Shown: positions 1-9,753 of the stretch, in pieces
How the letters are laid out: every line of letters begins with the position of its first letter
How positions within the stretch are numbered: the stretch's first letter is position 1
DNA from: a virus
Taxonomy: Duplodnaviria; Heunggongvirae; Uroviricota; Caudoviricetes
Virus record (IMG/VR): IMGVR_UViG_2734482541_000013
Reading direction: 5' to 3' (one strand)
DNA: 9,753 nucleotides
The notes under the pieces: generated by a model
Told to the model about the DNA's origin: nothing
Seen by the model: the letters and a program-made list of their open reading frames with translations, nothing else
Database searches by the model: none
Translations under genes and position numbers: made by a program

Positions 1-235
1 AGGGACAGCTGATAGAAACAGAAGCCACTGGAGCACCTCAAAAACACCATCATACACTAAATCAGTAAGTTGGCAGCATCACCCCGCCACAGAACAATTA
101 TTGCTTTTGCCGTTGATGACAATAAAGTTTTTATCGCAGGCGTATACCACGGTGGGCAAATCTATGAAACCGATTTTTTATCCAGTGCACCGTAAAACCC
201 CCATCCTTCAGGGCGTGGCGGATATCAAACTTTGG

Positions 236-1318
236 TCATTTTCTCTGGCTGATCTTTACCGGATAACCATCCCGAAGATCAATTAAGTGCTCCGGTTCAG
301 AAGCAAACCATGCATAAGATCCCCACGCCAATTCTGGTATTGCCTTTTTAAAAGGCAGAGCACTTCTGTCCATAAATGCCGTAAGGAATGCAAGATTTTT
401 CTCGCTGAACCCAGCGTCAATAGCCAAATGAGTGAGAGTAACTTTTCGTTCCCTGTTTATAGGCCCATCTGTCGCAACTACTTCAGTGAAAACTACAAGC
501 ATGTCCGAACCCGTTCGGTCCTCTCCCAAATCAATCAAAATAATATCTGGAAGTGCTTTTGAGGCATCAATATTCAGCCCCAATGCTTTTGCCAATACAT
601 CATCCTGAGCAACAACTTTATTCCCGGATTCAGACAACCAGAGCACAGTTGGATTCTTAAGAAAATTAGGAGCAAAAACTTCGATGACGGCCTTAGCTAT
701 TGTACTTGACGGGCCCGGAGCTAAAGTTCTCTTCTCTCCATTTGGGAAAGTGACGACTACGGCATCAGCAGCAATCACTGCCCCTGATTTCAATAAACGC
801 AACCTAGCAAGAGCGGCTTTGTTCAAATGATTTTCTTGCCAGGAACTTATTGCACTCAGCAGCGAATCTCCTTCAAGCCCGGCATCAAAGAGTGCTGCAA
901 AAGAGCGATTCAAACTGTAACGAGGACGAGAGGATGTGGTGGGTATACCTTTACGCTCAACAATTGCATTGCAAGGTATTAGGCCATTTTTTATAGTTTC
1001 ATCACGTATTGGCTCACGCGTATTTTCCGCATACCATGCATCAGCAGGCCTTATCTTTTGTTTAGAGAAAGTCATCTTTACCCAGCTTTCTCTGGACGCA
1101 TCATCAGTAAGAGCAGCCTGCGAATCTCCCATACTTACAACCTGGCTGGGCCTTATCCATCGCCCCAGCCCCTCAACCGCACCAGCATAAAACATGACAA
1201 AAATTGTTTTTGCAGCTATTTCCCGAATTAAATATCCACGATTCTCAGTCCCTTCAGGGAAAATTAATTGTAATCTTTCCCGGATAACATTCAATGGGGG
1301 AACAACAGGCAGATTCAT
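236..1318 (-). CDS. Putative restriction endonuclease or other effector partnered with the upstream methyltransferase (Type II R-M-like cassette); family unverified
   Basis: 360-aa ORF. Its ATG (1316-1318) overlaps the methyltransferase stop (1315-1317) as ATGA, implying translational coupling. Sampled 60-nt lines are about 35-43% GC versus about 52% in neighbouring phage genes. I could not place a PD-(D/E)xK motif with confidence; resemblance to BsuBI/PstI-family endonucleases is a tentative recollection only. Confidence 0.5.
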   Translation of the reverse strand: MNLPVVPPLNVIRERLQLIFPEGTENRGYLIREIAAKTIFVMFYAGAVEGLGRWIRPSQVVSMGDSQAALTDDASRESWVKMTFSKQKIRPADAWYAENTREPIRDETIKNGLIPCNAIVERKGIPTTSSRPRYSLNRSFAALFDAGLEGDSLLSAISSWQENHLNKAALARLRLLKSGAVIAADAVVVTFPNGEKRTLAPGPSSTIAKAVIEVFAPNFLKNPTVLWLSESGNKVVAQDDVLAKALGLNIDASKALPDIILIDLGEDRTGSDMLVVFTEVVATDGPINRERKVTLTHLAIDAGFSEKNLAFLTAFMDRSALPFKKAIPELAWGSYAWFASEPEHLIDLRDGYPVKISQRK

Positions 1319-3147
1319 GCAATCATCACTCCATAGAAACCAGCGATAGTTCTCTCAATAATCCGTCTGTGGACGCCAGCATCAATTAACGATTGAATCT
1401 CCATCACCTGCTCCAGAGAAGGCAACGGGATTGAATTCAATTCATAGGCCGAAACAGCAACACTTCCGCTTATACACCTGAACGCCCGATCGACAACATG
1501 CGAATTAAGTAGCATATCAATAACATCAGGGCGAACCGCAGAGAACAATCCGTTTGAATATACAATATTAATATGGTTTTCAACTACTACGCCACCAGTT
1601 TCATCTATAAATCCCTGAGGTAAAATTGCCGCTAAAATCCTTCTGTCCTGTTCCTTCGATGTTGTCCGCTGAACAAGCACACATTCAGATTTTGTCACAA
1701 GGAAACCCTGTTGTGGGGTTATATCGATATAGGGAACATGATTTTTTCTGTCTGCACTAAAACGAAAACCAGCTGAAGTTATTGATTCCGCCCAGACTAA
1801 TGGGTAGCTATTTTTTCCTTTCGTCGTACGCAACTGCGACTTAAATCGATTCCAGACTAACTGACCTGTAGAGACTGAGTATCCCAGATCAGCTAAACGC
1901 GTAGACATCTGTTTTAATACATTAAGAAAACAGGCATCATCTTTAACGCGTGGCAAAAGCCACGTTGCTCCACCTTTTTCTATATCAACATTACCTATTT
2001 TCTCAATTTTTGCTTTGTTCAACCCCTTAGGGACAAGTGAGGATACCTGGGCCCGAACTTTATGTTCTCCCGCCTTGAATGCTGTCAACATTGTTTCCTG
2101 GAGAACATCGTCAAAGACCCCATCCCTGTCAGTGACGAAATCAAGGGCATACGGAGTAGTTTTTTCGGTCAAAAGGGTTCGCAGCGCGGTGAAATACTGC
2201 CCACCAAGAAAAGAAGTTGGCGTAAGAAATGCAATAACTCCTGTTTTCTCTTTAACCATGCGAACAGCTAAGTCGGTGAACAATCCATATAGATTTGCAT
2301 GACCAAATAACGAACGAGAATATTTTTCTCTCGTTTTAATATCGAGAGTGACACGTCCGTAAGGCGGATTCCCTACCACAAGATCATAACCAGAAAATTT
2401 ATCTTGCTGAAGCGCATCAGCAACAATAATTGTATCTTCAGGCAATCTACGTTTTACCTTTACACATAGTGGCATTAGTACAGATTCGAGCAATACCAAA
2501 CTCATCCAAGCCGCAAATGGATCGATCTCTATCCCCTTTAAACGACGACTGATTCTCCTCAACATCCATTCAGGGGAAGACCCCTTGTCTTTTTTTAACA
2601 TTCGAATGGCTACTGGTGCCAAAAATGCACCGCCACCACACGCAGGATCAATAACCGATGCATGAGAAAAATCAACACCAGACTTTTCAGCCAGGTCCAA
2701 GAGACGCGCTACCAAAGGTGGGGGGGTATAGTAAGCCCCCAATTCCGAACGGTAAGCGGATGGCAGCATTACCGTATAAATTGACCCAATCAGATATCCA
2801 GCGTCCTCCGCCGGAAATTGAGCAATAAGCTCACCTGTTCGTTCAGCGAGCTCGCGTGCATCACATGGAATGTCTTCTATGTAAACAGTGTGCGGTACTG
2901 CCCTCATTTTAATGCTGCTTTTTTGCTTTTTTGCAAGGGTATCCCAATATGCAGCTACGATGCTGAAGCAGTATGAGCGGGCATGCATCAACCTTGACTG
3001 CCCGGTTTTGTAATTGCCCGCATAACCTTTGGCCATGGCTTTACAAGTTTGATATCTTTCCAGATTAGAAAACTCATTATCTGTAAAAAAATCAAAATGT
3101 TGCACATTCATAATGTAAAATCCTAATGTATCAAACATGCGGGCCAT
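1315..3147 (-). CDS. N6-adenine DNA methyltransferase, gamma-class (Eco57I/TaqI-like), with a C-terminal target-recognition region
   Basis: 610-aa ORF. Motif X-like GAYYTP at residues 137-142; SAM-binding motif I DPACGGGAF at residues 167-175 (nt 2626-2649); catalytic motif IV VVGNPPYG with NPPY at residues 260-263 (nt 2359-2370). Motif order X-I-IV followed by about 340 aa is typical of gamma-class amino-methyltransferases with a C-terminal TRD. Confidence 0.85.
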   Translation of the reverse strand: MARMFDTLGFYIMNVQHFDFFTDNEFSNLERYQTCKAMAKGYAGNYKTGQSRLMHARSYCFSIVAAYWDTLAKKQKSSIKMRAVPHTVYIEDIPCDARELAERTGELIAQFPAEDAGYLIGSIYTVMLPSAYRSELGAYYTPPPLVARLLDLAEKSGVDFSHASVIDPACGGGAFLAPVAIRMLKKDKGSSPEWMLRRISRRLKGIEIDPFAAWMSLVLLESVLMPLCVKVKRRLPEDTIIVADALQQDKFSGYDLVVGNPPYGRVTLDIKTREKYSRSLFGHANLYGLFTDLAVRMVKEKTGVIAFLTPTSFLGGQYFTALRTLLTEKTTPYALDFVTDRDGVFDDVLQETMLTAFKAGEHKVRAQVSSLVPKGLNKAKIEKIGNVDIEKGGATWLLPRVKDDACFLNVLKQMSTRLADLGYSVSTGQLVWNRFKSQLRTTKGKNSYPLVWAESITSAGFRFSADRKNHVPYIDITPQQGFLVTKSECVLVQRTTSKEQDRRILAAILPQGFIDETGGVVVENHINIVYSNGLFSAVRPDVIDMLLNSHVVDRAFRCISGSVAVSAYELNSIPLPSLEQVMEIQSLIDAGVHRRIIERTIAGFYGVMIA

Positions 3148-3361
3148 AACATCTCATGGTGGCGCATAGCAAACTGGCCCGAAGAATATCACGCACCAAG
3201 TCGATCTCATAACCCGTTATGACAATAAATCTTTGTAGCTGAACTCACTTGGTGATTTGTCAATCATTCCTGGCCTCCAGTTCGTCCTGAATCTCTTTAT
3301 CGAGTTCACCGTATTTGTTAGTCCTCATCACTCACGACTTGACTTCCAGAAATAACCTTGA

Positions 3362-3718
3362 TTATTCGGGGCTATATTTTGTCACCCTGCGTATCCGCGC
3401 TTTCGCATTACGCTCAATCTGGATTAGCTTTTCTATATTTTTTCGCCTTTCCCGCTCCTCCTGGCGCAAGAGCCTTACATCATCTGCCAGTCTGGTTTCT
3501 CTTTTCGCCACAGAGAGCATCCAGTCAAATGGCTCCACAACTGCACCGCAAATTTTACAGCGGACCTGACGCTCTTTTTCGTCAACCCGGACAGAAGCGT
3601 GATGGCAATATGGTCTTTCCGATGGCTCATAAAGAAAATTAACCTGATTACGAGGGTTATCCTCTTTTACCGGAAATAAAACAATATTGCTTAACTCATC
3701 TTCTGGTTTTATTTCCAT
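3362..3718 (-). CDS. Hypothetical small protein with a putative zinc-ribbon (C-H-H ... C-x-I-C) and a basic coiled C-terminus
   Basis: ATG at 3716-3718 is preceded by a strong Shine-Dalgarno AAGGAGAGGAG. The six-frame ORF extends to 3775, but the internal ATG with the RBS is the likelier start. Motif CHHASVRVDEKERQVRCKICG. Confidence 0.55.
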   Translation of the reverse strand: MEIKPEDELSNIVLFPVKEDNPRNQVNFLYEPSERPYCHHASVRVDEKERQVRCKICGAVVEPFDWMLSVAKRETRLADDVRLLRQEERERRKNIEKLIQIERNAKARIRRVTKYSPE

Positions 3719-3775
3719 GCTCCTCTCCTTTGATGCGAATGCCAGCGGTAATTGAAGCCTGATAGCTAATTTCAC

Positions 3776-4198
3776 TCACAGTACCGCCTCCTGAAAATCA
3801 CCCTGATAGAAAGCCGGTACACGCTGCATAACTTCACTCTTCCGGCACTCGCGACAGATTATGTTCTGATGTCTGTCGTAGCGGCGTATTTCTCCGTCCG
3901 GTAATGACCAGATAAGGTCCGGATCAACCACAGATGGTTTCTTCAGCTTTGCCCTCGAGAGTTTTTTGCGGGCGTTTTGCCAGTCCTTACGAGCCTGTTC
4001 AGACGGGAATAACCCGTAGCCAGAGTTGTATACATCCCCACTGGCAACCAGCTCTCTGGCGAGAACGCTTATTAAATATCTTGTCGCCCCGGTTTTAGCT
4101 TCCAGTTGTCGTAACGTCTCGCGCCCACTCTGGCGTACGAGTTCAACAACCTGCCCCTTAATTTTTTCCCGCTCTTCCTGTGTAAATACTTTTGCCAT
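3776..4198 (-). CDS. Hypothetical prophage protein
   Basis: 140 codons from ATG 4196-4198 (MAKVFTQEE...), with a G-rich stretch upstream. Lies 15 bp downstream of the preceding gene's stop, co-directional with the replication module. No motif recognised. Confidence 0.55.
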   Translation of the reverse strand: MAKVFTQEEREKIKGQVVELVRQSGRETLRQLEAKTGATRYLISVLARELVASGDVYNSGYGLFPSEQARKDWQNARKKLSRAKLKKPSVVDPDLIWSLPDGEIRRYDRHQNIICRECRKSEVMQRVPAFYQGDFQEAVL

Positions 4199-4213
4199 AA
4201 GCGCCCCCGGCAA

Positions 4214-4939
4214 TCACTTTTCCGACACAATACGACCGGAGGAATCGACAATCTGTCGAACAATATCCCGGTGCTTGTTCAGCTCCCGCAACGCGGCGCA
4301 GACACGCTCCCACTTCTGGACATGACTTTTCGCCCGACGCAGTTCGCGGTTTGCCATATGCAGCGATGGTAAAACCAGGTCATCCGCTTGCGTTTCGGTG
4401 AACGATGGCAACGACTGCACAATGTCCGCCACAGTTTCTGTTTTAATTTCTTCCTGTGTTGCAGCTTCCTGTACCGGTAACGCAACACCTGCTGGCTGAG
4501 GAAAGACTTTACCATCCGTTTCCGCTATGGATGCGGCTTTCGGCTCTGCCGGTAAATCAGCGCCCGGTATGCAGTACCGAAATTTACCGCCCTGATTCAC
4601 GCGAATCAGACGCCCTTTGCTGATTGCCATGGCCAGCGATGAATTCGCCCGGCGGGAGGTAATCCCGAACATCAGTGCCAGCTCATCCGCCGTTTGTGGG
4701 CCATGTTGTTCAATCGCCTCAGTCAGCATTTGCGCTGTCACTTTCGGTACCGGTGACACTGGTTCACTTTCACCAGCCTGAATCAGCCACCACATCGAAC
4801 CCTTGTTATCCGCTTCACCACGGCGCTTCAGTTTCCACAGTTCGTTGACCGCATCTTCACGGCTGATTCCAAGGCGGGACGCCACCACATGTGAAGAGGC
4901 TCTTTTCAGTGCTTTCAGTGCGTCAAATACAGTTTCCAT
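4214..4939 (-). CDS. Hypothetical prophage protein with two winged-helix-like segments
   Basis: ATG at 4937-4939 (METVFDALK...) is preceded by GGAGGA 7 nt upstream; the ORF track starts at an upstream TTG. Starts 21 bp after the DnaC-like stop. Two HTH-like stretches ([19 protein letters not shown] and [24 protein letters not shown]). Confidence 0.55.
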
Positions 4940-4960
4940 TAAAACATCCTCCAACAAAAA

Positions 4961-5556
4961 TTACTTCACAACTCCCGGAAAGCTGACATTTGAACGCCAG
5001 CTATCCCAGTTAAACGTCACCCACCGACAACCGTTCATGGTCATGCGGTCCATAATCCTCTCACCAAGAAGCGTGCTCATTGCGGCATGATTCAGGTTTG
5101 TTAACATCCCGACACTGCACAGTGATGCTGTCCGGCGATCAATTATCTGGTGCAATACCACCTGCTCGTTTTTCGTCTCCCGCTGAATGCCTATTTCATC
5201 CAGGACCAGCAAATCAACCCCGCAAAGCTCCTGTAAAAATTTTTCACCGGATTTGCCGTTGTCGTAGCTGTCATGCAACACGCTCATGACATCAGACTCG
5301 GTGACGATAATCACGCTGCGCCCCTTCGCCATCAGCCGGTTACCCATCGCCGCTGCAAGGTGATTTTTCCCGGTGCCGGTTTTACCGCTGAACACAAAAT
5401 TCGTGCACCCGGTCATCAGTTCGTCAGCTATGGATTTGGCCTGGCTCAGCGCGTATTTTTGCCCGTCGTTCTGCACCTGATAATTCGCAAACGAGCATTT
5501 GCTGTGCAGAGGCTGGATGCCCGAACGATTCAGGATTTTTTCCACCCGCAACTGGC
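4961..5556 (-). CDS. DnaC-like replicative helicase loader (AAA+ ATPase, IstB/DnaC family); N-terminus lost in the assembly gap
   Basis: Walker A GKTGTGKNHL, Walker B LLVLDEIG, and DnaC-type C-terminal signature WVTFNWDSWRS. The six-frame track fuses it to the upstream gene only because the N-run is a multiple of 3. Confidence 0.85.
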
Positions 5557-5847
5557 NNNNNNNNNNNNNNNNNNNNNNNNNNNNNNNNNNNNNNNNNNNN
5601 NNNNNNNNNNNNNNNNNNNNNNNNNNNNNNNNNNNNNNNNNNNNNNNNNNNNNNNNNNNNNNNNNNNNNNNNNNNNNNNNNNNNNNNNNNNNNNNNNNNN
5701 NNNNNNNNNNNNNNNNNNNNNNNNNNNNNNNNNNNNNNNNNNNNNNNNNNNNNNNNNNNNNNNNNNNNNNNNNNNNNNNNNNNNNNNNNNNNNNNNNNNN
5801 NNNNNNNNNNNNNNNNNNNNNNNNNNNNNNNNNNNNNNNNNNNNNNN
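5557..5847. other. Assembly gap (291 N)
   Basis: Uninterrupted run of n characters from 5557 to 5847. Confidence 0.99.
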
Positions 5848-6829
5848 GGAGCAACCAGGGGTTTTCAAAATTCCGGTCCGGCCCAAAAAACGTCGTCGCT
5901 CGCTGAACAAATTCCGTTCCCGCTTTCCCGGTCGCCGCCAGGTATCTCGCGTAACGCCTCACACCATCCAGCATGGTCTCTGGTGGCACCCCCTCGCGCA
6001 ATCTGGCCTTCCAGGCACTGAATGCGGATTTCTTCGGGTTTGCCCCGGCACGCAACGGGTATTCCCGCCAGACCTGTTCGAACACATCCGGATAATCCAC
6101 TCGTCCCACAGGCTGCCCGGTGTTTTCCGGGGCTACCCGATCGGCTTCCCGCTGAATGGCGGAATCGGCTTCAGGCTGCTGCAGTTGGAGTGATTGCTCC
6201 GGCCTTGCGGTCATCACCTGCTGCACAGCGCCCGAATCGGCTTTCAGCGCATACGCTGAATCGGCTTCCGGTGTCGAGCCTGCTGGCTGACCAGGATTGA
6301 CGGTCTGAACATCCCCTGCCTGGTTCGTGGCGTTTTTTACGCCATGGACCATAGTGTTTTGATCTTCTTTATCTGTATCTTTATCTGTATCTGTCGTGAC
6401 TCGTCGTGACATGTGCGTGACATTTCGTGACGCGCCGTGACAATCGCCATTTTGTTCCCGCTTTCTTTCCCTCTCTCGCTGCGCCCTCTTGCGCTCTGCA
6501 GGAGATTTTGCGGTTTGCGAAATATTGCCGTTGTCCTCTTTAAGCACCTGGCGTTTTTCCCATCCAGTGATTAAATCACCATCAAGTACCCGCCCCTGCA
6601 TCGTCTGCAAAATTGAATCAATTACCTCTTCTGTCACGTCGAGCGCACTTGCCAAATCTTCTGTCGTGACATCAATGTGACCTCGCGTGACATTTCGTGA
6701 CGCGCTCACCAGGAGGTGGATATACACTGCCATCACTGTTGCAATTGGCTGCCCTGACACCCTGGCAATTGTTCGCCACTTAGGGTCATTTGGCATGTCA
6801 TGCCATAATCTGAGCCAGGCGTTAGCCAT
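5848..6829 (-). CDS. Phage replication initiation protein, lambda O-like / YdaU-like; C-terminus lost in the assembly gap
   Basis: ATG at 6827-6829 with RBS AGAGGTGA upstream (a GTG at 6835 is an alternative start). Position immediately upstream of the DnaC-like gene, as in O-P / ydaU-ydaV arrangements. Acidic/basic low-complexity linker and internal iteron-like repeats. Confidence 0.7.
6366..6441. repeat. Iteron-like array 1: tandem 12-mer TCTTTATCTGTA x2, then five CGTGAC repeats at 10-11 bp phasing
   Basis: 12-mers at 6366-6377 and 6378-6389. CGTGAC at 6395, 6405, 6416, 6426 and 6436. An AT-rich stretch lies immediately upstream. Located inside the O-like coding sequence. Confidence 0.6.
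6633..6705. repeat. Iteron-like array 2: four (C/T)GTGAC repeats at 10-11 bp phasing plus one inverted copy
   Basis: CGTGAC at 6665, 6686 and 6696; TGTGAC at 6676; inverted GTCACG at 6633-6638. The 21-mer GCGTGACATTTCGTGACGCGC at 6685-6705 is identical to 6415-6435 in array 1. Confidence 0.6.
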
Positions 6830-6900
6830 ACTCACCTCTTCTGATACCGAATCTTTTTACTCACGAGTTGCCGGGAGCGATTCGATATGGCTATTGTCAG

Positions 6901-7326
6901 TCAATGTACTGCCACAGCATTTCCTGCCGGGCCACCACGGTTCATCTGATTGAAACCGGCGATTGCCACTGCGACAAAATCATCAGCGTCTCTCACCAGT
7001 CGTTCATGCGTCTCCACCAGTTCCCGAAAATAAGCTGAACTGTGGCTGCGCATTCGAGCCACCAGCGGAGGTGGCATTGCCCTTTCGATCGCAGGTAACA
7101 ACGCCTGAATTTTTTCAACAGCGTCAGGGGTGTCTTTATCCAGCCAACGGAAAATCTTTTGGGTGTTGAGATAAAGCGTGTTGTGCTTGCTGTCGTTATG
7201 CAGAACCGGAAACGTCATTCCCAGTTCGAAATAAACCCTGGTTATTTCAGCTGCCGGAACTTTTTCACCGTCCGGATGCGCCCAGGCTTTCATCGCCATG
7301 CGGATGTGTTCATGCTTGATTTTCAT
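6901..7326 (-). CDS. YdaT-like protein (Rac-prophage YdaT family; CII-position regulator / putative toxin)
   Basis: 141-aa ORF starting MKIKHEHI, which matches my recollection of the Rac YdaT N-terminus. Its ATG (7324-7326) overlaps the stop of the upstream cro-like gene as ATGA. Confidence 0.6.
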   Translation of the reverse strand: MKIKHEHIRMAMKAWAHPDGEKVPAAEITRVYFELGMTFPVLHNDSKHNTLYLNTQKIFRWLDKDTPDAVEKIQALLPAIERAMPPPLVARMRSHSSAYFRELVETHERLVRDADDFVAVAIAGFNQMNRGGPAGNAVAVH

Positions 7327-7586
7327 GAATCAACCCCCGCCGATGGTTGTGTGTTAGCCTGAAACTCAGCAGGCAAGCCGTCAGTTGGGTTGGGGTAGGT
7401 TTTACTGTCAATCTCATGTGGGGTCACCACCCATCCCGTTGCTTCACACCAACGTAATATTTTTTCTCCTGTAAGTTTTGCACGCCCCGTTATAACGTGG
7501 CTGACCATCCCTTGGGATGCGCCAACAATCTCAGCAAATGAACTCTGGGTTATATGAAAATGATGCAAATATTCTCCAAGATTCAT
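7323..7586 (-). CDS. Cro/YdaS-like helix-turn-helix DNA-binding protein
   Basis: HTH segment ITQSSFAEIVGASQGMVSHVITGRAKLT. ATG at 7584-7586; the six-frame ORF extends to a TTG at 7613. Divergent from the repressor gene across an operator-containing intergenic region. Confidence 0.65.
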   Translation of the reverse strand: MNLGEYLHHFHITQSSFAEIVGASQGMVSHVITGRAKLTGEKILRWCEATGWVVTPHEIDSKTYPNPTDGLPAEFQANTQPSAGVDS

Positions 7587-7622
7587 AATCCGCCCTATGT
7601 GATGTGTTACCAATGCATAATT

Positions 7623-7662
7623 AATAGCACTGTTATTTTTAAAAGTAAATAGTGATACTATT
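7623..7662. promoter_or_regulatory. OR-like divergent promoter/operator region: two 15-bp operator-like repeats
   Basis: AATAGCACTGTTATT (7623-7637) and AATAGTGATACTATT (7648-7662), 25 bp centre to centre, between the divergent repressor and cro-like genes. Each matches a copy in the downstream pair at 13/15. Confidence 0.45.
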
Positions 7663-7697
7663 TCAAAGTGATTAGCAATCTTATTAGAATTGGATGT

Positions 7698-8198
7698 ATG
7701 AAAAGAAAATCATTGTCAGACACCGACCTCAACGCCGCCAGAAGACTGAAAGAAATCTGGATGGCAAAGAAATCTCAGTTGGGATTGACTCAGGAACGTG
7801 CGGCGGAAATTATGGGGTTTTCAACACAAGGGGCGGTAAGTCACTACCTAAATGGTCAAACCCCACTAAACCTTGAGGCTGTTCTAAAGTTTGCTGGCTT
7901 ACTGAAAGTTCCCCCTGAGTCAATCAGGCCAGACATGGTAGATTTGCTGCAAATTGCAAGGATGTATTGTCGAGAACCACAGCAAGATAACATAGTCGCA
8001 TTACCAGCAGACACAGAACAAACAGAGGATGAACTACCGTTTGCCGTAGAGCCGATGGAACGAGATTTAATCCATACGTTCAGAGCTTTTCCGAAAGAAG
8101 ATCAAGAACACATGCTTCAGGAGATGAAAGATAAAAAAGAATCAATGGATCGTACGGTTGCGCGGTGGTTAGCTGCACAAAAAGGCCGTCGCGCCTAA
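7698..8198 (+). CDS. CI-like HTH transcriptional repressor (PaaR2-like regulator of the downstream toxin-antitoxin pair)
   Basis: XRE-type HTH LTQERAAEIMGFSTQGAVSHYLNGQ. ATG at 7698 is in frame with the 176-aa six-frame ORF, whose upstream part lacks an RBS. Followed 19 bp later by the antitoxin gene. Confidence 0.7.
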   Translation: MKRKSLSDTDLNAARRLKEIWMAKKSQLGLTQERAAEIMGFSTQGAVSHYLNGQTPLNLEAVLKFAGLLKVPPESIRPDMVDLLQIARMYCREPQQDNIVALPADTEQTEDELPFAVEPMERDLIHTFRAFPKEDQEHMLQEMKDKKESMDRTVARWLAAQKGRRA

Positions 8199-8217
8199 AT
8201 CAGAGGAGATATGTAAA

Positions 8218-8412
8218 ATGAGTACAGTCCTTTCCCCAATGGTTTCAGAATTTGAGACAGTTGAGCAAGAAAATAGTTACAACGAATGGCTGCGGGCCAA
8301 AGTAGCAGCAAGCCTCGCGGATCCCCGCCCGGCGATTCCGCATGATGAGGTAATGGCGGAAATGGAACAAATTATTGCCCAAATTGCTGCTGCAACTCAC
8401 AGAGGTGAATAA
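8218..8412 (+). CDS. paaA2: PaaA2-like antitoxin (partner of ParE-family toxin)
   Basis: RBS AGAGGAGA 8-9 nt upstream. The N-terminal 45 aa (SPMVSEFET.EQENSYNEWLRAKVA.SLADPRPAIPHDEV) match my recollection of E. coli O157 PaaA2; the C-terminal tail differs, so the paralog (PaaA1 vs PaaA2) is unresolved. Stop TAA overlaps the toxin ATG (TAATG). Confidence 0.75.
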   Translation: MSTVLSPMVSEFETVEQENSYNEWLRAKVAASLADPRPAIPHDEVMAEMEQIIAQIAAATHRGE

Positions 8413-8702
8413 TGTTACCCGTTTTATGGCTACCATCTGCTCGTGATGATTTGCGCCAGATCGTAGCCTACATAGCTAAAGAAAATCCCGCGGCAGCACG
8501 CAGAATGAAAATTCGAATTGAAACATCCGTTTTGCCGCTCACAGAGCATCCTTACCTGTATCCTCCAAGCGAGCGAGTTCTTGGTCTTCGTGAAATTGTA
8601 ACTCATCCTAACTACATCATCCTTTACCGAGTAACAGCATCAAGCATAGAAGTAGTAAATATTGTGCATTCTCGAAGACAGTATCCAGGCAAAAACAGTT
8701 AA
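8412..8702 (+). CDS. parE2: ParE/RelE-superfamily toxin (ParE2-like)
   Basis: 96-aa ORF, start overlapping the antitoxin stop. Size and sequence character (LPVLWLPSARDDLRQIVAYIAKENPAAA ... IILYRV ... IEVVNIVHSRR) fit ParE-family toxins; operon order regulator-antitoxin-toxin. Confidence 0.75.
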   Translation: MLPVLWLPSARDDLRQIVAYIAKENPAAARRMKIRIETSVLPLTEHPYLYPPSERVLGLREIVTHPNYIILYRVTASSIEVVNIVHSRRQYPGKNS

Positions 8703-8718
8703 TTATTCCCGCCGACAG

Positions 8719-8743
8719 AACCACCTTAGGGTGGTTTTTTCTT
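8719..8743 (+). terminator. Rho-independent terminator downstream of the toxin gene
   Basis: Stem AACCACC (8719-8725), loop TTAG, stem GGTGGTT (8730-8736), followed by a T-run (8735-8740) and CTT; 17 bp after the toxin stop codon. Confidence 0.65.
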
Positions 8744-8758
8744 GCCCCAACAAAAAAC

Positions 8759-8800
8759 AATAACGATGCTATTTACATCAAAAAAAATAATGATGCTATT
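8759..8800. promoter_or_regulatory. OL-like operator pair, probably overlapping an early-left promoter
   Basis: AATAACGATGCTATT (8759-8773) and AATAATGATGCTATT (8786-8800), a 14/15 direct repeat 27 bp apart, matching the repeats at 7623-7662. Confidence 0.45.
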
Positions 8801-8981
8801 GTTTCAGGCGTCAACCCACCCCGCCCCACAGAATGCAGGGCAATACTTCGAGTTACCAGACAGTGGTCAGGGGTTAAGTAGCCAGCCCGAGGCGTAAGAA
8901 CATGACGGCAGGGTTCAATCTTTAACTATGCAGCAGGTTTTTTGTTCCGCCACCCCGGCGTTAAGGGGAAATGAGGTCAGC

Positions 8982-9134
8982 ATGGATACTATCGATCTTG
9001 GCAACAACGAATCTCTGGTGTGCGGCGTGTTCCCTAACCAGGATGGAACGTTTACCGCCATGACGTATACCAAAAGCAAAACGTTTAAAACCGAATCTGG
9101 CGCGCGTTGCTGGTTAGCCAGAAACACTGACTGA
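8982..9134 (+). CDS. Small prophage protein, YdaF/YdfA-like (DUF1391-like)
   Basis: 50-aa ORF MDTIDLGNNESLV... with RBS GAGG 6 nt upstream of ATG 8982. The N-terminus matches my recollection of the small gene next to the repressor in Rac/Qin prophages; family name from memory, not verified. Confidence 0.5.
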   Translation: MDTIDLGNNESLVCGVFPNQDGTFTAMTYTKSKTFKTESGARCWLARNTD

Positions 9135-9511
9135 TGAGGCTGACGATGGAATTTAAAGATTTACCGTCTGATGTACAGAAAACAGCAGCTCATACATTGC
9201 ATTCTGTGCTGCGAGAAATCGGGAAAGATATTGCAAGCGAGCCAGCAAAAGATCTGGCCCGGAAAATCAAGACCGCTTTCGTTGAGCTTTATAATGTTGG
9301 CACTGACTCTGAAACTGTCGAGACCAAGACCGTAAGTTCACCAATATTCTCACTTGAGCCAAGCGTATTATCAGGTGAAATATGCACCGAGATTTCCAGC
9401 GAACTGCTTCCGGTAATACGAGAAGCAATTCGCCGTCGCGGTTTGGATGGAAGTTATGATCATGACGTTCTGCAAGTTCTCAGGACAATGGTGACTTCAC
9501 TGGGGATTTGA
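9134..9511 (+). CDS. Hypothetical prophage early protein
   Basis: ATG 9134 overlaps the previous stop (TGATG). An alternative ATG at 9146 (MEFKD...) has GAGG 8 nt upstream and may be the true start. No motif recognised. Confidence 0.5.
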   Translation: MRLTMEFKDLPSDVQKTAAHTLHSVLREIGKDIASEPAKDLARKIKTAFVELYNVGTDSETVETKTVSSPIFSLEPSVLSGEICTEISSELLPVIREAIRRRGLDGSYDHDVLQVLRTMVTSLGI

Positions 9512-9753
9512 TCCCTGCGTCCTCTAAGCTTTTGATATAGCGGTCCTCCAAGAAGCGGTAAATTTTGTCGAAATCATCTTTTCCCTCTGGTTTATTCAGA
9601 GGATTACAGGACCCGTAAGTAGCGGCATACATTTCAACCGTTTGGTAATGACTCCAACTTATTGATAGTGTTTTATGTTCAGATAATGCCCGATGACTTT
9701 GTCATGCAGCTCCACCGATTTTGAGAACGACAGCGACTTCCGTCCCAGCCGTG

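Follow-up and report, generated by a model that had tools for sequence, protein, structure and literature searches.

The window, a stretch of 9,753 nt, is a decayed, IS1-bounded lambdoid prophage remnant from the chromosome of Shigella sonnei. It carries a cassette of two minus-strand genes, which encode a gamma-class N6-adenine DNA methyltransferase and a restriction endonuclease (Table 1). The replication genes lie on one side of the cassette and the Q region on the other. In intact prophages, parE adjoins the cassette. In complete genomes, the IS1 transposase adjoins the endonuclease gene.

Table 1. Features of the cassette and its borders; positions refer to the window.
Feature	Position	Strand	Remarks
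End of IS1 copy that cuts off parE and the remainder of the prophage	1..83	.	100% match to IS1, many records
parE toxin gene, 3' remnant	85..195	+	36 codons and stop; left edge of the cassette slot
Restriction endonuclease gene, 360 aa	236..1318	-	BsuBI/PstI/SdaI family; Pfam, PADLOC, SdaI sequence and fold matches
ATGA stop/start overlap, 4 nt	1315..1318	-	methyltransferase TGA with endonuclease ATG; read directly
N6-adenine DNA methyltransferase gene, gamma class	1315..3147	-	longest ORF 610 aa; Pfam and PADLOC matches
Motif IV NPPY, catalytic	2359..2370	-	methyltransferase aa 260
Motif I DPACGGGAF, SAM binding	2623..2649	-	methyltransferase aa 167
Motif X GAYYTP	2722..2739	-	methyltransferase aa 137
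Upstream region carried along with the cassette; putative promoter/leader	3112..3270	-	DNA homology with other cassettes

The methyltransferase motifs follow the order X-I-IV and precede a C-terminal target-recognition region, which is the order of the gamma class. The protein contains the Eco57I methylase domain (PF07669; E = 1.7e-13, 51.4 bits against a cutoff of 25.3) and the N6_Mtase domain (PF02384; E = 2.1e-9, 37.6 bits against a cutoff of 20.4), and the PADLOC model MTase_II PDLC03338 aligns with residues 7-608 (E = 1.8e-300). Residues 285-588 align with the target-recognition portion of TIGR02987, and also with the Stx-phage PstI-type methyltransferase; M.TaqI is the best solved relative. 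The true start codon is probably M13 at window position 3111, which yields a protein of 598 aa, rather than 3147, because this is the exact point at which DNA homology with a Serratia cassette sets in, and because gene callers predict the 598-aa version in several genomes.

The second gene encodes an endonuclease of the SdaI/PstI/BsuBI type, composed of an N-terminal HTH DNA-binding domain (residues 10-172; PF17728, E = 1.2e-30, 106.6 bits, cutoff 27) and a C-terminal catalytic domain of the PD-(D/E)XK type (residues 188-349; PF06616, E = 9.3e-45, 152.2 bits, cutoff 27). The latter match covers 152 of 154 profile positions. Furthermore, the PADLOC model REase_II PDLC03589 aligns with residues 3-351 of 360 (E = 2.8e-128), and phmmer aligns SdaI (2ixs_A) with residues 96-349 (E = 1.8e-16). 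A Foldseek search of the PDB with the AF2 model of the endonuclease (pLDDT 78.8) gives the same SdaI structure, aligned over its full length, as the sole match with E < 0.001 (E = 5.2e-15, probability 1.00, 370 aligned columns). The columns P257 D258 ... E279 x V281 ... G285 P286 are invariant across the subfamily and also occur in the Stx2a-phage PstI-type enzyme, and P257-D258 and E279, invariant in 52 subfamily members, are common to this enzyme and SdaI. P257-D258 and E279 supply the family-invariant acidic residues of the nuclease core (PD ... E-x-V/K), which have a predicted role in catalysis. The lysine of the SdaI E-x-x-K motif is replaced in the cassette protein (E279-V-V-A282). As this lysine is also missing in the Stx-phage PstI-type enzyme, its loss alone is no argument for inactivity.

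The two genes meet in the overlap that is read on the minus strand as ...attgcATGAatctg. In all 80 related loci from other species, the methyltransferase gene is located directly upstream of the endonuclease gene on the same strand, and the two overlap by 4 nt in 27 and by 1 nt in 25 of these loci (together 52/80). The initial annotation had described a gamma-class N6-adenine methyltransferase with GAYYTP, DPACGGGAF and NPPY motifs that is coupled by ATGA to a 360-aa protein, and had left open whether the pair is a Type II restriction-modification (RM) system or a methyltransferase with a different effector. All three motifs could be located, the Pfam matches are above cutoff, and the overlap at 1315-1318 is confirmed from the sequence. 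The open question is answered by the profile searches that had been proposed for both proteins: they return the Eco57I and N6_Mtase methylase domains and PADLOC MTase_II for the methyltransferase, and a BsuBI/PstI/SdaI-family Type II restriction endonuclease rather than an unusual effector for its partner. We conclude, with a probability of roughly 0.9, that the cassette is a classical orthodox Type II RM operon and accessory cargo of the lambdoid prophage remnant in S. sonnei.

The names attached to the methyltransferase might suggest a different system. The best Pfam match is named 'Eco57I', RefSeq uses 'HsdM family', and NCBIfam gives weak matches to PglX and MAD2, so that the protein could be read as a Type IIG/Eco57I-like, Type I HsdM, BREX PglX or MADS methyltransferase, with the 360-aa protein as an unrelated neighbour. 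The probability of this reading is close to nil, as the NCBIfam scores of 16-79 bits are far under the cutoffs of 353-900 bits, and the 360-aa protein is a genuine Type II endonuclease that is paired with the methyltransferase throughout the related loci. Each of the systems was also rejected individually. For Type IIG, the 610-aa protein has no nuclease domain, the Pfam Eco57I model covers the methylase domain only, and similarity to the PADLOC REase_MTase_IIG models is confined to the methylase core (E = 1e-9 to 1e-12). For Type I, neither hsdS nor hsdR is present in the window or in complete genomes, and Type I methyltransferase models reach E ~1e-9. BREX PglX and MADS MAD2 score 16-37 bits against cutoffs of 400-900, and no BREX or MADS genes are found nearby.

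In a Type II RM operon of this kind, the methyltransferase would be made first and would modify an adenine within a short recognition site, probably a palindrome, in the DNA of both host and prophage. Translation of the endonuclease would be coupled to that of the methyltransferase, and the enzyme would cut incoming DNA without this mark. This would shield the lysogen from other phages and from plasmids. As a by-product, loss of the cassette would be costly, which would help the remnant to persist.

Comparison with other prophages supports the view that the cassette represents an accessory ('moron') unit in a variable prophage slot. Related prophages without the cassette at the same slot keep the flanks, and homology breaks at ~182-196 and ~3347. 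Conversely, a ~3 kb unit (~231-3270) is present in different prophage types of other genera. Close cassettes occupy accessory slots of lambdoid prophages in E. coli, Kluyvera and Citrobacter, which in Kluyvera and Citrobacter is the nin-like region, and in Serratia a close cassette is located in a P2-like prophage between gpA and the portal gene. The methyltransferase-endonuclease pair is also found on Burkholderia glumae plasmids. In a repeat search, the cassette lacked flanking repeats, direct or inverted, of the kind expected for a transposon-like unit. The initial annotation was correct in placing the cassette in the replication/nin-equivalent region of a prophage, and the comparison with cassette-free prophages that it had suggested reveals the common flanks and the two breaks. 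Its proposal of a horizontally acquired defence insertion is supported by the cassette-free relatives and by the presence of the ~3 kb unit in other prophage types. It had also described the cassette as AT-rich, with 35-43% GC against roughly 52% in the flanking genes, and this holds in part. The GC content of the cassette (236-3361) is 43.6% (60-nt lines: median 44%, range 27-57%) and is lower than that of the replication block at 3776-7326 (52.8%; Mann-Whitney p = 4e-11), and GC3 is 0.36-0.37 as compared to 0.51-0.65 in the replication genes. However, the figure of 35-43% is slightly too low, and 'AT-rich' is somewhat overstated because just 42% of the 60-nt lines of the cassette fall within this range. 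Moreover, the immunity/toxin-antitoxin region at 7327-9753 has 45.0% GC (p = 0.37 versus the cassette) and orf137 next to the cassette has 44.9%. Hence, the low GC content is weak evidence if taken alone, because other accessory modules of the same prophage are low in GC as well.

No fewer than 1000 public contigs carry the identical proteins, which are named from S. sonnei and listed in 4192 index blocks. Their public names are "BsuBI/PstI family type II restriction endonuclease" and "N-6 DNA methylase", and in RefSeq the former stands beside an adenine methyltransferase with the 'HsdM family' product name; annotation of the cassette as a Type II RM system is already known from public databases. 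A megablast search of a phage collection detected no deposited phage genome with the cassette, and tblastn matches of the endonuclease are limited to EcoGIII-type relatives with <60% identity. A literature search by the RefSeq accessions of both proteins (WP_001053102.1 and WP_000113425.1) returned nothing, and searches on BsuBI, EcoGIII, the S. sonnei methylome and CTGCAG methylomes returned just the Stx-phage EcoGIII system and unrelated organisms. In the searchable literature, including S. sonnei and CTGCAG methylomes, no activity data were found for the 360-aa/598-aa subfamily.

The DNA upstream of the operon is a candidate promoter/leader region. Homology with other cassettes extends to 3270 in Kluyvera and to 3220 in Citrobacter, and the region includes a 14-bp palindrome without mismatches (CATAACGGGTTATG, 3208-3221) as well as an extended -10-like element (TGATATTCT, 3183-3191). 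Since a strict scan for sigma-70 consensus promoters and terminators gave no convincing site in the 214-bp upstream spacer, we can only infer expression of the cassette in the lysogen. Control by a C protein was rejected: the operon strand between 3148 and 3361 contains no small HTH controller ORF of the C-protein type, and residues 1-142 of the methyltransferase match no Pfam domain at E-values up to 10. The lack of a strong consensus promoter, together with the IS1 truncation of the prophage and the loss of its late genes, would be compatible with a genetic relic, in which at least one of the two enzymes is inactive or not expressed in S. sonnei and the cassette is simply carried along by a prophage in decay. 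We regard this as quite improbable because both ORFs are full length, match the family models end to end and keep all subfamily-invariant residues. In addition, the identical proteins persist across the public contigs, from which adjacent genes of the prophage have disappeared, and an intact endonuclease next to a dead methyltransferase would kill the cell if it were expressed. One long-read assembly (L009) has a split methyltransferase gene beside an intact endonuclease gene, and other genes of the locus are split too; the methyltransferase split is probably a sequencing error.

An active Type II RM operon might also serve the prophage or its host in other ways. M.EcoGIII on Stx2 prophages was reported to affect the expression of ~1,900 E. 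coli genes (PMC6602927), which provides a precedent for an epigenetic regulator of host genes. Alternatively, the cassette might act as an addiction module that stabilises the remnant. Its retention in a remnant with two flanking ParE-type toxin-antitoxin modules is compatible with selection for stabilising functions. That either of these, and not defence, is the main role seems unlikely: both would be consequences of an active Type II RM system and not alternatives to it, and the repeated placement in accessory slots of different prophage types fits defence cargo.

To our knowledge, every characterised member of the BsuBI/PstI/SdaI family recognises a site with a CTGCAG core. Because of this shared core, and because the YAxN(T/S)RExxR segment of the endonuclease is common to SdaI and the Stx-phage PstI-type enzyme, our best guess for the recognition sequence is CTGCAG or a site with that core, at slightly less than even odds. 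The window contains two CTGCAG sites (6179 and 6496), neither of them inside the cassette, a count of no diagnostic value. With just 26-27% identity to the characterised CTGCAG enzymes, the cassette system could differ in specificity. We tentatively consider that the 360-aa/598-aa lineage forms a separate branch of the PstI/SdaI fold, maybe with a non-CTGCAG site and hence a new Type II specificity, with the odds leaning against it. If so, a new specificity would be fixed in S. sonnei, where it would give the methylome of a pathogen an m6A motif that has gone unrecognised and would hinder the uptake of phages and plasmids, and it may explain the retention of the IS1-truncated prophage fragment.

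The assignment to standard Type II RM removes the possibility of an unusual effector. In S. sonnei, the cassette is likely to form a chromosomal restriction barrier throughout the clone and to give rise to an m6A motif, which is relevant for transformation efficiency, the host range in phage therapy and nanopore basecalling. It provides a further example of RM cassettes that move between accessory slots of lambdoid and P2-like prophages.

Among known systems, EcoGIII of Stx2 prophages was shown to act on CTGCAG, both as methylase and as nuclease, and to restrict lambda-like phages (PMC6602927, PMC3893438). Like the cassette, it is prophage-borne, with the methyltransferase gene first, the endonuclease gene second and both overlapping on the same strand, and it combines an Eco57I-type gamma N6-adenine methyltransferase with a BsuBI/PstI endonuclease. 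EcoGIII is carried by Stx2a prophages of E. coli O104:H4, O145, O111 and O103. The two systems share only 26% identity in the methyltransferase and 26-27% in the endonuclease, the EcoGIII proteins are shorter (489 and 317 aa versus 598/610 and 360 aa), and different PADLOC models apply (PDLC03227/03420 versus PDLC03338/03589). EcoGIII adjoins cI, whereas the cassette is bordered by the replication genes and the Q region. PstI and BsuBI, the founders of PF06616/PF17728, resemble the cassette endonuclease in their Pfam domains and their N6-adenine methyltransferase partner, while the cassette protein belongs to a distant subfamily whose N-terminal region is longer. SdaI (CCTGCA/GG; 2IXS) is the only solved relative and has the same two-domain architecture of HTH and nuclease. 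Yet, it shares just 21% identity and retains the lysine that is replaced in the cassette protein. The endonuclease model reaches a low global TM-score against SdaI (0.39-0.44), as would be expected if the two domains are oriented differently to each other in the model. Both cassette proteins match the halves of PADLOC PDLC03359 (fused, ~840 aa; methyltransferase E = 2e-27, endonuclease E = 1.7e-13), which we take to be the YenI-type fused methyltransferase-endonuclease polypeptide. Hence, the same two modules can be fused into a single polypeptide, whereas in the cassette they are encoded by separate, translationally coupled genes. The CTGCAG system of Pseudomonas syringae pv. actinidiae presumably represents the short PstI type and not the cassette subfamily, because it spans 2.42 kb. 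Finally, the setting of the cassette is the expected one: the accessory (anti-phage) slots of temperate phages, both the lambdoid nin-like and the P2 gpA-portal position, house relatives of the cassette in four genera.

The cassette at 236-3361 is predicted to be an orthodox Type II restriction-modification (RM) operon, in which a PstI/BsuBI/SdaI-family endonuclease is paired with a gamma-class m6A methyltransferase. The BsuBI/PstI restriction endonuclease family has two domains, PF17728 and PF06616, and the 360-aa protein contains both (E 1.2e-30 and E 9.3e-45, respectively), each well over the Pfam cutoff. Its residues 3-351 match the Type II REase model of PADLOC (E 2.8e-128), and it aligns with the sequence of the SdaI crystal structure (E 1.8e-16). 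Moreover, the only significant PDB match of an AlphaFold2 model (52 homologues as input, mean pLDDT 78.8) is SdaI (2IXS), over the full length (Foldseek E 5e-15, probability 1.00). Therefore, the 360-aa partner is a restriction endonuclease and no other effector. P257-D258 and E279 do not vary within the endonuclease subfamily and also occur in SdaI and in the Stx2a-phage PstI-type enzyme; the lysine of the SdaI E-x-x-K is kept neither in the endonuclease nor in the Stx-phage enzyme. The initial annotation had left undecided whether the system is classical Type II or employs a different effector. The endonuclease family matches decide for the former, and the profile searches it proposed place both proteins in Type II RM families (Pfam, PADLOC).

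The methyltransferase scores above the Pfam thresholds for both the Eco57I-type methylase domain and N6_Mtase, is covered end to end by a Type II methyltransferase model of PADLOC (aa 7-608, E 1.8e-300), and has M.TaqI as its best solved relative. Its NCBIfam scores for BREX PglX, MADS MAD2 and the Alw26I/Eco31I family fall far short of the respective cutoffs. The three motifs first read by eye are all present, and their order, X-I-IV, is that of gamma-class N6-adenine methyltransferases. The proposed ATGA coupling is likewise seen: the two ORFs are co-directional, the minus-strand junction reads ...attgcATGAatctg, and the methyltransferase stop TGA and the endonuclease ATG share the four bases 1315-1318. 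The true methyltransferase is probably 598 aa long, starting at 3111, and the annotated 610-aa start (3147) wrong, because coding conservation in an alignment of cassette upstream regions starts at M13 (ATG at 3111) and gene calls in several genomes give 598 aa. A Shine-Dalgarno-like AGGA precedes this ATG. A domain search detected no domain at the methyltransferase N-terminus.

Features of the cassette and of the window ends
Feature	Position	Strand	Basis
IS1, left end	1-83		sequence match
parE toxin gene remnant, truncated by left IS1	85-195		
Endonuclease ORF, 360 aa	236..1318	-	ORF listing
Methyltransferase ORF, 610 aa as annotated	1315..3147	-	ORF listing
Motif GAYYTP	aa 137 of methyltransferase		direct reading
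Motif DPACGGGAF	aa 167 of methyltransferase		direct reading
Motif NPPY	aa 260 of methyltransferase		direct reading
TGATATTCT element, after palindrome	3183-3191		upstream region of cassette
Perfect 14-bp palindrome CATAACGGGTTATG	3208-3221		upstream region of cassette
IS1, right end	9644-9753		sequence match

Two conserved endonuclease peptides, searched against a single genome of each species, yielded 342 relatives. Among the best 80, every locus has a methyltransferase gene directly upstream in the same orientation (80/80), and in 78 it is of the window's type (42-67% identical). Stop and start overlap by 4 nt in 27 of the 80 loci and by 1 nt in 25, with most others within a few bases, and plasmids of Burkholderia glumae also carry the pair. 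Thus, this cassette lineage has conserved an arrangement with the methyltransferase first and the endonuclease, translationally coupled to it, second; such an order would match the usual logic of modification before restriction. In the remaining two loci, the methyltransferase is shorter, falls under the PADLOC model that also covers the PstI-type methyltransferase of Stx2a phages, and is 31-32% identical to the latter. They come from a beta-proteobacterial MAG (L035, 2410-5071) and a Desulfurivibrio MAG (L037, 2407-5059), where endonucleases of the window's 360-aa subfamily (56-60% identical) stand beside methyltransferases of 511-525 aa, not ~600 aa. This pairing suggests either that the two lineages have swapped partners or that they have a common specificity.

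The cassette belongs to the mobile accessory cargo of temperate phages and is fixed in a Shigella sonnei prophage remnant. The same cassette occurs in two of 5426 complete E. coli genomes (99.3-99.9% identity), both times in a full-length lambdoid prophage between the gene of the 118-aa phage protein (phrog_1621) and a ParD-ParE pair, after which come DUF968, RusA and Q. The RefSeq names of the two E. coli proteins are 'BsuBI/PstI family type II restriction endonuclease' and 'HsdM family class I SAM-dependent methyltransferase'. Since RefSeq already annotates these genes and full-length PADLOC models cover them, the cassette is known already and does not count as a new finding. Related prophages without the cassette, a comparison suggested in the initial annotation, keep the flanks and have a few small ORFs at the slot; homology breaks at ~182-196 on the left and ~3347 on the right. 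Base composition is a real but weak argument for insertion. The cassette has indeed a lower GC content than the replication genes (43.6% vs. 52.8% for 3776-7326; Mann-Whitney p = 4e-11 on 60-nt lines; GC3 0.36-0.37 vs. 0.51-0.65), but the 35-43% band first given for it holds only 42% of its 60-nt lines, and GC is equally low in the immunity/toxin-antitoxin region 7327-9753 (45.0%) and the neighbouring orf137 (44.9%).

In other genera, too, the closest relatives occupy accessory slots of prophages. In a lambdoid prophage of Kluyvera (endonuclease 89% identical), replication genes lie on one side of the cassette and DinI/RusA/DUF968 on the other; in Citrobacter (86%), it lies past DUF977/Ea22 and ahead of a RecA-like gene and DUF968. 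The Serratia marcescens cassette (75%; L099, 5208-8083) belongs to a P2-like prophage, where it separates gpA, the replication gene, from the portal gene; the RM unit therefore moves between lambdoid and P2-like accessory slots. DNA similarity covers window positions 231-3270 for Kluyvera (81%), 276-3220 for Citrobacter (79%) and 244-3111 for Serratia (67%), so that the travelling unit consists of both genes and some 110-160 bp of upstream DNA. Within this upstream region, CATAACGGGTTATG and TGATATTCT are conserved in three enterobacterial cassettes, Kluyvera and Citrobacter among them, and could possibly represent an operator and an extended -10, respectively. A strict consensus scan found no promoter in the region, no regulator for the palindrome was identified, and a controller (C) gene is absent from the ORF listing. 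At the other end, 176-228 (53 nt, the parE end and the spacer ahead of the endonuclease stop) has an 89% match between genes at an unrelated position of a different E. coli prophage (L006, 476-527) and is perhaps one of the short 'boundary' sequences at which lambdoid mosaics recombine.

The exact cassette proteins are named from S. sonnei in public sources and occur in at least 1000 contigs (4192 index blocks list them). Left and right of its N run, the window is 100% identical to the 4.8-Mb chromosome CP104423.1. Complete genomes have IS1 next after the endonuclease gene, with chromosomal genes beyond it (mannitol dehydrogenase family, YdfZ, GntR regulator, short-chain dehydrogenase, peptidase M3); thus all that lay past parE has been lost, and the prophage is a remnant. 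In these genomes, the left IS1 joins the remnant directly to chromosomal ydf-region genes. The window is a typical IS-bounded S. sonnei draft contig. Upstream, the same strand encodes a Cro-like HTH protein, YdaT, an O-like replisome organiser, a DnaC/IstB-like loader, DUF1627, DUF977 and the phage protein phrog_1621 (118/137 aa). Organiser and loader are separated by 291 N (5557-5847), and the 624-aa ORF 4961-6835 is an artefact across it, fusing the 354-aa organiser and 248-aa loader of complete genomes. Inside the O-like gene, two ~47-nt stretches 270 nt apart (6390-6435 and 6660-6705, ~85% identical) may represent iterons of an origin or encode a repeat within the protein. A three-gene module at 7668-8702(+) encodes an HTH_3 regulator (176 aa), a PaaA2 antitoxin (64 aa) and a ParE toxin (96 aa, ATGA-type overlap), an arrangement that resembles the three-component PaaR-PaaA-ParE toxin-antitoxin systems of E. 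coli O157:H7. Because it occupies the expected place of the prophage repressor, its HTH_3 protein may double as immunity repressor. In one long-read S. sonnei assembly (L009, 6209-8004), the methyltransferase is split (133 + 428 aa) beside an intact endonuclease, probably by assembly error since several other genes of the locus are also split; a genuine methyltransferase-negative, endonuclease-positive state would be informative.

To our knowledge, all characterised family members (PstI, BsuBI, EcoGIII, YenI, SdaI/SbfI) share a CTGCAG core. The segment Y96-A97-x-N-T-R101-E102-x-x-R105 is conserved among the endonuclease, SdaI and the Stx-phage PstI-type enzyme, and the shorter EcoGIII-like partners in L035 and L037 hint weakly at the same core. 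On these grounds, CTGCAG or a site containing it is our tentative guess for the recognition sequence, at slightly under even odds, and another specificity is quite possible given the 26-27% identity to the endonuclease of the Stx2a-phage EcoGIII copies.

EcoGIII, a PstI-like RM system carried by Stx2a prophages, methylates CTGCAG, cuts the same site and confers protection from lambda-like phages (PMC3893438, PMC6602927). It is the nearest described system in the ecological setting of the cassette. Searches of phage collections found no deposited phage genome with the cassette's endonuclease subfamily, and PHROGs holds EcoGIII-type families but none for this subfamily. The cassette proteins are homologous to the copies in Stx2a-phage genomes but only distantly related, the methyltransferase with 26% identity over 355 aa; they are longer and match other PADLOC models. 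Furthermore, the Stx2a-phage system adjoins cI in phage ArgO145, whereas the cassette occupies a different place in the phage map.

Follow-up and report, generated by a model that had tools for sequence, protein, structure and literature searches.

Three catalogued genes beside a restriction-modification cassette in an IS1-bounded prophage remnant, probably part of a lambdoid early operon

The DNA analyzed here, referred to as the window, is a stretch of 9,753 nucleotides that is 100% identical to the Shigella sonnei chromosome CP104423.1. Its two ends (positions 1-84 and 9644-9753) are the ends of IS1, with IS1 genes on both sides and chromosomal genes beyond. These flanking chromosomal genes are presumably those found around the Qin prophage of K-12, which would place the remnant at the Qin locus. 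The content of the remnant is limited to an immunity region, replication genes, three genes that are the subject of this study (g1, g2 and g3, the trio) and a restriction-modification cassette; the integrase, Q, lysis and structural genes are all absent within it. Because the remnant has been cut by IS1 and is devoid of Q, lysis and structural genes, the trio cannot serve a phage cycle in this host. The features on which the analysis centered are as follows.

236..3147, minus strand: type II restriction-modification cassette (Pfam and PADLOC matches)
236-1318, minus strand: BsuBI/PstI-family endonuclease of the cassette (Pfam and PADLOC matches)
1315-3147, minus strand: N6-adenine methyltransferase of the cassette (Pfam and PADLOC matches)
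3148..3361, no strand: junction between backbone and cassette; cassette-free prophages stay homologous only as far as 3358 or 3376, at the g3 stop
3718 (ATG) to 3362 (TAA), minus strand: g3, 118 aa; unnamed CHCC zinc-ribbon and coiled-coil protein, PHROG 1621
3720..3730, minus strand: Shine-Dalgarno sequence of g3, AAGGAGAGGAG (direct sequence reading)
4198 (ATG) to 3776 (TGA), minus strand: g2, 140 aa; LygF/DUF977, Ren family
4939 (ATG) to 4214 (TGA), minus strand: g1, 241 aa; YdaW family, DUF1627
4947..4952, minus strand: Shine-Dalgarno sequence of g1, GGAGGA, 8 nt from the ATG (direct sequence reading)
4961..5556, minus strand: 3′ part of a DnaC/IstB-like loader gene (ydaV-like; PF01695, 3.1e-18; 82% identical to K-12 YdaV)

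The ORF listing and a reading of the sequence revealed that the minus-strand ORFs of g1, g2 and g3 fill positions 3362-4939. The stop of the DnaC-like gene (4961), the 5′ end of which falls in a masked run of N (5557-5847), is followed after 21 nt by g1, after a further 15 nt by g2 and, 57 nt downstream of that, by g3, confirming the sequence-only reading of this DNA, in which the three genes had been described as co-directional and tightly packed. A good Shine-Dalgarno sequence had also been assigned to each of the first two genes; this proved correct for g1, but upstream of g2 there is merely a G-run (GGGGG, 4208-4204) near the g1 stop, and it is g3 that has such a sequence instead. Between the g3 stop and the methyltransferase ATG (3147) lie 214 nt, and the trio does directly border the cassette, as had been stated. 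The chosen ATG starts of g1, g2 and g3 match the conserved N-termini of their homologues, and longer ORF versions beginning with TTG or GTG lack support. A scan of positions 3000-5100 detected no promoter-like site and, on the coding (minus) strand, no terminator-like site, and the trio is therefore consistent with a single operon, co-transcribed with the replication genes. Neither Rfam families nor tRNAs were detected in scans of the whole window.

Pairwise dN/dS values of the three genes against their homologues ranged from 0.11 to 0.28, demonstrating at the sequence level that the trio is under purifying selection, and the exact g1, g2 and g3 proteins, which are Shigella sonnei proteins, are each found on about 1,000 or more public contigs. 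These findings, together with the family matches described below, indicate that g1, g2 and g3 are genuine protein-coding genes. The earlier statement that none of them has a recognizable function was overstated, since each is a member of a catalogued family (PF07789, PF06163 and phrog_1621, respectively). As identical sequences are moreover annotated in thousands of genomes, the trio is already known as sequence, and in place of "hypothetical", g1 can now be labeled YdaW/DUF1627, g2 LygF/DUF977 (Ren family) and g3 PHROG 1621.

The g1 protein matched the Pfam model of DUF1627 (PF07789) from end to end (model positions 1-155 of 155; 5.9e-93, 309.2 bits compared to a cut-off of 28.1), as well as phrog_630 (1.7e-121). 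It is 80% identical to the full-length YdaW of Rac 442/2 and 57% identical to K-12 YdaW over the first 151 amino acids, which hold the two HTH domains, and its position after a ydaV-type helicase-loader gene corresponds to the gene order of both Rac 442/2 and K-12. These comparisons identify g1 as the orthologue of ydaW (b1361) in the Rac prophage of E. coli K-12. The K-12 protein is, however, truncated, with unrelated sequence taking over beyond about residue 151, whereas g1 is intact and has both the linker and the C-terminal helix. In the AF2 model, g1 was predicted to consist of an N-terminal three-helix HTH (residues 4-39), a complete winged helix (69-123), a disordered acidic and Pro-rich linker (131-188) and a long C-terminal helix (185-239), with a low overall confidence (pLDDT 61) that rose to about 80 for the second wHTH. 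Foldseek aligned the model with the tandem wHTH of ScpB and DIP2311 over 142-151 columns (E 1e-4 to 6e-3), a likeness to be read in light of the fact that the relative orientation of the two g1 domains is not predicted by the model, and the second domain superposed on MarR/ArsR domains at 1-2 A over 55-61 residues. The tandem winged-helix-like segments that had been noted from the letters alone are thus present in g1 as two HTH/winged-helix units. The resemblance to ScpB/DIP2311 and to MarR/ArsR is at the level of the fold only and extends to no sequence relationship, and the long disordered linker and C-terminal helix of g1 are absent from ScpB-type and MarR/ArsR proteins. In PADLOC-DB 2.0 the best hit of g1 had an E-value of 0.0099 (12.5 bits), which is not a defence-protein match, and a direct BLASTP comparison of g1 with Ren gave no match. 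In an overexpression screen with the retron toxin RcaT, it was the shortened K-12 ydaW allele that scored as a hit (preprint 10.1101/2020.06.22.160242).

The g2 protein matched Pfam DUF977 (PF06163) over model positions 1-134 of 134 (2.2e-30, 105.9 bits compared to a cut-off of 22.1). It is 89% identical to LygF of Rac 442/2, the gene being named lygF in Rac-like phages, and we found no material difference between g2 and the LygF/DUF977 proteins of Rac-like and P-EibA-like prophages. In g2, an invariant block lies between the N-terminal winged helix and the C-terminal motif, NIICRECRKSEVMQRV, which is common to g2 and lambda Ren. A winged helix in DUF977 has already been reported (PMC2686095); two variants of it exist in the family, and the g2 allele of the window is one of them. 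Paralogy between the second winged helix of g1 and that of g2 found no support (hhalign E 0.072, probability 0.8%).

Two lines of evidence bear on the kinship of g2 with lambda Ren. Both proteins matched the same profile, phrog_142 ("Ren-like exclusion protein"), over their full lengths, g2 with residues 1-139 (2e-46) and lambda Ren with residues 1-95 (1.6e-41), by which g2 is classed as a member of the Ren family. The direct alignment of the two covers only the C-terminal 20-23 residues (BLASTP 1e-5), and hhalign gave a probability of 77% and an E-value of 2e-5 with a g2 profile that is shallow (Neff 1.3). Since the pairwise match is limited to the C-terminal motif and lambda Ren falls short of the Pfam DUF977 model, the relationship is remote and at the level of the family. 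The two proteins have in common the C-terminal motif [IV]-x-x-EC-R-x-S-x-x-M-x-R-V, an N-terminal region of the winged-helix type and a slot after the replication genes in the rightward early operon, whereas they differ in length (140 aa for g2, 96 aa for lambda Ren), and g2 has an inserted invariant central block (GDVYNSGYGLFPSEQARKDW...).

The g3 protein matched phrog_1621, a PHROG with no annotated function, with residues 1-115 on profile positions 1-118 of 134 (1.1e-54), and no Pfam, NCBIfam or PADLOC family above threshold. In an alignment of 33 homologues ranging from Escherichia to Erwinia, Serratia and Yersinia, the residues C38, H40, C54 and C57 are invariant, the N-terminal peptide ELSNxVxFP (ELSNVVxFP) is conserved and the C-terminus, LRxEExxRRxNIEKLIQIERNAKARIRR, is almost invariant. 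The residues E102, N104, K106 and R108 are likewise invariant. The AF2 model of g3 (pLDDT 75 overall, and above 90 for residues 81-110, the conserved half of the helix) begins with a disordered stretch, forms two beta hairpins at the zinc site and closes with a single helix (63-115), which ends in the near-invariant L-x3-E-x-N-x-KAR-x-RR. A zinc ribbon with a basic coiled tail had been anticipated for one of the three proteins, and the alignment and the AF2 model of g3, with its long basic helix, agree with that description. A Foldseek search of the model against PDB and BFVD returned nothing below E 0.28, and the comparison with the TFIIB-type ribbon 1pft gave an E-value of 0.42. Assignment to the TFIIB-type zinc ribbons (PF08271) was rejected, as the score of 21.6 bits is below the cut-off of 29 and the ligands are C-x-H ... 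C-x2-C and not four cysteines. The N-terminal peptide is presumably neither a clamp-binding motif nor an SSB-tail mimic, being off the canonical consensus.

At E<=1e-3, a profile search with the g3 family brought in 1,672 representatives of clusters made at 50% identity, a number that falls to 273 at E<=1e-10, and across this breadth the signature C-x-H-x9-R-x3-C-x2-C-x4-DPFD ... L-x3-E-x-N-x-KAR-x-RR is kept. By this measure the family is much larger than PHROG 1621 suggests, and no Pfam or NCBIfam model describes it. Distant members, in which we found no Pfam domain and the source names of which are uninformative, also lie in phage early regions. The breadth of this family, described by no curated domain database, is the sole mildly novel element of the present analysis.

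As judged from the predicted structures and family matches, none of g1, g2 and g3 looks like an enzyme, and all three have what appear to be non-enzymatic binding architectures. Neither the individual proteins nor profiles gave a significant match in sequence searches of the PDB, NCBIfam and PADLOC searches contained no family for any of the three, PADLOC-DB 2.0 gave no match at all for g2 and g3, and a literature search by protein accessions and PHROG numbers found nothing.

With megablast sensitivity, we searched 5,426 complete E. coli genomes for the trio and for the cassette, counting either any match or matches with at least 80% cover; the population statistics rest on these complete genomes because a scan of contigs for g3 yielded only 13 loci.

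g1: any match in 2,396 genomes (~44%); at least 80% cover in 809
g2: any match in 4,051 genomes (~75%); at least 80% cover in 3,891
g3: any match in 1,679 genomes (~31%); at least 80% cover in 1,671
g1-g2-g3 together and in order: 233 genomes
Restriction-modification cassette: 2 of 5,426 genomes, adjoining g3 in both

Loci with g1-g2, with g2-g3 or with g2 alone are all frequent among these genomes, showing that the genes of the trio are mosaic backbone modules that can be exchanged separately. DUF977 genes follow replication modules of unrelated kinds, some with a DnaC-type loader, some with only a replisome organizer and some with an HTH-type protein; the gene order is O-P-ren in lambda and ydaU-ydaV-ydaW-lygF in Rac. 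In Erwinia, g3 lies in the nin region directly before Q, with LygF absent nearby. The genes following g3 in cassette-free prophages are DUF7167, small ORFs, hokD, DUF968, RusA and Q, and both E. coli carriers have a ParDE pair and the cassette instead of the block from DUF7167 to Q.

When the junction was used as a query, homology in all other genomes broke at query positions 459 and 477; L019 aligned only from 3347 upward, and the cassette carriers L001 and L002 aligned from 84. The 214-bp junction contained no meaningful repeats. The three carriers share a block of ~99% identity that takes in the cassette, g3 and the 3′ two-thirds of g2, with a recombination break point inside g2 near 4054, and g1 and the replication genes are of different history. 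These alignments indicate that in this lineage g3 and part of g2 came on the recombination tract of the cassette as a recent shared block.

Taken together, the genome counts and the break in homology at the g3 stop indicate that the trio belongs to the replication/nin backbone and that the cassette is a rare later insertion, placed right behind that stop. We put the probability at about 0.9 that these three genes come from the rightward early operon of a lambdoid prophage of the Rac/Qin type, located in the slot after the replication genes that holds ren and the nin genes in lambda, and that the cassette is not theirs. This agrees with the suggestion of the sequence-only reading that the genes sit where lambdoid phages carry ren/nin accessory genes, as borne out by the grouping of g2 with lambda Ren in PHROG 142. 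Its further question, whether the genes travel with the replication module or with the methyltransferase cassette, is answered at the population level in favor of the replication/nin backbone. What it had named as speaking against it, clear homology to characterized housekeeping phage proteins with synteny independent of the cassette, was found in part: the synteny is indeed cassette-independent (233 genomes for the trio and 1,671 for g3, compared to 2 for the cassette), but the homologues are not functionally characterized housekeeping proteins. The finding is thus an ordinary one, and the suspected tie of the trio to the cassette is unsupported.

With regard to function, our leading reading, a tentative one that falls short of even odds, is that the trio encodes non-enzymatic early adaptors shielding phage development from exclusion or abortive infection. 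The proteins would be made alongside the replication proteins upon loss of the repressor, each joining a long helix or disordered tail to a module (a winged helix or zinc ribbon) that would bind nucleic acid or protein. As non-essential adaptors they might then spare early development, and replication especially, from exclusion and abortive-infection systems, whether host-borne or belonging to resident prophages, by analogy with the action of lambda Ren against Rex. Hints of counter-defence are the label of phrog_142 and the classical Ren phenotype, protection from Rex exclusion, reportedly described by Toothman and Herskowitz in 1980. Ren has been found to interact with the Rex proteins in a two-hybrid assay (preprint 10.1101/2021.04.19.439022), and K-12 ydaW scored as a candidate blocker of RcaT in one overexpression screen (preprint 10.1101/2020.06.22.160242). 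These thin hints (Ren against Rex, and ydaW against RcaT), the only functional ones, would by analogy both point to counter-defence. As the window is devoid of rexAB, a Rex-resistance phenotype has no obvious local target.

A rather unlikely alternative is that the trio encodes replication accessory factors, acting, for example, in transcriptional activation of the origin, loader handling or replisome stability, with no defence role. The Ren-family gene is always found directly after the replication genes in lambda, Rac and other prophages, although the modules preceding DUF977 are of four unrelated types (P-type, DnaC-type, organizer only and HTH-type), which argues against one specific partner. 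The tandem winged helices of g1 resemble DNA-organizing proteins such as ScpB; g1 and g3 are nevertheless dispensable in many otherwise similar prophages. The authors of the two-hybrid study themselves termed Ren "likely involved in DNA replication" (preprint 10.1101/2021.04.19.439022), whereas lambda ren is non-essential and is needed for neither P-lethality nor replicative killing (PMC3640518).

Returning to the counter-defence reading, an extension of it, which we consider unlikely, is that g3 is the founder of a large phage family that binds a conserved host target or nucleic acid and represents a new takeover or counter-defence factor, and that together with g2 and YdaW it would make the post-replication slot an anti-abortive-infection locus. 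If this were true, the N-terminal peptide of g3 would be a docking peptide and the post-replication slot of lambdoid phages a general locus of this kind. For all their presence in 31-75% of complete E. coli genomes, the genes of the trio have only putative roles.

Distinctly less plausible is that the trio encodes transcription regulators that act on phage or host promoters or on RNA polymerase, in the timing of nin and late genes or in the lysis-lysogeny decision. The similarity of g1 and g2 to MarR, ArsR, TrmB and Crp-type regulators, in weak profile matches and in fold, and the weak TFIIB-like character of the g3 zinc ribbon would fit such a role, but every regulator match is under the curated thresholds. 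K-12 YdaW is also listed among predicted transcription factors (PMC9308461), yet the scans of 3000-5100 and of the junction detected neither operator-like repeats nor promoter-like sites close to the genes. In Erwinia the g3 gene lies directly upstream of the Q antiterminator, whereas its position differs between genera, which would not be expected if it were tied to a neighboring target.

Finally, it is highly improbable that g3 or the whole trio is part of the cassette and was acquired with it, for example as a controller that delays expression of the endonuclease: g3 does lie directly upstream of the methyltransferase and within the ~99% block of the three carriers, and distant members of its family occur near methyltransferase genes in metagenomic phage contigs, but methyltransferases are common cargo in this phage region, so that the base rate of such neighbors is high, cassette-free prophages match the window only up to the g3 stop, and the population data (g3 in 1,679 complete E. 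coli genomes, the cassette in 2) effectively refute g3 as a cassette controller. Known restriction-modification controller (C) proteins resemble g3 in position only, as a small gene just upstream of the operon; they have an Xre-type HTH, whereas g3 has none, does not travel with the cassette and is found widely as a phage gene.

For this window itself little is at stake, as it holds catalogued and very common prophage genes in a dead remnant. A PaaA2-ParE toxin-antitoxin pair is located at 8218-8702, next to the repressor gene, and the trio is most likely carried passively between two stabilizing modules, this pair and the restriction-modification system. Both are modules of a type that penalizes loss, which may explain the retention of the segment.

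The window carries IS1 sequence at each of its ends, and one of these copies cuts a toxin gene:

1-84 and 9644-9753, IS1 terminal sequences (both ends)
84-195, plus strand, 3′ part of a second toxin gene of the RelE/ParE family, truncated by IS1

The chromosome of Shigella sonnei (CP104423.1) matches the window at 100% identity, and there the same segment has IS1 copies on either side, outside which lie chromosomal genes of the Qin-prophage locus. The IS1 sequences at both ends, together with this match, therefore identify the window as a defective prophage remnant bounded by IS1.

Part of the replication region of this remnant is hidden by masking:

5557-5847, masked run of 291 N, reaching from the 3′ end of the replisome-organizer gene into the 5′ end of the DnaC-like gene

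The corresponding gap in the complete chromosome is 240 nt, a difference of 51 nt from the window. The masking produces an artefactual 624-aa 'fusion' ORF at 4961-6835. In some S. sonnei assemblies (L028, 11829-13624; L031, 11828-13623 and 9234-9979), the methyltransferase and DnaC-like genes are each broken into two ORFs, which means either that the remnant is still decaying or that these sequences contain errors.

Recombination has left a trace inside the Ren-family DUF977 gene (g2):

~4054, recombination break point inside g2 (3776-4198)

Escherichia coli FDAARGOS_943 is 99.1% identical to the window across 84-4054, and similarity is lost past 4054. DUF977 has two N-terminal winged-helix alleles that differ in their recognition helices, while its C-terminal half is invariant. 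Cargo genes concentrate in a hot spot that lies either between DUF977 and the zinc-ribbon gene (g3) or after them, the contents of which vary by prophage and include DUF4406, Ea22-like and RseB-domain proteins and other SAM-dependent methyltransferases, as seen in matches from complete E. coli genomes (H142-H144, H158 and H180-H182) and in the E. coli cassette carrier L002 (9613-10513).

Toxin-antitoxin genes lie beside the repressor gene, in what looks like a three-component PaaR-PaaA-ParE module (7668-8702):

7668-8198, plus strand, cI/PaaR-like repressor gene
8218-8412, plus strand, PaaA2-type antitoxin, directly 3′ of the repressor gene
8412-8702, plus strand, ParE toxin, after the antitoxin

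In lambda, the slot directly downstream of the repressor gene is occupied by rexAB, the position that the PaaA2-ParE pair holds here. The same prophage also has a Ren-family gene, g2. An intact ParD-ParE pair adjoins the restriction-modification cassette in both E. coli carriers (L001 and L002; 5538-6112).

The g3 family shares a short conserved motif:

3670-3700, E-L-x-N-V/I-V/I-x-F-P, N-terminal residues 7-16 of g3

This motif sits in an otherwise disordered region, is kept throughout the broader family, and may serve as a docking peptide. As with g3 in the window, distant family members on metagenomic phage contigs adjoin DNA methyltransferase genes or sit one gene off (L021/L022, 5159-6561; L023, 4799-6584), an adjacency that may be due to chance because methyltransferases have a high base rate in phage early regions. 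A 90%-identity cluster of Serratia g3-like proteins (that of P0369) mixes 146-aa 'hypothetical' with 127-aa 'RusA family endodeoxyribonuclease' entries, owing either to a mis-transferred RusA name or to differing gene calls. At an Erwinia locus (L017, 7615-8396), g3 is immediately preceded by a RusA gene, and the two overlap.

Follow-up and report, generated by a model that had tools for sequence, protein, structure and literature searches.

The 9,753-nt stretch of DNA analyzed here (the window) very probably contains the iteron replication origin of a lambdoid-type prophage, embedded in the gene that encodes its initiator. The repeats are present as two separate arrays, they are under selection at the DNA level, and the two arrays co-vary among related loci. 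From these observations we infer that the initiator binds the repeats, that an AT-rich stretch beside them is unwound and that the locus acts as an origin. In the best reading, array 1 and the AT-rich element would form the core, and array 2 would correspond to a conserved accessory cluster of sites.

The window has nine exact CGTGAC/GTCACG sites, and every one of them is located within positions 6395-6701, where the first-pass annotation had described two phased CGTGAC arrays with a common exact 21-mer inside the initiator gene, a description that the analysis confirms. In the whole window, 3.2 such sites are expected and none of 200 shuffles reaches nine, and the confinement of the nine sites to 301 bp has a chance of about 7e-12 under random placement. 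Because the initiator gene is on the minus strand, the core reads GTCACG on the gene strand. Array 1, also called here the linker array (6395-6441, minus strand), has five cores, with plus-strand CGTGAC starts at 6395, 6405, 6416, 6426, and 6436 (spacing of 10, 11, 10, and 10 bp), and codes for residues ~130-145 (HGASRNVTHMSRRVTT), which connect the N-domain to the C-terminal domain. Its earlier description as an AT-rich 12-mer pair followed by five copies every 10-11 bp agrees with the sequence and with Tandem Repeats Finder, which independently reports a period-10 array of 4.9 copies at 6393-6442. Array 2 (6665-6701, minus strand), ~230 bp upstream of array 1 in gene order, codes for ASRNVTRGHIDVT (residues 43-55), inside the N-terminal DNA-binding domain, and has no AT-rich neighbor of its own. 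For this array, the four copies claimed show the same phasing (spacing of 11, 10, and 10 bp), but three of them are exact (6665, 6686, and 6696) and one is degenerate, being TGTGAC at 6676-6681 (GTCACA on the gene strand). The 21-mer GCGTGACATTTCGTGACGCGC, a two-core unit, is found at 6415-6435 and, identical and within array 2, at 6685-6705, an offset of 270 bp. As had been noticed, the arrays encode a repeated SRNVT peptide, at residues 44-48 and 134-138 of the minus-strand protein, and the corresponding di-core unit GTCACGAAATGTCACG is seen again in both arrays of many taxa. Read along the gene, a single inverted core (6633-6638, plus strand; CGTGAC on the gene strand, coding for D-V-T) is located ~27 bp downstream of array 2. 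Phage Evi (40 kb) has 26 core sites, nine of which are within the 320 bp of the arrays, and other clusters have at most two.

The gene that contains both arrays (5848-6829, minus strand) starts with the ATG at 6829, and its 3' end is hidden by a run of N at 5557-5847; intact copies encode 356 amino acids. The protein is composed of an N-terminal domain that appears winged-helix-like according to weak fold hits, a basic helix, a linker, and a C-terminal domain ending in ..PD..IPPGFRG. It matches phrog_3729, "replication initiation protein" (E 3e-255), corresponds to the "phage replisome organizer" of RefSeq, and weakly matches the replisome-organizer families phrog_4880 (5.5e-6) and phrog_5968 (2e-4). 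The earlier label "O-like" had to be abandoned for this gene, given that the protein does not belong to the lambda O family, a Pfam scan gave no family at E ≤ 0.01 (neither Phage_rep_O nor Phage_rep_org_N), and the repeats are 6-bp direct repeats and not 18-bp palindromic iterons. Also, a sequence-profile search of the PDB with the initiator returned nothing relevant, and a Foldseek comparison with the PDB gave no significant match, only weak winged-helix ones (E ≥ 0.36). In the AF2 model, the N-domain is a helix-loop-helix-helix-hairpin, with array 2 coding for the end of helix 29-45 and for loop 46-55.

The gene order is cro-like YdaS, cII-like YdaT, initiator, and DnaC-like loader. The loader, a DnaC/IstB-like AAA+ protein (4961-5556, minus strand), has its 5' part masked in the window and matches Pfam IstB_IS21 (2.7e-18); a full copy matches NF009043 (1e-151) and DnaC (7e-88). 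Since the window has no DnaA box with one mismatch or fewer, a model assisted by host DnaA was dropped. A promoter scan gave two promoter-like hits against 1.9 expected from shuffles, that is, no excess, and a terminator scan gave four terminator-like hits against 2.0 ± 1.4, a slight excess.

Directly abutting array 1, a stretch that is AT-rich and, on the gene strand, purine-rich (6363-6394, minus strand) is formed by a hexamer/12-mer repeat, (GATAMA)n, which codes for DTDKDTDK and would be a candidate DNA-unwinding element. It is short here (~30 bp); Tandem Repeats Finder resolves it as 2.2 copies of the 12-mer TCTTTATCTGTA at 6366-6392 with 100% match, and the GC content dips to 0.38-0.42 around 6320-6419. 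In genomes of 33-68% GC, the last linker core is always immediately followed by an AT-rich stretch of the AGATAAAGATA type. The AT content of this stretch is 67%, compared with 45% for the locus, and the Asp codon is GAT in 82 of 87 cases inside the stretch versus 408 of 840 outside it (p=1e-18); AT-ending codons are used even at 58-68% GC. Past this element by 12 bp, an inverted repeat with a 13-bp stem and a 5-nt loop (6321-6351) has a DNA fold energy of -10.9 kcal/mol (z -4.6) and is one of the four terminator-like hits, on the antisense strand. An inverted repeat is often found at the same relative place in related loci, with unrelated stem sequences, and it is possibly a third element of the origin.

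The behavior of the repeats was compared among 51 related loci, retrieved with conserved peptides outside the arrays (MPNDPKW and RTIARxSGQP); relatives occur in Pseudomonas, Bordetella, Aeromonas, and Acidobacteria. The first-pass annotation considered a duplicated array unusual; instead, it is the rule in this family: 39 of 48 loci, from distant taxa and genomes of 33-68% GC, have both arrays, in unchanged places within the gene. Array 2 is retained in 39 of the 41 loci with a linker array, and in 24 loci it is found at gene nucleotides 129/139/149/160. Of the nine loci without it, two have the linker array only and seven have none of the three core types; array 2 is thus not universally essential. 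The spacing of the linker array in the 41 loci is 10 bp in 80 cases and 11 bp in 12, and the site profile corresponds to GTCAC plus a G in 88%, with degenerate flanks and direct orientation. The inverted copy is less strongly conserved than the arrays, appearing as GTGAC in most GTCAC-type loci and as GTTAC in a GTAAC-type locus (L033), and missing from several loci.

A first alternative is that the repeats are a feature of the protein, a peptide of the SRNVT type, or slippage-prone low-complexity coding DNA, with no function in cis. In the protein, SRNVT and the H..SR.VT pattern do not vary within the family, and the length of the (DK/DT)n tract varies like a microsatellite. However, the period of 10-11 bp is not a multiple of three, and the core hexamer occurs in each of the three reading frames (GCG TCA CGA AAT GTC ACG CGA GGT CAC), which excludes a protein-level repeat as the explanation. 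Moreover, the core codons of array 2 are fixed (GTC, ACG, GGT, CAC, and GTC in 23 of 23 each, TCA in 21 of 23), whereas the spacer Arg codon is free at its third position and the amino acid-invariant columns outside the array mostly have codon entropies of 0.8-2.4 bits in 24 loci. Synonymous sites are therefore frozen only inside the cores and saturated elsewhere, a pattern that contradicts this alternative, as does the retention of AT-ending codons in high-GC hosts. With the two arrays also changing their cores together while the loop peptide changes completely, an explanation at the level of the protein is hardly credible. The check set by the first-pass annotation, whether the DNA of related initiator genes keeps the repeats, came out in its favor: the cores of these genes are conserved at the DNA level beyond the need of the protein.

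This co-variation extends to every locus with both arrays: the same core is found in the two of them in 39 of 39 loci, being GTCAC in 24, GAACG in nine, and GTAAC in six (full cores GTCACG, GAACGC, and GTAACG). A core switch is accompanied by a complete change of the loop peptide, from ASRNVTRGH to ASNATERGR or ACNAVKRGE, and the core types are polyphyletic on a rough tree, a crude neighbor-joining one of 77 residues. Part of the co-variation could come from gene conversion between the arrays instead of selection by a shared binder.

The arrays travel with the N-domain and not with the loader. The helicase-loader partner differs independently of the core type. In O157-type prophages, the N-domain and arrays, at 82-87% identity, are found with another C-domain and with a loader of the lambda P type. 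The DnaC-type and P-type variants meet in a mosaic joint at the AT-rich repeat, with the 82-87% identity starting at ~6365-6372. Among E. coli variants, the cores of array 1 are invariant and its spacers vary, the copy number of the AT-rich repeat differs, and array 2 has from four to six cores, the O157-type variants having 21 additional bp that correspond to two extra cores and seven amino acids. Copy-number changes involve whole repeat units; in one locus (L006), a gain of 10 bp results in a frameshifted pseudogene.

A second alternative would assign recognition of the cores to another factor: the neighboring cII-like YdaT or regulators of the Cro/CI type, a host factor, or a terminase, partition, or mRNA-binding protein. 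Direct repeats of 10-11 bp are not specific to initiators, the centromere parC of plasmid R1 also having them, and the arrays are transcribed. Nonetheless, the arrays never lie outside the initiator gene, and their changes follow the lineages of its N-domain, whereas the downstream partners differ. Upstream neighbors were compared in E. coli, where all the copies examined carry genes of the YdaT/YdaS type. Neither par nor terminase genes are near the arrays, Rfam gives no match, the DnaA boxes searched for are absent, and a period of one core per helical turn points to duplex DNA as the target. Recognition by a protein other than the initiator is considered very unlikely.

For the origin reading, the following mechanism is proposed. 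The winged-helix-like N-terminal domain of the initiator would bind the 6-bp core GTCACG, and the five direct cores of array 1, one per helical turn, would align several initiators on one face of the DNA. This complex would open the adjoining AT-rich, purine-rich AGATAAAGATACAGATAAAGA element, and the C-terminal domain would recruit the host DnaB helicase via the neighboring loader, DnaC-like in the window. The site would be crossed by early transcription running rightward from the cro/cII-like (YdaS/YdaT) operon.

The role of array 2 admits different readings. Most likely, it raises the local concentration of initiator or, by looping, assembles jointly with array 1. A helical phasing of one array with the other was considered and rejected, given that their distance is 219, 227, 229, 231, 247, or 319 bp depending on the taxon; as this distance is not phase-locked, a rigid looped complex is not favored. 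A more specific proposal, drawn by analogy and put forward tentatively, somewhat short of even chances, is a bipartite origin in which array 2 would be needed in cis by the linker array, as crr is by the ori of phage P4, the whole being assembled on ~230 bp of initiator coding DNA. Because the binding sites would be written in the sequence that codes for the loop of the same DNA-binding domain, each change of specificity among GTCACG, GTAACG, and GAACGC would have required a joint rewriting of the two arrays and of the loop peptide. On the other hand, both arrays could bind the initiator with array 2, or both, serving mainly for control, as an autoregulatory roadblock, a titration site or a handcuffing partner; incA of P1 and incC of F are handcuffing partners that limit re-initiation. 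The lack of an AT-rich neighbor, the dispensability of array 2 in some lineages (the two linker-only loci), its variable copy number among E. coli prophages and the inter-array distance that is not conserved in phase are consistent with a control function. However, the retention of array 2 in nearly all loci with a linker array, across very distant taxa, argues against it, and its fully frozen synonymous sites fit a required cis element equally well. Although the present data fit control and assembly alike, a role mainly in control is regarded as rather unlikely.

The replication module is present in ~2,300 of 5,426 complete E. coli genomes, with several copies per O157:H7 genome. In the literature on Eru modules, oriJ, and YdaS/YdaT of CP-933P, no description of the origin of this initiator was found. 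Eleven plasmid records contain the initiator, mostly large replicons, misfiled chromosomes, or phage-sized circles, and none is a small plasmid with the initiator as sole replicon, which would have been a natural proof. Knowledge of the origin and of its specificity classes would help to foresee competition for initiators, or sharing of them, among prophages in the same cell and to account for mosaic joints within lambdoid replication modules, and it would offer vectors a compact cassette of origin and initiator. In this family, synonymous recoding can also tell apart what a gene does through its protein and what its DNA does in cis, a rare clean case, and the core-switch variants are natural material for the study of initiator-site co-evolution. 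If the bipartite proposal is true, the family would be a natural series for the re-specification of initiator and origin.

A comparison with known systems places the locus near several of them. The Rac prophage module of E. coli K-12 (ydaS-ydaT-ydaU-ydaV, with oriJ) has the same gene order, and YdaU shares with the window initiator the C-terminal tail ..PD..IPPGFRG. The comparison with Rac, in line with the one that the first-pass annotation advised, shows that the window initiator is not that of Rac: BLASTP aligns it with YdaU only over the last 19 residues, so that YdaU was rejected as a homologue beyond this tail, the N-domain of YdaU is a DUF1376 unrelated to that of the window protein, and its gene has no GTCACG arrays, having instead its own internal repeats (AAnCAGATGTTCAA, four copies). 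The Eru1-3, Eru8, and Eru11 replication modules were also considered and encode proteins different from the window initiator. In general terms, the locus resembles iteron-type theta origins in having one short site, directly repeated multiple times and under DNA-level selection, and an adjoining AT-rich element (67% versus 45% AT) as a candidate unwinding site. In phage P4 (ori/crr) and plasmids P1 (oriR/incA) and F (oriS/incC), the same short iteron is found in two separated clusters recognized by the same initiator, one beside the unwinding region and one accessory, and the arrays described here, with their predicted binding and unwinding, are similar. There, the clusters are on either side of the rep gene or kilobases from it, with roles known experimentally (required enhancer, copy control), whereas here both overlap the coding sequence of the initiator itself.

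Bacillus phage SPP1 has oriL inside gene 38, which encodes the replisome organizer G38P, and a second site, oriR (PMC6316719). The likeness includes direct repeats together with an AT-rich unwinding element in the gene that encodes an initiator of the "replisome organizer" type, and two separate repeat clusters for one initiator, its binding and the unwinding being predicted in our case. Nonetheless, the second SPP1 cluster lies at a distance of ~13 kb, with an AT-rich region of its own, whereas here it is at 230 bp, in the same gene and without one; phage Evi has no third cluster elsewhere, and the host range here is Proteobacteria and Acidobacteria, not Firmicutes.

Finally, oriLambda is located inside gene O and consists of four 18-bp iterons and a 38-bp AT-rich region (PMC3349717, PMC6022878). 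It differs from the present locus in these aspects: the window protein is outside the Phage_rep_O family and its loader is DnaC-like; the core is an asymmetric 6-bp direct repeat every 10-11 bp, compared with 18-bp palindromes, each bound by an O dimer, ~20 or more bp apart; and here a second array is found 230 bp upstream, in the region coding for the DNA-binding domain. The lambdoid layout recognized from the beginning, iterons with an AT-rich stretch within the initiator gene, nevertheless matches oriLambda in its order (PMC3349717, PMC6022878): along the coding strand, the iterons (array 1, 6395-6441) are followed by the A-rich/AT-rich stretch (6363-6394), an order kept in 41 loci. Moreover, in both cases, the origin, a probable one here, is in the initiator gene, at the junction of the DNA-binding N-domain and the loader-binding C-domain, in a rightward early operon after genes of the cro/cII type, and the N-domain with its iterons behaves as a unit of specificity that can be exchanged, the C-domains being suited to different loaders; one variant of the present family pairs with a lambda-P-type protein.

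Nine exact copies of the hexamer GTCACG (gene strand; CGTGAC on the + strand) occur in the 9,753-base window against 3.2 expected, a count reached in 0 of 200 shuffles in the pattern search, and all of them fall within a span of 301 bp (p ~7e-12 under random placement). On the + strand, an AT-rich repeat, TCTTTATCTGTA, present 2.2 times at 6366-6392, is followed by array 1, with five CGTGAC copies at 6395, 6405, 6416, 6426 and 6436. After ~220 bp of ordinary sequence come a single inverted copy (GTCACG, 6633-6638) and array 2, with CGTGAC at 6665, 6686 and 6696 plus TGTGAC at 6676. Independently of the pattern search, Tandem Repeats Finder detects a period-10 array at 6393-6442. The first-pass annotation had proposed a replication origin built from a 12-mer pair, a five-copy array and a second array of four copies. 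The pair and array 1 are borne out by the sequence and by Tandem Repeats Finder, and the 21-mer said to be common to both arrays, GCGTGACATTTCGTGACGCGC, is present at 6415-6435 and 6685-6705; for array 2, three copies are exact, but the fourth carries one mismatch. No DnaA box with <=1 mismatch is found in the window, and Rfam gives no match.

Both arrays lie inside a minus-strand gene with its ATG at 6829, whose product matches phrog_3729 'replication initiation protein' (E 3e-255) and is named 'phage replisome organizer' in RefSeq, Pfam assigning it no domain at E<=0.01. Array 2 (gene nt 129-165) codes for ASRNVTRGHIDVT (aa 43-55) and array 1 (gene nt 389-435) for aa ~130-145, and GATACAGATAAAGATACAGATAAAGAAGAT, coming after array 1 on the gene strand, codes for DTDKDTDKED. 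An N-run of 291 bases (5557-5847) masks the end of this initiator gene and the start of a DnaC-like gene; a 624-aa ORF is an artefact of the N-run, which fuses the initiator to the next gene, the protein in intact copies being 356 aa long. Downstream lies a DnaC/IstB-like AAA+ loader, and upstream are a cII-like YdaT, a Cro-like YdaS and a divergent CI-like repressor. These neighbors place the arrays in a lambdoid-type prophage, within its early rightward operon and at the position taken by O in lambda. This very common module has a match in 2,311 of 5,426 complete E. coli genomes. Also, the early region has a restriction-modification cargo at 236-3147, where one strand codes for both a BsuBI/PstI-type restriction endonuclease (236-1318) and an N6 DNA methylase (1315-3147); the prophage replication genes and the DUF1627/DUF977 genes lie upstream of the pair.

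The N-terminal 156 aa of the initiator retrieve 677 proteins at E<=1e-3 with 58-75% identity, from Enterobacteria, Pseudomonas, Bordetella, Chromobacterium and beyond. For the DNA comparison, 51 loci were collected by scanning one genome per species for only the peptides MPNDPKW and RTI[AS]R[IVA]S[GK]QP, both lying outside the arrays. In 24 of these 51 loci, with GC from 35% to 68%, GTCAC is found at gene nt 129/139/149/160 and then at ~387-430. Synonymous sites outside the array are largely saturated in these 24 loci, because codon entropy in amino-acid-invariant columns is mostly 0.8-2.4 bits, two Asp columns being lower; for example, R7 is written with six codons and P13 with four. Within the core, V47 GTC, T48 ACG, G50 GGT, H51 CAC and V54 GTC are fixed in 23/23 and S44 TCA is kept in 21/23; R49, where the third base falls in a spacer, varies freely among CGA, CGT, CGC and CGG. 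Moreover, all three reading frames are used for the hexamer (GCG TCA CGA AAT GTC ACG CGA GGT CAC), so the invariant peptide ASRNVTRGH..VT is a by-product of the DNA constraint and not the reverse. The profile of 190 pooled sites is GTCAC plus G (87-88%), with uninformative flanks. Conservation of the repeats at the DNA level in related initiator genes was the test that the first-pass annotation had set for its origin, and the outcome supports that candidate.

In distant homologues the hexamer is changed, always in both arrays together. Besides the GAACGC type, with GCATCGAACGCAACCGAACGCGGGCGAACGC in the N-domain loop and CAAACGCAACCGAACGCAACCGAACGC in the linker, GTAACGC and GTAACG cores are observed. 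When each array was typed on its own, 24 loci were GTCAC/GTCAC, 9 GAACG/GAACG and 6 GTAAC/GTAAC, with no discordant case; two loci carry no array but the linker one, and the three core types are all absent from seven. In the related locus L033, the single inverted copy is also altered, to GTTAC. The simplest explanation is that both arrays are read by one protein. The duplicated array, which had been regarded as unusual, turns out to be a feature of the whole initiator family, with co-varying arrays. The GTAAC and GAACG types occupy several separate places in a rough neighbor-joining tree of the N-domain minus the array-coded loop, too crude for counting switches, which suggests that the core type has switched repeatedly. 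In two Serratia/Pantoea homologues (L050:4330-4420 and L057:4330-4420), the usual arrays are absent and ACGTAG-like repeats occur at roughly 10-bp spacing; the encoded peptide, YVYYV..VGIS.NPWAR, resembles a GIY-YIG/T5orf172-type motif, and this segment could represent either an inserted domain or a further, fourth type of core. Also, E. coli-type initiator sequence, ~99-100% identical, is found in a 404-bp 'Staphylococcus saprophyticus' contig (P0031) and in a 'Collinsella' MAG contig (L059), probably as contamination of those assemblies.

In 41 loci, linker-array cores are spaced by 10 bp in 80 cases and by 11 bp in 12, and a nCAGATAAAGATAAAGA-like sequence directly follows the last core. 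The next 40 nt average 67% AT, compared with 45% for the loci, and are rich in purines on the gene strand; the stretch holds in hosts of 58-68% GC, via AT-ending codons. Inside it, Asp is written GAT in 82/87 cases versus 408/840 in the rest of these genes (p=1e-18), and Thr is ACA/ACT in 38/44 versus 211/628 (p=4e-12). The AT-rich element is maintained as DNA too, and it is the obvious candidate for an unwinding element. Beyond it, at 6321-6351, there is an inverted repeat with a 13-bp stem (DNA fold -10.9 kcal/mol, z -4.6). Related loci (such as L016, L022-L025, L037, L040 and L058) tend to have inverted repeats at the matching relative position, ~50-70 nt past the last linker core, with unrelated stems and a loop that is often TGAC/TGGC/TGCC/TAAC; the mean length of the best stem over 41 related loci is 5.7, compared with 4.8 for control segments (p=6e-6). 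This inverted repeat is no more than a lead, and it may be a third origin element. On the + strand, which is antisense to the initiator gene, the hairpin followed by TAGTGTTTTG (6321-6361) scores terminator-like; the analysis identified no promoter for antisense transcription.

A second group of E. coli prophages, including several per O157:H7 genome, matches the window only at 6365-6840, with 82-87% identity. Here, the N-terminal part and both arrays are fused to another C-terminal domain, annotated DnaT-like; a lambda-P-type gene follows in place of the DnaC-like loader, and the two initiator variants meet at the AT-rich repeat. When these copies are aligned, the GTCACG cores show no change, the 4-5 bp spacers vary and so does the count of GATAMA units; array 2 is longer by 21 bp, the exact length of two additional cores and of seven codons (TCHGVSL). 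Such changes by whole repeat units are typical behavior of DNA repeats, and tolerance of the 7-aa insertion suggests a permissive loop at that spot. Gain of a unit can inactivate the initiator: in E. coli SCU-104 (L006:1943-2990), a sixth 10-bp unit in array 1 coincides with a frameshift, the copy being flagged as a pseudogene in RefSeq.

The AlphaFold2 model of aa 1-156 (mean pLDDT 72, >85 for most of aa 11-90) contains helices at aa 4-14, 16-25, 29-45, 56-63 and 67-77, a loop at aa 46-55, a hairpin at aa 78-88 and a basic helix at aa 110-127, followed by a disordered linker. According to this model, array 2 would code for the end of one helix and the loop preceding a helix-turn-helix-plus-wing unit, and the 7-aa insertion of the O157-type variants maps to that same loop. 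Foldseek against the PDB gives no significant match, the best hits being mostly CRP/FNR, GntR, MarR and ArsR winged helices; winged-helix-like is thus a description and not a demonstrated membership. The downstream partner is DnaC/IstB-like in the window and in two related loci (L033 and L048), lambda-P-like in seven (L003-L007, L011 and L042) and an unrecognised protein in others. No loader gene adjoins the initiator in locus L008 or in the plaque-forming phage Evi, which hints at direct use of host DnaC-DnaB. Core type is independent of partner type, and the N-domain is the sole constant companion of the arrays. In the complete 40-kb Evi genome, 9 of 26 GTCACG/CGTGAC sites fall in a 320-bp stretch inside the initiator gene; other 320-bp windows hold <=2 sites, and a third cluster is absent.

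The elements exist, are selected at the DNA level, co-vary and are inherited in modular fashion, and the best-supported reading of these sequences is an iteron origin within the initiator gene. In this mechanism, the N-domain would bind GTCACG, and the five sites of the inter-domain linker region, spaced at one per helical turn, would nucleate an oligomer. Then, the adjacent AT-rich, purine-rich element would melt, and the C-terminal domain would recruit DnaB via the loader. Array 2 repeats these sites in a conserved accessory cluster. It has no AT-rich neighbor of its own, the two arrays lie 219 to 319 bp apart with no conserved helical phase, and a few lineages lack array 2; for these reasons a helper role is favored, through local concentration, cooperative or looped assembly, or capture of nascent initiator, and a control role by autoregulation or handcuffing is considered rather unlikely.

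Functional analogies exist with two-cluster iteron systems, namely P4 ori/crr, P1 oriR/incA and F oriS/incC. Comparison with Rac, suggested in the first-pass annotation, holds for gene order but not for the initiator: the only part that Rac YdaU (DUF1376) has in common with it is the ..PD..IPPGFRG tail at the C-terminus, and the internal repeats of YdaU are different. In the middle of ydaU in E. coli K-12 (L002:4472-4563), four AAnCAGATGTTCAA-like 14-mers, spaced by 33, 33 and 12, are candidate iterons of Rac oriJ. The tail, ..R.VN..S.PD..IPPGFRG (L002:4920-4977; L001:5918-5990 in a related locus, for the initiator C-terminus masked in the window), is common to unrelated initiators adjoining DnaC-like loaders, YdaU included, and weakly resembles the C-terminal end of DnaT.

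oriLambda lies within O and consists of four iterons of 18 bp plus an AT-rich region of 38 bp (PMC3349717, PMC6022878). The order of iterons and then an AT-rich region, within the initiator gene at a domain boundary, is the same here; however, this initiator is outside the O family, and in place of 18-bp palindromes it has 6-bp sites directly repeated every 10-11 bp. In SPP1, oriL has direct repeats together with an AT-rich unwinding element within the gene for the replisome organizer, and this initiator also binds oriR, ~13 kb off (PMC6316719), whereas the second cluster of the window is in the same gene as the first. The literature search found no paper on the origin of this initiator family, which is not proof that none exists. 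An iteron origin within the initiator gene is a well-known kind; the variant features are a short core recurring once per helical turn, a second array inside the coding sequence of the DNA-binding domain itself and several natural specificity classes. The putative two-array origin is unsurprising in principle, yet it is unusually clean, occurs widely and lends itself to a direct test by synonymous recoding.

Follow-up and report, generated by a model that had tools for sequence, protein, structure and literature searches.

Organization of the locus

The window analysed here is a stretch of 9,753 nt (9.75 kb) from IMG/VR record IMGVR_UViG_2734482541_000013 (Caudoviricetes), and the host of this prophage is probably Shigella sonnei or a close relative among Escherichia coli. 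Two sets of genes diverge within it. On the minus strand lie the genes for an 87-aa Cro/YdaS-like HTH protein (7323..7586) and for YdaT (6901..7326; Pfam YdaT_toxin, E = 5e-9), whose role as a CII analogue is taken from PMC8630535 and PMC9986795. A perfect YdaT recognition site, TTGATTTTCATGAATCAA (7316..7333), is found at the ydaS/ydaT junction in the position of a PRE analogue, the published site being TTGATTN6AATCAA (PMC9986795). On the plus strand, a 166-aa repressor is encoded at 7698..8198, the ATG at 7698 being the one from which its RefSeq relatives are annotated. After a gap of 19 nt follow the genes for a PaaA2-type antitoxin (8218..8412, plus strand; Pfam PaaA2, E = 3e-23) and a ParE toxin (8412..8702, plus strand; Pfam ParE_toxin, E = 1.8e-17), which are 75 and 67% identical, respectively, to the corresponding CP-933P-type proteins. 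No terminator is found before 8717, consistent with a single operon.

This repressor-toxin-antitoxin (TA) operon is closed by an intrinsic-terminator-like hairpin followed by a T-run (8717..8742, plus strand). The hairpin, to which the first-pass annotation had drawn attention, proved to be real on folding (8717-8739, -15.1 kcal/mol, z = -3.3). The terminator scan missed it, probably because the stem is able to extend into the T-run, and called the homologous hairpin of one related locus (L001) as a terminator. Further downstream, a ydfA-like DUF1391 gene (8982..9134, plus strand) is the first gene of a dicB-type operon that is served by the predicted promoter PL and is interrupted by IS1 from approximately 9641. 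The leader at 8812-8927 is common to thousands of E. coli prophages; an Rfam search returned zero matches across the window, this conserved leader included.

A repeated palindromic motif

[quoted passage not shown] They are designated here OR1 (7623-7637, AATAGCACTGTTATT), which is the operator closest to the Cro-like gene, OR2 (7648-7662, AATAGTGATACTATT), OL2 (8759-8773, AATAACGATGCTATT), the distal left operator, and OL1 (8786-8800, AATAATGATGCTATT), the proximal one. A reverse-complement match of 13/15 noted at the same time is likewise correct and pairs the 7623 site with the 8759 site. The degenerate consensus put forward for the repeats picks out the same four places in eight strand-hits against 0.10 expected, but the true consensus of the family, derived from 29 unique strong sites, is the 7-1-7 palindrome AATAGCAnTGCTATT.

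Its skeleton, AATA-N7-TATT, has four exact matches in the whole window, where 0.10 are expected, and occurs nowhere else in it; four matches were attained by none of 200 shuffles of the window. When a weight matrix was built from the two upstream sites alone, the two downstream sites ranked directly after them among all positions of the window, and the reciprocal matrix, built from the two downstream sites only, recovered the upstream pair in the same way. The fifth-best weight-matrix match in the window is a weaker copy at 7671-7685 (ATTAGCAATCTTATT), which scores 12 bits against a background of at most 9 and is designated OR3.

Predicted promoters and their relationship to the sites

The predicted PR (7621..7649, minus strand), read from the sequence, consists of a -35 TTTACT (7649-7644), a 17-nt spacer, and TGc preceding a -10 TATTAA (7626-7621), with hexamers and spacer length identical in all relatives; it serves the genes for the Cro-like protein and YdaT and those for replication. 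The divergent predicted PRM (7662..7690, plus strand) has a -35 TTCAAA, 17 nt, and a -10 TAGAAT. From this -10 to the repressor ATG is a gap of 7 nt in the window and of 6-7 nt in all relatives, which provides no space for a Shine-Dalgarno sequence; the repressor mRNA would therefore be leaderless, as are those of paaR2 and lambda cI (PMC8630535). The predicted PL (8772..8802, plus strand) reads away from the repressor-TA operon and comprises a -35 TTTACA (8772-8777), a 19-nt spacer, and TGc preceding a -10 TATTGT (8797-8802), and homologous promoters were called by the promoter scan in three related loci (L001, L007, and L013). A minus-strand promoter called by the scan at 8814-8787 (TTGACG-16-CATTAT) was rejected as PL, since it aims into the terminator and its hexamers are unconserved in L001-L003.

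The sites are interlocked with these promoters in a lambda-like geometry, those at OR overlapping the conserved divergent PR and PRM, and those at OL overlapping PL. OR1 overlaps the predicted PR spacer and the first 4 nt of its -10. OR2, 25 bp from OR1 in every locus, shares 2 nt with the PR -35 and abuts the PRM -35, its center lying at about -43 from the repressor ATG/TSS, and OR3, which follows OR2 at 23 bp, falls within the PRM spacer. OL2 and the PL -35 share 2 nt, with which the site ends and the hexamer begins, and OL1 runs from within the PL spacer through the extended -10 TG into the -10, where it takes in the first 4 nt.

Such overlaps raise the question of whether the repeats are mere duplicated promoter modules, without any function as operators, that reflect the -35/-10 context which PR and PL share. 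TGcTATT, an extended -10, is found in both OR1 and OL1, and both OR2 and OL2 finish in the first TT of a -35. We regard this explanation as very improbable, however, because no promoter element corresponds to AATAGCA, the left half of the site, because the sites have dyad symmetry, OR3 carries the motif outside any PR/PL promoter context, and a single motif recurs in distal and proximal sites despite the different promoter elements that they overlap. The motif also switches with the HTH domain of the locus (see below), whereas sigma-70 does not. Part of the likeness between OR and OL could be due to shared promoter sequence, since PR and PL are homologous promoter modules.

Conservation of the sites and covariation with the HTH domains

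Of 16 related loci fetched, 12 that carry the repressor N-terminal domain, from approximately seven lineages, were compared site by site. The motif search of related prophages that the first-pass annotation had proposed as a check thus finds the sites conserved in every locus compared (12/12). Three OR sites spaced by 25 and 23-24 bp are present in all 12, with OR1 kept at the homologous position and a ATTAnnnnnnnTATT site at the position equivalent to OR3, and all 12 have two OL sites just past the end of the cargo, at 0.2-2.2 kb downstream of the repressor gene. The cargo is of the ParE/PaaA, HigBA, HicAB, or HipA-like kind or is lacking altogether. A third OL site was looked for on both sides of the OL pair, and none was found in the window or in any relative. 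All five sites are retained in relatives at about 78% nucleotide identity. The centers of the sites vary while the outer AATA/TATT is fixed, an invariance that is partly due to searching with that pattern, and off-target AATA-N7-TATT occurs just three times in about 65 kb of these loci. The genome-contig scan with the repressor N-terminal domain gave a sole match, a Christensenella locus (L006), which was set aside as irrelevant, its AATA-N7-TATT matches being AT-rich background.

The OL region of the window departs from this pattern. Its two sites are 27 bp apart, whereas relatives outside Shigella have them at 24-26 bp; two additional A residues in the run at 8780-8787 account for the difference, an expansion found only in the window and in one Shigella sonnei contig (L023). 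The PL spacer measures 19 nt, beyond the usual 16-18 nt, which is also the range in the non-Shigella relatives; in two of the loci (L004 and L022) the run has six A residues, not eight, and the spacer is 17 nt. Given this longer spacer and wider site spacing, control of PL may have decayed in the lineage of the window.

Across the seven or so lineages, the motif and the repressor HTH vary together, as do the motif and the recognition helix of the Cro-like protein. Sister loci that have the same TA genes and flanks and a different HTH lack the motif and carry a repeat of their own at both OR and OL, which is AAAAACTGT..ACAGTTTTT in two heteroimmune loci (L005 and L020) and GTTTAGT in a third, of CP-933P type (L021). 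It is scarcely credible, then, that the matches arose by chance in intergenic sequence rich in A and T, or that they are targets of a nucleoid protein of the host: the regions are indeed AT-rich, but the shuffled windows never attain four matches, the position and spacing of the sites are constant across lineages whose flanking DNA is unalignable, and the motif follows the phage HTH domains.

The promoter of a type II TA operon is in most cases bound by its antitoxin. As the sites bracket the TA operon, the PaaA-ParE complex might use them to regulate its own synthesis, in the manner of conventional type II systems, an explanation that we consider highly improbable and that the comparative data have in effect refuted already. 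Antitoxins of the PaaA2 type have no DNA-binding domain (Pfam; PMC8630535), and the Pfam match in the antitoxin of the window is the 33-aa toxin-binding motif. Furthermore, the same sites are found in loci where the space between repressor and OL holds no TA genes or holds HigBA, HicAB, or HipA-like cargo in place of ParE/PaaA, and the motif is absent where homologous PaaA/ParE genes adjoin another repressor HTH.

The repressor and the Cro-like protein

The repressor is composed of a lambda-CI-like N-terminal HTH domain (aa 2-81) and a PaaR-type C-terminal domain (aa 123-166). Residues 2-81 align to residues 3-81 of lambda CI, including the N-terminal arm (1LMB, E = 2.9e-9), and the HTH is recognized by Pfam HTH_3 (E = 8e-9). 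In the C-terminal 44 residues, 23/44 (52%) are identical to CP-933P-type PaaR2 (E = 3e-15), the comparison being with the in-frame part only of the paaR2 gene of L021, which has a frameshift in the A-run at its start; the BLASTP alignment of the two proteins is confined to these last 44 residues. The PDB sequence matches to a PaaR-type query (of the L005 type) include no PaaR2 chain. Pfam finds no Peptidase_S24 match in the repressor at E <= 0.1; the repressor thus lacks the S24 autoprotease/oligomerization domain, and RecA-mediated induction is therefore not expected. Some relatives, of 243-255 aa, are fusions of the CI-like domain with a whole PaaR protein and hence contain two HTH domains.

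The recognition helices of the Cro-like protein (SQGMVSHV) and the repressor (TQGAVSHY) are alike, with QG-VSH in common. The operator sites of the repressor very probably serve the Cro-like protein as well. An alternative is that the sites serve the Cro/YdaS-like protein alone, or that the two proteins read different sub-motifs, and that the 166-aa protein acts elsewhere. The Cro-like helix does co-vary with the motif as much as the repressor N-terminal domain does, and the exact sequences bound by PaaR2 and by YdaS were not resolved in CP-933P (PMC8630535). Against this, the N-terminal domain of the repressor is a lambda CI homologue and has the QG-VSH helix motif in common with the Cro-like protein, and in CP-933P the footprints of PaaR2 and YdaS overlap, both proteins repressing PR, PRM, and PL (PMC8630535), so that we judge this alternative to be very improbable.

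A model for a probable immunity switch

The five sites very likely serve as right and left operators in a prophage immunity switch of the lambda type, in which the repressor is co-transcribed with a ParE TA pair. The analysis shows that the sites exist and are significant, how they are arranged and conserved, and that they co-vary with the HTH domains, and it shows the homologies; that the repressor binds, in what order the sites fill, and that activation, looping, and initiation on a leaderless mRNA occur are inferred, as follows. Dimers of the 166-aa repressor would read AATAGCAnTGCTATT through the lambda-CI-like N-terminal HTH. The filling of OR1 and OR2 would block PR and turn off the Cro-like gene, ydaT, and the replication genes, while a dimer on OR2, just 5' of the PRM -35, could activate PRM, and the weaker OR3 in the PRM spacer would provide negative autoregulation at high repressor levels. 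Repressor on OL2 and OL1 would cover the PL -35 and extended -10 and so turn off the ydfA/dicB-type early-left operon. A leaderless transcript from PRM would carry the repressor gene, paaA, and parE and stop at the hairpin that immediately precedes OL, and the TA pair would therefore be lysogen-expressed cargo within the immunity region, like lambda rexAB. The Cro-like protein probably competes for the sites of the repressor. The PaaR-type C-terminal domain may give higher-order oligomers and looping between OL and OR over approximately 1.1 kb; both properties are extrapolated from PaaR2, with which the repressor shares only its last 44 residues.

A further proposal, which we consider unlikely, is that the immunity region is made up of two exchangeable units. 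One would be a specificity unit, in which the CI-like HTH goes together with the recognition helix of the Cro-like protein and with the AATAGCAnTGCTATT operators of both OR and OL, and the other a PaaR-type C-terminal oligomerization domain and the cargo after it. The 166-aa repressor may then be a natural domain-swap hybrid that loops OL to OR around the TA cargo by means of PaaR-type oligomers, and the 243-255-aa relatives could be swap intermediates, or could be repressors of dual specificity, giving immunity to two groups of phages.

If the model is right, the operator AATAGCAnTGCTATT and the matching repressor and Cro helices would define a previously undescribed immunity specificity. In the phage collection that was searched, no record of this immunity type was found, the best match to the repressor N-terminal domain being 57% (Rac-SA53 dicA); an Stx2 phage group matches that domain at 52%, and the OR of one such phage (L019) has one AATAGTCTAGCTATT only. 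The loci form a family with TA and other cargo genes riding inside the prophage switch, the slot between repressor and OL being occupied by ParE/PaaA, HigBA, HicAB, or HipA-like genes according to lineage. They would extend the CP-933P model, in which a CI-like repressor and not the antitoxin controls the TA pair, to a second, unrelated DNA-binding domain. The specificity should be of use in prophage annotation and in the prediction of superinfection immunity groups, and changes no concept.

Comparison with known systems

The early-left operon is of the type found in the dicA/dicC/ydfA-dicB region of the E. coli K-12 Qin prophage (ydfA-ydfB-ydfC...dicB in relatives), whereas the Qin repressor and operators are not alike to those of the window. 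Qin is not known to carry TA genes in the interval from dicA to the promoter of the dicB operon.

With lambda, the locus shares a homologous repressor DNA-binding domain, three tandem operators between divergent PR and PRM, and a second operator cluster at PL past lysogen-expressed cargo. OR2 and OR3 of the window are centered at about -43 and -20 from the PRM start, and their lambda counterparts roughly at -42 and -19. The lambda OR/OL layout suggested in the first-pass annotation stands at every level that sequence can test, with two refinements, namely that OR has three sites and not two and that the Cro-like protein very probably acts at them too. The differences are that the operators are 15-bp sites of another sequence and OL has two of them, not three; that the C-terminus of the repressor is a short PaaR-type helical segment in place of the S24 autoprotease/oligomerization domain; and that the cargo is a ParE TA pair, not RexAB, with YdaT as the CII analogue.

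A close parallel in layout is the paaR2-paaA2-parE2 region of CP-933P/Sp12 of E. coli O157:H7 (Hallez 2010; PMC8630535), which has the same order of YdaT, Cro/YdaS-like protein, divergent promoters, repressor-PaaA-ParE, terminator, PL, and ydfA, together with a perfect YdaT site, operators at OR and PL/OL, and a repressor, PaaR2, that also has no S24 peptidase domain (PMC8630535). Its OR plus OL/PL arrangement, under the control of PaaR2 and YdaS, was demonstrated experimentally (Jurenas et al. 2021, PMC8630535) by EMSA, DNase footprinting, 5' RACE, and GFP fusions of PR, PRM, and PL. The two loci differ in their DNA-binding domains, that of the window being lambda-CI-like and unrelated to that of PaaR2, and in their operators, which are AATAGCAnTGCTATT in the window and GTTTAGTAA palindromes in the published system; neither operator region of the window contains GTTTAGTAA, which has three one-mismatch matches elsewhere in the window, about 1.4 being expected. 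They differ too in the number of sites, three plus two in the window against a reported four inverted repeats/three operators at OR and three at OL. The architecture is already known from CP-933P, and on sequence grounds the switch in the window is very probably a new specificity of that design.

Organization of the region

As ordered from Pfam and the RefSeq annotation of near-identical loci, the minus strand carries a YdaT gene (6901-7326) and a gene for an 87-aa Cro/YdaS-like HTH protein (7323-7586). The plus strand carries genes for a 166-aa HTH repressor (7698-8198), a PaaA2-type antitoxin (8218-8412) and a ParE toxin (8412-8702), a terminator (8717-8742), and a ydfA-like DUF1391 gene (8982-9134), which in relatives is the first of the ydfA-ydfB-ydfC...dicB operon. 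In the window this early-left operon is broken, after a 125-aa ORF (9134-9511), by an IS1 end (9641-9753, starting at about 9641). A Shigella sonnei contig with two base differences from the window stops exactly at the IS1 start, and repressor proteins identical or 99% identical carry the Shigella sonnei label in the protein search. The call of a 624-aa IstB/DnaC-like replication ORF (4961-6835, minus strand) is not reliable because 291 consecutive N (5557-5847), masked or unsequenced, fall inside it. The leader between the early-left promoter PL and ydfA (8812-8927) is highly conserved, with matches in thousands of E. coli genomes, K-12 and heteroimmune prophages among them; an Rfam search of it gave no match, and it may act as a nut-like or some other kind of regulatory RNA or DNA element.

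Operator-like sites and promoters

The first-pass annotation described four 15-bp operator-like motifs bracketing the repressor and toxin-antitoxin genes, and each is found exactly where it was placed: OR1 (AATAGCACTGTTATT, 7623-7637) and OR2 (AATAGTGATACTATT, 7648-7662) upstream, OL2 (AATAACGATGCTATT, 8759-8773) and OL1 (AATAATGATGCTATT, 8786-8800) downstream. Its degenerate consensus returns the same four places, its 13/15 reverse-complement match between an upstream and a downstream copy is correct, and there is a genuine hairpin (8717-8739, -15.1 kcal/mol, z = -3.3) after the toxin gene and ahead of the downstream pair. The pattern AATA-N7-TATT has four matches in the 9753-base window, all at these sites, with 0.10 expected. 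A weight matrix trained only on the upstream pair places the downstream pair directly after it, ahead of all other positions in the window, and the converse is also true; with either matrix the following match is a fifth site, OR3 (ATTAGCAATCTTATT, 7671-7685), which scores 12 bits where the background reaches at most 9 bits. The original observation is confirmed and extended.

The sites overlap three predicted promoters. A plausible PR, serving the Cro-like gene, reads TTTACT-17 nt-TGcTATTAA on the minus strand (7649-7621); OR1 covers its spacer together with four bases at the start of its -10, and OR2 shares two bases with its -35. PRM, the repressor promoter found by promoter scan (TTCAAA-17-TAGAAT, 7662-7690, plus strand), has a -10 ending 7 nt before the repressor ATG, and a leaderless mRNA is therefore predicted. 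OR2, centred at about -43, adjoins the PRM -35, and OR3, centred at about -20, falls inside the spacer, much as OR2 and OR3 are placed at PRM in lambda. PL (TTTACA, 8772-8777, and TGcTATTGT, 8794-8802, plus strand) reads into ydfA, with the end of OL2 forming the first TT of its -35 and OL1 spanning its spacer and extended -10. Because the A-run at 8780-8787 has eight A, the PL spacer is 19 nt; with six A, the spacer of the closest E. coli relatives (L004, L022) measures 17 nt and their OL1-OL2 spacing 25 bp, against 27 bp in the window. The eight-A form is common to the window and Shigella sonnei contig L023, and PL may have become weaker in this lineage through the two added A.

Conservation and covariation with the DNA-binding domain

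The whole module occurs in about 70 E. coli genomes at about 78% nucleotide identity, three of which have all five sites at homologous positions, with the outer AATA(G)/(C)TATT fixed, variable centres and indels in the flanks; one OL2 copy among close relatives is a perfect palindrome, AATAGCACTGCTATT. The protein search also returned repressors in which this N-terminal domain (47-75% identical) is joined to another C-terminal half, with other cargo downstream. Sixteen loci with this domain were fetched, and 12 of them, from about seven lineages, were mapped site by site. The motif, whose presence in related prophages had been proposed as a check, stands at OR and OL in all 12: the top weight-matrix matches are three sites in the divergent intergenic region, spaced 25 and 23-24 bp, and two sites 24-27 bp apart lie just past the cargo, 0.2 to 2.2 kb beyond the repressor gene. 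Elsewhere in these loci, about 65 kb in all, AATA-N7-TATT matches just three more times, and from the 29 unique strong sites comes a symmetric consensus, AATAGCAnTGCTATT. The hexamers of PR, PRM and PL are conserved though the surrounding DNA is not alignable, as is the distance of 6-7 nt from -10 to ATG, and promoter scan calls PL independently in L001, L007 and L013. Chance matches are excluded, as none of 200 dinucleotide-preserving shuffles reached four and the layout persists across these unalignable surroundings.

The slot between repressor and OL varies in content: PaaA/ParE in the window (8218-8702), HipA_2 and DUF3037 in L007-L009 (L007, 3787-5836), HigBA in the Salmonella loci L013 and L014 (L013, 3612-4339), HicAB in L018 (3878-5263), unknown genes in L015 and L016 (L015, 3825-4573), and nothing in L010-L012 and L017. 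In L007 and L016 a minus-strand DUF2767-type gene begins just before OL, as does an unannotated small gene in L018, which may put a divergent promoter opposite OL as well in these three. That the sites serve toxin-antitoxin autoregulation is excluded, because they remain in loci without those genes and PaaA2-type antitoxins have no DNA-binding domain (Pfam; PMC8630535). Conversely, in loci L005, L020 and L021 the HTH is another one, and what is shared is YdaT, the PaaA/ParE genes, the ydfA leader and the PaaR C-terminal domain; AATA-N7-TATT is absent from all three, each of which has its own repeat at both OR and OL positions (AAAAACTGT...ACAGTTTTT in L005 and L020; GTTTAGT-type repeats, agreeing with the published consensus, in the CP-933P-type L021). 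By sequence comparison, it is the DNA-binding domains that the motif follows, not the toxin-antitoxin genes.

Residues 2-81 of the repressor form a domain homologous, down to the N-terminal arm, to the N-terminal DNA-binding domain of lambda CI (E = 2.9e-9). Residues 123-166 share 52% identity with the C-terminal end of CP-933P-type PaaR2, and Pfam finds no S24 peptidase domain in the 166 aa; the protein is a hybrid of a CI-like N-terminal part and a PaaR-type C-terminus. The Cro-like recognition helix (A/V)(S/T)QGMVSHV, similar to the repressor's TQGAVSHY, is retained in all motif-bearing loci and is replaced by AQQTVWQW in the heteroimmune L005. Repressor relatives P0018, P0020 and P0022 (L007-L012, L015-L018; 243-255 aa) join the same CI-like domain to a complete PaaR-type protein, P0018 residues 115-244 being 71% identical to full-length 132-aa P0042, and such repressors therefore have two HTH domains. 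AATA-N7-TATT is the only operator type evident at their OR.

Since the motif brackets the repressor with any cargo and overlaps three conserved promoters, the sites are very probably OR and OL. Together with the HTH covariation, this supports the lambda-type reading first drawn by likeness to the operators around cI-rexAB. Pure promoter duplication, by which the repeats would be copied promoter sequence, leaves unexplained the dyad symmetry, OR3, the fact that the motif covaries with the HTH, and the half AATAGCA, which is no promoter element. Under the OR/OL reading, repressor binding, an order of occupancy, PRM activation and leaderless initiation would be expected, and looping would involve the PaaR-type C-terminal domain.

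Comparison with CP-933P

The architecture is already known, because Jurenas et al. (2021; PMC8630535) reported the layout of E. coli O157:H7 prophage CP-933P. There the 97 bp between paaR2 and ydaS are footprinted by PaaR2, reported to be octameric in solution like CI, and by YdaS; both proteins repress PR, PRM and PL, the last with OL1-3 beyond the toxin-antitoxin operon; YdaT activates a PRE, and paaR2 is leaderless (PMC8630535). In the CP-933P-type paaR2 of E. coli ETEC1732 (L021, 1196-1210), the A-run after the ATG is one A shorter, so the published leaderless start is frameshifted, reading MQKKK... and then stopping.

What is new is the specificity, that is, the reader domain and its operator. 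The phage collection searched holds no record with this N-terminal domain above 57% identity, and the literature search found no paper describing this specificity. Beyond it, the side observations of most interest concern the hybrid repressor, its relatives with tandem HTH domains, the cargo slot with its varied content and the PL spacer of the window, longer by two A. The window resembles CP-933P in carrying a perfect YdaT site (TTGATTTTCATGAATCAA, 7316-7333, across the ydaS stop and ydaT start; site as defined in PMC9986795) where the PRE analogue of CP-933P is described. It differs in that its DNA-binding domain is lambda-CI-like instead of the PaaR2 HTH, and in that its operator is another 15-bp sequence, in a 3+2 arrangement.

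Follow-up and report, generated by a model that had tools for sequence, protein, structure and literature searches.

The closest described relative of the locus analyzed here is paaR2-paaA2-parE2 of the cryptic prophage CP-933P of Escherichia coli O157:H7, an operon that encodes a lambda CI-like regulator together with an antitoxin and a toxin (Hallez 2010; Jurenas 2021, PMC8630535; Prolic-Kalinsek 2023, PMC9986795). CP-933P has a CI/Cro/CII-like regulation with an OL/PL region and a bistable switch, and plasmid stabilization has been reported for the system (PMC8630535). The paaR2 mRNA is leaderless by experiment (PMC8630535), and octamerization of PaaR2 has been shown experimentally as well. 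According to the account of Hallez 2010 given in PMC4803016, the O157 homologue is co-transcribed from a promoter 5' of paaR, and PaaR was originally described in Hallez 2010 as a regulator of the toxin-antitoxin (TA) pair, as discussed in PMC8630535. The TA reporter of CP-933P is appreciably expressed in both states of the switch, and ParE2 activity could not be detected at steady state (PMC8630535). Neutralization of the cognate ParE and degradation by ClpAP/ClpXP are established only for PaaA2. The CP-933P pair is explicitly stated to replace rexA and rexB (PMC9986795), the same cI-rexA-rexB comparison is drawn in the paper on the bistable switch (PMC8630535), and Jurenas et al. proposed that the TA pair guards against replacement of the immunity region (PMC8630535).

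The window, which is the whole stretch of 9,753 nucleotides analyzed here, contains the immunity region of a lambda-like prophage, with a genuine operon for a repressor, an antitoxin and a toxin. The three-component paaR-paaA-parE system has been published, and the locus is very probably an uncharacterized heteroimmune allele of it, carried by a lambdoid prophage of the Qin/Rac/CP-933 type. It is not a discovery, since earlier work on O157:H7 had described and tested this arrangement. Its features are the following:

6901-7326, minus strand: ydaT-like gene for a CII-type activator of 141 aa (Pfam, PDB, PHROG)
7316-7333: predicted YdaT operator box, TTGATTTTCATGAATCAA, lying across the stop codon of ydaS and the start codon of ydaT
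7323-7586, minus strand: gene of a Cro-like HTH protein (ydaS analogue), 87 aa from the ATG at 7586 (Pfam, PHROG)
7621-7649, minus strand: PR-like promoter for ydaS-ydaT, with TTTACT at 7649-7644, a 17-nt spacer and TATTAA at 7626-7621, assigned by hand
7623-7637: predicted OR1-like operator, AATAGCACTGTTATT
7648-7662: predicted OR2-like operator, AATAGTGATACTATT, a perfect palindrome that abuts the PRM -35 hexamer
7662-7690, plus strand: PRM-like promoter, TTCAAA-17-TAGAAT, from the promoter scan
7671-7685: weak predicted OR3-like operator, ATTAGCAATCTTATT, inside the PRM spacer
7698-8198, plus strand: HTH regulator gene, ATG at 7698, 166 aa, with a lambda CI-type N-domain (residues 1-91), a disordered linker (93-112) and a helical PaaR/DicA-type C-domain (119-165)
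8218-8412, plus strand: PaaA-family antitoxin gene, 64 aa, without a DNA-binding domain (Pfam, PDB, identity comparison)
8412-8702, plus strand: ParE-family toxin gene, 96 aa (Pfam, PDB, identity comparison)
8717-8743, plus strand: intrinsic terminator closing the operon (folding, same position in relatives)
8759-8773: predicted OL-like operator, AATAACGATGCTATT
8772-8802, plus strand: PL-like promoter towards ydfA and dicB, with -35 TTTACA and -10 TATTGT, assigned by hand
8786-8800: predicted OL-like operator, AATAATGATGCTATT

The three reading frames of the operon are co-directional and have the layout of PaaR-type operons, with the HTH gene directly 5' of paaA-parE and one terminator after parE. 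The gap between regulator and antitoxin is 19 nt, with GAGGAG nine bases 5' of the antitoxin ATG, and the antitoxin and toxin genes overlap by 1 nt in TAATG, where the last A of TAA (8410-8412) is the first base of ATG (8412-8414). The terminator has the stem AGAACCACC/GGUGGUUUU at 8717-8738, the loop UUAG and a U-run after it; a simple terminator scan did not call it, but folding did pick up the hairpin (-15.1 kcal/mol, z = -3.3, with 1 of 200 shuffles as stable). A hairpin with a T-run is also found at the same position in two relatives, the 78%-identical homologue L003 and the O157:H7 locus L002, whose stem differs in sequence. The three genes, the 1-nt overlap and the rho-independent terminator after the toxin were all found within 7698-8743, the span given in an earlier note on this DNA. 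From this anatomy and the O157 homologue we infer a single transcript over regulator, paaA and parE.

It is unlikely that the TA pair is instead an autonomous module, merely adjacent to the repressor and driven by its own promoter inside the regulator gene. A promoter-like sequence (TTGACT-17-AATTAT, 7785-7813, plus strand) does lie inside that gene, and the TA reporter of CP-933P is on in both switch states; however, the scanned region has three promoter-like sites against 2.9 expected by chance, the 7785-7813 site is not kept in L003 (GTTAAC...AATTCT), the regulator and paaA are separated by only those 19 nt, which hold no terminator, and co-transcription from upstream of paaR is reported for O157 in the account cited above. 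PaaA also has no DNA-binding domain, so that an autonomous module would lack an autoregulator. The promoter-like site, like a perfect 12-nt inverted repeat (7783-7794/7914-7925), is taken as chance because it is not conserved in L003.

The 64-aa antitoxin has PaaA2 (PF21217) as its sole Pfam match (3e-23, 81.9 bits against a cutoff of 27) and matches the PaaA2 structure 3zbe over residues 4-56 (1.4e-23). The toxin matches Pfam ParE_toxin (1.8e-17, 64.1 bits against a cutoff of 23), and its best PDB match is ParE2 (5cw7, 6.7e-37 over residues 1-93), to which it is 67% identical. These family matches are far beyond chance and bear out the naming of the pair as PaaA2-like antitoxin and ParE-family toxin. 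The NCBIfam names, “RelB family antitoxin” and “RelE/StbE”, were set aside as less informative than the more specific matches to the solved structures of PaaA2 and ParE2. The expected alignment of all three proteins to the O157 loci holds for PaaA and ParE, but for the regulator only through about 50 C-terminal residues.

The regulator, which had been described as a CI-like HTH protein, does match the lambda CI N-domain by sequence and by fold. It matches Pfam HTH_3 (8e-9), and its N-domain matches the lambda CI N-domain structure 1lmb (phmmer, 2.9e-9, about 39% identity). Foldseek aligns the AlphaFold model (mean pLDDT 78.5) with 1lmb and 3kz3 at an rmsd of 1.0-2.0 Å and 37-40% identity, with target-normalized TM-scores of 0.82-0.93 between the N-domain and CI N-domain structures, so that both methods identify the five-helix N-terminal DNA-binding domain of the CI type. 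The match to the full-length CI structure 3bdn is restricted to the N-domain, and Pfam finds no Peptidase_S24 in the protein; the approximately 75 residues after the N-domain are modeled as the disordered linker and two helices (119-129 and 133-165, pLDDT 81-92). This C-domain is 52-56% identical to the PaaR2-type and the other O157 regulator, carries the PaaR C-terminal signature (...FxAFPxEDQ..M..EMK.KKESM...ARWLAAQK...) in the alignment, and matches the NCBIfam DicA model (7e-8) and K-12 DicA (2e-6, 29% over 51 aa). Full-length homology to PaaR1 or PaaR2 was not found, as only the C-terminal 44-64 residues align and the HTH domains do not. Judged from its sequence, the regulator is not simply PaaR2-like, since the likeness to PaaR2 is confined to its C-terminal ~50 residues, and its CI-like N-domain may be the first direct sequence link of PaaR-type regulators to lambda CI. 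We did not adopt the upstream GTG at 7668 as the start (176 aa), because it falls within the operator region, because the alignment to lambda CI begins with the second residue of the protein read from ATG 7698, and because RefSeq annotates L001, a near-identical locus, from that same ATG.

The remaining elements of the published CP-933P circuit, namely cro/ydaS, cII/ydaT, the YdaT box, OR/OL and the PRM-like promoter, are recognizable as predicted features present in the window. The YdaT-like protein matches Pfam YdaT_toxin (5e-9), the structures 3c4r (4e-79) and 8bt1 (3e-70), and PHROG 163, “CII-like transcriptional activator” (3e-40). The predicted box is an exact match to the published TTGATT-N6-AATCAA and the sole one in the window, with 0.04 expected by chance; the site and its position have been described for CP-933P (PMC9986795). 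The Cro-like protein matches Pfam HTH_3 (5e-4) and the transcriptional repressors of PHROG 35 (8e-17), and RefSeq places its start at the same ATG in L001. It is 85% identical to its counterpart in the homoimmune-type L003, but identity to the counterparts in heteroimmune loci drops to 36% and 25%.

The operator pattern AATAG-N5-CTATT, with at most one mismatch, occurs four times in the window against 0.17 expected, a number reached by 0 of 200 shuffles, and all four matches fall in two intergenic regions. The OR3-like site has two mismatches and is alone at chance level; it was assigned by position and spacing, and it is identical in L001. The half-sites AATAG/CTATT also occur at OR and OL of L001 and L003, which have the same type of N-domain, and are absent from OR and OL of L002, L004 and L005, which have others; L004 and L005 bear the published GTTTAGT repeats instead. 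Both hexamers of the PR-like promoter are covered by the predicted operators, with the same geometry at the PL-like site. The two promoters each fit 8 of 12 consensus positions; the PR-like one is below the threshold of the scan tool, and neither was called by the scan. The -10 hexamer of the PRM-like promoter, TAGAAT, ends 7 nt 5' of the A of the regulator ATG, and there is no Shine-Dalgarno sequence in these 7 nt. This geometry fits leaderless translation of the regulator, as in paaR2, and resembles that of lambda cI. The PL-like promoter, analogous to PL933P of CP-933P (PMC8630535), has a suboptimal spacer of 19 nt, compared with 17 nt in L001 and L003. Another promoter-like site, at 8814-8787 on the minus strand, is of a kind found at chance frequency. 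Rfam at gathering thresholds gave no match in the whole window, so the conserved leader that follows OL belongs to no known RNA family.

CP-933P/Sp12 has ydaT, ydaS, the regulator, PaaA, ParE, the terminator, OL/PL and ydfA in the same order and orientation as the window. Compared with CP-933P, the window PaaA is 75% identical to PaaA2, its ParE 67% to ParE2 and its YdaT 77-81% to the CP-933P protein, the YdaT box is identical, and the C-terminal ~45 residues of the regulator are 52% identical to PaaR2. Both loci have a promoter geometry that fits leaderless translation and lack an S24 peptidase domain. They differ in the regulator (166 aa in the window, 123 aa in CP-933P), whose N-domain in the window is homologous to that of lambda CI and has no relation to that of PaaR2, in the Cro-like protein, which is only 25% identical, and in the operators, with three OR and two OL sites of AATAG-N5-CTATT in the window and GTTTAGTAA-type repeats in CP-933P.

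L002 is a second O157:H7 copy of the locus, which we take to be paaR1-paaA1-parE1 of CP-933M. It has the closest TA pair of a characterized strain (PaaA 77%, ParE 86% identical) and a regulator C-domain 56% identical over 64 aa, and its DNA similarity to the window runs from 8071 to 9125. L002 has another HTH domain in a 133-aa regulator, a cro gene product 36% identical to that of the window, and AAAAACTGT/ACAGTTTTT palindromes as operators. With lambda, the window shares a homologous repressor N-domain (about 39% identity, rmsd 1-2 Å), a divergent cro across three operators, here spaced 25 and 23 bp, a second operator set at the PL-like promoter, and accessory genes co-directional with the repressor and directly 3' of it. 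In contrast to lambda, where the CI C-domain is an S24 LexA-like autocleavage domain, the C-domain is short, helical and of the PaaR/DicA type, the cargo consists of a type II TA pair without homology to RexA/RexB, and the CII analogue is a POU-type YdaT protein. The K-12 prophage Qin has the same backbone, with ydfA 90% identical in DNA, a homologous regulator C-domain and DicA facing a divergent cro-like dicC, but its regulator has another N-terminal HTH domain and only a 166-bp spacer lies between dicA and ydfA. The TA pair thus appears as cargo inserted in a slot, since in Qin dicA directly precedes ydfA without it.

The immunity-type-specific DNA is only window 7397-8071, which covers the N-terminal part of cro, OR and the repressor N-domain, while the repressor C-domain and the TA pair are common to the O157 and O111 loci. 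The allele is called heteroimmune because the cro gene and the operators change along with the regulator N-domain. Of 5426 complete E. coli genomes, 72 carry the locus, which also occurs in Shigella sonnei, with identical proteins on record from both species, and the phage collection has one related record, Escherichia phage Evi, which carries a PaaR2-type allele with parE unannotated. Among relatives, the slot after the repressor holds HigB-HigA in a Salmonella diarizonae prophage and, in another, a HipA_2 kinase and DUF3037 pair after a two-HTH repressor.

The earlier note had likened the position of the TA pair to that of rexAB after cI, a comparison already in print for CP-933P (PMC9986795, PMC8630535), and had called it an addiction/abortive-type module. 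Addiction is backed by the plasmid stabilization data of the homologue; the abortive part drew no support, with no PADLOC match and no homology to RexAB. That the module acts like RexAB, by abortive infection or phage exclusion from the repressor transcript of the lysogen, is improbable. Its position and orientation are those of rexAB, and HigBA or HipA-like cargo in the slot of relatives fits a hotspot of defense cargo, but none of the three proteins matches any PADLOC model, so a catalogued defense-system label was not given to the operon. RexA/RexB homology was not found either, Pfam giving PaaA2 and ParE, which leaves a likeness of position only, and what has been published for the homologue is post-segregational killing, with no report of phage exclusion. 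Less probable still is that the regulator is a dedicated third TA component, the DNA-binding module of a “split antitoxin” rather than the prophage immunity repressor, as the first description of PaaR by Hallez 2010, in the account of PMC8630535, might suggest, because its operator motif recurs 3' of the operon at the OL/PL-like site before ydfA and the genes towards dicB, a region with three operator sites separates it from a divergent Cro-like gene, its N-domain is homologous to that of lambda CI, its C-domain is common to DicA, the repressor of Qin with no TA pair downstream, and its relatives hold the same slot upstream of unrelated cargo.

For a heteroimmune paaR-paaA-parE allele, a mechanism can be proposed in which we infer every step from the window sequence and the experiments on the O157 homologue. 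Through its CI-like N-domain, the repressor would bind 15-bp palindromes of the form AATAG-N5-CTATT, of which OR (7623-7685) has three and OL (8759-8800) has two, and it would oligomerize through its helical PaaR/DicA-type C-domain. Bound repressor would silence the divergent PR-like promoter of ydaS/cro, ydaT/cII and the replication genes, and the PL-like promoter from ydfA towards dicB. From the site that abuts the PRM -35 hexamer it would stimulate its own putative leaderless transcript, which the weak third OR site would then cap; since the N-domain has no relation to that of PaaR1 or PaaR2, the order of binding and the self-activation are extrapolations from lambda and CP-933P. The transcript would cross the 19-nt gap into paaA, TAATG would couple translation of parE to that of paaA, and transcription would end at 8717-8743. 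YdaT at its box (7316-7333) may offer a second, CII/PRE-like route to turning on the operon. PaaA would only neutralize ParE and is presumed labile to Clp proteases. A cell in which the immunity region was lost or replaced would then be killed or arrested by the stable ParE set free, which would amount to addiction to, or stabilization of, the prophage. The switch should be RecA-insensitive, because the repressor has no S24 autocleavage domain.

Alone, the locus is of small importance, as its architecture, regulation and rexAB analogy are already published, and its modest value is that of a naturally occurring domain-swap allele. The CI-like N-domain and readable predicted operators would make it convenient for testing how the PaaR-type C-domain takes the place of the lambda CI C-domain in cooperativity and OL-OR looping, and the locus can be used to test ParE addiction as protection against replacement of the immunity region by recombination. 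Tentatively, and with less than even confidence, the slot after the PaaR/DicA-type C-domain may be a general PRM-driven cargo site in Qin/Rac/CP-933-like prophages, whose repressors would consist of exchangeable DNA-binding domains on a constant oligomerization domain. If this is true, the TA pair would kill recombinants that swap out the immunity region.

The predicted operon is composed of three co-directional ORFs, which lie at the coordinates that an earlier note had given them:

7698 (ATG) to 8198 (stop), plus strand: regulator, 166 aa
8218-8412, plus strand: antitoxin, 64 aa
8412-8702, plus strand: toxin, 96 aa

The 19-nt gap between regulator and antitoxin contains a GAGGAG ribosome-binding site, and the antitoxin TAA (8410-8412) and the toxin ATG share one A in TAATG, which is the 1-nt overlap that had been described. 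The proposed rho-independent terminator is recovered by RNA folding as a 9-bp hairpin, 8717-8738, with a U-run after it (-15.1 kcal/mol, z = -3.3; 1 of 200 shuffles folds equally well); a consensus terminator scan did not flag this hairpin and U-run after the toxin ORF. A hairpin plus T-run is kept at the same position in the homoimmune-type locus of E. coli O104:H4 (L003) and in the O157:H7 copy (L002), with a different stem sequence in the latter.

The 64-aa protein matches the PFAM model PaaA2 (3e-23, 81.9 bits against a cutoff of 27) and the E. coli O157 PaaA2 structure (3zbe, 1.4e-23), and the 96-aa protein matches ParE_toxin (1.8e-17) and, over residues 1-93, the solved ParE2 (5cw7, 6.7e-37), confirming the PaaA2-like antitoxin and the ParE-family toxin. 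No DNA-binding domain was detected in the PaaA-family protein. The abortive-type role suggested for the module finds no support, with neither PADLOC hits nor RexAB homology.

This three-component arrangement is that of the published paaR-paaA-parE systems of O157:H7, so the earlier reading is correct and already in the literature. In the summary of Hallez et al. (2010) in PMC4803016, the three genes are co-transcribed from a sigma-70 promoter 5' of paaR, PaaA-ParE gives partial repression while full repression needs PaaR, and O157:H7 has two non-cross-reacting paralogues. For the O157:H7 prophage CP-933P, Jurenas et al. (2021, PMC8630535) describe PaaR2, YdaS, and YdaT as analogues of CI, Cro, and CII, a leaderless paaR2, OR- and OL/PL-type sites, a locus that is bistable and stabilises plasmids, and a PaaR2 without an autocleavage domain. 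Prolic-Kalinsek et al. (2023, PMC9986795) state for this system that the TA pair takes the place of rexA and rexB. The characterised regulators are termed CI analogues "despite lacking sequence similarity".

The regulator studied here differs from them in carrying a real CI-type N-domain on a PaaR/DicA-type C-domain. It has the HTH_3 domain (PFAM), and its first ~90 residues match the lambda CI N-terminal domain (1lmb, phmmer 2.9e-9), which upholds the CI-like HTH repressor assignment and makes them a true homologue of that domain. Its AlphaFold model (mean pLDDT 78.5) superposes on lambda CI N-domain structures with rmsd of 1.0-2.0 Å at 37-40% identity, followed by a disordered linker (93-112) and two helices (119-129 and 133-165). 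The S24 peptidase domain is absent from the 166-aa protein, and its C-domain, homologous to that of DicA, the repressor of the K-12 cryptic prophage Qin (NCBIfam 7e-8, BLASTP 2e-6), places it outside the S24 CI/LexA family. By full-length homology it is not a PaaR2-like regulator, while the locus has the architecture that defines a paaR-paaA-parE system. Some relatives (P0013 and P0016-P0023, 240-255 aa) have tandem HTH domains, CI-like then PaaR1-like, before the shared C-domain (alignment A1), and the 166-aa regulator looks like these proteins minus the second HTH.

The genes and predicted sites that surround the operon are the following:

6901-7326, minus strand: YdaT gene, after the Cro-like gene (PDB 3c4r 4e-79; PHROG "CII-like transcriptional activator" 3e-40)
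7323-7586, minus strand: Cro-like HTH gene, facing the regulator
7623, 7648, and 7671: three predicted 15-bp OR sites of the form AATAG-N5-CTATT, between regulator and cro, centres 25 and 23 bp apart
8759 and 8786: two predicted OL sites of the same form, just past the terminator
7662-7690: PRM-like promoter, TTCAAA-17-TAGAAT
7649-7644 (-35) and 7626-7621 (-10), minus strand: PR-like promoter, hand-assigned, 8 of 12 consensus positions
8772-8802, plus strand: PL-like promoter, hand-assigned, 8 of 12 consensus positions

Allowing one mismatch, AATAG-N5-CTATT occurs four times in the window, always within the OR and OL regions (0.17 expected; 0 of 200 shuffles reach four), and the regulator-cro intergenic region is AT-rich (24% GC over 7614-7697). 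The PRM-like promoter ends 7 nt 5' of the regulator ATG, with no space for a Shine-Dalgarno; this geometry is that of the experimentally leaderless paaR2 and is also found in lambda cI. At the putative PR-like and PL-like promoters both hexamers are covered by operators in the same arrangement. An A8 run at 8780-8787 makes the PL-like spacer 19 nt against 17 nt in L003 and in the near-identical locus L001, and could weaken the promoter or be a homopolymer length error. An independent promoter for the TA pair is unlikely: the only candidate, 7785-7813, has chance frequency and is not kept in L003.

The published YdaT operator, TTGATT-N6-AATCAA (PMC9986795), has a single, exact match in the window, at the ydaS/ydaT junction (7316-7333; 0.04 expected by chance). 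Beyond ydaT lie DNA-replication genes, among them a DnaC/IstB-like ATPase gene, whose junction with an O-like replication gene is masked by 291 N bases (5557-5847), so the 624-aa fusion in ORF listings is artificial. The prophage also carries a restriction-modification pair on the minus strand (236-3147, GC content lower at 0.44), formed by a BsuBI/PstI-family endonuclease (360 aa, 9e-45) and an adjoining Eco57I/N6-type DNA methylase (610 aa).

Over 1.8 kb the locus shares 98.4% identity with a prophage of E. coli FDAARGOS_944 (L001), which also has Q, RusA, lysis genes, dicB, an exonuclease, and an integrase adjoining a tRNA-Ser gene. Of 5426 complete E. coli genomes, 72 contain most of the query; TA homologues are found in 842 genomes, and an identical regulator is on record from Shigella sonnei. 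The window proteins were compared with three loci:

Identity to the window proteins
L003 (O104:H4): ParE 89%, PaaA 83%, YdaT 77%, Cro-like 85%
L002 (O157:H7): ParE 86%, PaaA 77%, YdaT 81%, Cro-like 36%
L004 (O111, PaaR2 type): ParE 67%, PaaA 75%, YdaT 77%, Cro-like 25%

The solved PaaA2 and ParE2 have the same sequences as PaaA and ParE of L004, whose regulator begins MQKKE, as published for PaaR2. The expected alignment to O157-type proteins holds for PaaA (75-77%) and ParE (67-86%). The regulator shares 78% identity with the L003 regulator along its full length and aligns with those of L002 and L004 only over the C-terminal 44-64 residues (52-56% identity).

DNA similarity to the heteroimmune loci ends at ~7397 and restarts at ~8071-8133. 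The AATAG-N5-CTATT sites are at OR and OL of L001 and L003 and absent from L002, L004, and L005 (Escherichia phage Evi); L004 and L005 have the published GTTTAGT repeats in their place. The N-domain, cro gene, and operators therefore change together, as is characteristic of an immunity-specificity cassette, and the C-domain and TA pair form a separate block common to the loci. Evi (LR597642.1; L005:4278-4854) is the one sequenced phage record with the module, in a PaaR2-type allele, and its DNA match continues beyond the annotated paaA through most of parE, where no gene is annotated. The segment between the OL sites and ydfA (8812-8971) is 93-94% identical even to L004 and L005, with flanks only ~76% identical or unalignable; it fits a conserved leader or nut-like element, but Rfam has no match in it.

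In Qin, ydfA directly follows dicA and the TA pair is absent, so the pair is cargo placed after the repressor and before the PL side. After ydfA, a 125-aa ORF with no PFAM match (9134-9511, plus strand) stands where Qin and L001 have ydfB and ydfC. Regulator relatives precede different cargo (L006:3001-5360, L007:1512-3871, L008:3001-4339, L010:3001-3915): a HipA_2 kinase-like gene and DUF3037 in one, HigB and a HigA-like HTH gene in a Salmonella diarizonae prophage, and an unknown 112-120-aa ORF in Salmonella houtenae. This slot behind the repressor seems to be a variable hotspot of TA/defence cargo. A regulator acting purely as a "split antitoxin" component is contradicted by this other cargo, the OL sites, the divergent cro gene, and the DicA relationship.

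The feature is real and was correctly interpreted, as one more allele of a system already known and characterised by experiment. A cro gene of its own and palindromic predicted operators set the locus apart from the characterised PaaR systems; it is a heteroimmune family member and is itself uncharacterised. The repressor would bind OR and OL, silencing the PR-like and PL-like promoters, and would regulate its own synthesis from the PRM-like promoter. The leaderless transcript from this promoter would also carry paaA and parE, ending at the terminator, and YdaT bound at its box would act as a CII/PRE-like route into the operon. If PaaA is labile and ParE stable, a cell that lost the immunity region, or had it replaced, would be killed.
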